From: Gammaproteobacteria bacterium | Lineage (GTDB): Bacteria; Pseudomonadota; Gammaproteobacteria; Ga0077536 | DNA length: 64,000 nucleotides | NCBI GenBank assembly: GCA_963662545.2 | Contig: CAXXLL010000002.1 | Coordinates: 1,472,001-1,536,000 of the forward strand | Direction of reading: 5' to 3' | Shown here: positions 1-64,000 of the stretch, in pieces | Numbering within the stretch: the first letter of the stretch is position 1 | How the letters are laid out: each line of letters opens with the position of its first letter | Made by a program: the position numbers and the translations under genes | Notes under the pieces: model-generated | The model's input: only the letters and a program-made list of their open reading frames with translations | What the model was told of the DNA's origin: nothing | Databases searched by the model: none

Positions 1-1
1 G

Positions 2-196
2 CTGTCGCAGTTTCCGGTCAAGTTCCAAGGCGATTTCGGCTCCTTCGAAGTACCGGGCGAGACCGACTGCTGTACCCGGGTGCCGGAGCCAGACGCGGTG
101 TTCCTAGCCCTGATAGGCATCGCGGCAGTGCGGGCCTTTAGACCCGGCGCGCGGAATACCGGGAAGCCGTCAGGCGCACCTTTTCTCGTCCTTTAG
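2..196 (+). CDS. PEP-CTERM sorting-domain protein, 3' end only (runs in from the left edge)
   Basis: Frame +2 is open from the edge: ...TDCCTRVPEPDAVFLALIGIAAVRAFRPGAR...L* = VPEP, hydrophobic helix, basic residues. Not in the ORF track. Confidence 0.8.
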   Translation: MSQFPVKFQGDFGSFEVPGETDCCTRVPEPDAVFLALIGIAAVRAFRPGARNTGKPSGAPFLVL

Positions 197-289
197 TCAA
201 AACGAATTCAACAGCCGCTCTTTTGACCTGATGGCCGCCCAGGTCGCCGCGCTTGCGCATCCCTGCGCCCGCGGCATTAATGCATCCAT

Positions 290-421
290 GTCACCATCGC
301 CGCCGATGTGCCGGGCGTTGATCCGCACGCCATCGAAGTCATCATGAACAATGCCATGCTCAAGGTTACCATTCCGAAACAGGCACGGGTGCAGCCGAAG
401 AAGATTAAGGTCAAGGGCTGA
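290..421 (+). pseudogene. Hsp20 (alpha-crystallin) remnant with internal deletion
   Basis: Translates VTIAADVPGVDPHAIEVIMNNAMLKVTIPKQARVQPKKIKVKG*. The N-terminal ADVPGVD motif is joined directly to the C-terminal L-x-V-x-I-PK...I-x-V motif. In-frame stop at 278 and no start codon. Confidence 0.7.
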
Positions 422-569
422 TCCGGTATGCAGGAACGGGTGAGCAACCGTTCTCCAGCGACTTTCGTCTGACATGCTTACAACTGAGCGGGGCTTTGGC
501 CCCGCTCTTATTTCAGTGAACCAAAACGCGCCGGGCGGCGACCTACCAGACGACAAAAGGAAGCCAGCA

Positions 570-1471
570 ATGAAATGGATCGTAGTGTCGATACTCTTTT
601 TCGTTCTCGCAGCAGATGCGCTAGCGGCGCCAGCCACGGTCCGTCTTCTGCAGGCGCCCGCCTGGCGCGAAAGAAACGCGACGCGGGAAGCGCTCATGGT
701 CGGAATGGAACTTGAATCGGGCGATATAGTGCACACGGGTCCGCGCGCGCGGGCACTCTTGGTGCTCGAAGAAGGCAGTATCGTCAAGCTCGGTGAAAAC
801 GCCGACCTTGATTTGCGGGAACTTCTGCCGCCGCCCGAGGAATCGGGTGTTTTCAAAGGGTTCCTCGATGTGGTCCGGGGCGCTTTTCGATTCACGACGA
901 CACTTGCCTCGCGCAGACGCGATATTCGCGCCCGCGTCCGATCGGCCACGATTGGTATTCGGGGTACGGACGTGTGGGGTAAGACCGAAGAAGATCGAGA
1001 TTTCGTGGTACTGCTAGAGGGCGTCATCTCAATCGAGATTTCGTGGTACTGCTAGAGGGCGTCATCTCAATCGAGCGTGAAGGAGAGACTTATGAACTCG
1101 ATACACCGCTCAGCCTGTTCATGGCGCCGCGCGGCCAACCGGTCGAAGCCATTGGACCCGTCGATGGCGACTATCTTGCCGTGTGGGCACAGGAAACCGA
1201 GCCGCAGGCCGGGCAGGGCGTCAATTCCATGGACGGGCAGCACCAACTTAACCTCGCCTCGTTCGCGGGCGACGCGCTTGCCCGGGATTTCGTTCGGCGC
1301 CTGGCGGCAGCGGGTTATGGCGCAGTGGTCGAACGGGTTAGCGTCGACGACCGTGATTGGTGGCGCGTCGGCATCTCTGGATTCGACAGTGTTGATGATG
1401 CCGCCTATGCGGCCGACGCGTTGCGCGAAGCTTTCAGCATGGTGAGCCCGTGGATTTCAAAGTCGAATTGA
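570..1471 (+). pseudogene. Secreted FecR-domain + SPOR-domain protein, frameshifted by a 38-bp tandem duplication
   Basis: Signal peptide MKWIVVSILFF; FecR motifs GDIVHTG and ATIGIRGT; C-terminal SPOR-like LASF...WWRVGISGFDS in the 1043..1471 frame. Removing one 38-bp copy restores a 287-aa ORF. Confidence 0.8.
994..1075. repeat. Perfect 38-bp tandem duplication bounded by ATCGAG microhomology
   Basis: ATCGAGATTTCGTGGTACTGCTAGAGGGCGTCATCTCA at 994 and 1032; third ATCGAG at 1070. Confidence 0.97.
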
Positions 1472-1516
1472 ACAAAACCGCGTCGAACGAAACCAGAGTC
1501 TCTGGCTACCAGGATG

Positions 1517-2341
1517 CTAGTTCAATGACTTGACTTCGACGGCGTGTCGCTGAACCGCGAGGCGAATCCCGGCCGCCGTCATTTCCCTGTGTATGCCGTT
1601 ATTCACCGCGAACATCAGTTCGAAGTAGCGCGGCGTGGGCACCCAGAATCGGTAGCCCAGCACGATTGCCGCACCTTCGAACGCCTCGATGCCGATAACG
1701 GGCACCGGGCTCTTCGGTAAGTCATTGGTCGATGCGATCACTTTTTCGATGATTGCCGAGGCTTTGTCCGGATCGGCTGTGCCATCGATACCCACCCGAC
1801 CTTCAACGAGCCGGTTGGCGTAGGAATTACGGTGAATCTCGCCGACGATGTGCTTGTTTGGAATGATGATGTCTTCGCCATCTTCCGCGACGAGATGAGT
1901 CGTCGCGAGATCGATATTCGTGACGAGGCCGGAATAATTCTGCACATTGATAGTATCGCCCACCTTATACATGCGCGTCAGGATGATGATGAGCCCCGCT
2001 CCGTAATTGGATACCGGTCCCTGGAGAGCAAAACTCGCGCCGACCGCGAGGCCTCCGATCGCGGCGATCAAGGGCGTAATGCTAAGGCCGAGTTTGCTAA
2101 CCGCGATGATCAGAAACAGTCCAATTACAGCAAGCCTCGCCGTGCTGGCAATGAACTGCCGCAGGGTGACGTCGACATTTCGTCTTTCCTGCATTCGCAG
2201 CACAATGCGCGACACCCACCCACCGACGACGAATCCCGCAATCAGGATCACGATCGCGCCGGCGATCTGGAACGAGTAGGTAACGAGAAAATTGATAATG
2301 AGCTCGTATATTTGTTGAGCGACTTCGATTTCCTGTTTCAT
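1517..2341 (-). CDS. mscS: Small-conductance mechanosensitive channel
   Basis: Three TM helices, GLAVGASFALQGPVSNYGAG, YKVGDTI, IIIPNK. Confidence 0.9.
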   Translation of the reverse strand: MKQEIEVAQQIYELIINFLVTYSFQIAGAIVILIAGFVVGGWVSRIVLRMQERRNVDVTLRQFIASTARLAVIGLFLIIAVSKLGLSITPLIAAIGGLAVGASFALQGPVSNYGAGLIIILTRMYKVGDTINVQNYSGLVTNIDLATTHLVAEDGEDIIIPNKHIVGEIHRNSYANRLVEGRVGIDGTADPDKASAIIEKVIASTNDLPKSPVPVIGIEAFEGAAIVLGYRFWVPTPRYFELMFAVNNGIHREMTAAGIRLAVQRHAVEVKSLN

Positions 2342-2416
2342 CGACTAAGTTCCACTTGTGTTATCAATCTGTCCGCGAGCATAGGCGAAACGCCTAAATA
2401 CATAAAACGGCCGAAG

Positions 2417-2950
2417 TCATATCGCGAGGCCTTTTTCCACCAGTTCGTCGAGCAATTCCTTTTCCCTGATTCCGCGGCTGTCGCCGCCGCCAAAAATCAG
2501 TAATCCGGAGGCATAATTTTTCCCGAAAGTATTCGCGAGATTGACGGCCTGGCCCAGTCCGAGCAGGAACTCTTCGTCGTCGAGGATCCGCAGCGGGTGG
2601 ATGTAGGCGCTCCAAAGCGTGTCCTTTGCAATCGCATAGCGAGCGTCGAGCGCGGAGTCGAAATTGGCCTGCATCACCCGCACCAGAAGATCCTCGCTCA
2701 AAGCTTCGGCGGCGGTAACGGGCACGATGATGCGCATGCGATCAGCGTTTTCGTCGGTGATGATCATCACGGTGCGGCCGTCGATTACCAGGCGCCAGAA
2801 GCCGTCGCCACCGCTCAGGTCAAGATCGAGATTGGCGAGGAGTTCGCCGCTCCGTTGATTGTTCATGCCGTCCGGCATATTGCGGTCGGCTGAGGCTATT
2901 AACGGCAGCACGCACAAAAGAATCGAACACAAAGAACGGGAGAGCGTCAT
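2417..2950 (-). CDS. Secreted YbjN / T3SS-chaperone-fold hypothetical protein
   Basis: Start MTLSRS with GGAG RBS; signal peptide; DRMRIIVP, QANFDSALDARYAI, SAYIHPL. Confidence 0.7.
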   Translation of the reverse strand: MTLSRSLCSILLCVLPLIASADRNMPDGMNNQRSGELLANLDLDLSGGDGFWRLVIDGRTVMIITDENADRMRIIVPVTAAEALSEDLLVRVMQANFDSALDARYAIAKDTLWSAYIHPLRILDDEEFLLGLGQAVNLANTFGKNYASGLLIFGGGDSRGIREKELLDELVEKGLAI

Positions 2951-3098
2951 TGCTTGCTCCAGGTCGGGAGGGATCGCGCAATTATGCTGGAAACATCGCG
3001 CACGTACCCGCTTTACCCGGTTAGCTTGCGACGAACACGGGCGAGATTTCCGGGTTAAACTCCAGGGCCTTTGTACAACACCCGATCCGGGGACGACC

Positions 3099-3932
3099 AT
3101 GGCAAAGCAAACTACCGTCGCCGGCGGCGGCGATCTGAAACTCAATGTGCTCGAATGGGGTAACCCCAAAGGGTTCCCAATCCTCTTCATTCACGGTTGG
3201 TCGCAGAGTTATCTCTGCTGGATGAAACAGATCGAAAGCAGCCTGATCCGCGATTTTCGCCTGGTAGCCTTCGACAATCGCGGCCACGGCATGTCGGAAG
3301 CGCCAGCGGCCGAAGCGGCGTACACCGACAGCCAACTGTGGGCCGACGACATCAATGCGATCATAAGGACGCTCGATCTCGAGCGCCCGGTGCTCGTCGG
3401 CTGGTCATACGGGGGCCTGATCATGACCGACTACCTGCGCGCCTACGGCGATCAAAAAATCGCCGGCCTTAACTTCGTAGGCGCAACAGTTCGGCTCAAC
3501 GAGGAAGCGTTGGGTCCGCTCATCGGACCCGGATTTTTTGAACCCTTTCCCAGAGCGACTTCGAGCGATCTCGCCGAGAGCATCGACGGGATACGGGATT
3601 TCATGGATCGTTGCTTTGCCGTACCGCTGTCGCGCGAGGACCATGAAAGAGCCCTATGCTGGAACATGGCGGTGCGGCCCGACGTGCGTGCAAGCCTCGC
3701 GGCCCGCGACATCGTCGGTGACGATGCGTTGCGGTCACTGTCCGTACCGATCCTGGTGACTCAGGGGCGCAAGGACACCATGGTGTTGCCGTCGATGGCC
3801 GAACATATCCTCAAACTCTGCCCCACGGCCAAAGCTTCGTGGTATGAGGGCGTTGCGCACGGCCCCTTCATCGAAGCCCACGAACGATTCAACGAAGAAC
3901 TCGCCGCGTTCGTTCGCTCGGCGAACGCATGA
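3099..3932 (+). CDS. Alpha/beta hydrolase
   Basis: HGWSQS, FDNRGHG, nucleophile GWSYGG, HGPF. Confidence 0.92.
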   Translation: MAKQTTVAGGGDLKLNVLEWGNPKGFPILFIHGWSQSYLCWMKQIESSLIRDFRLVAFDNRGHGMSEAPAAEAAYTDSQLWADDINAIIRTLDLERPVLVGWSYGGLIMTDYLRAYGDQKIAGLNFVGATVRLNEEALGPLIGPGFFEPFPRATSSDLAESIDGIRDFMDRCFAVPLSREDHERALCWNMAVRPDVRASLAARDIVGDDALRSLSVPILVTQGRKDTMVLPSMAEHILKLCPTAKASWYEGVAHGPFIEAHERFNEELAAFVRSANA

Positions 3933-3953
3933 CAGGCCGCTTCGATCAGGCCT

Positions 3954-4358
3954 TCATTTGGGCGCGTCATCGTATGGATGGTTCATGTCCGGATCAAAAA
4001 TCAGGTTCTCCTTCGTCATGAACACGCGTGAGTTCGCAAAATCGATGAATGTGCTCTCGTCATCGAGCAGGGCCTGGTAAGCGGTCTTGCCTTCTTCGGT
4101 GGCCATGCTGGCGCGCAGGTCTTCCTCGCTATTCCACCAGACTTCCGTGATACCGTCGTAGGGATCTGCAAGACCGCGCGACGCCTGGAACGTATCGTTC
4201 AGATCGGTCTCGATGGTGTGGCTCTGTATGTAGCGTCTCGCATTCATCGTTTTGACGAAGCTCGTGACGAGCGGCCCATGTGACTCGCGCCAGTATTTAT
4301 GGAACTTCTCGGGCGAGACGTCTGCGCGCTTACGCAGGCAGTAGACAAGTTTGATCAT
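3954..4358 (-). CDS. EthD domain protein
   Basis: MIKLVYCLRKR...FHKYWRESHGPL, YDGITEVWW, DESTFIDF. Confidence 0.9.
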   Translation of the reverse strand: MIKLVYCLRKRADVSPEKFHKYWRESHGPLVTSFVKTMNARRYIQSHTIETDLNDTFQASRGLADPYDGITEVWWNSEEDLRASMATEEGKTAYQALLDDESTFIDFANSRVFMTKENLIFDPDMNHPYDDAPK

Positions 4359-4488
4359 GGCTTGTGGCTCCTCTCATACCTTGGACAGAACTTCGATGGT
4401 GCCGCGTCGAGGGCGGTTAATCCAGCGGCGGGTGGGTTGCTCGGTGTAGGATAGGGTGACGACATCCTGATCAAATGGAGATCCGACA

Positions 4489-5361
4489 ATGAACCTAGAC
4501 GGCCCCCTGGTGACGACGCAATGGCTGGCAGACCATCTCGGGGAGGCCTCGCTGAGGATCTACGACACTACGATCTTTCTGAGCCATAAGGAGAATGGAT
4601 TCGGGTATATCCCGATCAGTGGGCGTGATGAATGGGAAGCAGAACATATCCCAGGCGCTGGGTTTCTCGACGTCATCGAGGACCTTTCGGATCACACGAC
4701 CGCGATCCCCTTCACGATGCCGCCGGCGGACCTTTTCGCGGCGGCGATGGCGTCGCACGGGGTGGGCGACGATTCCACCGTCGTGCTGTACAACAAGGGT
4801 TTTCCAATGTGGTCGACCCGGGTGTGGTGGATGCTGTACTCAGTAGGATTCGATCGCGTGGCGGTACTGGATGGCGGTTGGGAGAAGTGGCAGCGGGAAG
4901 AACGCCCGGTCAGTGACGCGCTGCCGGAACATCCGGCCGGCAGCCTGACGCCGCGGGTGCAGCCTGAGATGTGGGCCGCCAAGGACGACATGCTCGCGAT
5001 GATAGCTGGCGGCTCACCCGTGACCATCAACGCCCTGTCACCGGCGGTCTATAGTGGCGAGACGAACCAATACGGCCGGCCCGGGCACCTCCCGGGGACC
5101 CATAATGTTTTCTACGGCGACTTGCTCGATGCGGACAGTGGAGAGTTTCTGGCTCCCGATCAATTGAAAAAACTGTTCGAGGCTAGCGGAGCACTCGAGA
5201 GCGACCGCGTCATTACCTATTGCGGCGGCGGGATATCGGCAACCATGGATTCCCTTGCCCTGATGCTGTGTGGGCAGGCGAACGTTGCGGTTTACGACGG
5301 CTCGATGTCGGAATGGGTCAAGGACGAATCGCTGCCCTTGAAGCTCGGCAGCGAGCCCTAA
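4489..5361 (+). CDS. Tandem-rhodanese sulfurtransferase (SseA/3-MST family)
   Basis: HIPGA, LDGG, GHLPG, active loop YCGGGISA, YDGSMSEW. Confidence 0.93.
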   Translation: MNLDGPLVTTQWLADHLGEASLRIYDTTIFLSHKENGFGYIPISGRDEWEAEHIPGAGFLDVIEDLSDHTTAIPFTMPPADLFAAAMASHGVGDDSTVVLYNKGFPMWSTRVWWMLYSVGFDRVAVLDGGWEKWQREERPVSDALPEHPAGSLTPRVQPEMWAAKDDMLAMIAGGSPVTINALSPAVYSGETNQYGRPGHLPGTHNVFYGDLLDADSGEFLAPDQLKKLFEASGALESDRVITYCGGGISATMDSLALMLCGQANVAVYDGSMSEWVKDESLPLKLGSEP

Positions 5362-5362
5362 C

Positions 5363-6148
5363 ATGAACGATTCCGTATTGCTGGTCGAGAAAACGGACGG
5401 GCTTGCGACCGTTACGCTCAACCGTCCCGACAAGATGAACGCTCTGTCGCTGGAACTGCGCCGGGCGATCGCGGACACCTTCCAAGGGCTCGAGGAAGAC
5501 GACGGAGTTGCGGTCGTGATCGTAACGGGTGCGGGCAAGGCATTCTGCGCCGGCCTTGATTTGAAGGAGCTCGGTAGCGGCGAGGCCGAGGTCGGTCAGC
5601 CGGACCAAGCATGGGGGGATCCGGTCCGCGCGATGGCGGATTTCTCGGGCCCCATCATCGGGGCCGTCAACGGCGTGGCGGTGACGGGCGGTTTCGAGCT
5701 CGCACTCGCCTGCGACGTACTCGTCGCTTCGACCCGGGCGCGTTTCGCCGATACCCATGGCCGCATCGGGCTTGCTCCGGCCTGGGGCTTGAGTCAGAGA
5801 CTGCCGCGTTTGATTGGACTTGCGCGCGCAAAGGAAGTATCGCTGACGGGTAACTACGTCGATGCGCAAACGGCTGAACGTTGGGGGCTCGTTAATCGTG
5901 TAGTCGAGCCGGACGAACTGCTGCCGATTTGCCGGCGAATGGCCACCGATATGTTGTCGATGGTACCGTCGTTTCTGCCGTTCTACAAACGCCTCCTGGA
6001 TACCGGTTACGGCATGAATTTCGATGATGCCATGGCGTTTGAAGTTCGCGAAGCGGCGGATCACAACAGCAGCGTCAGCGCGACCGAGGTCGAAGCATTG
6101 CGCGAAAGCGTCATGCGCCGCGGCAAGCGGCAAACCCGCGGTAATTAA
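5363..6148 (+). CDS. Enoyl-CoA hydratase/isomerase
   Basis: TLNRPDKMNAL, FCAGLDLKE, GGFELALACD. Confidence 0.93.
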   Translation: MNDSVLLVEKTDGLATVTLNRPDKMNALSLELRRAIADTFQGLEEDDGVAVVIVTGAGKAFCAGLDLKELGSGEAEVGQPDQAWGDPVRAMADFSGPIIGAVNGVAVTGGFELALACDVLVASTRARFADTHGRIGLAPAWGLSQRLPRLIGLARAKEVSLTGNYVDAQTAERWGLVNRVVEPDELLPICRRMATDMLSMVPSFLPFYKRLLDTGYGMNFDDAMAFEVREAADHNSSVSATEVEALRESVMRRGKRQTRGN

Positions 6149-6154
6149 AAGAAG

Positions 6155-6796
6155 CTAGGCGGGCAGGGCGCCGGACGTTTTATTTACGCTCCTGATATAG
6201 GCGCGCACGACGACGTAAAGAACCAGCGCGTTTAACGAATGCCAGATAAAGTGTGTTCCCCACGGCCATTGGACGCATAGCAGATTGTCGACCGTGCGCG
6301 CGCCAAGCGAGCCGAGAAAAATCATGCTGGCTACGATTAATGGCCATGCGCCCGGTCCCGAGGCGAAGTGTTGATGAGCGCCAATGAGTATGAGTGCGAC
6401 CGCGGCGGGTGCATAAGCAAGCGATCCGTTCAGTGTTTGTGGATACATTGCGCAAATAACGATGGTCGCCGCGAATGAGCAGAGGAGCGACGCTGCAGTA
6501 AGCCTTTCGAGCATCACGACGCACCGTAGATGAAGCCACAAGTAAGCGAGTTGGAAGAAGAGGAGCGGGATCACGTCGAGCAGCTTCGCCCAGGGTAAGG
6601 CGAAGGTGTGAAACAGCCCGCTGCCGATACCGATCGCGAACATCGTTCCGGCAAGTACCATTACATCGCGCCGGGCTGATTTGCGCGCCGAACGCCAGCA
6701 CCACCATGCGGCGATCATGAAGAAACCATTGGTCGATGCGTTAAGCGGTTCGGCCAGGAGACTCGGACCGATGCGTTCGCAATAGAGATCGATCAT
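6155..6796 (-). CDS. Ceramidase-domain (CREST) membrane protein
   Basis: YCER...AEPLNASTN, GSGLFHT, GTHFIWHSLN; multiple TM helices. Confidence 0.85.
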   Translation of the reverse strand: MIDLYCERIGPSLLAEPLNASTNGFFMIAAWWCWRSARKSARRDVMVLAGTMFAIGIGSGLFHTFALPWAKLLDVIPLLFFQLAYLWLHLRCVVMLERLTAASLLCSFAATIVICAMYPQTLNGSLAYAPAAVALILIGAHQHFASGPGAWPLIVASMIFLGSLGARTVDNLLCVQWPWGTHFIWHSLNALVLYVVVRAYIRSVNKTSGALPA

Positions 6797-6826
6797 GGCG
6801 GCGGAGCCGGCGGCGTGGCGACCCGA

Positions 6827-6996
6827 TTAAGAAACCTCTGAATAAGTTATGGTGCGGGTGAACAGGGCATGAAATCGTGCAGATCAAGGCACGAATCGCA
6901 GGCCAAAGCGGGGACTATTGGCAAGATTCGTAACGCCAAGCTGTGCGATTTCAGGCGCACGGCAGGTGTGCCATAACTTATGCAGAGGTTCCTTAA
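6827..6996. mobile_element. MITE, 162 bp, flanked by TTAA
   Basis: TTAA-GAAACCTCTGAATAAGTTATGG ... CCATAACTTATGCAGAGGTTCC-TTAA (22-bp TIR, 2 mismatches); nested internal inverted repeats. Confidence 0.85.
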
Positions 6997-7031
6997 GCCA
7001 AGGCGAATAACGCGCCTGGTACAGCCTTCAA

Positions 7032-7391
7032 CTACGCGTCATTTTCCGGCCACACTTCATTCAGGCTGCGCAGCGCGCCGACGGCGTTTGGCCAACCGGC
7101 ATAGTGCGCGGCATGGGTGATCATATCCACTAGCTTCTCCCGCGGGATCCCCAACCGTTTCGCTCCGGCAAAATGAAAACGTTGTTCCGGTTCGCGCGCC
7201 AGCGCTGTAAGCATCGTGCAGGTGACGAGCGAGCGTTCTTCCAGGCTCAAGCTCTCACCTTGCCACACGTCTCCGAACAGGTGCTCTAAGGTGTAGTTGC
7301 GAAACCTTTCCGGAAAGGCATTGATTGCGTCGGCATCCCCGCACAGGCGCTCAAGCACCGCACGCCCTTTCGCCGCTCGTTCTTCACTCAT
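7032..7391 (-). CDS. Carboxymuconolactone decarboxylase family protein
   Basis: HLFGDVW, LSLEERSLVT, HAAHYAGWP; start MSEERA after GGGGG RBS. Confidence 0.88.
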   Translation of the reverse strand: MSEERAAKGRAVLERLCGDADAINAFPERFRNYTLEHLFGDVWQGESLSLEERSLVTCTMLTALAREPEQRFHFAGAKRLGIPREKLVDMITHAAHYAGWPNAVGALRSLNEVWPENDA

Positions 7392-7667
7392 GTTTAAAAT
7401 CCCCCCTGTGATTGAGATCCGATTTGCGATGTTCGCGCACCGCCGTCCAGAACGTCCAGTATCGGGGCGCGAGCGTCGTTCGGCAACTGCCGCAGTCGTA
7501 TTCGCTTCTTCGGTCTTCCCATACACGTACAGTCCGACAAGGACTTGAGTTTGCACCAACGCGTTGATGCCCGATGCTACTGGCACGCAAAAATCAGATT
7601 TGGTACCGGCACCCGGAGGCACGGCGCATTCGAAAACTAATCGCGCACTATTTGTACCTACGAGTCG

Positions 7668-8714
7668 TTATGCGGCCTTGGTCGACGTACCGACTTTGTT
7701 GATTTCAATGCGATTGCGTCCTGATTCCTTGGCGCGATAGAGCGCCTCGTCGGCGCGCGCAATCGTGTCCTCGATGGCTTCGCCGTGAATCAATGCAGTT
7801 ACGCCAATCGAGATGGTTACGCGGTTGATCTCTTCACCGGTTTTTGGATTATAGATGCGGCCCTTCGCGATGCTTTTCCGAATCGATTCGGCAACGCTCG
7901 CCGCACCTTCGAGAGGCGTCTCTGGCAGAAGGATGATGAATTCCTCGCCGCCGAAACGCGCGGCCAGGTCCTTGCCCTTGGTGAGATTAGCGAATGCTGT
8001 GGCGACCACCTTGATGATCTTATCGCCGAAAATATGGCCATAATTGTCATTTATCGATTTGAATTTATCGATATCGCCAATCAGAAGACAATGCGGCAGC
8101 GCGCGGAAGTTATCGGTGGCTTCGAGGGCTTTCAGCCGGTCTGCGAACCCTTTCCGATTGGCGAGCCCCGTCATTGGATCGGTCTTCGCTTCGATGCGGA
8201 CTTTATCGAGTTCCTCGCGCAATGTCTCAGCTTCTTTACGGCTTTCCTCGAGGTGCTGGTGCAAAGCCGCGCTGCCTTCGTTCATCTGATGCGTGCTTTC
8301 AATGAGGCTGCCGACGACCTCGCGCAGATCATCGGCCGCAACGTCTCCGGTCAGTTGTGAAGCGCATTGCTGCAACGATTCTTCGTAGCGTGAGACTTCC
8401 GTATCAGCGGTGCTTAGCGATGAGGCAACGGCTTCCAGTAACTTTCTAACGGTGCGCTGCGCGGAATCGACGCGCGTTTGATCGGTGGGGTCGACGAGCT
8501 GATGATAAAGTTGGCGCGTTGCCTTTTCGTTGACCGCTTCACCGGCTTCCAGCATCCGATCAATGGCCTCTTTCAAGGCCTGGTTACAACCAGAAACGTA
8601 TTCGTACCAGACTGCGTAATTCAGCGGCGCGATCGGCACCCGCTGTTTCGACATCAGTGGTAGCGCCATGCGGAGATACGCCGATGCCGCTTCGAAGGAC
8701 ACTTTTCGAGTCAT
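7668..8714 (-). CDS. Diguanylate cyclase (GGDEF domain)
   Basis: DPMTGLANR, DIDKFKSINDNYGH, ARFGGEEF, ADEALYRAK. Confidence 0.95.
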   Translation of the reverse strand: MTRKVSFEAASAYLRMALPLMSKQRVPIAPLNYAVWYEYVSGCNQALKEAIDRMLEAGEAVNEKATRQLYHQLVDPTDQTRVDSAQRTVRKLLEAVASSLSTADTEVSRYEESLQQCASQLTGDVAADDLREVVGSLIESTHQMNEGSAALHQHLEESRKEAETLREELDKVRIEAKTDPMTGLANRKGFADRLKALEATDNFRALPHCLLIGDIDKFKSINDNYGHIFGDKIIKVVATAFANLTKGKDLAARFGGEEFIILLPETPLEGAASVAESIRKSIAKGRIYNPKTGEEINRVTISIGVTALIHGEAIEDTIARADEALYRAKESGRNRIEINKVGTSTKAA

Positions 8715-9089
8715 AGCCTGTCTTTTTCTCTACCCCAAGTGGGTTATCGTCACTGAGAAGCGAACCTTGAGCGCAATTATGAAGCGCTTTAGTGCTGCAG
8801 ACGCCGACCCGTCGCGGCCGGATGTTGTCTACGGAATTGTCGGCGGCGGCCGTCTCGACAGCGACGGCCGCACCGCCTGACCGGCTGCGCCGGCGGTTTC
8901 AGATGATGACGATTCACTAATTCCGAACGCCGACGGGAAAATTACCAGGCAACCAGGATCGGCCCCGGTTTGCGACAAGCGGATAGTTTTGAGCAAGTAG
9001 CTGTCCTGTCAGCCAGGGCGCTGCATCGGCTAGAATGGAACGGCGCGTCCTGACGCGCGGGTAGCCGATCGGTTAAAGGTGGTGATGCC

Positions 9090-9716
9090 GTGTCAGACCA
9101 GCAATTCGCAGTCGTATTCAAGGGCAAGGTCGTCGAAGGCGCCGATCCGGCGCAGGTGCGGGCCAATTTGGCGAAGCTGTTCAAAGCCGACGCGAAACGG
9201 ATCGAGGCCTTGTTCTCCGGCAAAACCGTCGTCGTGAAAAAGGGCGTCGACGAGGACACCGCGCAGCATTACATAGCGCTCCTGACCAAGGCCGGCGCCG
9301 TCGCCGCAATCGTCGACACCACGGCCAAGACGCAAGCCGTTTCGAAGCCAGCGGCGGAACCCGTCAAGCCGGAACAAAGCGAGCCCGCTACGCCACAAGC
9401 AGCCGTGCCGATGCAAGCACTAGCGACCGCCGCGGGCGAGACATCCAGCACGCCGCCCCAGGCGATCGATGCGACCATGGCCGAGCCGGGCGTCCTCCTG
9501 GTTGATCCGCAACACGTGGAAGCGGCAATTATCGATACTGCGCATCTGGACATGGCGGAAGTCGGCGCCGATCTGGTCGAGTATCTGCACGTGGACGAGC
9601 CGGAGTTCGATTTGAGCGCCTTCACGCTCGACCCACCGGGCGTCATCCTGGTTGAACCGGAGAAGATCACGCCGCCGGATTTCGACACCAGCGAACTGTC
9701 GCTCGACGAAAACTGA
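9090..9716 (+). CDS. Conserved hypothetical protein with acidic ~25-aa C-terminal repeats
   Basis: N-terminal FKG...NLAKLFK...LFSG domain; repeats MAEPGVLLV / MAEVGADLV / LDPPGVILV. Confidence 0.75.
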   Translation: MSDQQFAVVFKGKVVEGADPAQVRANLAKLFKADAKRIEALFSGKTVVVKKGVDEDTAQHYIALLTKAGAVAAIVDTTAKTQAVSKPAAEPVKPEQSEPATPQAAVPMQALATAAGETSSTPPQAIDATMAEPGVLLVDPQHVEAAIIDTAHLDMAEVGADLVEYLHVDEPEFDLSAFTLDPPGVILVEPEKITPPDFDTSELSLDEN

Positions 9717-9877
9717 GGTCGCATAAGCTCGCCGGTCATCGTCCGGTTCAGCAGGCCGCCCTAATAATCGAAAGCCAGCGGCACGATTATCGCGCGCTGC
9801 TTCATGATCGGTTTCATGCCGCACTCGAAATGGACGAGTTTGAGCCGTGTGGTCTTAGAATAGAACCTATCTCAAAA

Positions 9878-11896
9878 TTATCCGCGGGTGACATGGACTT
9901 CGGTCGAATGCACGCTGGTGCTCCCACCCATGTCGGCCATGCGCGCCCGGTGAACGAAATTCACGTTAGTTCGCGACCCTTCGAGGCGCGGCCAGCGTCC
10001 CTTGTAGGAGACGACAGTGCCGGGCAATACGCGGTCGTCGATCCGTGCCGTAAGTTCAATCGCGCCGGTTTTGTTCGATACCTTGACCGGCCCGCCGTCA
10101 TCAATTCCCAGACGTTCGGCATCGGCGGGATGCAGGTGCAGCGCGGCCGGCCCTGACTGCTCGTCGATGTGTGGATCATTCGAATAAGAGTCGTTCATCC
10201 GCCATTTTGACGCTGGCGTCAGCAATCTCATGCCGCCCTTGCCCGCCGGGGCATCCGCCCACGGCTGCGGCGTGCGCGGTAGACCCATTTCCTCCGCCTG
10301 CGCTGAGGCGATTTCAATCTTGCCGCTGGGGGTGTCGAATTTCTGATCAGCGAACATCGGCATCGGTTCATCGCCGAGCGCGAAATAACCACGGCGCTTG
10401 AGCTCCTCGAAATCGAAGCCGGGGGCCATCTGCCCCATCATCGTCGCGAGCAGGGTTTCGTCGGATTCAAACAAGGCCGGTTCGTCGAGCTTCATTGCCC
10501 CGGCGAGGCGGCGGAAAATTTCTGCGTTTGGTAGTGACTCGCCCATGGGTTCGGAGATTTTGGCCTGCGCCCCCATGTGAAGATGAAAATAACTGAAAGT
10601 GAGGTCATCGTATTCGAGGAAGCTGGCAGCGGGCAGTACGATATCCGCGCAAGTCGCGGTATCGGTCATGAAGACGTCGCAGACGACCGTGAAGAGATCG
10701 TCGCGTTCGAGCGCCTTGCGCAGACGCGTTTGCTCGGGCGCAGAAGCGAGCGGGTTGGTATTCCACGAGAAAAAGACATTGAATTCGTCGGGATCGGCCA
10801 AGCGGCTGGCGAGTTCCATGTGACTGACTGTCTTACCGCCGTCCTTTGCGAGGGCTGCACCGCCGAGCCAGTCGAGGTCGATACCGGCGAAGATCGGTGT
10901 GATATTGAGATAACAGAAACCGGCGCCGGGCTTGCCGACGTTGCCGGTCACAGCCGGCAGCAGGCCGGCCGCCCGCATGACGTTGCCGCCTGTCGCCTGT
11001 CGCTGCAGTGCCTGGCCACACCAGAGCAGGGACGGACCCTCCCCATAGATCGCGGCCGCGCGCTCGATGTCGGCGACAGGCACGCCGCTCTTTTCTGCGC
11101 CCCAGGCGGGCGTCGCGCGTTCGATGTCGTCATTGATTTCCTCGATCCCGACGGTATGTTCGGCAATGTAGGCCTCGTCGAAGCGGCCGTCGCGTTTGAG
11201 GCAATGCAGGAGGCTGAAAGCCAGCGCCGCGTCGGTGCCGGGCCGGGGTTGCAGATGCAGGTCCGCGGCCTCGGCCGTTTCCGTACGAATGGGATCGATG
11301 ACGATCAGCTTGCCCGGCGCTTCCGGCAGCCAGTGATCGTGCGCGTGCGGCGCTGAATGTGACGGGTTTGCGCCCCAGACCAGGATGCATTTCGCATCCT
11401 TCGCGGTACGGGGATCGAAGCCCATGACGGAATTACCGAACTGCAAGTGCCAGGCGACGTGTCCGGCCGCGTTGCAGATGCTGTCCGGGTCGACCTCCGA
11501 GGCGCCGAGATAGGTGAACAGACGATTGGGAAAGAGATATCCGATGAGCGACAAGGTGCCGGAGTAGTGCGTGTGCAGGATGGAGGCCGCGCCGCGGTTG
11601 TCAATCGCGCCCTGCATCTTCTCCGCAACTGTCCGCAAAGCTTCGTCCCAGGAGATCGGTTCGAACGCAGTCGAACCCCTGGCTCCGACCCGACGTAAGG
11701 GCGTCTGCAGCCGGGCATTGGGATCCTGCCACACGCCGTTATAGGCGACGGCACATTTGCTGCAGAGCTTGCCCCGCGAGACCGGGTGGTCCGGGTCGCC
11801 CAGTACGCGGTGTCGGCCGTCGTCGCGGCGTTCGACGACGATACCGCAACCGTCATAACAGTCCCTCGGACAATTGGTCTTAATGCGATTGATCAT
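9878..11896 (-). CDS. Molybdopterin-dependent oxidoreductase (DMSO reductase superfamily)
   Basis: 4Fe-4S motif CPRDCYDGC...LC, IDPIRTETA, RPGTDAALA, ADIVLPA, LHPADA. Confidence 0.93.
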   Translation of the reverse strand: MINRIKTNCPRDCYDGCGIVVERRDDGRHRVLGDPDHPVSRGKLCSKCAVAYNGVWQDPNARLQTPLRRVGARGSTAFEPISWDEALRTVAEKMQGAIDNRGAASILHTHYSGTLSLIGYLFPNRLFTYLGASEVDPDSICNAAGHVAWHLQFGNSVMGFDPRTAKDAKCILVWGANPSHSAPHAHDHWLPEAPGKLIVIDPIRTETAEAADLHLQPRPGTDAALAFSLLHCLKRDGRFDEAYIAEHTVGIEEINDDIERATPAWGAEKSGVPVADIERAAAIYGEGPSLLWCGQALQRQATGGNVMRAAGLLPAVTGNVGKPGAGFCYLNITPIFAGIDLDWLGGAALAKDGGKTVSHMELASRLADPDEFNVFFSWNTNPLASAPEQTRLRKALERDDLFTVVCDVFMTDTATCADIVLPAASFLEYDDLTFSYFHLHMGAQAKISEPMGESLPNAEIFRRLAGAMKLDEPALFESDETLLATMMGQMAPGFDFEELKRRGYFALGDEPMPMFADQKFDTPSGKIEIASAQAEEMGLPRTPQPWADAPAGKGGMRLLTPASKWRMNDSYSNDPHIDEQSGPAALHLHPADAERLGIDDGGPVKVSNKTGAIELTARIDDRVLPGTVVSYKGRWPRLEGSRTNVNFVHRARMADMGGSTSVHSTEVHVTRG

Positions 11897-11989
11897 CGTC
11901 GTGTTCTCCCGTCCGTAGTTTCGTTCTGTCGAGGATAGAAAGTTCGGTTTGGTGATTCGATGACCTGGACGATCAAGCTTGCCCGCTCG

Positions 11990-12640
11990 TCAGGCTACTT
12001 TCTGATTGGCCCATCGTTCGTAATGCGTCTTGGTCTCCACCGGATCGCGTGACACCGGTCCGAATTTGCCTTTCGGAAAACCGATGGGAATGGTCGCGAT
12101 GACGCCGTACTCTTTTGGGATCCCGAACCGTTCATGCAGTTCCTCCTCGAACATCTGGTGCATGGTCGTCAGGCTTGCGCCAAGCCCTAATGCGCGGCAC
12201 GCCAGCAAGATATTCTGTACGCAGGGATACACCGATCCATAAGACGGTGGCGCCAGTCCTACGCGATCCTTTTCCGCCACCGAGAAAGGCCAGTCACGCT
12301 TGCCGCAGACCATCAGGAGCACGGGCGCCTCGTGCATGTGCTCTGCTAAGTACATGGCCGCCTTGACGCTGCGCCCGAGCGGCGATTGATAATTCACGTC
12401 TTTCAAAGCGTCGCCGAAGCGTTCCTTCATCCAGTGATGATAACGCTCGCCGAAGAACCGCTTACCGTCGGGCTCGGTGACGACGAGAAACGCCCAGCGC
12501 TGTGTATTCTGGCCGCTCGGCGCACTGATGCCGGCTTTGAGAATCTTGTGGATCATTTCCGCCGGTACGGGATCGGTCTTGAGCCGCCGCATCGAGCGGA
12601 GCGAATGCATGATTTCAAAGACGCCGGGGTCGTCACTCAT
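11990..12640 (-). CDS. Nitroreductase family protein
   Basis: RSMRR, APSGQNTQRW, QNILLACRALGLG, IPIGFP. Confidence 0.92.
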   Translation of the reverse strand: MSDDPGVFEIMHSLRSMRRLKTDPVPAEMIHKILKAGISAPSGQNTQRWAFLVVTEPDGKRFFGERYHHWMKERFGDALKDVNYQSPLGRSVKAAMYLAEHMHEAPVLLMVCGKRDWPFSVAEKDRVGLAPPSYGSVYPCVQNILLACRALGLGASLTTMHQMFEEELHERFGIPKEYGVIATIPIGFPKGKFGPVSRDPVETKTHYERWANQKVA

Positions 12641-12703
12641 CGGTACTGAACTCCAAATTGTTGGGACGCCAATGTATAGGTTCTCGGTGCGTAACGCGAT
12701 GCT

Positions 12704-12794
12704 AAAAATAAAAAAAAATAAAAAAAAATAAAAAGAAAAAGGTGTCAGGTCTATTTATTGACCCTTGTTATAAAAATAAACGCATCCCCTTTTT
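12704..12794. repeat. A-rich stutter plus RAYT-associated REP-like inverted doublet
   Basis: A-runs separated by T, then AAAAAGAAAAAGGTGTCAGGTCTATTTATT ... AAATAAACGCATCCCCTTTTT. Confidence 0.8.
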
Positions 12795-12819
12795 CTGTGA
12801 GACGGGACTGGCCACTCGT

Positions 12820-13374
12820 TCACTCCGCATATCTGCCCAATGCGGCGTCACCCTGTCCGTCTGCAATGGCCACTCGGGAGAAATATCGATATCCGAAAGC
12901 ACCTTGCCGAATCCCAACCTCTAGCGCAGTCGTGCCGGGCTTAATGTGTTTGTACAATGCAGCGTTGACCCGCAGCGGAATGTATCGAGTCGGATCCCAC
13001 CAGGATTGGACCAACGCAAAATATCTCGGTCCGTATCGCGGTGAATGGCTAACATCTGTGTTGTTGACCCAAAGTTCGTAGATCTCGGGATCCGAGGTAT
13101 CGAGCGCGACATTCAATCCCGCAAAGGAGCTCCACACGAATACAAATGTACCTGCCGCCATGAAGGTCAACGCAGCCGAATCCAACGACTTTTCGTTCTT
13201 GATCATTAAGGCCCCGCAAATGGGCAGAACAATAAGAGCACTAGCCAAGGCCCAAATGAACGACGGTCCGGCGTCGGTATGCGTTACGAATTGAACATGT
13301 CCCCCGGACCCGAAGAAAAAAATCAGGAGGCCTGTGAGGAATAGGACAGCGCCAAGGATTCTTAACGACTTCAC
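12820..13374 (-). CDS. Hypothetical membrane protein (cargo between REP-like repeats)
   Basis: Three hydrophobic segments plus C-terminal soluble domain ending IRQGAFGY; the GTG start abuts the repeat, so it may be 5'-truncated. Confidence 0.65.
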   Translation of the reverse strand: MKSLRILGAVLFLTGLLIFFFGSGGHVQFVTHTDAGPSFIWALASALIVLPICGALMIKNEKSLDSAALTFMAAGTFVFVWSSFAGLNVALDTSDPEIYELWVNNTDVSHSPRYGPRYFALVQSWWDPTRYIPLRVNAALYKHIKPGTTALEVGIRQGAFGYRYFSRVAIADGQGDAALGRYAE

Positions 13375-13451
13375 AAAAAAGGGTCAGGTTTATATGTTGA
13401 CTCGGACTTCACAAAAAGGCACAAAAAGGTGTCGGGTTTATATATTGACTC
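13367..13451 (+). repeat. Two direct REP-like copies upstream of RAYT with duplicated junction sequence
   Basis: GACTTCACAAAAAA-GGGTCAGGTTTATATGTTGACTC and GACTTCACAAAAA-GGC-ACAAAAA-GGTGTCGGGTTTATATATTGACTC. Confidence 0.85.
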
Positions 13452-13473
13452 ATATTGCCAAGGATTCTAACGT
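13445..13473 (+). promoter_or_regulatory. Sigma70-like promoter for RAYT
   Basis: TTGACT-17 nt-TAACGT; the -35 lies inside the repeat; AAGGAGG RBS follows. Confidence 0.6.
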
Positions 13474-13503
13474 ACCGCAGACAAGGAACAAGGAGGTTCC
13501 GTC

Positions 13504-14214
13504 ATGCCAAGATATCTACGCGCCCTATTGCCCGGCTATCCCCATCACATCATTCAGCGCGGCCACGATCGCCAGTCGGTATTCGCTAACGACTCGGATT
13601 TTCGTGTCTACCTGGATAATCTCAGCGAACAAATCAATGTACTGAATGTTTCTCTGTTCAGTTACTGCCTGATGACCAACCCTATTCATCTTCTGGTTCA
13701 ACCGGAACGAGACGGCGCCGATCTGTCGCGCCTGATGCGCATTGTGGCAGCGAGACAAACCCGATACATCAATCGGCTGGAGCACCGGACAGGTACGCTT
13801 TGGGAAGGGCGGTTCAAGTGCAGCATTGTCGATTTCGAGAAGTATTTGCTTGCCTGTTGCCGCTATATCGAATTGAACCCGGTTCGCGCCGGGATGGTAC
13901 GCGAACCGGCGGAATATACGTGGTCGAGTTATCGCCAGCGTGTTGGTCTTGAGGCACCAGCAATAGCGTTGGCATCACTGCGTTTGGACAGCAATCAGGC
14001 TTGAGGCGAAGACGAAGAACGTCGATGCTACGAAATGTTCGTCGCTGAAGAGCGATCAACTCATCAGAACGAATCAATCGCAACGGCCGTTAATCGCAAT
14101 CAGCTCACAGGCGATAACCGGTTCCGTGAAGAGATAGAACAGAAACTTGGCAGGCGCGTTAATGATCGAGCGCCCGGCAGACCAAGAAAACCGGCGGCGG
14201 AGGATATCGCTTGA
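13504..14214 (+). pseudogene. REP-associated tyrosine transposase (RAYT, Y1 HUH), inactivated
   Basis: HHIIQRGHDR, YCLMTNPIHLL (HUH His to Pro), LWEGRFK, RYIELNPVRAG, WSSY. In-frame TGA at 14002, after which the same frame continues with the typical tail NRNQLTG...GRPRK to TGA at 14214. Confidence 0.92.
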
Positions 14215-14245
14215 AAATAAACCTGACACCTTTTTCTTTTTCTTT
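14215..14245. repeat. Inverted REP-like copy with T-rich stutter
   Basis: AAATAAACCTGACACCTTTTTCTTTTT is the reverse complement of 12730-12756 at 26/27 positions. Confidence 0.88.
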
Positions 14246-14289
14246 CCCGGGGAGGCTTGGATTAAAAACAAAAACCCCGCACTGAGGCG

Positions 14290-15718
14290 CAATGCTGTTC
14301 ACTTAAGAGGAATAGCCTGTCGATTGATGGGGTAATGGGTTTTTGAAATCTTAACGGCCCTAGGCCTCGATGGCCTAGGGCGTTTTTCTATAAACAGGTC
14401 ACCCAAACATCCTCTGAGTTCCTTTAGCCGCCTGGGTGTGTGGCCAGGCGATACGGCGCCAGCCATCACGATCAGCTGTGTGGCAATAAACTGAAAAGCA
14501 AATTTGAAGCTCATATCAGCGGGTGACCGGTGGTGTTCGACAGCGGCCAGAGAGGCTTCCCTGCGGATCAGGTTATAAGCGAGCAGCAAGCCCCAGAGTT
14601 CTTGATAGACCAAGTCAACCTTCTTACTACGAAGGGTGATCGCATTGTTTTGCATCGAGCTTTTAATATCTCTAAAACCCAACTCAATTTCCCAACGTTC
14701 ATGATATAAATTGGCGACCTGCTGGGCGCTATAGTGTGCGGCGGGCAAAGAAGTGAATACCGTCTTTTCCTTCCCTGCAACATCGTAGGTAAGCGCGCGA
14801 GCAAGCCAATACTCAGGTAAGGACGGATGGCGCTTCCTGGCCTGATGCGAGACCTTCATTTTCACGAGGCGGTCACCTTTGCCATATTGTTCAATCACCT
14901 CATAAACCAGGTTCTTCTTGGCTGGGATTAACCAATGACGTTGATGGCCTTTCTCACTGATATCAAGGAGCAATTTCGCACTGAAAAAGCCTTTATCTAA
15001 GAGGGTTATAGACTGATTAGGGATCCCCGCAATAAATTCTTCAGCGATCCGAATTTCCCCTTTCCGATAGGGGCTGATAGCGGCGTCAGCAATGACATGT
15101 GACCGGACATTCATCAACGCCACCAGTCTTAACATCGGGAAGGGCGTTTGGTACTTGGTGCCCGTGTTGCCCGAGCCAAAATGTTCACGTAATTGCGGCG
15201 ACTCTTGGGTGCGAAATAACGCGCCATCAATCGCAAACAGCTGCAAGCCATTCCAATCATCTTGCGGGTAACGCTCATGACCCCAGACCTGTGCGCATTG
15301 CCTGAACAACCATTTCATCGGCTCCTCACCCAGACGTTGTCGTGCTTGGGATAGCGCACTACGAGCCAATAATTCTTCTGTTGCCAGACCTTCCGCACAA
15401 ATATTTAGGCGCCTGGCCACTTCACTGATCGGTTCGTTTCGGAACATCGCCATGCCGATCACCAACCACAGCACCATATCTTCAGGTAAGCGTCGGCGAC
15501 GGATCGTCGCGTGTGACGATAATGATAGGGACGTTTTTATCCACTGTTTGGGGAGATGGTCGATCAGGACATCAAATGACCGGCCAAAATTATCTGAAAA
15601 CGCCTGCGTTTCACCAATCGCCTGGAATAAAGACACAAAAAATCCGGTATCAAAATCAATTGATACCGGATACTGATCCTGCTTTTACCCTAATTCAATG
15701 CTTAACTGATCAGCATTG
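14290..15718 (-). mobile_element. IS4-family insertion sequence, 1429 bp, 12-bp TSD
   Basis: TIR CAATGCTGTTCACTTAAG / CTTAACTGATCAGCATTG; CGCACTGAGGCG duplicated at 14278-14289 and 15719-15730. Confidence 0.95.
14299..15636 (-). CDS. IS4 family DDE transposase
   Basis: FAIDG, LLDKGF, YHERWEIELGFRDIK (YREK motif); RRRRLP N-terminal domain. Confidence 0.96.
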   Translation of the reverse strand: MSLFQAIGETQAFSDNFGRSFDVLIDHLPKQWIKTSLSLSSHATIRRRRLPEDMVLWLVIGMAMFRNEPISEVARRLNICAEGLATEELLARSALSQARQRLGEEPMKWLFRQCAQVWGHERYPQDDWNGLQLFAIDGALFRTQESPQLREHFGSGNTGTKYQTPFPMLRLVALMNVRSHVIADAAISPYRKGEIRIAEEFIAGIPNQSITLLDKGFFSAKLLLDISEKGHQRHWLIPAKKNLVYEVIEQYGKGDRLVKMKVSHQARKRHPSLPEYWLARALTYDVAGKEKTVFTSLPAAHYSAQQVANLYHERWEIELGFRDIKSSMQNNAITLRSKKVDLVYQELWGLLLAYNLIRREASLAAVEHHRSPADMSFKFAFQFIATQLIVMAGAVSPGHTPRRLKELRGCLGDLFIEKRPRPSRPRAVKISKTHYPINRQAIPLK

Positions 15719-15763
15719 CGCACTGAGGCGGGGTTTCGTATTCTGATAAATGGCTTGGGATCG

Positions 15764-16372
15764 TTAAGCTGCTTTACGCCTGCGAAAACCCAGCCCGGCT
15801 ACGGCTAAACCCATCAAGGCAAGGGTGGTGGGTTCCGGCGTCGTAACCCATAGTTCCGAGGTCTCGATCTCAAGCACCCAGTTTGTAGGGTCAACGTTCA
15901 CGGTGATGGTGTTGATACCGCTGACTAGATAGGCAGTCACGTCGAATATTGACCACGTAAGTAACGTAATGCCCGCAAGCGCCCCAGGGCCCGGCTGGAG
16001 ATTAAACAAGGCGCTATAGAGATTCTGGTTGGTCAATGTTCCAACAAGCATGCCGTTGACAATAACTTCGTCGATCTCCGGTCCCACACCATTGTTGTCC
16101 TGCTGTTCGTCTATTCCCTCGGCAGTGATATGGAGAATTGCTTCCTTCAAATGGTTCTCGTCGAAAATGATGTTGTGTTGCCAGGATACCGATGGGCCAC
16201 ATTGGAGTGGTATGCCGCCCGGATCTAACGCCGGATTAACCGAACAGCCCACCCCAAACACGTCTACCGTGTCGTGTATCATGGCTGCGCTGACACTACC
16301 AATGGCAGCTAACGAAAGAATGCAAACCGTTGCGGTCGCAAACGTGAATCTGAAAAGCTGTCGTGCTCTCAT
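15764..16372 (-). CDS. PEP-CTERM sorting-domain surface protein
   Basis: Start MRARQ after GAGGAG; signal peptide ending VSA; C-terminus TPEPTTLALMGLAVAGLGFRRRKAA. Confidence 0.92.
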   Translation of the reverse strand: MRARQLFRFTFATATVCILSLAAIGSVSAAMIHDTVDVFGVGCSVNPALDPGGIPLQCGPSVSWQHNIIFDENHLKEAILHITAEGIDEQQDNNGVGPEIDEVIVNGMLVGTLTNQNLYSALFNLQPGPGALAGITLLTWSIFDVTAYLVSGINTITVNVDPTNWVLEIETSELWVTTPEPTTLALMGLAVAGLGFRRRKAA

Positions 16373-16423
16373 GTTTTTGCTCTCCTCTCGTCTCGCCCCA
16401 ATAAAACCCATCTATCAAAATGG

Positions 16424-16439
16424 GCAAGAATCGCGCCAA
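16424..16439 (-). promoter_or_regulatory. Sigma54 (-24/-12) promoter
   Basis: Minus strand reads TTGGCGCGATTCTTGC, matching TGGC-N7-TTGC, 52 bp upstream of the PEP-CTERM start. Confidence 0.85.
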
Positions 16440-16502
16440 TATCGGCAACCCAATACATTTCAATGAGTTAGTCGAATCTCGTAGGGATGCCTTAACTCAA
16501 TT

Positions 16503-16741
16503 TGTAAAGAAAGCTGACACATTTTAATGGAGCTACTGCCGAACAAAACTCGGAAATTTGGAATTATGTTTAATTTACAATACGTTAAGTAATGATGACG
16601 ACGATTCAGCACGTGTAAAATTTTCTGACATGTGTGCTTACAGATCGCACCGCGGAATGTGCATCTTTGGCCAAAACCAACAGATTTCGTAATAATTTCC
16701 GTGGGTTATTGTGCGTCGGGGGCCTGTAAAATATCTTGACA
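16503..16741. promoter_or_regulatory. Three TGTAAA-N6-TGACA enhancer boxes (PEP-CTERM/PrsR-type)
   Basis: TGTAAAGAAAGCTGACA at 16503, TGTAAAATTTTCTGACA at 16614, TGTAAAATATCTTGACA at 16725. Confidence 0.8.
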
Positions 16742-16981
16742 AAACGCTAATCGCCTCTAAAACAGCGACTTAAATCCTTTCCAGCGGTCTACCCTGAAGG
16801 TCGGGGCGCCTCCCTCTCGGCGTTTCTCTGCTAGCCATTATGCATGCCGACTCGAGGAAGGCTGAGCCAAGTCAAAAGATGGCTCGAATTGCCGGGGCAG
16901 CCTCGCCGCGGTGGCGGTAACTTTGCCGGTATCAGGGAAAGCAGCAGGTCGAAATGATTGGCTAATTCAAGTTGAGGATGC

Positions 16982-18139
16982 TCAAGAACAAACCCTCGCC
17001 GCATCGAGCTGCCCCGTTAAAGTGCGGTGGAAATGTGCGAGCGCCGGCTCGTTCTCGCCAAAAACGATGTGGTCTTGCGCGCCCGAATGGAACCCCCGCT
17101 GGATGCCTTCACCAACCGGAAAGTCCTCTTTTTCGACGACATGGACGACGAGATCCATGTTGGCGTCCCAGTGACGCCGGTCGCTGTCCGTGACGGCGGG
17201 TTCCGGCGTGTAGAGCGACAGCAGCACCTTCGAATCCTCGGGGGCACCGTCGTCGGGATAAATCTGCCACAGTTCAGCGTGGTCCAGTTGCCATATCAAT
17301 ACGGTGTTTGGAAAGAAGACGTAGATGGCGACCATGTAGGGCAGCAGGTTCCAGCTCGATACCGGTTGCTGACGTATGTCCTCGATCGTGCGGCGCGCGG
17401 CGACCAGCCTGAAATGGGGGCCCCAGGTATCAAAGGTCGTCAAGTTCTCGTAGAAGATGGGGCAGATCGAGTCCTTGTGCAGCACGCAGAAATGGTAGGA
17501 CTCGAGAAAGGTGTCGATCAACAGTTTCCAGTTCATGCGGCGCTTGAGGAGGCGGCTCTCGTAATGGTGGAATCCGGCCAGATCGTATCCAGCGATCTCG
17601 TCGCCCAGCCCCTGTAGGTGATCCTCGAGGTTCAACACCTGGCCCGGCGCTGGTGAAACCCAAATGAGGCCGTCACGCTCGATCGCGGTCAATGGGGTGA
17701 GACCGTGGCGCTCCCGCGCCGCCGCCGCGAAAGAGGATTCCTCAGGTCGCGCGACGAGCTTGCCGTCAAGACCATAGGTCCAGGCGTGATAGGGGCAGAC
17801 GAAGGATCGACTCTTGCCGCAGGCTTCGGCCACGCGCGAGCCGCGATGGCGGCAGACGTTGAGCAGCGCGCGGACCTCGCCGTCGTCGGCCCGGGTCAAC
17901 ACGATGGGCAGGCCGCTCAAGTCGTGGGTGAAGTACGAACCGGGTTCCGGCAGGAGACCGCTCATGCCGACGCAAAGCGGGCGCTGTCGAAAGAAAACGC
18001 GTTCTTCTTCCGCCGCAATGTCGGGGCAGGTGTATTCGCGAACGGGCTGGCGATAGACCGCATCGGCCATCGCGGTGGTGCGGTTATCAATATAGTCGAA
18101 CAGCTGATGTCCGATCGCGATCTGTTCAGTGCGCTGCAT
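16982..18139 (-). CDS. Rieske aromatic-ring-hydroxylating oxygenase, alpha subunit
   Basis: CRHRG...CPYHAW Rieske motif; NWKL..DTFLESYH...LH mononuclear Fe ligands; EKED. Confidence 0.94.
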   Translation of the reverse strand: MQRTEQIAIGHQLFDYIDNRTTAMADAVYRQPVREYTCPDIAAEEERVFFRQRPLCVGMSGLLPEPGSYFTHDLSGLPIVLTRADDGEVRALLNVCRHRGSRVAEACGKSRSFVCPYHAWTYGLDGKLVARPEESSFAAAARERHGLTPLTAIERDGLIWVSPAPGQVLNLEDHLQGLGDEIAGYDLAGFHHYESRLLKRRMNWKLLIDTFLESYHFCVLHKDSICPIFYENLTTFDTWGPHFRLVAARRTIEDIRQQPVSSWNLLPYMVAIYVFFPNTVLIWQLDHAELWQIYPDDGAPEDSKVLLSLYTPEPAVTDSDRRHWDANMDLVVHVVEKEDFPVGEGIQRGFHSGAQDHIVFGENEPALAHFHRTLTGQLDAARVCS

Positions 18140-18308
18140 GCCTTGCTACCGGTATTAGCCGCGCTGAGTATAGCTGACCCACACTGCGCGGTTCCGCGTG
18201 TATCGGCATGGTCGGCACCGGACTCGCTCTGCGGAGGCGATAAACCACGGTCTGTTGTTCGGCCCTTTATCCGTGGCAGAAGTTACTCGACGGCTGGCAG
18301 TGGTCTGG

Positions 18309-18340
18309 AAAAAGAAAAGCCCGGCCGAAGCCGGGCTTTT
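18309..18340 (-). terminator. Rho-independent terminator
   Basis: Minus strand AAAAGCCCGGC-TTCG-GCCGGGCTTTTCTTTTT (cUUCGg loop). Confidence 0.88.
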
Positions 18341-18811
18341 GTGGCGACGATGTTGCGTTAGGTTCCGTCGCAGCGGGGGCTTATACGTTTATTTAGGCTG
18401 AACAAGCGCCGCGTGAGCGATATGTTAAATCAATTTGTGGCGCGAGTCGTCCCGCAAATCGGTGACCATCGCGGACGAGCTCAAAAACGCCGGGCAATGG
18501 CTTTAATTAGAAATAAGGCGAAAATAATCTATTAATACATTGATATTGATAATTATTTATCTTAATTATTATAGTTTAGTTTAAGTTTGATCCGGTAGGT
18601 AAAGCGGGGATGCACCGCACGATTCTGTAGCCGCGCCAGGTCCAGCATTCACGGCCGGGCCGGGCATGCCTCTAGAGCATCTACGTGATAGCTGCCAGCC
18701 TGCCGGGCGACCACGGCTGCGGTTCGGCGCGTGCCGCCGGCCGCGAGTCGGGTTACCCATCGACCGGATACGATTTGTAAAAAAATCTTGTTTTTCAAAA
18801 ACCTACCTATT

Positions 18812-20038
18812 TTATCGCTTACGATAAGCGTGCGGATGCCCGCCGGCAACGGCGTCGCTGCGTGTCGAGGCGTCCGCGATGTAGGTGACGGCGCGCGTCA
18901 CGGGCTGGCTGTAGATGCAGACTTCCTCCATCCCTTGTTCGGCGCAGGCGGATTGAATGCAGAGCGCAACCTGGGTCAGAAGGTGTTCGGGCAGGATGAC
19001 GCGCACGATGCCGCGTTCACGATTGAAGCGAATCCCGCGCGCAGTTTCCCTGCTTTCCGCTTCGATGAGCCTGGCGAAACTGATATTCATGCCCGGCGCC
19101 CCACCCTCGAGCGCTGCGTCCACGATAGCGTCGATGTGTTTGCGCCCGACGATACAGGTCAGGCTCGCCTGATCAGTAAGATAGGTGCGTTCCTTGATCT
19201 TGGCGAACAGGTTGAGACCGGCGCTCTTCCCGGTGCCGACGAGTTCGGTAATGCGCTGGTCGCGCCATGAACTGCCGCCCTTGAGTTCGTCAATGGCCGC
19301 GATGATCTGTTGTATGTTGGCCGTGTATTTACGGGCGCCAAAGGTGCTACCCACGTTGATCACGCCCTTTTGGACGGGCATACGGTAGAGGAATCCGCGG
19401 CCCGGCAAGTCGATATCGCCGGCGTCGACCATGGCCTCCGTCACGGCGACGGCGTCGGCGTTGTCGACGATCAAGACCAGTACCTCCATGTCGTTTTTCT
19501 TGGTGATGCGCAGCCAACCGAGGCGATCGCGCAGGCCACGCCCTTCGCAATAGAAAACGACCGGGCCGTGCGCGCCGGCGGACATGGCGGCGCGGGAAAT
19601 CTGGTCGGTCCGATCCTTTTGCACGATGCAGAAGATGGCGGTCAGGTTCTCCTTTAAATTGTGCGATGCGTCGAAGCCGTCGTTTTCCCAGGTGGATGTC
19701 GACCACACTGGAAAATCTTCCGTACAGCGCAATTCGTCGCACGGTACGGCAAACACGGCGCCGGAGCCCGGGAGGTGGAGTTCGCCGGCCGCCACCAGGC
19801 ATTCCATCATGGCGTCAACCTCGGTATCGGGAACCAGAAACTGTAGGAATTCCTTCTCGGGGCTCATCATCGGCAGCAGGGCCTGGTACCAGCGATCGCG
19901 CATGAGCGTGCCGCGCGCATTGATCAACAAGGCGTTGCGCTCACCGAAGCTGAAGACTTCCTCGATGGCAGATTTGGCGATGTACTGCGGCAGGATTGCA
20001 GTGACGACCGAGACGTTGTTGTAGGTGACGAAGTTCAC
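18812..20038 (-). CDS. PII-like (GlnB-fold) protein with three tandem domains
   Basis: GTG start after GGGGAGG; domains with ARGT..EKEFLQFLV..PGSGAVFAVP, EGRG..EVLVLIV..PGRGFLYRMPV, and a third LTCIVGR..AALEGGAPG..IYSQPV. Confidence 0.8.
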   Translation of the reverse strand: MNFVTYNNVSVVTAILPQYIAKSAIEEVFSFGERNALLINARGTLMRDRWYQALLPMMSPEKEFLQFLVPDTEVDAMMECLVAAGELHLPGSGAVFAVPCDELRCTEDFPVWSTSTWENDGFDASHNLKENLTAIFCIVQKDRTDQISRAAMSAGAHGPVVFYCEGRGLRDRLGWLRITKKNDMEVLVLIVDNADAVAVTEAMVDAGDIDLPGRGFLYRMPVQKGVINVGSTFGARKYTANIQQIIAAIDELKGGSSWRDQRITELVGTGKSAGLNLFAKIKERTYLTDQASLTCIVGRKHIDAIVDAALEGGAPGMNISFARLIEAESRETARGIRFNRERGIVRVILPEHLLTQVALCIQSACAEQGMEEVCIYSQPVTRAVTYIADASTRSDAVAGGHPHAYRKR

Positions 20039-20043
20039 CAACG

Positions 20044-21930
20044 CTAGCCTCCCCGTTCGATGTGCTGTGGGGTAGCCTGACTGGTACGCGAAACGATGAA
20101 GCCCACGCTCAACACGGTGATGATCGGGCCGACCGAGGCGAGCGCGAGGATACCGAAACCATCGGTCACGCCGGGTACGTTGGCGCCGATCCCGAGGCCC
20201 ATTGCCAGCACCAGCGGAACGGTGATCGGGCCCGTGGTGACGCCCGCGCTGTCCCATCCAAAATTGACGAATTCCTCGGACGAGAACCAGGTCAGCACCA
20301 GCAGCAATAAATAGGGCGGCACGAGCAAATAGCTCAGCGGAATGTTATAGGCGATCTTGAGAACGCCCGTCGCAATGCCGGCGCCGACTCCAATCGCGAC
20401 CGCTTGCATCAGCAGGCCTTTTCGAAACGCGCCGACAGTGATCTTCTCGACGGTGTTGCCGAGCGCGTTCAAGGCCGGCTCCGCGAGCGTCGCACCGTAG
20501 CCGAGGAAGAAACCGAAAGAGATGGCGACCAGTTTTCCGTAGAAAGCCGACGCGAACAGCGGACCCTCGAAGCCCGACATGCCCCATGGCGTCAGGCTCG
20601 CGAAGGTCGCGGGTACGTTACTGCCGAGCTGAGTGGCGAGTGGGCTCAGTCCCAAAGTGATGCCGAGCACGAACAGCGTCATGCCAAGCACGGCAAATCC
20701 GACCCCGATGAAAAGCTCGCCGCGATTCCGTAAAGGTTCTTTCAAGACGAGCTTCAAGGTGATGAACAGGAACAGGCACAGCGGGATGATCGCCTTCCCT
20801 GCGGTCGCCAGCGATTCCAGAAACCCGCGCGAAGCGTCCTGCTTCGGATCCCAGGTTACCGAGCTGACCAAGGTCGGGCGCTCTTTCGGCTTCTTCTCGA
20901 GAATGATATCGGTATCGCGCAGGACGATGCGTCCGTCATCAAGTAAACGGCGGCCGCCCTCGTAACGGATGCGGTAATCCTTTTCGATCAATCCGGTGAC
21001 GAGGAACTGCTCGAATTCGTCCTGCGAAAACCGGGGTGCCTCGCCGCTGGTGTCCTCGATGTCCGCCGGTCCGGGATCCGCCGGCCGTACATCAGCGCTT
21101 TCTTGGACATAGGCCGGGCGTCCAAAGTAATCATCGGCCTGGTAGTGGTACAGAGCGAGCAGCATGACTCCGACGATCGGGGCGAGGGAGGCAAGCGTTA
21201 CGATGCCAAAGCCGGCGTGGCTGGTTTCCCCGTCGCCGACGATGCGGCACACGCCGATCCCAAGTGCCAGTACCAGGGGTACCGTGACCGGCCCTGTCGT
21301 GACCGCCCCGCAGTCCCAGGCAAGTCCGAGAATCGGCTGCAGCACGGGATCGCTGTGCGCGAAGATCGTGAGCGCGAGGAGGATGCAGACGGTCGGAATG
21401 ATCAGGATCTTCAACGACCAACCGTAGAAGAACCGGAGGATCCCGAGCAGTACCGCAATACCGACGCCAATACCAACGGCGCCGACGAGTTGCCCCGAAA
21501 AATCGTTGAGCAGACTATAGAGCAGGGGCGCGTCGACGGGGCGGACGCCGCCGCCGGCCTGTTTTAGAATCGCGATTGCGGGCTCCGCGAAAGTGGCGCC
21601 GACGCCGAGCAGAAACGCAAAACCCAGGATGACGGGAAGCGGAGAATTGCGCGGCAATACCGCGCCGATCGTCTCGCCTAGCGGCATCAAACCGAGCCGC
21701 AGGCCCTCCATGAAAAACATCAGCCCGACGGCGACGACCACGATGCCAACGCCGATCATCGCGGCGTAGACGATCGGCAGACCGAGCACGAAGATCTGGA
21801 AAAACGCGAGATAAACCACGATGAACCAGATGGTCTTGAACTGATCGACGAGATTGTCGCGGAAATAAGGCCACAGGATCGCGAGTGTATTCCCGATCCC
21901 GAGTCGCACGGTGTGCTGTTGCTGGTTCAC
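20044..21930 (-). CDS. DUF1538 membrane protein, two fused domains
   Basis: Repeated motifs ATFAEPA / ATLAEPA and WDCGAVTTGPVTVP / WDSAGVTTGPITVP, GFGI..LAS..PI. Confidence 0.92.
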   Translation of the reverse strand: MNQQQHTVRLGIGNTLAILWPYFRDNLVDQFKTIWFIVVYLAFFQIFVLGLPIVYAAMIGVGIVVVAVGLMFFMEGLRLGLMPLGETIGAVLPRNSPLPVILGFAFLLGVGATFAEPAIAILKQAGGGVRPVDAPLLYSLLNDFSGQLVGAVGIGVGIAVLLGILRFFYGWSLKILIIPTVCILLALTIFAHSDPVLQPILGLAWDCGAVTTGPVTVPLVLALGIGVCRIVGDGETSHAGFGIVTLASLAPIVGVMLLALYHYQADDYFGRPAYVQESADVRPADPGPADIEDTSGEAPRFSQDEFEQFLVTGLIEKDYRIRYEGGRRLLDDGRIVLRDTDIILEKKPKERPTLVSSVTWDPKQDASRGFLESLATAGKAIIPLCLFLFITLKLVLKEPLRNRGELFIGVGFAVLGMTLFVLGITLGLSPLATQLGSNVPATFASLTPWGMSGFEGPLFASAFYGKLVAISFGFFLGYGATLAEPALNALGNTVEKITVGAFRKGLLMQAVAIGVGAGIATGVLKIAYNIPLSYLLVPPYLLLLVLTWFSSEEFVNFGWDSAGVTTGPITVPLVLAMGLGIGANVPGVTDGFGILALASVGPIITVLSVGFIVSRTSQATPQHIERGG

Positions 21931-22127
21931 CTGTAATCAGTTTCGGTAGGGTGATGAGATACACATATGCCATAGCGGCTCATCGGCCGCAATGGTCGGG
22001 CGCATCATCTTTTCACTGCGCCGGACGGTCATTTGCCGTGGCCAGAACCGGAAACGTGCCCTCGATGTATGATAATCGGTGTGGAAGGCAGTTCGGCAAT
22101 TCGGTATCAATGATAGAGGGCAAACGT

Positions 22128-22601
22128 ATGTTCTCCATTCGACTGGCGCGGCGGGCGGAAGCACGTGCCATTGCCATCATGAGCCGAGATTTAATCGAGA
22201 CGGGCCTCGGCTGGAGCTGGACACCGCCGAGGGTTCTGCGCAACATCCGCGATCGTAACACCAATGTCATCGTTGCCGTCGCCGGCGGTCGCATCGTCGG
22301 CTTTGCGGTAATGCGTTACCTCGAACAAGAAGCCCATTTGTTGCTGTTTGCGGTTTCGCCCCAGCGCCGACGGTCCGGTGTCGGTACTGCACTCATCGAA
22401 TGGCTGGAAAAAACGGCGCTGATCGCAGGCATCGAAACGATCCATCTCGAAGTGCGAGCCCGCAATAACGGTGCAAGGCGTTTTTACCGGCGCCTGGGAT
22501 ATGAAGAGGGTGATACGCTCCGCGGTTATTACCGCGGCGTCGAAGCGGCGGTGCGGATACGTCGCCGCCTTTGGCCAGCACTCAACACGAACGCGTCATG
22601 A
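22128..22601 (+). CDS. GNAT acetyltransferase (RimI-like)
   Basis: AVSPQRRRSGVG, LEVRARNNGARRFYRRLGY, GYY. Confidence 0.9.
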   Translation: MFSIRLARRAEARAIAIMSRDLIETGLGWSWTPPRVLRNIRDRNTNVIVAVAGGRIVGFAVMRYLEQEAHLLLFAVSPQRRRSGVGTALIEWLEKTALIAGIETIHLEVRARNNGARRFYRRLGYEEGDTLRGYYRGVEAAVRIRRRLWPALNTNAS

Positions 22602-22815
22602 TTCGAGCTCTTCGTATCTCTTTGAGGATTCGGCTTACCATTACACTACCTGGCGGCGGATCCGAAATCACAATATTTATTCATTGATACGACCGTATTT
22701 CCCGCCGCGCCGGACAATACCGGTACAATAGTCCGAGCATCTGGGCAACTGTATTCACGCTTGATCATGATTCGAACACCCCATAAGCCGGGCCACCACA
22801 CCCAAAAATCCTTAC

Positions 22816-23436
22816 GTGTCTAGTGTCATCGTAATCGGGATCGAAGCTGCCGCGTGGGGCGGGCGGCACTTGCTCCGCAGGGCGGTGCTCTATTTCGCAT
22901 TTGCGCTGTTCGTGCTCGACGCCTTCGTGATGGGACAGGGCCTAGTGGCGGCTGTCATCCTGCTCTGCGTGGGCGCGTGGCTACTGCCCAAGGCCTATTT
23001 GTTTTCCCTCGCCGGACGCAACAGCCGACCGATCCTGCGGTTCGCGGGCGCGCTTGCGATCGCCGCCGTCGCCATTATGTCGACGATCAACTTCAACAAC
23101 CGCGTGGCGCAGGATCGTGCCGAAGGCCTGGTCGCGGCCATCGAATCATACCGCTCGGTCAATGGCAGCTACCCTGCTGATCTCGACCAACTGGTGCCGG
23201 GCTACGTCGAGGACGTACCAATAGTCAAATACACGATGAGCTTCAATCGTTTCATCTATCTGAACCGTGGTGATCGCGCCTTCCTGGGGTACGTAGACAT
23301 TCCTCCGTTTGGCCGCCCGTATTATGATTTCCTCGCAAAGCGCTGGCGTTACCTCGAGGTTTCCCGTTGGCCGGCCGACTTCGCCGCAGCCGCGATGTTT
23401 TCCCCCACGAGATCCGCCTCCACGCCCGCACGATAG
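22816..23436 (+). CDS. Hypothetical membrane protein
   Basis: Three TM segments, then AIESYR..NGSYPADLDQLVPGY (pseudopilin-like motif). Confidence 0.7.
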   Translation: MSSVIVIGIEAAAWGGRHLLRRAVLYFAFALFVLDAFVMGQGLVAAVILLCVGAWLLPKAYLFSLAGRNSRPILRFAGALAIAAVAIMSTINFNNRVAQDRAEGLVAAIESYRSVNGSYPADLDQLVPGYVEDVPIVKYTMSFNRFIYLNRGDRAFLGYVDIPPFGRPYYDFLAKRWRYLEVSRWPADFAAAAMFSPTRSASTPAR

Positions 23437-23532
23437 ATGCCGATCGCCGTTCGCGTGACCGGCATTGAATGTTCTACCGCGTCCGTTTGCGGGCGCGCCG
23501 CAGTGCCGTCTTCGGGATCCAGGAATTCAATC

Positions 23533-24438
23533 ATGAAAGTGGTATTCGTGATCTGGTCGTTCATGCTGGCCGTCACCGTTGCCCAGCCGCTGCAGGCGGA
23601 TTCCCGCTCTTGGACATTTAGTGAGAACAATAACCGCATAATCGAAGCACAGCGCGGCAGCGGTAATAGTCGCAAGGCGGGTACGATCAAGCTCACGTAT
23701 TACGGCCACATGGCGTTCAAAATTACCTCACCTGAGGGTCTCGAAATATTGATCGATCCCTGGCGTAACGATCCCTCCGGCGTCTGGGGCCTCTGGTTTC
23801 CGCAACCGTTCCCGGAGATCAGCGTCGATGCCGTCCTGTCCACCCACGCGCATTTCGATCACGACGCCGTGTACAGGCCGCACTCGGTGATGGTGTTGGA
23901 GCGGCTCGCCGGTGAATTCAGCCTCGGTGACGTCAAGCTTATTGGGCTAGCCGACAAACATGTCTGTACGGCTCCGGGCTGGTATGAATGGCACCTGTCC
24001 GCGCGAGAGTTCGAACAGGATTTTTGCCCGCCCCGGAATCACCTGCACATGGACAATTTCGTTCAGGTGATCGAAACGGGCGGCCTTTCGATCGCGCATT
24101 GGGGAGACAATCGGCCGCGTCCGGCGCGGTTTGTCGACGGGGCATTGAAAGGCATCGACGTGCTGATACTGCCCGTCGACGATTCCTTACATCTGTTGAG
24201 TGAAGCGGATATTGAAGCGGCGATTCAACGCTATCGGCCCAAGATTGTCATTCCGGCGCATTACCGCATGAAGATCGTCAGCAGTGTGTTGACTACTCTC
24301 GGTACCGCCGAACAGTGGGTTGAGAAACAGAAGGACGTCGTGCGGATGACAGAGCCGTTTCTCTTTCTCAATCCAGAGGAAATAGCATCATTCGATCGAA
24401 GGGTTATCTATTTTGGCGACGTCTTCGCGCGCGAATGA
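23533..24438 (+). CDS. Secreted MBL-fold metallo-hydrolase
   Basis: Signal peptide; YYGHMAF, LIDPW, STHAHFDH, HWGD, IPAHY. Confidence 0.9.
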   Translation: MKVVFVIWSFMLAVTVAQPLQADSRSWTFSENNNRIIEAQRGSGNSRKAGTIKLTYYGHMAFKITSPEGLEILIDPWRNDPSGVWGLWFPQPFPEISVDAVLSTHAHFDHDAVYRPHSVMVLERLAGEFSLGDVKLIGLADKHVCTAPGWYEWHLSAREFEQDFCPPRNHLHMDNFVQVIETGGLSIAHWGDNRPRPARFVDGALKGIDVLILPVDDSLHLLSEADIEAAIQRYRPKIVIPAHYRMKIVSSVLTTLGTAEQWVEKQKDVVRMTEPFLFLNPEEIASFDRRVIYFGDVFARE

Positions 24439-24626
24439 AGCGCGGGATATTTCATTCGCTGTAGCGCGACAGCCGCATGGCTAGGATCCCGCCCGTCCTT
24501 TGACAAAACCGCCTGCGCAATCGGATATCATGGACGATCGGTTAATAGGCTGTTGAACGCTGGAGTTCAGGACCGCTCGATACCGGCCGGGCAGCCAGAA
24601 GCAAACAAGGCACCAGGAGAATTATC

Positions 24627-25124
24627 ATGGCATCAGTTCCAGTTCCCGTAACACTCGGAGGTATCCCGGAGGCGATGCATCGCGGCCCCGAAGACTTGCC
24701 ATTCGTCCCTTTTACCGACGGCGTGGTATTTCAGTTATTGCAGGTCGACGTGGAATTCGGTCTGTGGGTCGTGCGTACGCATTTTGAACCCGGTGTTACG
24801 ATTCAACGCCACCGGCATACCGGTGAGGTTTATGCGGTTACGTTTTCCGGGGCCTGGAAGTACCTGGAATACCCTGGAACCGTCAACCGCGCGTTCTCGT
24901 ATTTGTTCGAACCGGCCGGCTCGACTCACACGTTGACGACCGACGTCACGGGGGTCGATGAAATTACCGACATCTGGTTTGCTATTCGGGGCGCCAATCT
25001 GAACCTCGACGAGGATGGCAACGTAGAGAGCGTACTGGATGCCGGGTGCATCCTGGAACTCTATGAGGACGAGTGCGCGAAAGCGGGTCACGCCAAACCA
25101 AATGTGATTCAGGCGCACGCCTGA
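24627..25124 (+). CDS. 2,4'-dihydroxyacetophenone dioxygenase family cupin
   Basis: DLPFV, HRHTGEV, GAWKYLEY, YLFEPAGSTHTL. Confidence 0.88.
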   Translation: MASVPVPVTLGGIPEAMHRGPEDLPFVPFTDGVVFQLLQVDVEFGLWVVRTHFEPGVTIQRHRHTGEVYAVTFSGAWKYLEYPGTVNRAFSYLFEPAGSTHTLTTDVTGVDEITDIWFAIRGANLNLDEDGNVESVLDAGCILELYEDECAKAGHAKPNVIQAHA

Positions 25125-25193
25125 AATCCGGCCAGGGCAGACGCTAAGAAGGCTCCGGGTGGACTGTCGTTCGATAGGCCGATCGCCCGGCGC

Positions 25194-25844
25194 TTAATAC
25201 AGTTCGTTCTTGTAGTTGTCTTCGACGAATTCGTCTGCCGCCCTGATCGCTTCTTCAGCGGGTGGGTCGTTAGGTGGCGCTATCTGCTCCAGTACCATCC
25301 TGGCAAGAGACGGCATTTCCTTGCGGTCCCGTTTGCTGGCTTCATCCCAGAGCTTGGAACGTTTAATGGCTTTCGCGCAGTGCAGGTAAGCCTCGTCGAC
25401 CGCGACGCGGATGCCGATTTTAGGCGTTTTGCCCTTGACCCTGGCCTCGTCGAGTAGTGCCTCGTCATGGATGATCGTCGCCTGCCCGTTTACGCGTAGC
25501 GTGACTTCGAATCCGGGTACCAGAAAGAAAATGCCGACGTTCGGGTTCTCAATAATATTGGTCATCGTGTCCAGACGGTTGTTGCCGGGGCGATCTGGAA
25601 TGAACAGCGTATGCTCGTCGAGCACCTGAACGAATCCCGGGCTGTCCCCGCGCGGTGAGACATCGGCCCGTCCATCGGCAGAGGCGGTCCCGATACAAAT
25701 GAACGGGGAGCGTTCGATGTAGGCTTTGCAGTGCTTGTCGAGATGGTCGATCGCTTTGGCTACGGCGAGGTCCATCGGCTTGCCGATGAATTCGCGCAGT
25801 TCGTTTTCACTCGAAAACATATGTTGCGCTGGATTCGCTGCCAC
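25194..25844 (-). CDS. Pyridoxamine 5'-phosphate oxidase family FMN-binding protein
   Basis: DVSPRGD, PDRPGNNRLD, HCAKAIKRSKLW. Confidence 0.9.
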   Translation of the reverse strand: MAANPAQHMFSSENELREFIGKPMDLAVAKAIDHLDKHCKAYIERSPFICIGTASADGRADVSPRGDSPGFVQVLDEHTLFIPDRPGNNRLDTMTNIIENPNVGIFFLVPGFEVTLRVNGQATIIHDEALLDEARVKGKTPKIGIRVAVDEAYLHCAKAIKRSKLWDEASKRDRKEMPSLARMVLEQIAPPNDPPAEEAIRAADEFVEDNYKNELY

Positions 25845-26027
25845 CTTGCCCTACCTCCGTTGAACCGTAATCGGTGAGAATATAGCAAATATCTTTTCAG
25901 GTTTAGGAACCGAACGCGCGCGGCGCCCGCTCAGGGCATCGGTCGTTGTTCGATGCTGCACTGCAATATATAATCGCAAGGTGATACGGGAACATTGGGA
26001 TCCCTCATCGGGATGGGGAGAAACACG

Positions 26028-27584
26028 ATGAAAATCGCCGTGCCGCGAGAGGTACATGCGGGTGAACGGCGCGTCGCAACGACGCCGGAGGTTGTCAAAC
26101 CGCTGATCGATCTTGGTTTCGAGGTGGTCGTCGAAAGCGGTGCGGGGACGGCTGCGAATTTTTCCGACGCGGCCTATGCCCATGCAGGTGCAGCGGTCGA
26201 AACGGATGTGAAAAAACTCTGGGACGAGGCGGATATTATTCTCAAGGTTCGTGCGCCTGAACAGCATCCGGATCTGGACAGTCACGAATCGAAGTTCCTG
26301 CGCAAGGGTCACACGCTCATCGCGTTCATCTGGCCCGGCCAGAATCCCGATCTCATGGAAACACTTGCCGCGACCGGCGCGACCGTGCTCGCGATGGACA
26401 GTGTGCCGCGCATATCACGCGCCCAGCAGATGGACGCATTGAGCTCGATGGCCAATGTCGGGGGCTACCGCGCGATCATCGAGGCCGCCAACCATTTCGG
26501 GCGTTTCTTTACCGGGCAGATCACTGCCGCAGGCAAAATGCCGCCGGCGAAGGTGTTGATCATCGGCGCCGGTGTCGCCGGGCTCTCGGCGGTCGGCACG
26601 GCCAAGAGCATGGGTGCAATCGTACGCGCGTTCGATACGCGCCTCGAAGTCAAGGAACAGGTCGAAAGCATGGATGCCGAGTTTCTCGAGTTGAAGTTCG
26701 CCGAAGAAGGCGTCGGCGAGGGTGGCTATGCCAAAACCATGAGTGCAGAGTTCATCAAGGCCGAAATGGAACTGTTCGCCGAGCAGGCGCGGGAAGTGGA
26801 CATTATCGTCACGACCGCACTGATCCCTGGCAAACCGGCGCCGAGGCTGATCACCGCCGATATGGTCGCATCGATGAAAAGCGGCAGTGTGATCGTCGAC
26901 CTCGCCGCCGAGCAGGGCGGCAATTGTGAATTGACGCGGCCGGGTGAAGTGGTCGAGCGCAATGACGTGACGATCATTGGCTATACGGATCTGCCGAGCC
27001 GACTGGCGACGCAATCGAGCCAGTTGTACGCGACCAACCTGCGCCACTTGTTGACCGAACTGGCGCCTGAAGCAGACGGCACCCTTGTCATCGATATGGA
27101 AGACGAAGTGATCCGGGGCGCCACCGTCATTAAGGACGGCGAGGTCACCTGGCCGCCGCCACCGCCCAAATTGTCTGCCGCGCCCCCGAAGAAGGTCGAA
27201 GCCGAAAAGCCGCCGCCGGGGCCGGCGGGCGAACGCAAGAAAAATACTTGGGGCTCCGCGTTGTTGCTGGTCTTGGGCGCAATCGCGTTATGGGGTCTCG
27301 GCCGCGTGGCGCCGCCCGAATTCATGTCGCATTTTACGGTCTTCGTATTGGCCTGCTTCGTCGGCTACCAGGTTGTCTGGAACGTCACGCCGGCGCTGCA
27401 TACGCCCTTGATGAGCGAGACCAATGCCATCAGCGGCATCATCGTCATCGGCGCCTTGCTGCAGATATCGACCGATTCAGTCTTGATTACCGTGCTGGCG
27501 GCGCTCGCAATCGTGATCGCGACGATCAACGTAGCCGGCGGATTCCTGGTAACCCAGCGCATGTTGCGGATGTTTCGAAAGTAG
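26028..27584 (+). CDS. pntA: NAD(P) transhydrogenase subunit alpha
   Basis: [46 protein letters not shown]. Confidence 0.98.
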
Positions 27585-27593
27585 GGGCGGGAA

Positions 27594-28982
27594 ATGGCAC
27601 CCGGAATCGTTACTGCAAGCTACATCATCGCCGCCGTTCTGTTCATCCTGAGCCTCGGGGGCTTGAGCCATCCCGAAACGGCAAGGCGCGGAAACGCCTA
27701 CGGCATGGCCGGCATGGTCATCGCCATCACCGCGACCATTCTCGGGAGCCAGGTGACGGACTACGTTGTCCTGATCATGGTGATGTTGATCGGCAGCACC
27801 CTCGGGGTGATAGCCGCGCGGCGCGTGCAGATGACCGAGATGCCCGAATTGGTCGCGATCCTTCACAGCTTCGTCGGCCTGGCTGCCGTATTGATAGGGT
27901 TCGCAACCTACATCGGCGGCGACGATCATTTACAGGGAGCGGAACGCACGCTACACGAGGTCGAGATCTACTTAGGCGTACTCATCGGTGCCGTCACCTT
28001 CACCGGCTCGGTCATCGCCTTCGGTAAGCTGCGCGGCCTGATTGACGGCAAGCCGATGTTGATCCCGGCACGACACTGGATCAACCTCATCCTGGCTGTC
28101 GTCTGCATCTGGCTGGGCACTGAATTCGTCGGCGGCGAATCGATGGGAACGGGCGTCCTGCTCCTGCTCGTCATGACCTTTATCGCTTTCACCTACGGCG
28201 TTCACATGGTGATGGCGATCGGCGGCGCAGATATGCCCGTCGTCGTGTCCATGCTGAACAGTTATTCGGGCTGGGCCGCTGCGGCAACCGGTTTCATGCT
28301 ATCCAACGATCTCTTGATCGTGACGGGTGCGCTGGTCGGGTCGAGCGGTGCAATATTGAGTTACATCATGTGCCGTGCGATGAACCGACATTTTCTGGCG
28401 GTGATTGCTGGTGGTTTCGGTACTTCCGGCGGCGGCTCAGGGGTCATCATCGATGGCGAAGTGGAGTCGGTAATGGCCGAGGGTGCGGCGGAGCTGCTGC
28501 GCGAGGCCAGGCAGGTAGTTATCGTACCGGGCTACGGCATGGCCGTCGCGCACGCACAGAACACGGTGTTTGAAATAACCAAGGTTCTGCGAGACCTAGG
28601 CAAGACGGTCCGGTTCGCGATTCATCCCGTGGCGGGTCGCATGCCCGGCCATATGAATGTCCTCCTCGCCGAAGCGCACGTGCCCTATGACATGGTGTTC
28701 GAAATGGACGAGATCAACGAGGACTTTCCGGAGACGGACGTGGTGCTGGTGATCGGCGCCAATGACATCGTCAATCCCTCGGCGCAGGAGGAGCCGGACA
28801 GCCCGATCGCCGGCATGCCCGTCCTCGAGGTCTGGAAAGCGGGGACCGCCGTGGTGCTCAAACGCAGCATGGCCACCGGTTACGCGGGGGTCGATAACCC
28901 GCTCTTTTTTCGCACGAATACGCGGATGTTGTTCGGCGACGCCAAGCAAAGTCTCGACGCCGTGCTTGCGGTATTGCATTAG
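27594..28982 (+). CDS. pntB: NAD(P) transhydrogenase subunit beta
   Basis: [45 protein letters not shown]. Confidence 0.98.
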
Positions 28983-28986
28983 CACG

Positions 28987-29021
28987 CTGTTAAAAAACGA
29001 TAGGAAATCGTTTTTTAACAG
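28987..29021. terminator. AT-rich 15-bp perfect hairpin after pntB
   Basis: CTGTTAAAAAACGAT-AGGAA-ATCGTTTTTTAACAG; terminator or collapsed IS-end remnant. Confidence 0.55.
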
Positions 29022-29072
29022 GTCTCGAACAACTGAACGGTCTCGGGCCTCAGTAATACCGGAGAGTAAAAC

Positions 29073-30155
29073 ATGATTGAACCGTATAACGCTGTCGGGC
29101 TGATCCCGACGGTCTGGGGCATCTCGAAACGCGCGGACATCATGCGCAACATCGAGCACCAGAAGCACATGGTCAAGGCGGCCTGCTGGCTTGCGGGCCT
29201 GGATCTGCCGGTGCGCTTGATCGCGTTTCCCGAAGGTGCCTTGCAGGCCTTTAACGACGAAGTGCTCGATCTGGATCACGCGACCTTTGCGCGCGAGTGT
29301 GCCATCGACATCCCCGGACCGGAAACCGATGCGCTGGGAGCGATTGCGCGTGAATACGAGGTCTTTATCATGGCGCAGGCCAAAGCGCGACATCCCGAGT
29401 TCGAGGATCGCTTTTTCAATATCGGTTTCATTCTGAATCCCGATGGCGAGGTCATTTTGCAGCACCACAAGGTCGCGCCGCTCTATCCGGTCGAGCACTC
29501 GGTCTGTCCGCACGACGTCTTCGATTGGTGGATCGAGCGTTATGGCCGGACCCTGGACGCGTTCTGGCCGGTGGTGGACACTGAGATCGGGCGCATGGGC
29601 ATCATGATGGCTAACGAAGGCTCTTATCCTGAACACGCCCGTGGCCTGGCCATGAACGGCGCTGAAATCGTCTACCGCGCTTCGATTCCGCACCCCGCCG
29701 CTTCGAACGATTACTTCGAGATCCAAACCCGTGCGCGCGCGCTCGACAACAACATGTACGTCATCGCACCCAATCTGGGGACCTACTACCTGACGGCGGA
29801 TTCCGAGGTGCCCATCGACACTTTCGGCGGCCATTCCTACATCGTCGACTACCGCGGACAGATCGTCGGGCGCCAGGAGTACGGTGGTGTATCGACCAGC
29901 GTCTGCGGCCCGATAAACGTCGAAGCATTGCGCTATCACCGGACACATTCGAAATGGACCAACTGGATAAAGGATCTGCGCACGGAGATGATCCAATTGA
30001 TCTACGAGCAGCCCATTTATCCCAAGAATCTCTATGCCGATAGAGCGCCGATGGACCACGCGGAATACCAGCGTGAGGTGATCGATCGACAGATCAATCT
30101 GATGATAGAGCGGGGTATCTGGAAAGCGCCGTCCGAACCCAAGGGTGGGTCCTAA
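29073..30155 (+). CDS. Nitrilase-superfamily carbon-nitrogen hydrolase homologue
   Basis: AFPEG, FFNIGFI, HHK, GAEIVYR, ARALDN, GGHSYIVDYRG; the nucleophile position lacks Cys. Confidence 0.88.
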   Translation: MIEPYNAVGLIPTVWGISKRADIMRNIEHQKHMVKAACWLAGLDLPVRLIAFPEGALQAFNDEVLDLDHATFARECAIDIPGPETDALGAIAREYEVFIMAQAKARHPEFEDRFFNIGFILNPDGEVILQHHKVAPLYPVEHSVCPHDVFDWWIERYGRTLDAFWPVVDTEIGRMGIMMANEGSYPEHARGLAMNGAEIVYRASIPHPAASNDYFEIQTRARALDNNMYVIAPNLGTYYLTADSEVPIDTFGGHSYIVDYRGQIVGRQEYGGVSTSVCGPINVEALRYHRTHSKWTNWIKDLRTEMIQLIYEQPIYPKNLYADRAPMDHAEYQREVIDRQINLMIERGIWKAPSEPKGGS

Positions 30156-30211
30156 TAGTTAGGATCTTGGGTTGAATTGATAAGTTAACGCGCTACCGAG
30201 CGACAAAATAT

Positions 30212-30300
30212 AACCACGGAGAACACAAAGGACACGAAGGGCAGAAAAAGTGGCCGTTTACATGCCATATTTTGCCGTTTTTTCAGTGTTATTCGTGGTT
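30212..30300. repeat. GxxExxY-type intergenic inverted repeat element
   Basis: AACCACGGAGAACACAAAGGACACGAAG ... TTCAGTGTTATTCGTGGTT; 9-nt CAC periodicity. Confidence 0.65.
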
Positions 30301-30319
30301 CATTTAAACGGAGGCAGTG

Positions 30320-31345
30320 ATGAAATTTGGAATCATGTACGATTTCCGTAATCCGGAGCGGTGGCACATTCCGGAACCTGTGTTCTATCGAGCGATGCTC
30401 GAGCAAATGATCGACGCGGAAAAACTCGGCTTCGATCACATCTGGCTGACCGAGCATCATTTTACCGAAGATGCGTACAACCCGGCGTCCTTGTCGATGG
30501 CCGCCGCCATTGCCGCTGTGACCGAGCGAATTCGTATCGGGACTTTCATCCTGCTAATGCCTTTCATCGATCCGGTACGTGCGGCGGAAGACGTAACGCT
30601 GGCGGACATCCTGTCGAACGGCCGGTTCGATCTCGGCGTTGGGCAGGGCTATACCCATGACGAATTCAACGCTTTCTGCATCGATCGCAAGGAACGCGCG
30701 CCCCGCATGGTCGAGGGCATCGAGTTGATGAAGCGCCTGTTTACCGAGGAGCGGGTCACCTTCGACGGGCGCTTCACACAGACGAAGAATATGACGCTCA
30801 CGCCGAAACCCGTGCAGAAACCCCATCCGCCACTATGGATCGGCGCGCGCGGCCCAAAGGCGACGCGACGTGCGGCGGAACTCGGTGCAAACTTGATGAC
30901 CACGCTGGGCCCCGATCCCGCTCCGCACTATATCGAAACCCTGAAATCACTCGGCAAGGACCCGGCCGGGTTCAAGATCGCGCAACTGCGCATGGTCTAC
31001 TGTGCCGAGAATGAAGACCAGGCCTGGGCAGACACCCAGGAACACCTGTGGCATGTGTTCGGATATTACGCGCGCGTCTTGAGCGAAGCCGCCGACGTCG
31101 AAGGCGATGATGTGCCACTCCCGATCGATGGTCCGGAAGACATCCGCCACTCCGCTCTGGCAAAAACCAGCGTCCTCATCGGCACGCCCGACCAGGTTGC
31201 AGAGAAAATCGAGCAGTTTTGCAACGATTACACGTGCACGGATTTTATACTGTCTTCACACTTTGCCGGGATGGACCCGAAAAAGAGCAGTGCTTCTAAC
31301 GCGCTGTTCGCAAAATACGTCATGCCGAGGTTTGCTAACGCTTGA
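30320..31345 (+). CDS. LLM class flavin-dependent oxidoreductase
   Basis: GFDHIWLTEHHF, LSNGRFDLGVGQGY, PKPVQKPHPPLWIG, IGTPDQV. Confidence 0.94.
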   Translation: MKFGIMYDFRNPERWHIPEPVFYRAMLEQMIDAEKLGFDHIWLTEHHFTEDAYNPASLSMAAAIAAVTERIRIGTFILLMPFIDPVRAAEDVTLADILSNGRFDLGVGQGYTHDEFNAFCIDRKERAPRMVEGIELMKRLFTEERVTFDGRFTQTKNMTLTPKPVQKPHPPLWIGARGPKATRRAAELGANLMTTLGPDPAPHYIETLKSLGKDPAGFKIAQLRMVYCAENEDQAWADTQEHLWHVFGYYARVLSEAADVEGDDVPLPIDGPEDIRHSALAKTSVLIGTPDQVAEKIEQFCNDYTCTDFILSSHFAGMDPKKSSASNALFAKYVMPRFANA

Positions 31346-31546
31346 GTGTCTGTAAAGCCGTTATCGGGGACACCTAGAAACATTTTTCCAGGGAATGCAT
31401 GCATATAAATTAGTGGCTCCCACGGGACGGCGTATCGACGCCTGGCACTGCGGGGTATGGGCGGCGAGTGTTCGCTTTCACATGGGTTGTGGGCGAATCG
31501 TTCGAGTTTTTTGTGTTCCCTGGGTTAGACGACAGTGCTGGGCTGC

Positions 31547-31576
31547 AAAAAAAACGGGCCGTAAAGACGGCCCGTT
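31547..31576 (-). terminator. Rho-independent terminator of the DUF1329 gene
   Basis: Stem AACGGGCCGT / ACGGCCCGTT with an 8-nt U tract on the minus strand. Confidence 0.88.
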
Positions 31577-31611
31577 CAATATGTGGGTAGAAAGTCTTTT
31601 AGGCGAAGCGC

Positions 31612-32985
31612 TTAGCGACCCTCGGTCAGATAGTTCACGTCCATGGTCCGCTTGACTGCCGTGAACTTCGGGAGGGGGTAGCTGTTGCCGAAACAAGGTA
31701 TTAGAGTCCCACGGTTGTTCTGGTGGTCGATCACATTGATGCTTTGGAAGCTCGGCACGCGCACCCCCGGCGGCGTTACCTTTGCGCCATGGGATTCTGC
31801 GACGGACCGGAAATCCGGAGCTTCCGTCCAGCTTTTCGACATTTGCCAGGTTTTCCACAGTTCGCCAGCGTGGTCGAATGCATTCGCATAGAAAGCCATT
31901 GTCGTCTGCTTTTCCAGATACAGGAATTTTTCTTTATACGGATGAGCCGCGGACACCGGTATCTGGTTTATGACCCAGTAGTCACGCAGCTGCCAGTCGT
32001 CGAGCATCGACCACCCATTCGGCCCGTAGAAGACCGCATTGACATTGCGTGAACTATTGATTGCCAGGATCCTCGCCTCGCCGATGTACACCCACGTGTG
32101 TTCCATCGGCCGGCCGTTAAAGCCGTAGAAGTCTTCCAGGGTATGGTCCGTGCCCAATAAGGAATCGTATTTAACCTCCACGGAGATGCGGCGCACACGC
32201 CGCAGGCTCGGAATGTAGGCCCACGAGTCGTCGGCTTTGTGCGGGTCCGCATAGCGCAGGATCAAAAACGAGGTGCCGGCGATGTCGAACGGCGAAACGA
32301 AGGCCGTATGCTCGCGAAAGTTGGTGCCTTTCGCGAAGCCCTTGCCGTCGTTAAACAGGTAGTTCGAATCGGGCAGATCGGCGCGGTGCGACATGAGTAC
32401 GCGCTGATAGGGTCCTCTTAACAATCGCTCGAACCTGCCGCCCCCGAGATAGTTTTCTTTGTATCTTCCGCCAGACCCGGTCACGGCTTCGTGATTGTGA
32501 TGCGAACCTCCAGGGCGCACCCAGATCCACTGCACGTCATTGACGCTAATACCCGCATACTGCCAGCGGAACATATAGTTCCAGATCAGCCGCCAGCCAT
32601 CCTCGCCGCTGCCGGGCGTGAACTTCTCCGGATCAAACGGACGGCCAGCGGTGTAATTCTCGTGCGCGCCATCGCTTGCTAATGTCGCCGTACCGTAAAA
32701 CTGCTCAGTCGCCTTCAGGTAGACTTCGTGCGGAGTCAGGTCATCGGGCTCGACTATCCTCATATCCATGCCTTCGAAGAGGAGCGAGGACTGCTGCTCC
32801 TCGGGAATGAAGGGTCTGAGCAGATCCGCATCTTCATACGTAATGGTGTCACCGACGATGAATTGTGGCTGAGCGTCCTGGTTCTGCTTGAGCCACGCCA
32901 GGTGATCTTCTCGGGTAAACGCATTCCCTATAACTGGCTGCGCCGCTAATATCGCGGCCAACGCGTATTGCGCGTATTTCAACAT
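31612..32985 (-). CDS. DUF1329 domain periplasmic protein
   Basis: Signal peptide; NYTAGRPF, WAYIPSLRRVRRIS, HPYKEK, DHAGELWK. Confidence 0.9.
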   Translation of the reverse strand: MLKYAQYALAAILAAQPVIGNAFTREDHLAWLKQNQDAQPQFIVGDTITYEDADLLRPFIPEEQQSSLLFEGMDMRIVEPDDLTPHEVYLKATEQFYGTATLASDGAHENYTAGRPFDPEKFTPGSGEDGWRLIWNYMFRWQYAGISVNDVQWIWVRPGGSHHNHEAVTGSGGRYKENYLGGGRFERLLRGPYQRVLMSHRADLPDSNYLFNDGKGFAKGTNFREHTAFVSPFDIAGTSFLILRYADPHKADDSWAYIPSLRRVRRISVEVKYDSLLGTDHTLEDFYGFNGRPMEHTWVYIGEARILAINSSRNVNAVFYGPNGWSMLDDWQLRDYWVINQIPVSAAHPYKEKFLYLEKQTTMAFYANAFDHAGELWKTWQMSKSWTEAPDFRSVAESHGAKVTPPGVRVPSFQSINVIDHQNNRGTLIPCFGNSYPLPKFTAVKRTMDVNYLTEGR

Positions 32986-33301
32986 GTTGAAGTCCTCCCG
33001 TTTGTTGTGATCAAAAACAACGAAACATAAAGACAGAAATCACCACCCTTTTTCGATTCGGCATCGAGAGTACGGCGTTGGTCCGGACAAGCTAGCTTGT
33101 CCGGCAGGCAGGCGTCAATCACCGCCTGTGAATAGAGTATAAATATAATGTGAAATTTATGTGAAATCTGACCCTGATCTTCCAGCGTTCTTGCCGGTTA
33201 GTGTCCGGGAAGTTGTCTTCTTTTGAGCTTGGGCTATGCGTAATATGCCGTTCTGTGGGGGCAATGATGGAATAGCCGCCCAACAGAGTGAGGAGGCAGC
33301 A

Positions 33302-33808
33302 ATGACGGTTTCAGTCAACGGCATCGCGCACATTCAACTAACCGTAAACGACCCTGGGCGTTGCGTTCCATTCTGGGAGAAGCTGTGTCATTTTCTGGCA
33401 ATGCAAACGCTGTTACGCAATGAAGACTCGGTCTACTGCATCGGAAGCCGCACCGGCATCCTGGTTCGGGGTGCGCCCGCGGATAAGCGAGGCAAGCGCT
33501 TCGACCAGGATACGGCGGGATTGCACCATCTTTGCTTTCGAGCACGCAGCGCTGAGGACGTGGACGCCATCGCACGCTTCGTTACCGAAGAATTGCAGGC
33601 GAAAGTGATACACCCGCCCGAGGATGGCTCGCAATTCGCTCCCGGCTACTATTCATTTCTATGCGAAGACCCCGACGGTATTCGCATCGAGTTCAATTTT
33701 GTTCCCGGCAAGGGCCATCTCGGCGAGGGCGGCCGACTTGGACGGGGTGGCGAAGGGCCTGCGGACTCCTATGGCGGAGATGGGCTGGCCAATCGACAAA
33801 GTCGTTAG
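33302..33808 (+). CDS. VOC / glyoxalase family protein
   Basis: GIAHIQLTV, GLHHLCFRA, GYYSFLCEDPDGIRIE. Confidence 0.92.
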   Translation: MTVSVNGIAHIQLTVNDPGRCVPFWEKLCHFLAMQTLLRNEDSVYCIGSRTGILVRGAPADKRGKRFDQDTAGLHHLCFRARSAEDVDAIARFVTEELQAKVIHPPEDGSQFAPGYYSFLCEDPDGIRIEFNFVPGKGHLGEGGRLGRGGEGPADSYGGDGLANRQSR

Positions 33809-33996
33809 CCTGGTCTGCTCACGAATGCGTAAAGCGAGAGAGTGAAGATGCTTAGCACGTGGTGGTTATGGTGATCGTGAATATCCGCAAAGTACGAATC
33901 AAATTAAACGGATCAAGCGCGGTTCAATAATCGTGGACTTGAGGGGGCTGTGCTTTTATTCTTGCCGTACACTAAATCTTTCGAGGAGATAGACCC

Positions 33997-34404
33997 ATGC
34001 GTACTCATGTAATTACGACAGTAGTTGCCTTCGTATTCACGTTGGGACTCAACCCACAAGTCGCTCGAGCCGACCATCACGAAGGGGGGCCGGCGGTGTT
34101 GCAAGTATTTACCATCGACGCGGCTGCGAAGGACCGGCCGGCGGTGCTTGAGCGGTTGAAAAAACTTCAAGCAATCCTTGCAAAGGAAGGCCAACCGAAA
34201 TTTCGTGTTTGGCTGGGGTCCTACGCCGGTGAAAATGTCGGCCAGCTATTTATTACGATAGAACGTAAAAATTATGCTGATTTCGGCGTCAACCAAGGTA
34301 AGGTCATGAGTTCTGATGCAGTCAGCAAGTGGATCGCGGACATTGATAATTCGGGGATTAGCAAACTGGTAGGACAGAGTTTGCTGACGGACGTAACGCC
34401 TTAA
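33997..34404 (+). CDS. Secreted hypothetical protein
   Basis: GAGGAG RBS; signal peptide ending ARA-DHHE. Confidence 0.75.
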   Translation: MRTHVITTVVAFVFTLGLNPQVARADHHEGGPAVLQVFTIDAAAKDRPAVLERLKKLQAILAKEGQPKFRVWLGSYAGENVGQLFITIERKNYADFGVNQGKVMSSDAVSKWIADIDNSGISKLVGQSLLTDVTP

Positions 34405-34623
34405 TCATCGGTCGTCAATGACGGGGGCCGCTACCTGCTAATTCCGAAGGTAGACACCCGACTTCTTATGCGCCGTCCAAAGCGGTGGAAAGGCTGCTCC
34501 CGAGGGGCTATTTGGTCCGGCGCTCAGTAGGTGCTGCGCCGCGTATCGGGGCGCCAGTATGGGGCGGCAGACGTATTCTAGCCGCCTCGTTTAGTGGAGT
34601 GCCCAAGTCGGAGGGAGTGCCCT

Positions 34624-35313
34624 GTGGCCCACAACGGAAAATATAGGGTCCTCGTCCTCACATCTGATCCGAATACCATTGACAAGGTCACCGCGATCGC
34701 CAACACGGCCTTTGCGAACGTCACGGTCATCTTCTGGGAATTTGGCAACGTGGCGACGAAAGGCGATGTCATCAAACAGATGGAGGCATGCGACTTCAAC
34801 CTTCTCATTTCTTACATCAACGGCATCATTTTCAAACACCACCATCTGGCGCGCGCAAGCTGGGGCGCCATTAACGTTCATCCCTCGCCGCCCGAGCAGC
34901 CCGGATGCTGGGGGATCTGGTGCGCGCCCGTGATCAGGCGGGATATCCGTACACACCACGACGTGACGGTTCACGAGATTGACGAGGATATCGACCATGG
35001 CCCGATCTACATGGTCGAGCGCTGGGAGGTTGCACCGACCGACAGCATCCAGGATGTTGAGCACCGCAGCGACGAAGTCTGTATGAAGATGTACGAGGCC
35101 GTAGTCGCGAGGCTCGCAGAAAGCACCAATGGCACCGCGTGTTTCGAGCGACTCGACGAGGCCTGGAATCCCGCTACCGGTAACTTCAGGCCAGAAGATG
35201 TTCGGGACTGGTTCAGCAAACTCGACCCCGCTCACCCCGCCCACCAGGAACGGGTGTGGTTGAACCATCCCAATGCTATTTACTCGCCGCCCTATTTCTC
35301 GGATCTCGACTGA
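34624..35313 (+). CDS. Formyltransferase family protein
   Basis: INVHPS, TVHEIDEDIDHGPI; GTG start after GGAGGGAG. Confidence 0.85.
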   Translation: MAHNGKYRVLVLTSDPNTIDKVTAIANTAFANVTVIFWEFGNVATKGDVIKQMEACDFNLLISYINGIIFKHHHLARASWGAINVHPSPPEQPGCWGIWCAPVIRRDIRTHHDVTVHEIDEDIDHGPIYMVERWEVAPTDSIQDVEHRSDEVCMKMYEAVVARLAESTNGTACFERLDEAWNPATGNFRPEDVRDWFSKLDPAHPAHQERVWLNHPNAIYSPPYFSDLD

Positions 35314-35400
35314 AACCTCATCGACTTCGGCCAGGGCCCGAACAGAATACCCCGTTTGGCGAACCAACGACTTGCAATGGGATTAAGTCTTGGGCGGTGC

Positions 35401-36786
35401 GAGTTATTGTCAAAAGTGGTGTTCAGGCGGTTGAATCAAGCGGCGACCTGATTGACCCTTGTCACCTCGATACCATCTTCAAATTTAACTCCAGTAATCA
35501 CCTTGGCCAGGTAGTCGAATCCACGTAGGCGTCGCCAATTCTTCTGCGCACACCGCCCCAGCTTGAACATCATATGGAGCATGCCGTCCCGAGAGAGACC
35601 GCCCTTGGAGCGCCGGGTCCGGTGCCGGATCGTAGCGAAGGTGGATTCAATCGGATTGCTCGTGCGAATGCTTTGCCAATGTGGTGCCGGAAAATCATAG
35701 AACGCCAGCAACTCCTCACGGTCTTTCTGTAGGCACAGGGTCGCCTTGGGATACTTCGGTTCATAGGTCTTGAGGAACAGCTCGAACGCCTTCTCGGCGT
35801 CGGCCTTTGTCGCGGCCTGCCAGATCGCGTGCAGGGCTTGCTTGGCTTTGGCCTGTGCTGACTTCGGTAGGCAGTTCAGCACGTTCATCGTCTTGTGCAT
35901 CCAGCAGCGTTGCTGGCGGGTCTCACCGTAGACTTCCTCCAGTGCGGCCCAGAAGCCCATGGCACCGTCCCCGATCGCCAGCTTGGGAATATTCATCCCG
36001 CGTGACTTCAATTTCAGCAACACCTCGCGCCAGCTCTGCGTGGACTCCCGCACACCATCCTCCATCGCCAAAAAACGCTTCTCGCCTCGCTCATTGACGC
36101 CGATCACCACCAACGCACACAGCTTCGTGTGCTCCGCCCGCAGGCCACTGTAGACACCGTCCGCCCACACCTACACCCAGCGGTCTTGGTCCAATCGCCC
36201 CTCGCACCAGTCGCGGTATTCTTGCGCCCACACCTGCTTCAAGCGCGACACGGTGCTCGCCGACAGGCCCTTCGCCTGCGGCCCCAACAAAACTTCCAGC
36301 GCAGCGCCCATTTCGCCACTGGAAACGCCCTTCAAATACAGCCACGGCACGGCCGCCTCCAAGGTTGTTGTCTTGCGCACATACGGCGGCACCAGCGCTG
36401 AACGGAAGGTCACCGGCTCGCCGAGCTTCGAACGAACCTTCGGTATCCTGACCGTGACCGTCCCCAAGCCCGTCTGCAACTGTCGCTCCGGCAAATAGCC
36501 GTTCCGAACGACACCCGCTTTGTCGTCCGCCGTGCGATGTCCTGAATACTGCGCCATATATTCTGCCAGCTCGATTTCAACCGCTCGTTCAATCAGAGCC
36601 CGAGCACCGTTTCTCAAGACCTCCGTCAACGGATCTGGTATTCCTTCTCGACCTGATAATTCAACAACGTTACTCTCTCTCATGGTGGCGTATCCTCTTT
36701 GGTTGGCTTGCTGCTTGGTAACAACATTTCAACCAGATACGCCGCCTTTATTCAATTCGCTCAAACACCAGATTCAGTTATAACTC
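35401..36786 (-). mobile_element. IS256-family insertion sequence, about 1386 bp
   Basis: Imperfect TIR GAGTTATTGTCAAAAGTGGTGTT / AACACCAGATTCAGTTATAACTC; TGGGCGGTGC repeated at 35391-35400 and 36787-36796. Confidence 0.92.
35436..36683 (-). pseudogene. IS256 transposase with an in-frame amber stop
   Basis: RNGY, PKVR, YLKGVS, WV*VWADG (TAG at 36171-36173), IGDG, QRCWMH, RTSNPIES; both ORF halves are in one frame. Confidence 0.94.
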
Positions 36787-36854
36787 TGGGCGGTGCACAC
36801 CGGCAGTTATTCGCCGTAAGTATCAGTACGGTCTGCACCAAGCTCTGGCACCAC

Positions 36855-37388
36855 TTACTTGCGAAATACAGCCAGCGAATCCTCGCACCACTGGATCCCC
36901 GCACTTTCGCTCGCGATCCCGCGCGTCAAGCTCAGGTACATACAGCGGTATTTGAAGGGTAGTTTTTCGGGCTCGGGGAAGTGCAGCGCCTCGAGTTCGC
37001 CGTAGTGGGCGAGAAGGTCGCGGTGGTGGGCTAATTGCGCCTCGAGTTCCGTGATGATGTGATCCCGATCGATCAGGTGCGCGGCAAACAGCTTGATCAA
37101 AAACGCGTTGCGCGTCGGCTGGCGTTTGCTGGGAACGGACAGCCAGCGCTTCAATTCTTTGCGGCCGGTGGCCGTGATCCGGTGAATCTTCTTCGTGGGC
37201 CTCGTTTCCTGTGCGACGGCTCTAGCGGATACCAGTTTCTCCCGTGCCATGCGCTTGAGTTCCTGATAAATCTGCTGGTGGCTGGCCTGCCAGAAATGGC
37301 CTAGACCGCTCGTGAAGCGCTGGGTGATTTCGTAACCCGTGCCCTCGGTGTCGGACAGGGTGACCAGGATGGCGTGTCGCAGGGACAT
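36855..37388 (-). CDS. PadR family transcriptional regulator with C-terminal AphA-type domain
   Basis: MSLRHAIL, GYEI, FWQASHQQIYQEL, ITATGRKELKRWL. Confidence 0.94.
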   Translation of the reverse strand: MSLRHAILVTLSDTEGTGYEITQRFTSGLGHFWQASHQQIYQELKRMAREKLVSARAVAQETRPTKKIHRITATGRKELKRWLSVPSKRQPTRNAFLIKLFAAHLIDRDHIITELEAQLAHHRDLLAHYGELEALHFPEPEKLPFKYRCMYLSLTRGIASESAGIQWCEDSLAVFRK

Positions 37389-37463
37389 GTGGACTCCGAT
37401 TGCCGCTGTGTTCGCGCTTGCCGCGCGAGTGGAGGTGTTCGAATACGGTGCAATATAACAAAA

Positions 37464-37523
37464 ATATGCAAAAACTTGCATATCAACTGGCGAAAGCTAT
37501 ACTTTATGCAAATAGTTGCATAA
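37464..37523. promoter_or_regulatory. Two palindromic PadR/AphA-type operators
   Basis: ATATGCAA-AAAC-TTGCATAT at 37464 and TTATGCAA-ATAG-TTGCATAA at 37504, between divergent genes. Confidence 0.85.
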
Positions 37524-37545
37524 CAACCTATTTCTAGGAGCCAAC

Positions 37546-38985
37546 ATGAGCGCCACCCCTGATCTCCCGATGTCCGATCCCTTTGCCCCTCTGGGCCATT
37601 CCATCACCGAGGAATATCACTATGCCCCGTCTATCGAAGGCCGACTTCCTCTAGGACTCGAGGGCACCTTGCTGCGCAACGGTCCCGGCCTGTTCGAGCG
37701 CGCCGGGCGGCGCAAGCGTCACCTGCTGGACGGCGACGGTCTGCTCCAAGCGTTTCGCATTGCCGGCGGCAAAGTCGATTACCAGGCGCGCTTCGTACGC
37801 ACCGAAAAATTCAAAGATGAAGAACGGGCTGGGCATTATCTCTACCCGACATGGACCACGCGCTCGGCCAAAGGCATGTTGAGCAATAGTATCGGGCGCA
37901 TCCGAACGCAGGCGGGCGTCAGCGTCGTAGCTAAGCGGGGCCGGGTCTTCGCGTTCGACGATATCGGCCTGCCCTACGAAATCGACTCCTCGACGCTCGC
38001 AACGATCGGCGTTTACCAACCCGGAGATCGATCGGGGTCTCAAAATTTCAACGCCCACACGCGTTACGACAGTGCGACCGGTGACTGGCTGCTTTTCGGC
38101 CAGGAACATGGCCGGCGCTATGAAATCAAGGTCTTGATTCTCGATCACCAACTGCGCCGGAAAAAATTCTTCAAGATCGCGCCACCGCACGCAACCTACC
38201 TGCACGACTGGTTCGCGACCGAACACTACGTCGTGTTCAACCTGCACGCGCTACGGATCAATCCATTTCCCGGTCTGCTCGGCTTGAAGGCGTTTACCGA
38301 GTGTCTGCACTGGGCACCCGAACGCGGCAATCACCTCATGGTGATCGACAAGAACACGGGGCAGGTCGTGGCACAGGGAGACGCTCCAGCGGCTTTCATG
38401 TGGCACAGCATGAATGCCTATGAACAGGGTGATTCGATCGTCGCGGATTTCGTCGGCTACGACGAGCCTGATCACTTCATCGGCGCTGATCCCTACTTCG
38501 AACGTATCATGCGGGGCGAGCCCGGGCGCTTCCACGCGCCGGGAACGCTGCGGCGTTACCGTATCCCGCTTTCCTCCGGGCAGGTGGAAGAGACCATCGT
38601 CGACGGTGGACATTTTGAGTTTCCGATGATCGACGTGCGCCGGGCCGGCCGCACATACCGCTTCGGTTACCTGGCCGAGGCTGCACAAGGCACCGGCTGG
38701 CACGACAGTGTCGCGCGCGTCGACATGGAAACCGGAGCCAAGTCGCGATTTACTTTCGGTGAGGGCGTACAGGTCGGAGAACCCGTGGTTGTCCCACACG
38801 TGGATTCCGACCCGGACACCCAAGCTCAATCCGTGTGGCTGTTGAGCGTGATATTCAAAGCCGATACACGGACCAGTGCGCTGGCGGTGGTCGACGGTGA
38901 GCACATCGAGGATGGCCCGATTGCGACAGTCGAGCTCGATCACGCCACACCGCTCAGTTTTCACGGTACGTGGATGGAAGCTTAA
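37546..38985 (+). CDS. Carotenoid/stilbene cleavage oxygenase family protein
   Basis: GTLLRNGPG, HLLDGDG, four Fe-binding His (NAH, LHD, MWH, FHG), EFP, GEP. Confidence 0.94.
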   Translation: MSATPDLPMSDPFAPLGHSITEEYHYAPSIEGRLPLGLEGTLLRNGPGLFERAGRRKRHLLDGDGLLQAFRIAGGKVDYQARFVRTEKFKDEERAGHYLYPTWTTRSAKGMLSNSIGRIRTQAGVSVVAKRGRVFAFDDIGLPYEIDSSTLATIGVYQPGDRSGSQNFNAHTRYDSATGDWLLFGQEHGRRYEIKVLILDHQLRRKKFFKIAPPHATYLHDWFATEHYVVFNLHALRINPFPGLLGLKAFTECLHWAPERGNHLMVIDKNTGQVVAQGDAPAAFMWHSMNAYEQGDSIVADFVGYDEPDHFIGADPYFERIMRGEPGRFHAPGTLRRYRIPLSSGQVEETIVDGGHFEFPMIDVRRAGRTYRFGYLAEAAQGTGWHDSVARVDMETGAKSRFTFGEGVQVGEPVVVPHVDSDPDTQAQSVWLLSVIFKADTRTSALAVVDGEHIEDGPIATVELDHATPLSFHGTWMEA

Positions 38986-39376
38986 AATTTTCCAATGGCC
39001 GCGCGCGATTCGTCGATTAAGAATTGGTAGTTGCCAATGGCGCGGTCGATGCGCTTGCCGAGTGCCGGCCTGTCATCGGCCCATTTACGCATGACGTCGT
39101 GCTCGACCTTGAAGCGCTCTCATTCTTCGTCCAGCTGGGGCTTTGAGCCCTGCGGTGGCACCGGCAGCTTGACGGCATAAAGCGGGAAACGCAGGATTAC
39201 AGCGAAGAACGGAATCGTAGAATCTGGTCTTAATTAAACATCGCCGGCGATACGAGTATTAGGCTTACGCTCTGGATGCTCCGGTAGACGTGCCCGCCCA
39301 ACCGTATCGAGTGGTACGGCACTGGACGACGTGTCATCATTTCAGCAAGCGGCCGTTCGACGAAAGGGTGCTCGCC

Positions 39377-41668
39377 ATGACACAAGTGACAAAGCTCGAC
39401 GTACCCAAAGGCCATTCCCTGCATCACGTCGTCTGCCCCCACGACTGCCCGGACACCTGCTCGATGCTGGTCACGCGCGATGACCGCACCGGCCGCGCGG
39501 TTCGCGTACAAGGGGATCCGACCCACCCCATTACGCGCGGTCATCTCTGTAACAAAGTCAATCATTACCTCGATCTGGTCTACAACGACAAGCGCGTGCT
39601 TTACCCCCACAAGCGGGTGGGGCCCAAGGGACCCGGTGCCCGGTTCGAGCGCATAGGCTGGGACGAAGCCCTCGACACTGTGACCGGGAAATTTAAACAG
39701 ATCATCGTTGAATTTGGTTCGGAGGCGATCCAGCCTTTCAATTTTTCCGGCACGCTCGGGATGATCGGGTATTGGGGGATGGACAACCGCTTCTGGAACA
39801 AGATGGAGGCCGCCCGCCTCGAAATGTCCATCTGCGTTCACGCTGCTTACTGGGCCTGCCAGCACACCTATGGATCGGCCAACGGCGCGGACATCGCCAT
39901 CGCGTCCGAGGACGCCGAGGTGATTATTCTCTGGGCTTTTAACCCGGTCTCGACCGGGGTCCATGCCATGCCCTTCATCCGCGAAGCACGCGCACGGGGC
40001 TGCAAGATCATCGCCATCGATCCGCGCCAGACCCGCTCCACCTGGATCGCGGACTGGCATGTCCAACCACGGCCGGGTACGGATGGTGCGCTCGCGCTCG
40101 GGATGATGAAGGTCATCGTCGACAACGACCTGCACGATCTCGATTTCCTCGCGCAGCACACCCGCGGATGGCAGGAACTCATCGAAACCAGGCTGCCCGA
40201 CTACCCACTCGACCGGGTCTCGAAGATCACGGGCTTGCCGGCCGCCGACATCGAACGGCTGGCGCTCACTTACGGCTCGACCAGAAAAACCAATATTCGC
40301 GCCGGTCACGGACTCAACCGGCATCAGAACTCGGGGCAGATGTGCCGCGCGATACTGCTTTTGCCGGCCATCACCGGCGCGTGGCGTGAGCGTTGCGGCG
40401 GTGCCGGCTTCGGCCGCATCGAGGAAAACTGGGATCCCTTCTTTTTCGAGGAATTCCAACGCTTCGATCTCGGGGACCGCGACAGCAAGCGCCTCGTAAA
40501 CATGGTCCAGATGGGCCAAGCGCTGGTTGACGACATCGGCGTCGACGGCGAAAAACTGGATCCCCCGATCAAATGCCTGTTCGTCTACAACGCCGATCCC
40601 GCGAACTGTGTGCCTAATTCGAACAATATGCGCAAGGGCCTCATGCGCGACGATCTGTTCACGGTGGTACACGACACTTTCTGGACCGATTCCTGTGATT
40701 ACGCGGACATCGTCCTGCCGGCCGACACCCAGCTCGAACGTACGGACTTCCACGGTTCTTACGGTTTTTTTCATTACGCGATGAATCTGCCCGTGATCGA
40801 GCCGCTGGGCGAGAGTGTGTGCAACAGCGAACTCTTCCGCCGCTTGGCACACAAGATGGGGTACGTCGAGACCAGCGACAATGCCTTCACGCAGACCGAC
40901 GAAGAGATCATTCGGGATGTGCTGGTCGACGGTGGGCGCAACCCGCTGCTGGAAGGCGTTACCTACGAGTACATGAAGGAAAACGGCTGGGCCATGGGCC
41001 GCTTCGATTCGCCCCGCCGGCGCTACACCGAGATCGGCTGGCCGACCGCGGACGGCAAGATCCAGATCTATTCCGATGCCTTGAAGGAACTGGGCCAGGA
41101 TCCGCTGCCGACATACGTGCCCGAGGTCGAGGGCCAGGAGGATGCCCTGCGCGAGCGTTACCCCTTGCAGGTTCTGAGTACTGCCTCGCACTATTTCATC
41201 GGCGATTCGTTCCAGTCGGTCGAGCGCCTGCGCGCGATGGAGTCGCGCCCGACCTTTGAAATGAACCCCGATGATGCGAGGACTCGCGGAATCGAAGACG
41301 GCGATCTGTGCCGTTTGTTCAATGATCGCGGCGAGACCTTTGGCTACGCCGTCGTTATCGAAGGCCTGCTGCAGGGTGTTCTTGGTACCCAAAAGCAGTT
41401 CAAGGGCAGCGACACGCCCGGGGGCGTCAACGTCAATGCCCTGAACTCCGAAGTCCTGTCGGATTTCGGCTTTGCACCGACGTTTTATTCCTGTCTCGCG
41501 GAAGTGGAGAGGGCCAGCGACGCAATGTGCCAGCAGGCGCTGCTCAAGGAATGGGGTGGCGAGGCGGGTTACATCAGGAACTGGCGCGCGCAGAATCCCG
41601 GGGTGGAGGCGAGCGACACAGACATCCTCGAACAGGCGCGCACCGCGCACCCGGGAGTGTTCGACTGA
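39377..41668 (+). CDS. Molybdopterin-dependent oxidoreductase
   Basis: CPHDCPDTC...LCNK, RPGTDGALALG, ADIVLPA, MNPDDA. Confidence 0.94.
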   Translation: MTQVTKLDVPKGHSLHHVVCPHDCPDTCSMLVTRDDRTGRAVRVQGDPTHPITRGHLCNKVNHYLDLVYNDKRVLYPHKRVGPKGPGARFERIGWDEALDTVTGKFKQIIVEFGSEAIQPFNFSGTLGMIGYWGMDNRFWNKMEAARLEMSICVHAAYWACQHTYGSANGADIAIASEDAEVIILWAFNPVSTGVHAMPFIREARARGCKIIAIDPRQTRSTWIADWHVQPRPGTDGALALGMMKVIVDNDLHDLDFLAQHTRGWQELIETRLPDYPLDRVSKITGLPAADIERLALTYGSTRKTNIRAGHGLNRHQNSGQMCRAILLLPAITGAWRERCGGAGFGRIEENWDPFFFEEFQRFDLGDRDSKRLVNMVQMGQALVDDIGVDGEKLDPPIKCLFVYNADPANCVPNSNNMRKGLMRDDLFTVVHDTFWTDSCDYADIVLPADTQLERTDFHGSYGFFHYAMNLPVIEPLGESVCNSELFRRLAHKMGYVETSDNAFTQTDEEIIRDVLVDGGRNPLLEGVTYEYMKENGWAMGRFDSPRRRYTEIGWPTADGKIQIYSDALKELGQDPLPTYVPEVEGQEDALRERYPLQVLSTASHYFIGDSFQSVERLRAMESRPTFEMNPDDARTRGIEDGDLCRLFNDRGETFGYAVVIEGLLQGVLGTQKQFKGSDTPGGVNVNALNSEVLSDFGFAPTFYSCLAEVERASDAMCQQALLKEWGGEAGYIRNWRAQNPGVEASDTDILEQARTAHPGVFD

Positions 41669-42789
41669 TCGCGAGCCGCTCCGAGCTAAGCCGCGATCCG
41701 CTGAGCCCGCCCGCGCCCAGGGGTGAGATCTCGAAGCGCCGCGTGGTCGTCAACGACGCCGAGATCGCGTCCATGCGGGCATTGACCCACGATACTTTCG
41801 AGATCGTCGTCCGTTGCGCGCCTGGCGGCCCAACGATATTCGCCCGAGCGGGACAGTTTCTCGCTCTGAAATTCCCGGGCATCGACAAGCCGCGCCCTTA
41901 TTCGCTGGCACGTGCGCCGGAGGCGGAACGCCCGGGCGAACACACATTCTTCATCCGTCTCGTCCCCGGCGGCGAAGTCTCGGGCTGGCTCGCGGCCGGC
42001 GACCGCACCGGTGAGCGGCTCGAGATCAGCGGGCCGCTCGGCGCCTTCGGCCTCGATGATTCCTCCGTGCCCATGATTTGTATCGCCGGAGGCAGCGGCA
42101 TGAGTGCGATCAAGGGCCTGATTGAACATGCCTGCAACCGGCAGGTGGAGCGCGATTGCACTTTCATCTACGGAGCGCGTGAACAGCGCGATCTCTATTG
42201 CCGCGAGGACATCGAGGCGATCCAATCAAGCTGGCACGCCGCGTATCGATTCGAATTCGTGCAGGTGCTTTCTGAAGAACCGATGGGCACCGACTGGAAC
42301 GGCGCGCGCGGACTGGTGACGGAACATGTCAAACAGGCGTACCTCGATAGCGCTCGGATCGATCCCTCCCACTGCAAGGCGTATTTCTGTGGACCGCCGC
42401 CCATGATCGAAGCGGGGGCGGCGGTACTTACTGAAGCGGGCGTTTCCGAGGATGACATATTCCGCGACATCTTCGAGGATGCAAGTTCGCCTGCGCCAGT
42501 GATCGACAACGTGAAATGTGTGCTGTGCGACGAATGCCTGCTGGTCAAACCGGTCACTGGCTGCATCGTCGAGGCCTCGAGACTCGAAGTGGATTCGGAC
42601 GGTCAAGTCTCGGGATTTGATCCCATCGATCCGGCGCGGTCATCAGGCCTTTACTACAACGCGCTGGTCATCGACGAGCAGGCATGCATTCGTTGTTACG
42701 CCTGCGTCAGCGCTTGCCCGCACGATGCGATCGCGCCAGGTAACGCGCGTATTGCTCAGACGTTGCGGCAGCGATCCCGTTCGTTGTAA
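41665..42789 (+). CDS. FAD/NAD(P)-binding (FNR-type) reductase fused to a C-terminal 4Fe-4S dicluster; start uncertain
   Basis: RPYS, GGEVS, IAGGSG, YGAR, CGPPPM; CVLCDEC and CIRCYACVSACP. Confidence 0.85.
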   Translation: MIASRSELSRDPLSPPAPRGEISKRRVVVNDAEIASMRALTHDTFEIVVRCAPGGPTIFARAGQFLALKFPGIDKPRPYSLARAPEAERPGEHTFFIRLVPGGEVSGWLAAGDRTGERLEISGPLGAFGLDDSSVPMICIAGGSGMSAIKGLIEHACNRQVERDCTFIYGAREQRDLYCREDIEAIQSSWHAAYRFEFVQVLSEEPMGTDWNGARGLVTEHVKQAYLDSARIDPSHCKAYFCGPPPMIEAGAAVLTEAGVSEDDIFRDIFEDASSPAPVIDNVKCVLCDECLLVKPVTGCIVEASRLEVDSDGQVSGFDPIDPARSSGLYYNALVIDEQACIRCYACVSACPHDAIAPGNARIAQTLRQRSRSL

Positions 42790-42815
42790 CGCAGGAATGC
42801 TGAGTACTGTGCGGC

Positions 42816-43553
42816 TTAGGCCGCGCGTTCGACAGACCACATCCGGCGCGCGAAGGCGGGGTAGGGATCGGCGATCGCTCGGGCGACGTCGCCACGGATT
42901 AGCCCGAGTGTCGCGGCATCTGGAGCAGGTGTTTCGGGTACGTCGGGCGGGCAATCGAAATCGAAGCCGGTCTCGTCGCGAACTTCATCTACAGTGTGGC
43001 CGGGGTGGACGCTTGCGAGGCGGAAACGCCGGCGGTCGCGATCGAACAGGAACAGGCACCGACCAGTGACGAGCGCATGCGGTCCGCCGGGCCGGTAGAC
43101 GTTGGGCGGGCTGGTCCCTGGCGCACTGATGAAATCGACCTTGGGAACGAACACGCGCCGCGAATGTTCTTCGCGAAAGAGGATTACGCGCGGGACCATG
43201 AAATAGAGATAGGCCGATCCAAACGCACCCGACCAACGTACGTCTTGCTCCGGATAGCTGCCGATCCCGGTGAGGTTGATATTGGCCTCGCCGTCGATCT
43301 GTCCGCCGCTCAGGAAGAACACGTCGATGCGGCCTTGCCCCGCGCAGTCGAACAGATCGACGCCGCCGTCGGTGCGGTAGGGCTCCTGTTGGCTGCCGAT
43401 GATCGACAGGCGTGTCGTTCCGCCCGAGCGGTGCCGGGCAAGGAGCGCCGCCGATCCGGGGATCGGTGACAACACGCCGACCGCGATGTGGCCCGCGCCG
43501 TCGAGGAGTTTGGCGATCGTTGCGATCAGCAGTTCTTCGCTGCGGAAATCCAT
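42816..43553 (-). CDS. CoA-transferase beta subunit (glutaconate CoA-transferase-like)
   Basis: GGQIDGEANIN, GAFGS, FVPKVDFISAPG, SVHPG...TGF. Confidence 0.9.
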   Translation of the reverse strand: MDFRSEELLIATIAKLLDGAGHIAVGVLSPIPGSAALLARHRSGGTTRLSIIGSQQEPYRTDGGVDLFDCAGQGRIDVFFLSGGQIDGEANINLTGIGSYPEQDVRWSGAFGSAYLYFMVPRVILFREEHSRRVFVPKVDFISAPGTSPPNVYRPGGPHALVTGRCLFLFDRDRRRFRLASVHPGHTVDEVRDETGFDFDCPPDVPETPAPDAATLGLIRGDVARAIADPYPAFARRMWSVERAA

Positions 43554-43586
43554 CGCTCGATTCGTGCGCGCCAGTGCGGCGAGTGC

Positions 43587-44414
43587 CTAGGCGGCGACGC
43601 CGGCCTCGTTCAAGACGTGTTCGTCGAGATACGCGCGGAAATCCTCCGCCGTTGCCGCGGCACGCGCATAATCGGCGAGCGCTTCGGCGTCGACGTCGTA
43701 ATGCCCGGGCAGGTTCAAGGGCCACGAACCCTTTGGCGCTTCCGCGATCCCCGTTACATAGAGCGACGAGATGCTCGCCGCCGCGAGTTCTTCGCGTTCG
43801 AGGATGTTGAAGTCCACGATCGCCTCGGCGGTGACAAAGGTCTGGCGCGCGGCATGAGCCATGATCTTGAGTTCGGCCTGGCGAGCGATGTAGAGGTTGC
43901 CGGCGCGATCGGCTGCGGGAACGTGGAATAAGGCCACGTCCGGTTGGATTGCCGGCAGCGCGACGATGGGGTCGTCGTCGGCGAACGGATTGTCGATGAC
44001 CTTGATATCGGGGCGGTTGGCGAGGATGTCCGATCCGATCAGGCCCCGCAGCGGCATGAAGGGAATGCCTTTCTCGGCGGCCTGCAGGCCGGCGTAGATC
44101 GCCGGGCAGGTCGCGTCCAGGATCCGGACTGTGCCGTTTTTCACCGCGTCGACAAAACGCGGCGCGGGACCGAACTCGCCGAGCGACACGCCCGCCGTTT
44201 CGATGGTATCGACGCAGCCCGCGCCGATCAGCAGATCCGGCAAGATGCCGCCGGTTGGTACCGTGATCACGTGTAGGCCGCGCGCACCGCGTCGGATCAA
44301 GGCATGGCCGAGCGCCATCGGTACACCGCAATCCTTGAACAGGGCGAGCCTGGCGCCGTCCGGAATGCGGGCGGCGAGGGCGTCGACACTGTCGGCGATG
44401 ATCGGATCGTCCAT
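43587..44414 (-). CDS. CoA-transferase alpha subunit
   Basis: DLLIGAGCV, AAEKGIPFMPLRG, NPF, PDVALFH, ADRAGN. Confidence 0.9.
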   Translation of the reverse strand: MDDPIIADSVDALAARIPDGARLALFKDCGVPMALGHALIRRGARGLHVITVPTGGILPDLLIGAGCVDTIETAGVSLGEFGPAPRFVDAVKNGTVRILDATCPAIYAGLQAAEKGIPFMPLRGLIGSDILANRPDIKVIDNPFADDDPIVALPAIQPDVALFHVPAADRAGNLYIARQAELKIMAHAARQTFVTAEAIVDFNILEREELAAASISSLYVTGIAEAPKGSWPLNLPGHYDVDAEALADYARAAATAEDFRAYLDEHVLNEAGVAA

Positions 44415-44718
44415 CTTGTGCTGGGTCTCCGTGTTATCTGCCTCGCGCGTTACGCGGGAAACATAAGGTTTCACGTTCGCTTGTCCGTTTCGACGATAGC
44501 AGATCGGTTTATGGTCGACCACCGTCCGAACGACCGGCTGGGATAAGACAGCGAAATTGCGTGTCACAACGCCAGTATCAGGGTTTGTCCTTTTTTACCT
44601 GTTTATTCGTTGGGGCTTGACGCCGCGCGTGCAGACGGGACGTCACTGGTGCCGTCGGCGCTAGAATTGGCTGTACCAATGTATTTCGATATGCGAAAAC
44701 ACCTAAAGGACGTAAACC

Positions 44719-45162
44719 ATGCCGCTTAGGATGACTAAGGACTCCCGCGAGCAGTTCCTCGCCGAACCGCGGATCGGCATCGTCGGAATCGACGAGCCCG
44801 GCCGCGCGCCCCGCGTGGTGCCGCTATGGTACGACTTCGACCCGGCCGTCGGCGTCTGGATCGTCTCTCGGACGCGTTCGCGCAAGACTGCGCTGCTGCG
44901 CGAAGCGGGGCGCTATTCCCTCTGCGTGCAGGACACGGCGCCCCTGGCCTACCGTCATGTCAGCGTGCAGGGGCCGATCATCGAGGAGCGGCCGTGCGAA
45001 CTCGAGCGGGATTTCCGGCCGCTGACCCGCCGTTACCTGGATCCCGAAACGGCCGACGCTTTCGTCGCGGAAACTTGGGAAGAGGCCCGCCTGATCTTTG
45101 TCATGCGGCCCGTGAACTGGGTCACGGCGGATTACGCGGAGCGGTTTACAAGCGACGCATAG
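44719..45162 (+). CDS. Pyridoxamine 5'-phosphate oxidase family protein
   Basis: REQFLAEPRIG, VPLWY, SRK, SLCVQD...YRHVSVQG. Confidence 0.85.
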   Translation: MPLRMTKDSREQFLAEPRIGIVGIDEPGRAPRVVPLWYDFDPAVGVWIVSRTRSRKTALLREAGRYSLCVQDTAPLAYRHVSVQGPIIEERPCELERDFRPLTRRYLDPETADAFVAETWEEARLIFVMRPVNWVTADYAERFTSDA

Positions 45163-45222
45163 TCGTCGGGGTACGAACTGCGTGGCCTTGAAATATCGCG
45201 CGATAATTAAATCTGATACGTC

Positions 45223-47028
45223 CTAAGGTTCCTGCGTGTCCTCCTGCGACCATACGCTTCGCAGTATCTCGAAAACGGGAGGTAGAAGTTCTTTGTCTTC
45301 CTGACACTCGGTAAGGAAATTTTCGACAAAATCTCTGTCCCAATGAGGCACGACTCGGTTTAACTCGGGGATAACTGCAGCCGCATCGTCGGACTTCCCC
45401 TGACCACCCAGCGAGATCATCAGAAACACCCAGCTCCAACCGTTACGACCGCCAGCAGCAGCAAGCGACCCGCGCGCAGTTTTCTCAGCTTCTTCCCACC
45501 GTTGAAGAAAGACCAGCGCGAGCGAGTGATACATCCCGGCCATGTGCGCGCCGGGATCGTTAGGATTAAGACGTTTGAACCTTTCGAAATGTGCGAGCGC
45601 TACTGCGGGTTTCCCCGAGAACATCAGCCCTCGACCGTAATAGCAGTGCGCGAGTACATCGCTGGGATTCAGACGCAAACTGCGTTGCAGGTATTCCATC
45701 GACTCAGCCGGCCGACCGGCATATTGTAGTGCCACTGACTTAGCGACGAGGTTCCAGGGATCTCCGGCGTCAAGTGTCAACGCTTTTTCCGTTAGTCTTA
45801 GCGATTCGTCAATGTCCGCTTGATGATCCTCGCTTAAACCCAATGGAAACTTGAAAGCGGTCAGAAAACCCAGTACCGCCCAGGCGAATGCGTATTCTGG
45901 GTCGATCTCGAGAGCTCGGCGCACTAAGGATAAAGTTTCATCCAGAGTTGTCGTCGGGTTGAGAAAAAAAGTCGCCGTGGCCCGGGCCGCCAGCGCCCAA
46001 GCGTCCAGTTGCTCCGGCGGTTTTCTGCGGAAACGTTCTACTTCAGCCATTTTCAGATGAGATCCAAGCGCGGTGACGATCGCCTCGACTAAATCGTCGA
46101 AGACATCAAATAGTTCGGTCAACGCCCGATCAATTTTGTCTCCCCATAATTCGCGTCTGGTTTCAACGTCGATCAGCGCCATTGACACTCGAAACCGCGG
46201 CCCGATGTGTCGAACCGTCCCCTCGACGACATACCGAGCGCCGAGGATTTTGCCAATCTCTCTGATGTCCGGAACTTTGCCCTTGAACTGCATGACAGAA
46301 TTGTGCGAGATAACCGCGAACCTTTTGTCGCAGGACAGTCCCGTAATGATGTCGACGGTCATGGCATCGACCAGGTACTCCTGCTCCAAGTCAGTCGACA
46401 GGTTGGTAAATGGGAGAACCGCAATGGTGGGTATCCCTTGAGGACTGGCATCGTGATAAAACCCGTTGCGATGGTCTTCGTGGCGCGTTGACGGCTCGGC
46501 GATGAGCGTTTTAACCGGAACGCGGTAGGCATGTACGGGATGTGGAATGTTCTTGAACATCTGCTCGCCGAGATCTTCACAATCAAGGTCGAATTGGCCG
46601 GTTACCTGGTCGAGTATTTGCCGAGACAGGCAAATACCTCCGACTTCCGATAATCCTTCCAGTCGTGAAGCAACATTCACAGCGTCGCCGTAAATTCGGT
46701 CGCCCTCGATGCGTACGTCTCCGACGTGAGCCCCGAGTCGGAAATTCATCTGCTGTTCGTGTGGGATATCCGCGGACTTCGCGTGGTTAGCGTGCTGGAT
46801 CTCTACTGCGCAGTGCAGAGCGTGTACCGCGCTACCAAACTCTGCGAGAAAATTATCACCGGTGAAGTCCACCAGACGGCCATGATGGGTAACGACAGCG
46901 ATTCCAATCGCATCCTCATGCGCGGCGAGCATTTTAATGGTCGCCTCCTCATCGGTGGCCATGAGTCGGCTGTAGCCGACCACATCGCCGCTCAACATAG
47001 CTAACAGTTTTCGATCGCCTGAAGCCAT
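45223..47028 (-). CDS. Adenylate/guanylate cyclase + TolB-like + TPR protein
   Basis: DVVGYSRLM, GDNFLAEF, GDAVNVASRLE, IAVLPFTNLS, TPR repeats. Confidence 0.93.
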   Translation of the reverse strand: MASGDRKLLAMLSGDVVGYSRLMATDEEATIKMLAAHEDAIGIAVVTHHGRLVDFTGDNFLAEFGSAVHALHCAVEIQHANHAKSADIPHEQQMNFRLGAHVGDVRIEGDRIYGDAVNVASRLEGLSEVGGICLSRQILDQVTGQFDLDCEDLGEQMFKNIPHPVHAYRVPVKTLIAEPSTRHEDHRNGFYHDASPQGIPTIAVLPFTNLSTDLEQEYLVDAMTVDIITGLSCDKRFAVISHNSVMQFKGKVPDIREIGKILGARYVVEGTVRHIGPRFRVSMALIDVETRRELWGDKIDRALTELFDVFDDLVEAIVTALGSHLKMAEVERFRRKPPEQLDAWALAARATATFFLNPTTTLDETLSLVRRALEIDPEYAFAWAVLGFLTAFKFPLGLSEDHQADIDESLRLTEKALTLDAGDPWNLVAKSVALQYAGRPAESMEYLQRSLRLNPSDVLAHCYYGRGLMFSGKPAVALAHFERFKRLNPNDPGAHMAGMYHSLALVFLQRWEEAEKTARGSLAAAGGRNGWSWVFLMISLGGQGKSDDAAAVIPELNRVVPHWDRDFVENFLTECQEDKELLPPVFEILRSVWSQEDTQEP

Positions 47029-47121
47029 GGTTCGCCGGCCGCATTCGCTTTCCAGCTTCACGTAATCCCCATCATGATCCGGCCAGTTTAATCGATGCGC
47101 CTAACTCCTAGAAATGTCCGC

Positions 47122-47182
47122 TTCGGCCGATCGTGACATTCCCGCGGGAACGCTATTTAATTACGAATCATTAAGGTCTGAC
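47122..47182 (+). repeat. 61-bp direct repeat, copy 1
   Basis: 52/61 identical to 50170-50230; internal palindrome TTCCCGCGGGAA; ends AATCATTAAGGTCTGAC. Confidence 0.9.
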
Positions 47183-47184
47183 CA

Positions 47185-47505
47185 CTGATTAGGGCTGGGT
47201 TATGCTCAATAGCGTGTAGCTGGAGTTGCGCGAGGTAGTAGCCGTAATAATCGAAGAAACAAACACTCCGATTGTTTTCCCGATGGATCATGTGCCAGAG
47301 GAGTCCGGCGATCTGCGATCGCGCCTGTCGCGGCATATTCATTCTCCTTGTGAACCGTCTCACTAGATCATCAGGCCTGCATGCTCTGATTAGGGCTGGG
47401 TTATGCTCAATAGCGTGTAGCTGGAGTTGCGCGTAGCCGTAATCACGTTCATCGAAGAAACAAACACTCCGATTGTTTTCCCGTGGGGCCAGAGGAGTCG
47501 GCGAT
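47185..47505 (-). pseudogene. Two tandem, internally deleted RAYT remnants (starts 201 bp apart)
   Basis: Minus-strand translation MPRQAR...WHMIHRENNRSVCFFD...AIEHNPAL matches the RAYT N-terminus (HIIQRGxxR) fused to a degenerate YIELNP motif; a ~125-bp unit occurs at 47185 and 47386. Confidence 0.75.
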
Positions 47506-47555
47506 GACTCGAACATGTGGTCCGCGCGCGATTTCCCCTTGGCGTTAACAATTAT

Positions 47556-48940
47556 GGGTCTACGCGGAAACGTGTGGGTTGATATTGGCATTTCTGGGTA
47601 GTGGCGGAAGAAATGCCGCAATGATTTTCAGTTTGAGGAATTCCTCATCACGATAGCCATAGGCGCGTCGTTGCAGGACCCGGATTTTGTTGTTGACCCC
47701 TTCGACCAATCCAAGACTGACTTTATTCTTAGCATCACAATAGGAAGCAATGCCATCCCAATGGGATTCAATCAGCTCAGCAAACTTGCGATACGGCGCC
47801 AATCGCTGCCATTTCAGACTGTCCTTCCAGCGCTCGAAAAAGGCACGCGCGCCGCGCTCGGTACGGTAGTCCCAGAGTTGGCCGAAGGTTTCCTTGAGGA
47901 CGTAGGCGGTGTTCAGACGCCGGTTGGCCTGGAGCAGTTTTTTCAGGGCTCGTCTGCCATCCAGATTCAGGTTCTCGCGTCGCGAGAGCAAGGTATATCG
48001 CTGGCCTTTGATGTAACTCCTGTCCTTGCCGCGGAGACGTTTGTATTCACGGCGCCGGACTTCATCGAGAGCCTTTGAGAGGTGGCGCATGATATGGAAC
48101 TTGTCATAGATGATCCGCGCCTGCGGTGCGTTGTTCATGACCGAGTTACGGAACGGCTTCCACATGTCCATCGCCGCCAGTTCGATGCGAGCGCTCTTGT
48201 TCTCGCCCAATGCCTGGAAAAACAGGTCGATGTCAGCCTCTTTGCGACCTTCACCACCGACCCAGATAGGACGCCCCCGATCCAGGTCACTGACGATGAC
48301 CCGGTAGTTATGTCCTTTGCGGATGGAGATCTCATCAATACCGATGGCCCGGGGTGCTGGCATGCCCGCCAGCTCAACCTGCTTTTGCATGTACAGCTTA
48401 TCGAGGTCTTTCACCGTGCTGTGGTGCAGGCGTTCCCTCTCGGCGACAGCCTGGTTCGGCATGTCCCGGCACAGCTTGCCCACCTGCATGGCAAAGCGCT
48501 GCGTATAGCGAGGGTTCTTTGCCAGCCAGTCAAGATGTTCTACCTGCACGCCGCCGCACCTCCGGCAACTGACACGCCAGCGTTCGAACTCCAGGTAGAT
48601 TCGCCATCCGGCAACTGACAGGTCTCGTACTCGCAGCACCTTCTTGTCGTAACGCCCGCGGCACCGGTGAGCACAGTGAGAACAGATCGCTGTTTTTTTC
48701 GCCTCTTGAGTTGGATCACACGGGCATACCGATCACCAAACATGCCCACCAATTTCGATGCGGCGGTAAAACCAGGGAACGCAAACAGCGCTCGGATCGA
48801 CTTGGGATTCTTCATGGCCTTAGCCTACCCACAAAATGAAACCACTTTCACCCCATACGAAATCTCTGAATGTCTACATGATTTCAATGGTTTACACTTG
48901 GTCTAATTCAGAATTTACCCACATGAATCCGCGTAGACCC
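47556..48940 (-). mobile_element. ISL3-family insertion sequence, 1385 bp, 8-bp TSD
   Basis: TIR GGGTCTACGCGGAAACGTGTGGGT / ACCCACATGAATCCGCGTAGACCC; ACAATTAT at 47548-47555 and 48941-48948. Confidence 0.95.
47560..48815 (-). CDS. ISL3 transposase, split by a -1 frameshift at an A7 run
   Basis: GIDE, AMDMW, YDKFH, EGVNNKI..QRRAYG; the upstream ORF MKNPK joins the CSHC zinc-finger frame at CGA AAA AAA C. Confidence 0.9.
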
Positions 48941-49072
48941 ACAATTATTAACAATTGTGGCCCTTTGTCACCGGGTCTGTAAGTTGATCCGCCGTTCCGC
49001 AGGTGTATAGGATTGTGGCGGGACTGAATGAAAGTTTATGGTATTACCGCGAAATTCGAGGGAGGATCGGAA

Positions 49073-50086
49073 ATGCGAGCCTGGATAAAGAATAACGGCT
49101 GGAACAGAAACCTGATCAGACTGGGCCTGGTGCTCGCGCTTATGCTGGCATTCACGACGTCGCAGGCGACTCCGCTCAATTTTTATTTCTTCGGCGACAG
49201 CCTCACGGATAGCGGTAGTTCCGTATTGAATCTCTTTTTCAATCCTACCGCGCCCCCGTCGCCGCCTTACAGTGGCAGCAGCTTTTCCAACGGGCCGGTA
49301 TGGGCTGAAACCGTTGGGGCTGCCTACGGTGTGCCGATTACGTGGGGCGTCAATAATTTCGCCGTCGGCGGCGCTGTGAGTGCCGACCTCAACGCTCCGG
49401 TTACTGCCGGCCAGCAGCTCGCGACGACGGTCGCCACCGGGGGGGTGCTCGGACAAACCGCACATTTCTTATCGACCACCGGGGGCGTCGCCGACCCCAA
49501 TGCGCTCTACAACATCTGGATGGGCGGCAATGACTTTCTCAATTTTCTGAACGCGCCACCGTCGGACCCTGTGGCGTTGATTAACGGTATCCTCAGTAAC
49601 ATCGGTACCGGCATCGGCACCTTGGTTGCAGCCGGTGCTCAAAAAATTCTGTTGATGAATCTACCGGATCTCAGCGTATCGCCCGCCGTACCGGACCCGG
49701 CCAAGGCCTTAGTGAGCGCCTTGGTTCAAAATTACAACCTGGCGCTAAGCGCTTTCGCATTGGGTTTGGAAGGTCAACTGGGGATCGATATCTGGACATT
49801 CGATGTTTTCGGTTTATTGGCTGCCAACAGCGGCAGTTGGTTGGATTCGGACGGTTTCCTAGGTATCGGTCCGGGTGAATCTGCCCTGACGTGCCTGAGT
49901 GTTCTTGCATGCGCGTTAGGGGGCGATAGTTCGCCATACCTCCTGTTCGACGATATTCATCCAACCGAAGAGGTCCATGCTTTGATCGGCAACGCGGTCG
50001 TGGCCCATATACCAGAGCCTTCGACCCTATTGCTGGCGGGTTTAGCCGTGGCCGGATTGGGCTTCCAGCGCCGGAAAGCCGCGTAG
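49073..50086 (+). CDS. SGNH/GDSL hydrolase with PEP-CTERM sorting domain
   Basis: Signal peptide; FGDSLTDSG, FSNGPVW, NFAVGGA, GGNDF, FDDIHPT; IPEPSTLLLAGLAVAGLGFQRRKAA. Confidence 0.95.
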   Translation: MRAWIKNNGWNRNLIRLGLVLALMLAFTTSQATPLNFYFFGDSLTDSGSSVLNLFFNPTAPPSPPYSGSSFSNGPVWAETVGAAYGVPITWGVNNFAVGGAVSADLNAPVTAGQQLATTVATGGVLGQTAHFLSTTGGVADPNALYNIWMGGNDFLNFLNAPPSDPVALINGILSNIGTGIGTLVAAGAQKILLMNLPDLSVSPAVPDPAKALVSALVQNYNLALSAFALGLEGQLGIDIWTFDVFGLLAANSGSWLDSDGFLGIGPGESALTCLSVLACALGGDSSPYLLFDDIHPTEEVHALIGNAVVAHIPEPSTLLLAGLAVAGLGFQRRKAA

Positions 50087-50169
50087 AAATTTCGAGCGCG
50101 TCAGAGTGATCAGAAAGCCCAGTTCGTTTCGCGCTATCTTTTGCTCCGCGACCATCCGTTTCGGCTGAA

Positions 50170-50230
50170 TTCGGCCGATCATTACGTTCCCGCGGGAACG
50201 TTATTTAATCGAGAATCATCAACGTCTGAC
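50170..50230 (+). repeat. 61-bp direct repeat, copy 2
   Basis: TTCGGCCGATCATTACGTTCCCGCGGGAACGTTATTTAATCGAGAATCATCAACGTCTGAC. Confidence 0.9.
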
Positions 50231-50332
50231 TAATCGCCGGTGCCGATCAGTTAAAGCCGCTCAGACTAAGCCGGATTCGGCCCGGCCGGCTATATTAATT
50301 CAGAGCCACTCATTCAGTTGCGGCTCGGCTGC

Positions 50333-51166
50333 TCACCAATGTGTATGCCCAACCTGCAAGTCATTCTTCCCGCAGAGATCGACGCCGCGCACGAGCCAGA
50401 TCGGCCGGTTCTTGAACTCGACCGGCGTCGTTACCGATCCACTTCCCATGTTCAGAGCCCGATCGTAATGCGAGGTGGTGGGCATGTAGCGAATGGCGAA
50501 ACCCGCGCGCCGTTTGCCGGAGGTGTTGGGCTTGGAGCCGTGCACGATGCCGACGTCGTGCAGGGAGATTCGCCCGGCTTCGATCGCCAGGTCATAGGCC
50601 GTGGATAGATCGAGGCGTGGATCGTTAAGGACGTTGTTGAGGACCAGGTCTTCGCGGTCGCTTTGCTCGTGGCTGAATTCACCCATGCGGTGCGATCCGG
50701 GAATGACCCGCATGCAGCCGTTCTCCGGTGTCGCGTCGTCGAGCGCGATCCAGGCCGTGACGGTGGCATGCGGGCGTATCGGCCAGTACTGGCCGTCCTG
50801 GTGCCAAGGTACTTCGAGGCCTTTCTCGGCCGGTTTGCAGAAGACCGACGAGGCCCACATGATGATGTCGGGGCCGATGAGCGGCTCGACCAGGTCGAGC
50901 AGCGCCGGGTCGGTCACGTATTCGAAGAACTCGCGCGCGATGTCGACCCCGTCCGGGCCCTCCCAGGGCACGTGCGGCAGCGCAATGAAATCGGGGCGAA
51001 CGTCGCTGCGCGCTTCGACCAGACGGTCCAGCGAACTCCGCATGCGTTCGAGGCGATCCGCCGGCAGCCGCCAGGCCGGCGTTACCTGGCCGTCGCGGTG
51101 ATATTTTTCGATTTCGTCCCTCGTGAGGGCAGTGTGCGGCGATACCTCGGTGGCCCCGGCGCTCAC
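50333..51166 (-). CDS. Phytanoyl-CoA dioxygenase family (Fe/2OG) protein
   Basis: WHQDG, WIALDDATPENGCMRVIPGSH, HGS..N.S..RR. Confidence 0.93.
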   Translation of the reverse strand: MSAGATEVSPHTALTRDEIEKYHRDGQVTPAWRLPADRLERMRSSLDRLVEARSDVRPDFIALPHVPWEGPDGVDIAREFFEYVTDPALLDLVEPLIGPDIIMWASSVFCKPAEKGLEVPWHQDGQYWPIRPHATVTAWIALDDATPENGCMRVIPGSHRMGEFSHEQSDREDLVLNNVLNDPRLDLSTAYDLAIEAGRISLHDVGIVHGSKPNTSGKRRAGFAIRYMPTTSHYDRALNMGSGSVTTPVEFKNRPIWLVRGVDLCGKNDLQVGHTHW

Positions 51167-51179
51167 GGCCCCGCCTCCA

Positions 51180-51728
51180 TCAGGATGCGGTGACTTCCAA
51201 CAGGTTGCCGTCGTCGTCCAGTACCAGGCCGGCCTCGCGCGCCATCGCCATGGTCGACTCGGGCCAGCCGACGCGGCCCGGATCGTGGCCGCCGACGACG
51301 GCGAGCATCATCGCGGTTTCGTCGCCGGCGTTGCGGAAGCCACGCATGACGTGGATGGGAACCGAGACTACGTCGTAGGGTTCGAGGATCACTTCCTTGT
51401 CGCCCTCGGGTCCCCAGAAAATTGACCAGCGGCCGCTCAAGGGCATGAAGACTTCCTGCGTCAGGTGCGAATGGAGTGCCGCGCCCTTGCCGGGTTCGGC
51501 CCTGACCATGGCGAGGTGAAATTCCTCGGCGGAGATGGGCGGATTCATCTCCGGATCTTCCGTTACCCCGCCGCCGATGATGCTGAAAATGTCGCGTTCG
51601 TGCCCAGGGAGATAGGTATCGATGAAGGCTTTCGAAGAGCTTTTCTGGTCCTTGAACCGCGCTACGTGTTGCTCCATGTCCTCGACTGAATAATCGATAT
51701 CCGAAATCTGCGCCGTATCCACCATCAC
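51180..51728 (-). CDS. Cupin domain protein
   Basis: GKGAALHSHLTQEVF, SVP..VMRGFRN. Confidence 0.88.
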   Translation of the reverse strand: MMVDTAQISDIDYSVEDMEQHVARFKDQKSSSKAFIDTYLPGHERDIFSIIGGGVTEDPEMNPPISAEEFHLAMVRAEPGKGAALHSHLTQEVFMPLSGRWSIFWGPEGDKEVILEPYDVVSVPIHVMRGFRNAGDETAMMLAVVGGHDPGRVGWPESTMAMAREAGLVLDDDGNLLEVTAS

Positions 51729-51826
51729 GGTCTCCTTTTCGAGTCCTCTGTCGTATTCGTTTCAGCCTACCGTAGATTCGGGATCTGCACCATGTCTGAA
51801 AGACTCGACCCCGAAACGGCTGTTGG

Positions 51827-51963
51827 TTTGAACCACACAGGACACAGAGGCCAAAGAGTATTCAGTTACTTATAACTGAGTTTCTCGTTTTTTTTCTTAG
51901 TGTTCTTAGTGGTGATCAAATCATTTTCTTCGTCTGTGATCTCTGTGTCCTCTGTGGTTCAAA
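51827..51963. repeat. GxxExxY-type intergenic inverted repeat element
   Basis: TTTGAACCACACAGGACACAGAG ... CTCTGTGTCCTCTGTGGTTCAAA; 9-nt periodic arms. Confidence 0.75.
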
Positions 51964-52036
51964 TCCGCAGTCGCATATGTCGCCGCCTGATTGCGCCACA
52001 GCAGACATCGGTACAGCGACCTGATCCCGAAGCAGC

Positions 52037-53890
52037 TTACTTCGGACCAAAGGCGAGGAAGACATTGCCCGGCATGCCGAAAACACCATAGCCCGAGCCG
52101 AAATAGACCCAGCCGTCGACGACGGTAACACCGGCGCCCTTGATCGAACCGCCCTTGGCCGGCACGCCGTTGACGGTGGCGTAGTCACCCTTGGTGTCGA
52201 TGTCCCAGATGAGTTGTCCGTTTGCTGGGTCGTAGGCGCGCATGTGCCCGTCCATCGAGGCCGAGAACACCACGCCGGGAATAAGGGTCGCCGCGGCCGG
52301 TTGACCGGCATTGCAGCCCGGCGTGTCGAGGCAGTCCGGCGCCGCCGCCGGCGTATTCCAGACCTCGGCGCCGTCGGCGATGTTCAAGGCGTAGATGCCG
52401 CCGGCATGTCCGGGAAAACTCCGCGTTTCCCAGACGTCGGAGATCGGCACGTAGACGGTCCGCTCGTCCGCCGCGAAGCCCCATTCGATGCCGCCGAGTA
52501 CGCCGCCCGGCGACAAGCGCTTCTGCCATAGCATCGCGCCTTTGCGGTCGGGGTCGAGGGCGTGCATGACGCCGGATTTCTGGCCGGCGAGCAGGACCCT
52601 GCTGCCGTCCGGCAGCGTGCGGATGATCGCCGAGGAACCGAAATCGATATCCGGGCCGCAGGCCTCGATCGCCACCGGATCTGCGTTCGGTGCGACACAG
52701 GCAGTGGTGAACGCATCGTCGGCCGTGGTCTGGACACTCCAGCGGATCGCGCCGGTCTCGAGATCCATTGCGACGATGGAGTCACTGGTGTCAGCGGCCG
52801 GCGGCGAATAAGCATCACCCGTGGTTACGTAGAGCACCCCGGCTTTGGGATCAATGGTTGGCTGTGACCAGACGGCTGCACCGGACGGCCCCCACATCTG
52901 GACACCGCTCGACATCTTCTTCGTCTTCTGGGGCGCTTGTGTAATGACGTAGCTTTTCCAAACGCGCTGACCGGTCGAGGTGTCGTAGGCGATGACACTG
53001 CCGCGAAACGTGCAGCATTCGTAATGGGGCGAGCCGCCCGCGAGTTCCTCGAAGGAGGCGACCGGTACATAGAGTCGCCCATCGTGCAGCTTGGCCGAGC
53101 CCGTGACCATCGCCCAGGGATGGTCGTCCACTTTATCCTTCCACAGCAGGTCGCCGCGGTTGGCGTCGAGCGCGTAGACCCAGCCCTTGCGATCGCTGGC
53201 GTAGAGCACGAACGAGCCGTCGTCGCGCCGCTCGAGCAGGATGGCCGCGCGCACTTCCGCTGCGGTCTCATACTTCCAGTGTGCGCAACCGGTGCGCGCA
53301 TCGAGAGAATAGATCGCGCCCGCGGGCGATCCGATGAAGAGGCGCCCGCCGGCCACCGCGGGTTGGGTAGTCACCGACGTGGTACCAGGAAAGCCGAACG
53401 CCCACTTGAGTTCGAGCTTGGCGAGATCAACCGCGCCAAGCCCGGCATTTTCGACGTTCTGGAAATGTGTATTGTCGAGGTCGAGACCCCAGCCGTTCCA
53501 ATGGGGCCCCTCAAGTGCGTCCATCGCCAGCGGCGGCGCACTATCGCAGAGCGCGAGGTCCTCGTCGGCGGGAGTTTCGTCGATCGTGCCCCAGGGGATT
53601 TCGGACAGGTAGATGGCGACGGCCCGTTGTTCGAGTTCATTGAGGGCCGAGGCCTGGAGGATCATCAGGCCCCCGCGTTGAGTGTTGAAGATCTTCTCCG
53701 GCGGCAGCTTTGCCAACTGTGCCGGCGACATCGCACGCGGTACCGGATTTTCATTGTGACAACCGCTGCAGGCGGCCTCGAAGCTCATTTTGCCGATCGC
53801 GCGATCGTCATCCGCATTGGCGCCGCCCAATAGGCCGGCTGCCAGTACCATGAGCGCGGGCAAGCCGAGTTGCCTGAGACGTGTCATCAA
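52037..53890 (-). CDS. PQQ-dependent dehydrogenase with N-terminal cytochrome c (polyvinyl alcohol dehydrogenase-like)
   Basis: Signal peptide; heme motif CSGCH; LKWAF, YECCTFRGS, GAAVWSQP, GPDIDFG, AGQKSG, GGIEWG. Confidence 0.92.
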   Translation of the reverse strand: MMTRLRQLGLPALMVLAAGLLGGANADDDRAIGKMSFEAACSGCHNENPVPRAMSPAQLAKLPPEKIFNTQRGGLMILQASALNELEQRAVAIYLSEIPWGTIDETPADEDLALCDSAPPLAMDALEGPHWNGWGLDLDNTHFQNVENAGLGAVDLAKLELKWAFGFPGTTSVTTQPAVAGGRLFIGSPAGAIYSLDARTGCAHWKYETAAEVRAAILLERRDDGSFVLYASDRKGWVYALDANRGDLLWKDKVDDHPWAMVTGSAKLHDGRLYVPVASFEELAGGSPHYECCTFRGSVIAYDTSTGQRVWKSYVITQAPQKTKKMSSGVQMWGPSGAAVWSQPTIDPKAGVLYVTTGDAYSPPAADTSDSIVAMDLETGAIRWSVQTTADDAFTTACVAPNADPVAIEACGPDIDFGSSAIIRTLPDGSRVLLAGQKSGVMHALDPDRKGAMLWQKRLSPGGVLGGIEWGFAADERTVYVPISDVWETRSFPGHAGGIYALNIADGAEVWNTPAAAPDCLDTPGCNAGQPAAATLIPGVVFSASMDGHMRAYDPANGQLIWDIDTKGDYATVNGVPAKGGSIKGAGVTVVDGWVYFGSGYGVFGMPGNVFLAFGPK

Positions 53891-54267
53891 ATTTCCCCTA
53901 TCGAGAGTTGTGTTTTATTAGGTCAGGAATCGCGGCACTCGCCGCGGACGGGCGGCCCGCAGTCTAAACGTCCGGCCAGTGAAACATCAATCGGGACGGC
54001 TCACGCCGGTATGCGAGCGCTGTCCCCAGTTTCAGCGCATTTCAGCCCTACCTGGTGTCTACCCGCGTCACGTTCGGCGGTCTGCAGTGCAACGCCGTCA
54101 GCGGCGGAGCAATGTCATTGGGACGACCCGCTCGGCCTTGGTATCGCGTGACCCCGATCGAGGGGGCAGTTCAATCGGGGGAGATATTGGCTCAGCTATT
54201 AAACGTGTGACTTCCATCATATACACTGGAGGCATTAGCACAGCCTGAGAATACTGAGGAGAGCATC

Positions 54268-55578
54268 ATGGCGGCACTCGCAGAAGAACTGACAAAACTC
54301 GGCCAGCCCGCGCCCGACGTACGGATCGCTAAATGGGACGAGACGCCGAAAACGAAACTGGGACCTTTTGGCGCCGAGCCCAAATGGACCGAGGAAGAAG
54401 CCGCCATCGTCGACACCTTGACGCGCTTCGCCGAGAACGAAATGCGTCCGACCGGAGAGATCCTGGACAAGATGTCGCCGGAAGATGTCATCGCGCCGGG
54501 CTCGCCACTGTGGGGGATGTACGAAAAGTTCATGGAGATGGGCTTTACCGTCGACGTGATGCTGGACATGGAGCCCAAGCAACGGGCGAAGATCCTGTGC
54601 CTGTTCTACGAAATCCTGGGCTGGGGTGATTCCGGCCTCGCCATTTCGATCGGCGCCTCGACCCTGCCGCGCTATCTATCGCGCCTGTTCGGCAATGACT
54701 TTCTGGCTGAACTTTGCGCCGACGACAAGATCGGGTCCTGGGCGATCACCGAATCCGATCATGGCAGCGATACCCTCGATCCGGATCGTGAGGTGGCCCA
54801 TCCCCGAGGCACCCACGGGCGGCCCAACTGCGTGATCACCTTGAAGTCGGACAAGATCATCATCAACGGCCAGAAAGCGGCCTGGGTCTGCAACGCCAAC
54901 ATCAGCGAGGTCATCATCCTTTACGCCGCGGCCGATTCCGGTGCGGGCGCCGACCCCGATCACGGCGCCGTGGTGGTCATGCCGACCGACGTCAAGGGGT
55001 ACAGCCGCGGCAAGCCCTTGAACAAGATGGGGCAGCGCGCGCTGAACCAGGGCGAGCTCTTTTTCGACAACGTCGAATTGCCGCTCGAGCACGTCCTCGC
55101 TGGCCCCGAGAATTATCAGCGCTGCCTGTATTCGATTCATACCGAGGCGAACGTCCTCATGGGCGCGACCTTCGTGGGACTGGCGCGGCGCGCGTACGAA
55201 CTTGCGCACGCTTACGCGCATGAGCGCAAGCAGGGCGGGGTGCCGATCATCCGGCATCAGCACGTGGCCTATCGCCTGTTCCACATGTTCCGCAAGGTCG
55301 AAGCCGCCTGCGCGCTGACGCGTCGCGTCGCGGAGTACAACACGGTCAACGAGCACCCGGCCCTGCACGCCGCGATGACCTCGAAAGTCACGGGCACGCA
55401 GACCGCATTCGAAGTGGCCAGCGATGCCATACAGATGTTCGGGGGCAACGGTGTGACGCGTGAGTATCCGGTTGAGAAGCTGCTGCGCGACGCCCGATCT
55501 TCGATGATCGAGGATGGATGCAACGAGGTGCTCGCCATGAAGGGCGGTTTTGCGCTGGCCGATCCGGAACTGCTCTGA
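54268..55578 (+). CDS. Acyl-CoA dehydrogenase
   Basis: WAITESDHGSD, NGQKAAWV, KMGQR, ERKQGG, AIQMFGGNG..EYPVEKLLRD. Confidence 0.95.
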   Translation: MAALAEELTKLGQPAPDVRIAKWDETPKTKLGPFGAEPKWTEEEAAIVDTLTRFAENEMRPTGEILDKMSPEDVIAPGSPLWGMYEKFMEMGFTVDVMLDMEPKQRAKILCLFYEILGWGDSGLAISIGASTLPRYLSRLFGNDFLAELCADDKIGSWAITESDHGSDTLDPDREVAHPRGTHGRPNCVITLKSDKIIINGQKAAWVCNANISEVIILYAAADSGAGADPDHGAVVVMPTDVKGYSRGKPLNKMGQRALNQGELFFDNVELPLEHVLAGPENYQRCLYSIHTEANVLMGATFVGLARRAYELAHAYAHERKQGGVPIIRHQHVAYRLFHMFRKVEAACALTRRVAEYNTVNEHPALHAAMTSKVTGTQTAFEVASDAIQMFGGNGVTREYPVEKLLRDARSSMIEDGCNEVLAMKGGFALADPELL

Positions 55579-55754
55579 CAGGGCGGCGTCGTGTGCAGAA
55601 ATGTGCCTGCAATGTCGGGGTCGGCGCAGGTTCGTGCGGCCAGCATGCGGACCGCAGGTCCAAATTATCTTCGCCGTTGATCATCAAGGAACTCTTGGAA
55701 GATGTTGATGGCCATCTCGGCGCGAAGTCGATGTTGGACCCGCAGCGGTAAGCC

Positions 55755-57374
55755 GTGATGACTGCAGGTTCCGGCGACACCATGATCCTCGCTCACCTGG
55801 TGGTGGATCGCATGGCCTCGCGGCCCGATCTCGACGTGCTGACGTTCGTCAATATCGAGCCCGACGGTTCGTTTAACGACGAAATTCGCACTTATAGCGA
55901 TCTCTGGCGGAACGGGCAGCGCGTCGCCGCGGCACTCGACGAAGAGGGCATGCAGGCCGGCGATGCCTTCGGACTGATCACGCTGAACCATCCTGAGTTC
56001 GTCGATACTATGGTTGGATCGTCGATCGCCGGCACGGTGTTCGTACCGATCGATCCGCGCACGCGCGGCAAGAAGCTGTCGTACATGTTGAACCACGCAC
56101 AATGCCGCGGCGCGGTGATCGGAGATTACGCGCTGCCGTACCTGCTGGAGGTTGCGTCGGATTGTCCGCGTCTCGAGTGGATCTGGGTGTTGTCGACGTC
56201 ACAAGGCCTTGCAACGGTCGACACTTCCCTGCGTCGGCGTTCGGTAGCGGACATTCTGGCTACCGAAATAACCGAGATGGCGATTCGCGTCGATGATCCC
56301 GAAACGCCGATGCAAATGCTCTATACCTCGGGTACGACCGGCGATCCCAAGGCGATACTGTCGCCTTATTCACGGTTCGGGTTCGTCGCGAGCCTCGGCG
56401 AAGCGCTCGGTATGAATGCCGACGACCGGCCGTACACCGGTTTGTCGCTGACGCACGCGAACGCGCAATTGATCACCTTGGGAACGACCCTGCACATGGG
56501 AGTGCGCGGCGTGTTTGCGCGCAAGTTCACCAAATCCCGGCTGTGGGGCACGACGCGCCACTACGGTTGCACCTTGTTCAACCTGCTGGGCGGCATGACG
56601 ACCGCGATCTATAGCGAACCCGTACGCGAGAACGATGCCGACAATCCGGTGCGCTACGTGCTTAGCGCGGCGATGCCGGCGGCGATCTGGAAAGATTTCG
56701 GACGGCGCTTCGGCATCGAGGTCTACGAATTTTACGGTGCGGCCGAAGGCGGACTGACACTCAATCCACCGGGCGCCGGCCCCGTCGGCAGTATCGGCAA
56801 ACCGCCGCCCAGCATGATCGGCCGCGTCGTCGACGACAACGATGTCGAATGTCCGCCCGGCACCCCTGGAGAGATCGTCTTTCAAAATGCCGACGGTACC
56901 TGTCCGGTCATCTCGTATTTCAAGAATCCGAAAGCCTCGAAGGAGAAAACGGCAGGTGGCTGGCTGCGGATGGGGGATGTCGGATGCCGCGACGAGAACG
57001 GCTGGTTTTTTTTCCTTTACCGCAGGGGCGGTGGTATCCGTCACAACGGTGATTTCGTCAATCCGGCCTTCGTGGAAAAGGAACTGGCCGAGCATCCGCA
57101 GGTCGACGACGTGTTCGTCTATGGCGTGACTTCGGCGAATGGCGTGCCGGGCGAAAAGGACGTGATTGCCGCCATCGTGGCCGTCGACCGCAATGGTTTC
57201 GACGCCCAGGATGTCTTCTGCCTGTGCCGCAAAAATCTCGAATCGAACTTCGTGCCGACTTATCTGCAACTGGTCGATGAGATCCCGAAAACGGCCTCCG
57301 AGAAACCGCAGGAGCGTTTCCTGCTCGAAGCGTTCGACGCCGACGCGGACAATGTCATCACCGAATCGAGCTGA
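55755..57374 (+). CDS. AMP-dependent acyl-CoA ligase (CaiC-like)
   Basis: YTSGTTGDPKA, YGAAEG, GSIGKP, GWLRMGD, IPKTASEK. Confidence 0.93.
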   Translation: MMTAGSGDTMILAHLVVDRMASRPDLDVLTFVNIEPDGSFNDEIRTYSDLWRNGQRVAAALDEEGMQAGDAFGLITLNHPEFVDTMVGSSIAGTVFVPIDPRTRGKKLSYMLNHAQCRGAVIGDYALPYLLEVASDCPRLEWIWVLSTSQGLATVDTSLRRRSVADILATEITEMAIRVDDPETPMQMLYTSGTTGDPKAILSPYSRFGFVASLGEALGMNADDRPYTGLSLTHANAQLITLGTTLHMGVRGVFARKFTKSRLWGTTRHYGCTLFNLLGGMTTAIYSEPVRENDADNPVRYVLSAAMPAAIWKDFGRRFGIEVYEFYGAAEGGLTLNPPGAGPVGSIGKPPPSMIGRVVDDNDVECPPGTPGEIVFQNADGTCPVISYFKNPKASKEKTAGGWLRMGDVGCRDENGWFFFLYRRGGGIRHNGDFVNPAFVEKELAEHPQVDDVFVYGVTSANGVPGEKDVIAAIVAVDRNGFDAQDVFCLCRKNLESNFVPTYLQLVDEIPKTASEKPQERFLLEAFDADADNVITESS

Positions 57375-57726
57375 CGCGGACTTGGGGTAGTCTACGAACG
57401 AACACTGGAATCAACGGCAATGCGTATCGCTTCGTCTTCGATTTTGAAAACCAACGCGCGGCCAGTAGATCTCTTGAGTTTTTTTGCGTAGGTTGTTGGT
57501 CCTCGAGGTGTGTCGTCAATCCCCGAAATCGTCACTTCCAGATTCGCTAGAGGTCTTCACTTTACGCGTGAATACTCGCTGGATTGGCTTTGATCGCCCT
57601 CAAAAAAATCCCCCCAATAGGAGCTTACGTCACCGGCGAGCGCGCGAAGTTGAGAAACATCTTCGTGTCATACCCCGCGTTTGTTGCTATCAGTTGGGGA
57701 GGAAACCTGCGGGAGGTCCGTCGGAA

Positions 57727-57870
57727 ATGTCAACAGCCAAATCCACGCATGGGCATTGCGCTCCGGGCTTCCATGCCGTCGGTGCTGCGTTTGAGCGCAA
57801 TATGGTGGACGGAGACATTGGCGCGGCTTTCGTGCTCTACCAGGGCGGCGCGATTAAAGTCGATGCGCGG
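57727..57870 (+). pseudogene. N-terminal fragment of a beta-lactamase-family serine hydrolase
   Basis: MSTAKSTHGHCAPGFHAVGAAFERNM...IGAAFVLYQGGAIKVD after GGAGG RBS; similarity breaks off before any SxxK motif. Confidence 0.6.
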
Positions 57871-57964
57871 TGGCGGGTGCGGCGAGTTGGAAAGTCTGGA
57901 GGTTGCAGCGTATGCGCTGCTTCCAGTCGTGATGCGGTTCAGTAATTCATAAAGGAGAGAGCAG

Positions 57965-58273
57965 ATGAGGAGTGTTTCAAACCTGGCTTTGGGAACCTTG
58001 TTCATATTGTTCGCAGTCGGAACCATCGATATTTCCGTTGCAGTTGCCGATGGGGATCTCGACATGGTCTTTCAAGTTGAAGGAATGACCTGAGGCAGCT
58101 GTGCACGGACGGTCCGTGAGACCATTAAAAAAATTGCTGGGGTGACGCGCGTTCGTGTTGACGTGCAACAAAAGCGCGCCTGGGTGAGCTGTAGCTCCGA
58201 GGTATCCGCCCAGCAAGTGATGGCGGCGATTGCATCGAATGGAAGATATCAAGCGAAGCTTGTCGAGGACTAA
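57965..58273 (+). CDS. Secreted heavy-metal-associated (MerP/CopZ-like) selenoprotein, Sec at codon 43
   Basis: AAGGAGAG RBS; signal peptide; VEGMT[TGA]GSC..V...I.KIAGV..V.V...K.A.V.......QVMAAI...GRY continues in frame to TAA at 58273 (102 aa). Confidence 0.85.
58091..58120 (+). promoter_or_regulatory. Candidate bacterial SECIS element
   Basis: TGA, 10 nt, then hairpin CACGGA-CGG-TCCGTG with a G-containing loop followed by U. Confidence 0.7.
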
Positions 58274-58384
58274 CTCCCTCACACGGAACGGTTCCCCTTC
58301 AGCAACCTTGAGACAACTTTCAGGGTTCGATAAACGTCGCTGCGAGTAACAGTACGACAGAATGTCTTAACCGTTACAAAAAGC

Positions 58385-59179
58385 CTAAAACAATCCCGGT
58401 GCCTTCACGTTTAGCGCGCGCTGCATGACCTCGAGTTCCTTATCGCGATCCGGAAACGGTGCGGGACGCGTAAACAGCTTGTCCTGCTTTAATTCCTCGA
58501 CCACTTCTTCGCTGCGCGGGTAGGCTTCGCCGTATTTGTTCATGAAAAAGTGATTTTCGAACGGTTGGCGTGGACGCTGGCCGCCGGCTTCCCAGTGTTC
58601 CATCGGATAACCAACGCACTGCATCAATAGCAGGCGGCAGTGATCGGGTATACCAATTGCCTTGAGGATCTCATCCCCTTCCGGCGTGCCGAGAAAACAC
58701 GTTCCAAGACCGAGTTCATAGGCCATGAGGGTTGCCTGGGCCATACCTTGGCCGCAGTCGATTTCATTCAAGCCCGGCTGCTTTAGGAAGTCCTTAATGC
58801 CTTCGAAGACGGGCAGGAATTTTTCTTCCAGGGTCTTGTGTCTTATGTCTTTGGGACCAAATCCGAGCGCCCCGATGTCGACCAGCTGGCGCAGGCGATC
58901 GGCTTGTCCGTCGACCATGCCTGGGTCGCAATACCAGACGATTACGACCGGCGCGATCCGTAGCTGCCAGCCGACGACGACGGCTTTCAACGAATCGAGC
59001 ACCTCTTTGGATGCAGTTTCGCGATGAATGGCCACGGCCTTCAGGGTCTGCACGTTGCCCCAGTGCGTCGCGATGCGGGCGGCCTCGAACATCATCTGGA
59101 TTTTCTCCGGCTCCACCGCTTTGTAGGGCTTCAAATACCGGATCGAACGGCGGCGGCCGATAGCTTCCCTTAATTCCAT
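58385..59179 (-). CDS. Nitroreductase family protein
   Basis: EAIGRRRSIR, APVVIV, QATLMAYELGLGTC, VGYP. Confidence 0.9.
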   Translation of the reverse strand: MELREAIGRRRSIRYLKPYKAVEPEKIQMMFEAARIATHWGNVQTLKAVAIHRETASKEVLDSLKAVVVGWQLRIAPVVIVWYCDPGMVDGQADRLRQLVDIGALGFGPKDIRHKTLEEKFLPVFEGIKDFLKQPGLNEIDCGQGMAQATLMAYELGLGTCFLGTPEGDEILKAIGIPDHCRLLLMQCVGYPMEHWEAGGQRPRQPFENHFFMNKYGEAYPRSEEVVEELKQDKLFTRPAPFPDRDKELEVMQRALNVKAPGLF

Positions 59180-59341
59180 GAACGTATCCTCCGAATGGGG
59201 CTGGTTATTTTGGATTGAACTGCTTGATTATTCATTATTCTCAGACGATCGTGAATTGATCGATGACAAGCAAAGTTTGACCCATCCGCATGGGGTCTGT
59301 AAATGGCGTCGGCGAATCAAACTCTTGCATACATCGAGCCG

Positions 59342-60097
59342 CTAAAAGATTCCCTTGTTCTGCACACCGTCCACGACGATGGTTACCCCGGAAATCCAGT
59401 TCGCGCGCGGTGAAGCGACGAACACGATGGCGTCGGCCACTTCGTTTGGCGTGCCCATGCGGCCGAAAGGAATCGTCGAGACGACTGCATCGTACATCTC
59501 CTGATCGTTCTGTTGCACGACGTCCCAAAAACCTCCTTCAATGAAAATCGACCCGGGCGCGATGGAGTTCACCCGAATGTTCTTCGGCGCGAGTTCCTGG
59601 GCCATGGTCTTGGCATGCGTAACGAGCGCCACTTTGACCGCGGAGTAGGCTGGAGGATCTCCCGCCCTGAGGCCGGAAATCGAGGAGATGTGAACGATGG
59701 ACCCACCACCGGCGGCTGCCATCCAGGGCACGACTTTTTGTGTCGCTCGCACCGTACCCATCAGGTCGACGTCGATACTGACCTTCCAGCCCGCTTCATC
59801 GTCGGTCATGCCGAAGCCCGAGGTGTTATTGATCAGGATGTCCGTGCTGCCGAGGGCGTCATGCGCGCCGTCCAGAAATGCGTTCAGTGAATCGGCGTCG
59901 CCGACGTCGCAGATGGCGCCGTAAGCTTTGACGCCTGCGGCTTCGATATCGGCGCAGGTTGCATCGAGGGCTTCCTGACCACGGGCGCAAATGGCGACAT
60001 TTGCCCCTTCGGCGGCAAGCAGCAGCGCCGTGCACCGACCGATGCCTTTGCTGCCACCCGTGACGATTGCGTTTTTGTCTTTTAATCCGAGGTCCAT
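59342..60097 (-). CDS. Short-chain dehydrogenase/reductase
   Basis: TGGSKGIG, YSAVK, IRVNSIAPG, VDG. Confidence 0.95.
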   Translation of the reverse strand: MDLGLKDKNAIVTGGSKGIGRCTALLLAAEGANVAICARGQEALDATCADIEAAGVKAYGAICDVGDADSLNAFLDGAHDALGSTDILINNTSGFGMTDDEAGWKVSIDVDLMGTVRATQKVVPWMAAAGGGSIVHISSISGLRAGDPPAYSAVKVALVTHAKTMAQELAPKNIRVNSIAPGSIFIEGGFWDVVQQNDQEMYDAVVSTIPFGRMGTPNEVADAIVFVASPRANWISGVTIVVDGVQNKGIF

Positions 60098-60117
60098 GCC
60101 TTGACTCCTTCGTTCGC

Positions 60118-60948
60118 CTACCGTTTCCCGTACACGCCCTTCACGGTAATGGTTCGGCCTTCTTCATTGTTGCTGAGGGCGTTTTGCATTTTTGTCTCGA
60201 CGTCATCGGATACGATGACTCTAATCGTCAGTAGTGTCGGGTCATGTGCCTTGATAACGGCATTGCGTTTCTGGCTCGTTTCTATTACCTGTCGCGTCGT
60301 CTCCTCTAACGCAATCCTTTCGAGGCCGGCATCATCCAGTAATTTCCGGAGTGCATCCAGCGTTACGAGAAAATTAATTTCCGGCCGCGATGCCCAGAAT
60401 GTCGGCAGGTGAATGGGCTGGCCATCGCCCGCCAGCACCGCCTCGAATGCGAAAAGCCCGCCTGGTTTCAGGATGCGCGCGACCTCGCTGAAAAAGGCAG
60501 CCTTGTTTGCGACGTTCATCATCATGTTTTGCGACCAGGCAGCCTCAGCGCAGGCGTCTTCGAGCGGGAGCGCCGTTGCGCTGCCGTGGTGAAACTCGCA
60601 GTTCGCGGTCATGGCTAGCTTCTCCGTCAATACGGTTGCCGCGCGCACGAATTCCCGGGTCAAATCGACGCCGATGACTCTGCAGCCGAATTCCGCCGCC
60701 AGCGTTCGTGCCGGTCCGCCAATACCGCAGCCGACATCCACCACCGCCATGCCTTCGCGAATTCCGGAAAACGCGGCGAGATCCCGCGTCGACGCGATAC
60801 CGCCGCCATGGAACTGATCGAAGGGCGTGAGATCTTCAGCCGTCAATGCTTCGAGATCTTTACCGGCATTTTCGAGTGCTTCGAATATTCGCGCACAAAT
60901 GTCCACCCCACCGTAGTGGTCGTCGATATTCGAATGGATCGTTGACAC
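60118..60948 (-). CDS. Class I SAM-dependent methyltransferase
   Basis: DQFHGGG, VDVGCGIGGPAR, GVDLT, RILKPGG. Confidence 0.92.
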   Translation of the reverse strand: MSTIHSNIDDHYGGVDICARIFEALENAGKDLEALTAEDLTPFDQFHGGGIASTRDLAAFSGIREGMAVVDVGCGIGGPARTLAAEFGCRVIGVDLTREFVRAATVLTEKLAMTANCEFHHGSATALPLEDACAEAAWSQNMMMNVANKAAFFSEVARILKPGGLFAFEAVLAGDGQPIHLPTFWASRPEINFLVTLDALRKLLDDAGLERIALEETTRQVIETSQKRNAVIKAHDPTLLTIRVIVSDDVETKMQNALSNNEEGRTITVKGVYGKR

Positions 60949-61077
60949 TGAGACCAGCGGATTCGCTTACAGATAATCGTGAATCACTTCACCATCGCCC
61001 AGCGTGAAGTCGGTACTGTATTTTGCGCTTTTTCGCCATTCTCCGTAGCCTTTCTTATTGCTGGGAATCGTTGCGGA

Positions 61078-62427
61078 CTAGCGAAGGCTCAGGGTACCAG
61101 GCATGCCGAATCGCGGTTTCAATGTGACTTTCGCAACCGTCTCAATGGGGTGGCCTGGCAGTACCCGAAAGCGGAAGCGCTGCACGATTTGTGCTAGGAC
61201 TAATTGTACTTCGAGCATGGCCATGCTTGCGCCGATGCAGGTGCGTGGACCGGCCGCAAACGGCAAATAGCAGTAGGAATGCCGGCTTTCGCCGCGGCCG
61301 GGAGCGAAGCGCTCGGGGTCGAAACGTTCAGCGTCCGGCCAGAATTCGGGGTGGCGATGCAGGGCGTAAGGGACGACGCCCACATAGGCATTGGCCGGCA
61401 GCAGGTATTCGCCGAATTGCTCGGCTTGCTCGCAACGTCTGGCATAGGCCCATACCGGCGGGTAAATGCGCATGGATTCCTGGACGACCTGCTTGAGGTA
61501 AGGAACGCCGGCGAGATCGGCGGCGCTCGCCGGCGCCCCGTTCAACTGGCCGGTAAGTTCATCGACCAGGCGCTGTTCGATCTCGGGGTGGGTGGCGAGG
61601 AGATACAGGGTCCAGGCCAGCGCGTTTGCCGAGGTTTCGTATCCGGCCAGCATCAGGGTGACAACCTCGTCGCGCATCTGCGTTTCGTCCATGCCTTCGC
61701 CGGTCTCTTCGTCGCGCGCATTGATCAGTCGGTCGAGGATGTCGACCTCGCGCGTGCCGTCCGCCCGGCGCGAAGCGATCATGGCATATACGATTTTGTC
61801 CAGGCGCCGCTTGGCCTTTTTCCACTTCAGGTTATAAGGAGTCGGTAACCAGGGGTACAGCGTCATGAGTGCGCGAGGTTCCTGGGTTTGCAAGTTCACG
61901 ACCTCGATAATCTCCGCGATTTCATCGGCGTACTGTTCTATATCGCTGCCAAAGAGGGTGGCGCCGACAATCTGAAAGGTCAGCTTGCCCATTTCGCGAT
62001 CGACCCAGATCGGATCGCCACCGACGCGTTCGTTCCAGTTTTCCACCAGCGATGCCGTGAGCCTGTTGATAGTGGCGTCAAAGCCCGCGATGTTGCGATT
62101 GCTGAACAGGGGCTGCATCAGCTTGCGCTGTTTCCCCCAGTGCGGGCCGTCATTCGACACTAGGCCGTTGCCCATGACCTGTGCCAGCACGCGGTAATCG
62201 ATCGTGCGTTTGGAAAAGTGTTCGTAGCTTTGAGAAAGCACCCGCCGTATGAAATCCGGGTGATTGACGAGGTAAACGTCGTAGAACCCGCGCCAGCATA
62301 CGAAATCGCCGTATTGCTGCAGGAGTTCGTGCATGAAGGTATGCGGCTCGTTGGCGTAGCGCCTGGCGCGGTAGAACCTGCGCGGGGAGGGGGGACGCCT
62401 AGAACTTAGCGCGGAAGCTTGGGTCAT
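61078..62427 (-). CDS. Cytochrome P450
   Basis: AGYETS I-helix, ESMR (ExxR), FDPERF, FAAGPRTCIG heme ligand. Confidence 0.96.
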   Translation of the reverse strand: MTQASALSSRRPPSPRRFYRARRYANEPHTFMHELLQQYGDFVCWRGFYDVYLVNHPDFIRRVLSQSYEHFSKRTIDYRVLAQVMGNGLVSNDGPHWGKQRKLMQPLFSNRNIAGFDATINRLTASLVENWNERVGGDPIWVDREMGKLTFQIVGATLFGSDIEQYADEIAEIIEVVNLQTQEPRALMTLYPWLPTPYNLKWKKAKRRLDKIVYAMIASRRADGTREVDILDRLINARDEETGEGMDETQMRDEVVTLMLAGYETSANALAWTLYLLATHPEIEQRLVDELTGQLNGAPASAADLAGVPYLKQVVQESMRIYPPVWAYARRCEQAEQFGEYLLPANAYVGVVPYALHRHPEFWPDAERFDPERFAPGRGESRHSYCYLPFAAGPRTCIGASMAMLEVQLVLAQIVQRFRFRVLPGHPIETVAKVTLKPRFGMPGTLSLR

Positions 62428-62616
62428 TGATGACCGCGTTGCAGGTGTCGTTTGGACCTGTGATCAATGGTGATGAGCGCGATCCTGTCGCCGTGTTCAA
62501 ACATAAATTCGTCAGATCCCGTTACGAAATAGTCGGCCCCCATGCGTGCGGCAGGTCACTGGCTTTGCGGTGTACAGGGCTTGATCGTACTTGCGGCCGA
62601 AAGCACCCGCAGCGGG

Positions 62617-63180
62617 TCAAGAGAGGTATTGGCCGATCAACAGTTCGGCATTTTGACGAGCGAGGGCAGGCGCGCTGGCGTCACCGCTGACGTGGGCATA
62701 AGCGATCGCACCGTCGAGTAACATCAAGAGACTTTTGGCGAGGTCCTCGGGCTTGGCGGCACCCGCATCTTTGGCGATCCGCGCCATGTAATTCGTGAAC
62801 AGGCGCTTGTTCTCCGCTGCGGCGGCGCGGATGGGATCTTCGGGTTCACGGAATTCGTTTGCCGCCCTGACAAAAAAACAACCGCAGAAGCGGTCGTCTT
62901 GGATCATTTCCTCGACCGCGTCGAAAACGGCCAGGAGGCGTTCGCGGGGGTCCTTGGAACTGTTCTCAATTTTCTTCATGACCGCGTTGCGCCAGGCTTC
63001 GTCGGTGCGGCGTACGCAGGCGAGTATGAGTTCCTCCTTGGAGCGGAAATGATTGTAGAGGGTCATCTTGGCGCAACCGGATGCTTCGAGGATGCGATCG
63101 ATGCCGGTGGCGCGGAATCCGTATTGCTGAAACAGTGCCGAGGCACAGTCGAGCAGGCGCTCCCTTTTGCTCACTGTCAT
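62617..63180 (-). CDS. TetR/AcrR family transcriptional regulator
   Basis: GFRATGIDRILEASGCAKMTLYNHFRSKEELI; GCFF; LLDGA. Confidence 0.95.
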   Translation of the reverse strand: MTVSKRERLLDCASALFQQYGFRATGIDRILEASGCAKMTLYNHFRSKEELILACVRRTDEAWRNAVMKKIENSSKDPRERLLAVFDAVEEMIQDDRFCGCFFVRAANEFREPEDPIRAAAAENKRLFTNYMARIAKDAGAAKPEDLAKSLLMLLDGAIAYAHVSGDASAPALARQNAELLIGQYLS

Positions 63181-63195
63181 ACAGTGGATCTCGCT

Positions 63196-63243
63196 TAAAC
63201 AGCTCAGTCTAGGCCATTCTAGAGCAGAATCGCTGGTGTTCAA
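63196..63243 (-). promoter_or_regulatory. TetR gene promoter with downstream operator
   Basis: Minus strand TTGAAC-16 nt-TAGAAT followed by TAGAC-TGAGCT-GTTTA. Confidence 0.6.
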
Positions 63244-63320
63244 GCATTTAGCGGGCGCACTCCTTAATTCAACCCGACTATCCTCGGTTCAAAATTGTCC
63301 GGCCCCGGCTCCGCCACCGC

Positions 63321-63349
63321 TTGACTGTACAGACTTGTCTGTCTATCCT
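63321..63349 (+). promoter_or_regulatory. Sigma70 promoter with TetR-type operator in the spacer
   Basis: TTGACT-17 nt-TATCCT; CAGAC-TTGTCT-GTCTA at 63330-63345. Confidence 0.7.
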
Positions 63350-63355
63350 AGCATC

Positions 63356-63497
63356 ATGTCGAGGCATCGACACGACGGCGGCACACTCTCAAAGCTGTTC
63401 CGCCTCCCCCGCTAGCGTCCTCGTTCCCCCCGAGCGCTAGTACTGCCTTTACCCGCCGGCGCCGCGATCCCCCATTACGTCGCCGGCGGGTTTTCTC
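63356..63497 (+). ncRNA. Candidate ~140-nt structured small RNA
   Basis: Four consecutive hairpins between a promoter and a U-tract terminator; C-rich loops. Confidence 0.55.
63451..63497 (+). terminator. Rho-independent terminator
   Basis: ACCCGCCGGCG ... CGCCGGCGGGT-TTTCTC. Confidence 0.75.
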
Positions 63498-63621
63498 GAT
63501 CGCGGGTGGAAGATCACGTACAAATAGCCGGCCGCTGACACCTGACGGTCCGGGGAAAATGTGCGATGGTTAGTCGAGCCAGATGCTTACTGCCTTGTGC
63601 GGGCGGAACGTCGGCGGATTA

Positions 63622-64000
63622 ATGATGCTTATCTGGATCCTCGGCACCGTATTCACGCTGTTCATCGTCGCCGCCGCGATCTATTTCGTCGCGCCGGGCG
63701 TCCTGTTCAATCTCGCGATGGCGCTGGCACGCCGTAACGGCGGGCTCACGTGTAAGCAAGTCACCGTCGACGGACACTGCATTCCATACCTGGAAGGGGG
63801 CTCCGGGGAGCCGCTGTTGTTGCTTCACGGCTTTGCGGCAAACAAGGATCATTGGACCTTGATCGCGCCCCTGCTGACGCGGCACTTTCACATCATTGCC
63901 CCCGACATACCCGGGTTCGGGGACAGCAGCCGCCACCAGGACGCTTGTTACGGTCTCGACGAACAGCTTGCGAGGATCGCCGGGTTCGCCGATGCGCTCC
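63622..64000 (+). CDS. Alpha/beta hydrolase (lipase-like) with N-terminal TM helix; runs off the right edge
   Basis: MMLIWILG..., YLEGGSGEPLLLLHGFAANKDHW, APDIPGFGDS. Confidence 0.88.
   Translation, partial: MMLIWILGTVFTLFIVAAAIYFVAPGVLFNLAMALARRNGGLTCKQVTVDGHCIPYLEGGSGEPLLLLHGFAANKDHWTLIAPLLTRHFHIIAPDIPGFGDSSRHQDACYGLDEQLARIAGFADAL

Follow-up and report, generated by a model that had tools for sequence, protein, structure and literature searches.

The Locus

The window analyzed here, a 64,000-nucleotide stretch of gammaproteobacterial DNA, carries at positions 57965-58273 (plus strand) a reading frame that, with TGA translated as selenocysteine (Sec, U), comprises 102 codons plus TAA and holds a single in-frame TGA. 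The standard ORF list splits this gene into one 42-aa piece and one 43-aa piece. The features of the locus are as follows.

57952..57957, plus strand: Shine-Dalgarno sequence AAGGAG, 7 nt 5' of the ATG at 57965 (from the sequence)
57965..58273, plus strand: predicted selenoprotein CDS (translation with TGA as U, HMA PF00403 score, pN/pS downstream of the TGA)
57965..58048, plus strand: probable Sec-type signal peptide, residues 1-28, with cleavage after AVA (by eye; AF2 pLDDT)
58049..58270, plus strand: mature HMA domain, predicted ferredoxin-like beta-alpha-beta-beta-alpha-beta fold, residues 29-102 (AF2, Foldseek)
58091..58093, plus strand: TGA, predicted selenocysteine codon 43, on the first Cys of GMTCxxC (TGA also in the paralog and in the congener G002)
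58100-58102, plus strand: Cys46, codon TGT, which with Sec43 forms a putative U-G-S-C metal site
58104..58118, plus strand: hairpin A, CACGGA-CGG-UCCGUG, which begins 10 nt 3' of the TGA
58108..58126, plus strand: hairpin B, GACGGUC[CGUGA]GACCAUU, candidate SECIS, apical loop at 58115-58119
58190..58192, plus strand: third Cys, Cys76, kept in 3/3 copies, at the end of strand 3 (E71-76 of the AF2 model)

The TGA stands in the context VEGMT-TGA-GS-TGT, and the frame then runs on for 59 codons to the TAA at 58271-58273. The original prediction, made from the letters of this DNA, described a strong ribosome-binding site, a GMT-TGA-GS-C motif, and a 59-codon continuation to TAA, and all of these lie where it placed them. 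It also remarked that the gene is absent from the ORF track, and the list does hold only the 42-aa and 43-aa fragments. Its proposed signal peptide can likewise be recognized by eye as a probable one: the signal-peptide-like N-terminus consists of MRS, a hydrophobic core of 18 residues, and AVA followed by D, such that the translated precursor starts with MRSVSNLALGTLFILFAVGTIDISVAVA followed by DGD.

A promoter scan at the locus found none, and terminator-like sites occur on the opposite strand only. The single metatranscriptome contig at the locus covers 58231-58400 only. An apparent resemblance of two ORFs upstream of the gene, 57484-57945 and 57584-57952, to the N-terminus of a serine hydrolase was set aside: neither matches a Pfam family at E <= 1.

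Conservation of the TGA Codon and Selection on the Downstream Frame

Full-length matches lie at three places among the 61 related genomes searched, each with exactly one in-frame TGA. Besides the window copy, the genome holds a paralog (C2:2211093-2211398, 79% identity) and the congener G002 a syntenic copy (84% identity), both with the TGA kept. The G002 copy shares its flanks with the window copy, namely AMP-ligase, nitroreductase, and SDR genes. All three copies retain an intact start, Shine-Dalgarno site, and stop, and the segment around the Shine-Dalgarno sequence, TAAAGGAGAGAGCAGATG, shows no differences among them. Similarity between the window copy and the paralog extends from ~18 nt 5' of the ATG to ~25 nt 3' of the stop. 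No match came from G001, the remaining genome of the genus (89% complete), no close match from the other 78 genomes of the family, and no further close match from a class sample of 401 genomes (400 scored). Conservation is thus shallow and the copies are non-independent, because the members are closely related and come from one genus, in two of its three genomes.

Contigs from three further studies show 0 differences over 57400-58400, so the TGA is not an assembly error. Two of these contigs end at 58081-58123, where depth doubles, as is expected because that stretch is common to both paralogs. Among collected proteins, four clusters of 42-residue sequences (15 members, 86-90% identical) all end in ...VEGMT; thus, at the protein level only, the gene calls of relatives stop at the same codon. 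The original prediction had made the outcome depend in part on whether homologues carry TGA or TGC/TGT here: all three full-length copies have TGA, and all four shortened clusters end at it.

Downstream of the TGA, pairwise comparison of the three copies over codons 44-102 gives 15-19 synonymous versus 6.5-11 nonsynonymous differences, with pN/pS of 0.24, 0.12, and 0.11. These substitution patterns indicate that the frame 3' of the TGA is under purifying selection. The other two frames contain 4-6 stops over the same stretch. By codon usage the gene does not stand out: its score 3' of the TGA is close to zero (0.02), which ranks it 3416th of 22865 read-through frames.

Searches beyond the genus returned Cys forms. 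All 42 distant homologues aligned have Cys at the TGA position, an invariance built into their retrieval, whose search pattern included FQVEGMTC. Scanning genome and metagenome contigs with patterns likewise gave Cys forms only: those from genomes are at most 52% identical, and those from metagenomes reach 65% over segments of 31 residues. Because Cys was fixed at the site in one of the six patterns, these scans were in part blind to TGA forms. Among 182 loci, a script picked out the three known copies as the only ones with UxxC in an HMA setting. A word-indexed search for proteins of similar length gave no match. In an exhaustive search of representatives, the best 150 of 3505 matches were all multi-HMA proteins of >=214 aa at <=40% identity, with no close single-domain relative and no functional clue among them.

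Selenocysteine Machinery and the Selenoproteome

The genome encodes the components that the original prediction named as a check on its proposal, selA, selB, selD, and tRNA-Sec. Specifically, selA (587 bits) lies next to selB (417 bits) at C2:1243926-1247203, tRNA-Sec lies at C2:1267634 (62 bits; ARAGORN anticodon tca), and selD (283 bits) occupies a 761-aa frame in which it is fused to a pyridine-nucleotide-disulfide oxidoreductase domain. All four score above curated cut-offs.

Read-through frames of the genome were checked against NCBIfam and Pfam, and a gene was counted if the family match spans the TGA. At least 12 further selenoprotein genes emerge.

AhpD_rel_CFYUT: three genes, 352, 205, and 343 bits versus a cut-off of 175; one lies directly 5' of selA
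AhpC/TSA (Prx): four genes, two UxxC and two TxxU; the two TxxU genes have signal-peptide-like N-termini
YciW/CMD-like: three genes, below the equivalog cut-off
PrdB-like: one gene, below the cut-off
SelT/W/H family (SelW-like): one gene, above the cut-off

Judged by this gene content, UGA is decoded as Sec elsewhere in the genome. Other candidates were set aside: three loci (L217, L218, and L219) were unsupported by the family check, and the 40 candidates from a within-genome Sec/Cys paralog BLAST all looked like repeats or shadow frames.

Candidate SECIS Hairpins

General bacterial SECIS rules served as the yardstick for comparing two overlapping hairpins downstream of the TGA. The hairpin noted in the original prediction is hairpin A. 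That hairpin is present at 58104-58118 as described; the overlapping CGUGA hairpin, hairpin B, is more likely the SECIS.

Hairpin A has folding energies of -7.8 (window), -5.7 (G002), and -7.8 (paralog) kcal/mol, and it is compatible with all three substitutions: the basal C-G becomes U-G in G002, the paralog change is in the loop, and the window changes lie outside it. Hairpins of this grade, defined as perfect hairpins of >=6 bp with a G-containing loop that starts 16-37 nt after the TGA, follow 334 of 8337 sampled TGAs of the genome (4.0%). Taken alone, hairpin A is weak support. Shuffled sequences fold at least as well as the 60 nt that follow the TGA (z +1.65).

The stem of hairpin B, in full GACGGUC[CGUGA]GACCGUC, varies among the copies. 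It forms a perfect 7 bp in G002 (-11.6 kcal/mol) and 4 contiguous pairs in the window (-3.9 kcal/mol), and it contains an A-C mismatch in the paralog (-5.4 kcal/mol). Its loop, C[CGUGA]G, begins 24 nt after the U. Four of the genome's selenoprotein genes (PrdB-like, AhpD-related 2, and two Prx) have this loop as well, and three more have CGUGC or CGGGA. More generally, one layout recurs in AhpD-related 1, 2, and 3, in the PrdB-like and SelW-like genes, and in the two TxxU peroxiredoxins: an apical loop of 5 nt (CGGGA, CGUGA, or CGUGC) above a closing C-G pair, with the loop starting 20-27 nt past the U. We prefer hairpin B because its loop matches those of the genome's own selenoprotein genes, and this sequence comparison is what makes it the more likely SECIS candidate.

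A strict scan for the motif (loop CG[GU]G[ACG], >=4 contiguous pairs, loop start 18-30 nt after the U) matches 437 of 168380 TGAs genome-wide (0.26%). It recovers four of ten independently identified comparators together with the window HMA gene; the paralog fails the 4-pair rule. The two TxxU peroxiredoxins provide no independent support for the motif, since the scan itself discovered them. Among the three related sequences, no compensatory change was found for either hairpin, and an Rfam search gave no match, only noise at E of 2 or more.

The HMA Domain

With C in place of U, the protein matches the HMA family PF00403 at 45 bits (cut-off 24.8, E 1.5e-11); on the genome with TGA read through, the match scores 36.4 bits. 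Residue 43 aligns with the first Cys of GMTCxxC in ATP7B, CopA, CopZ, and MerP chains, and Cys46 aligns with the second. An AF2 model built from a 45-sequence alignment has the secondary structure E32-39 H44-55 E60-66 E71-76 H82-91 E96-100, with pLDDT >90 for residues 32-100 and <55 for residues 1-30. In the PDB, Foldseek ranks the oxidized (disulfide) MerP of Ralstonia metallidurans first (1osd_A; over 72 residues, TM is 0.92 and rmsd 1.0 A), with ATP7B, CopZ, and PacS domains next. There are 71 PDB chains at E <= 0.001, and among the matches listed all are HMA domains.

The protein falls below the cut-off of each curated NCBIfam selenoprotein or HMA equivalog, as the closest models illustrate.

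CopZ_AFE_1862 (NF047957): 55.9 bits versus a cut-off of 85; best sequence-family match, below cut-off
UxxU_metal_bind (NF041115): 50 bits versus a cut-off of 95
MerP (TIGR02052): 38.6 bits versus a cut-off of 92.55
MerT_CopZ_Se (NF045683): 33 bits versus a cut-off of 375; the HMA part alone matches

NF041046 is absent among the NCBIfam matches of the window protein. The nearest Cys forms share ~40-43% identity with it. Some are single-HMA proteins, either exported or lipoproteins, one of which adjoins a MerR gene; others are MerT-HMA fusions or come from the N-termini of CopA-type ATPases as domains. The xSC motif of the window protein is closer to ATP7B/CopA domains than to the MTCxxCP of the fetched MerP proteins, and this motif form is a weak hint, from sequence, that the ligand may be Cu(I) or Ag(I).

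From these observations, 57965-58273 very probably encodes a genuine selenoprotein of the HMA fold. All told, the sequence evidence indicates that the gene is a conserved selenoprotein gene overlooked by annotation, and the decoding mechanism predicted for it is well supported. The central claim of the original prediction, a hidden, exported, MerP-like HMA selenoprotein with a UxxC site, is thereby supported: the genome has Sec machinery, and the close homologues have TGA.

Genomic Context and Metal Handling

The 54 ORFs of >=150 aa in the window include no mer, cop, or other metal-handling gene, in agreement with the earlier statement that the window holds no mer/cop partner. The neighborhoods of all three copies also lack mer, cop, or other metal genes; the paralog adjoins a DDE transposase and a flavin oxidoreductase.

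Across the 5.6-Mb genome, the two Sec genes are the only HMA matches. A heavy-metal P1B ATPase model and the general E1-E2 ATPase domain have 0 matches in the genome and matched 14 of 14 control genomes, and tblastn with two full CopA-type proteins matched nothing but the two HMA genes. In the family, 61 of 81 genomes match the P1B ATPase model; in the genus, 0 of 3 do. MerT (PF02411) also has 0 matches in the genome. No MerA reaches the cut-off; the best match (405.7 versus 454.45) was rejected as a DedA-fused oxidoreductase that lacks the C-terminal Cys pair.

The genome does contain a single CusCBA-like heavy-metal RND system (C2:1261783-1267602), which ends ~30 nt before tRNA-Sec. It comprises an outer-membrane factor, a CusB-like adaptor (C2:1263104-1264462) that includes a heavy-metal-binding domain, and a pump of the CzcA/CusA family (1210 bits). 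A MerR regulator and two YbjQ genes lie 5' of the operon, and all of these genes are located between selAB and selD. The presence of outer-membrane factor and RND pump genes points to a diderm envelope. As far as sequence can speak to it, the genomic context supports a periplasmic role for the HMA protein in soft-metal handling.

Proposed Function and Alternatives

The notion is as follows. Ribosomes would initiate at the ATG at 57965. At the UGA at 58091, a SECIS hairpin just 3' would recruit SelB and Sec-tRNA(Sec), the recruiting hairpin most likely being GGUC[CGUGA]GACC, whose loop lies 24 nt past the U. Translation would proceed past the UGA to the TAA. The 102-residue precursor would then be exported and its signal peptide cleaved, leaving an HMA domain of ~74 residues in the periplasm. 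There, Sec43 and Cys46 at the beta1-alpha1 loop would form a selenolate/thiolate pair capable of binding a soft metal ion, Cu(I), Ag(I), or Hg(II), in linear two-coordinate fashion as in MerP and CopZ. The mature protein could thus serve as a periplasmic metal buffer or chaperone.

We consider this explanation as a whole, an intact gene for an exported HMA selenoprotein with a Sec/Cys soft-metal site, to be likely. Soft-metal binding in the periplasm is somewhat more likely than not. Hand-over of the metal to the single CusCBA-like pump is doubtful. The analysis shows the gene and its frame, a UGA kept among the copies, the Sec machinery, the fold, and where the motif lies; export, metal binding, the identity of the metal, and any partner are all features that we infer.

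One alternative keeps the exported selenoprotein and changes its chemistry. The UxxC pair would cycle between selenol/thiol and selenenylsulfide, making the protein a periplasmic oxidoreductase or a peroxide/disulfide relay on an HMA scaffold. The other 12 selenoproteins found in the genome do all come from redox families (AhpD-related, AhpC/TSA, YciW-like, PrdB-like, SelW-like), and the top structural match is the oxidized, disulfide form of MerP. However, the GMTCxxC metal signature is complete except for the Sec, and the family and PDB matches include no HMA-fold oxidoreductase. We regard a redox role as improbable.

A second alternative, which we rate as distinctly improbable, is that the protein is MerP proper, a mercury-specific periplasmic scavenger feeding an Hg uptake and reduction system encoded elsewhere in the genome. 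Against it stand the TIGR02052 score of 38.6 bits (cut-off 92.55), the 0 matches to MerT (PF02411), the lack of a MerA match at cut-off, and an xSC motif nearer to ATP7B/CopA than to the MTCxxCP of MerP. The idea draws on architecture and kinship: a signal peptide plus a single HMA domain is the MerP arrangement, MerP is the top fold match, and some of the nearest Cys relatives are MerT-HMA fusions or adjoin MerR genes.

The UGA might also be read through as something other than Sec, either by near-cognate insertion of Trp, Cys, or Arg or by Cys carried on tRNA-Sec, yielding a thiol or other variant. Given a complete Sec machinery, a position that is a catalytic or ligand Cys in all homologues, and an apical loop common to validated selenoprotein genes of the genome, this is very improbable. 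Finally, the idea of a broken gene or artefact, in which a former CxxC HMA gene, hit by a nonsense mutation or misread in sequencing, leaves a 42-residue peptide, would explain why gene callers shorten the gene at the TGA and why the codon-usage score 3' of it is low, but it is exceedingly improbable in view of the same TGA in both paralogs and the congener, the 0 differences in contigs of three other studies, the purifying selection downstream, the start, Shine-Dalgarno site, and stop intact in every copy, and a downstream loop of the genome's SECIS form.

Relation to Known Systems

The preferred reading, a periplasmic Sec/Cys soft-metal protein, invites comparison with several known systems. 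MerP (TIGR02052; PDB 1osd, 1afi) shares the combination of a signal peptide with a single HMA domain of ~72 residues and the metal site at the beta1-alpha1 loop; unlike MerP, the window protein has Sec for the first Cys and no merT, merA, or merR nearby. CopZ-type chaperones (NF047957; TIGR00003) and Cu ATPase HMA domains such as those of ATP7B carry the GMTCxSC-type motif and provide the best family and PDB sequence matches. Unlike CopZ-type chaperones, however, the window protein is predicted to be exported, not cytosolic, and no P1B ATPase was found in the genome as a recipient. CusF is the periplasmic Cu(I)/Ag(I) chaperone of CusCBA, and here it is a functional analogue only. Both are small periplasmic soft-metal carriers, if the window protein acts as proposed, and the genome has a CusCBA-like operon; in contrast, the folds are unrelated.

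Selenoproteins with related motifs are already on record. The 2022 and 2026 catalogues list a UxxU metal-binding protein (NF041115), a UxxC P1B ATPase, and a MerT selenoprotein (PMC9312934, PMC13188914). The UxxU protein, termed a "putative mercuric reductase" family in catalogues, resembles the window protein in being a free-standing HMA-type selenoprotein whose CxxC motif contains Sec (PMC13188914); the window protein differs in having one Sec only (UxxC, with TGT at codon 46) and a predicted signal peptide. The Sec-containing P1B ATPase shares the UxxC motif (PMC2398784, PMC9312934, PMC13188914), and we assume that its Sec lies in its HMA domain. The HMA domains of this ATPase and of the MerT-CopZ fusion NF045683 are parts of membrane transporters, whereas the window protein would be a free, exported domain.

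The GOS selenoproteome includes a UxxC cation ATPase, a putative MerT, and an entry named "Mercuric transport protein MerP" that comprises 2 sequences from 1 sample (PMC2398784). We considered whether this MerP entry is the same protein and rejected the idea: it consists of two identical 33-residue read fragments (...AGTUCQSG...) that are dissimilar by eye (PMC2398784). Also rejected was the abundant "UGSC-containing" selenoprotein family, which has the tetrapeptide in common and is probably of Trx fold per the GOS authors (PMC2398784). The words MerP and HMA are absent from the available text of the 2026 catalogue (PMC13188914), the Haft preprint mentions MerT-family selenoproteins (10.1101/2022.07.06.499078), and the accessible part of the Olavius paper adds nothing on HMA (PMC1976440). 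In the literature searched, no description of an exported UxxC single-HMA selenoprotein was found. Sec-bearing HMA proteins have thus been catalogued before, as the UxxU protein, the P1B ATPase, and the MerT fusion, and the window gene is a new, genus-restricted family among them.

Significance

Annotation pipelines keep missing this gene because calling stops at codon 42 and because the protein scores below every curated cut-off. The lineage-specific SECIS loop C[CGUGA/C]G offers a simple handle for recovering the rest of the group's selenoproteome.

The gene would place a selenolate at the classical soft-metal site of a protein predicted to be exported. It thereby provides a natural Sec/Cys pair for asking how selenium affects metal affinity, exchange rate, and oxidation resistance in the periplasm.

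With only two HMA domains and no CopA-type pump found, the organism is an interesting case of metal homeostasis without P-type ATPases. We speculate, with low confidence, that in this lineage, in which no P-type ATPase was detected, soft-metal defense has moved to the periplasm and become selenium dependent, with two exported Sec-HMA proteins capturing Cu(I), Ag(I), or Hg(II) in a selenolate/thiolate clamp and passing it to the CusCBA-like pump. If so, these proteins would constitute a Sec-bearing, HMA-fold substitute for CusF and CopZ.

Flanks of the HMA Selenoprotein Genes

The predicted HMA selenoprotein gene of the window is separated from an AMP-ligase gene by 590 bp (57375-57964). A family search with this stretch returned no match; it is 96% identical to its counterpart in G002, a congener carrying a syntenic gene copy. 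The selenoprotein gene itself is less conserved than this upstream stretch, with 33 differences in 309 nt between the window and G002. Features of the window include:

57907-57922: inverted repeat GCAGCG-TATG-CGCTGC, inside the 590-bp stretch
13504-15633, 35436-36680, 47560-48636: insertion-sequence genes (IS200-like, IS4, Mutator-family transposase, ISL3), the Mutator-family transposase being split into two ORFs
15764-16408, 49028-50083: two PEP-CTERM proteins

The second HMA selenoprotein gene of this genome (G000) lies in locus L037 (G000:C2:2209593-2212898), directly downstream of an adjoining DDE transposase gene (PF01609) on the opposite strand. Similarity between the paralog and the window copy is limited to the gene, approximately 18 nt upstream, and approximately 25 nt downstream. 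Such confinement suggests that the two copies represent a small duplicated cassette.

In public sequencing data, at least part of window 57400-58400 is present in 20 of the 21 listed runs, spanning 7 studies. Three runs labeled sponge metagenome contain 26-41% of the sampled words of this region. Contigs from two runs break at 58081-58123, where depth is doubled.

P-Type ATPases and Other HMA Proteins

Searches of G000 (5.58 Mb, 96.85% complete) detected no P-type ATPase, whatever the class: the PF00122 and TIGR01525 profiles yielded 0 matches, while the same searches gave matches in 14 of 14 control genomes. Likewise, when two CopA proteins were compared with G000 by tblastn, the only matches were the two HMA genes. 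TIGR01525 matches are absent from all 3 genomes of the genus versus present in 61 of 81 genomes in the family. The P1B ATPase model also finds nothing in two other genera of the family, g4 (0 of 7 genomes) and g7 (0 of 6), both of which have small genomes. Genera g7 and g4 encode exported single-HMA proteins of 139-143 aa (L028, L030, L031, and L033), in which a His-rich stretch precedes a VKGMVCDFC motif.

One MerA-like candidate was considered:

G000:C2:2482270-2484537: fusion of a membrane domain (DedA/TVP38-like by eye) to a pyridine-nucleotide-disulfide oxidoreductase

Against the MerA model this protein reaches 405.7 bits, short of the 454.45 cut-off, and it does not possess the C-terminal Cys pair.

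Sec Machinery and Metal Efflux

A single 32-kb neighborhood (G000:C2:1242747-1274462; L009, L220, and L221) combines the Sec machinery with metal-efflux genes, in the following order:

AhpD-related selenoprotein, selA, selB, MacB-type ABC/HlyD set, MerR regulator
two YbjQ "heavy-metal-binding" genes, M48 peptidase, CusC/CusB/CusA-like operon
tRNA-Sec, IS1595 transposase, selD (C2:1272180-1274462, L221:5181-7463, - strand, 761-aa frame)

The tRNA-Sec gene lies approximately 30 nt past the pump gene of the CusC/CusB/CusA-like operon. SelD carries a fused N-terminal pyridine-nucleotide-disulfide oxidoreductase domain, an arrangement similar to the Ndh-SelD fusion that the GOS selenoproteome paper (PMC2398784) mentions.

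Other Selenoproteins

Beyond the HMA pair, the selenoproteome of G000 comprises at least 12 genes (12 loci: L009, L208-L216, L222, and L223), many of which have in common a SECIS hairpin whose apical loop reads C[CGUGA]G, C[CGUGC]G, or C[CGGGA]G. Despite this rich selenoproteome, no Sec-type formate dehydrogenase was detected: the genome has 12 PF00384 loci, all molybdopterin oxidoreductase genes, of which one lies in the window at 9878-11893, and in every case the PF00384 domain is free of in-frame stops. Two TxxU peroxiredoxins have signal-peptide-like N-termini. Thus, exported selenoproteins in G000 would not be unique to the HMA pair.
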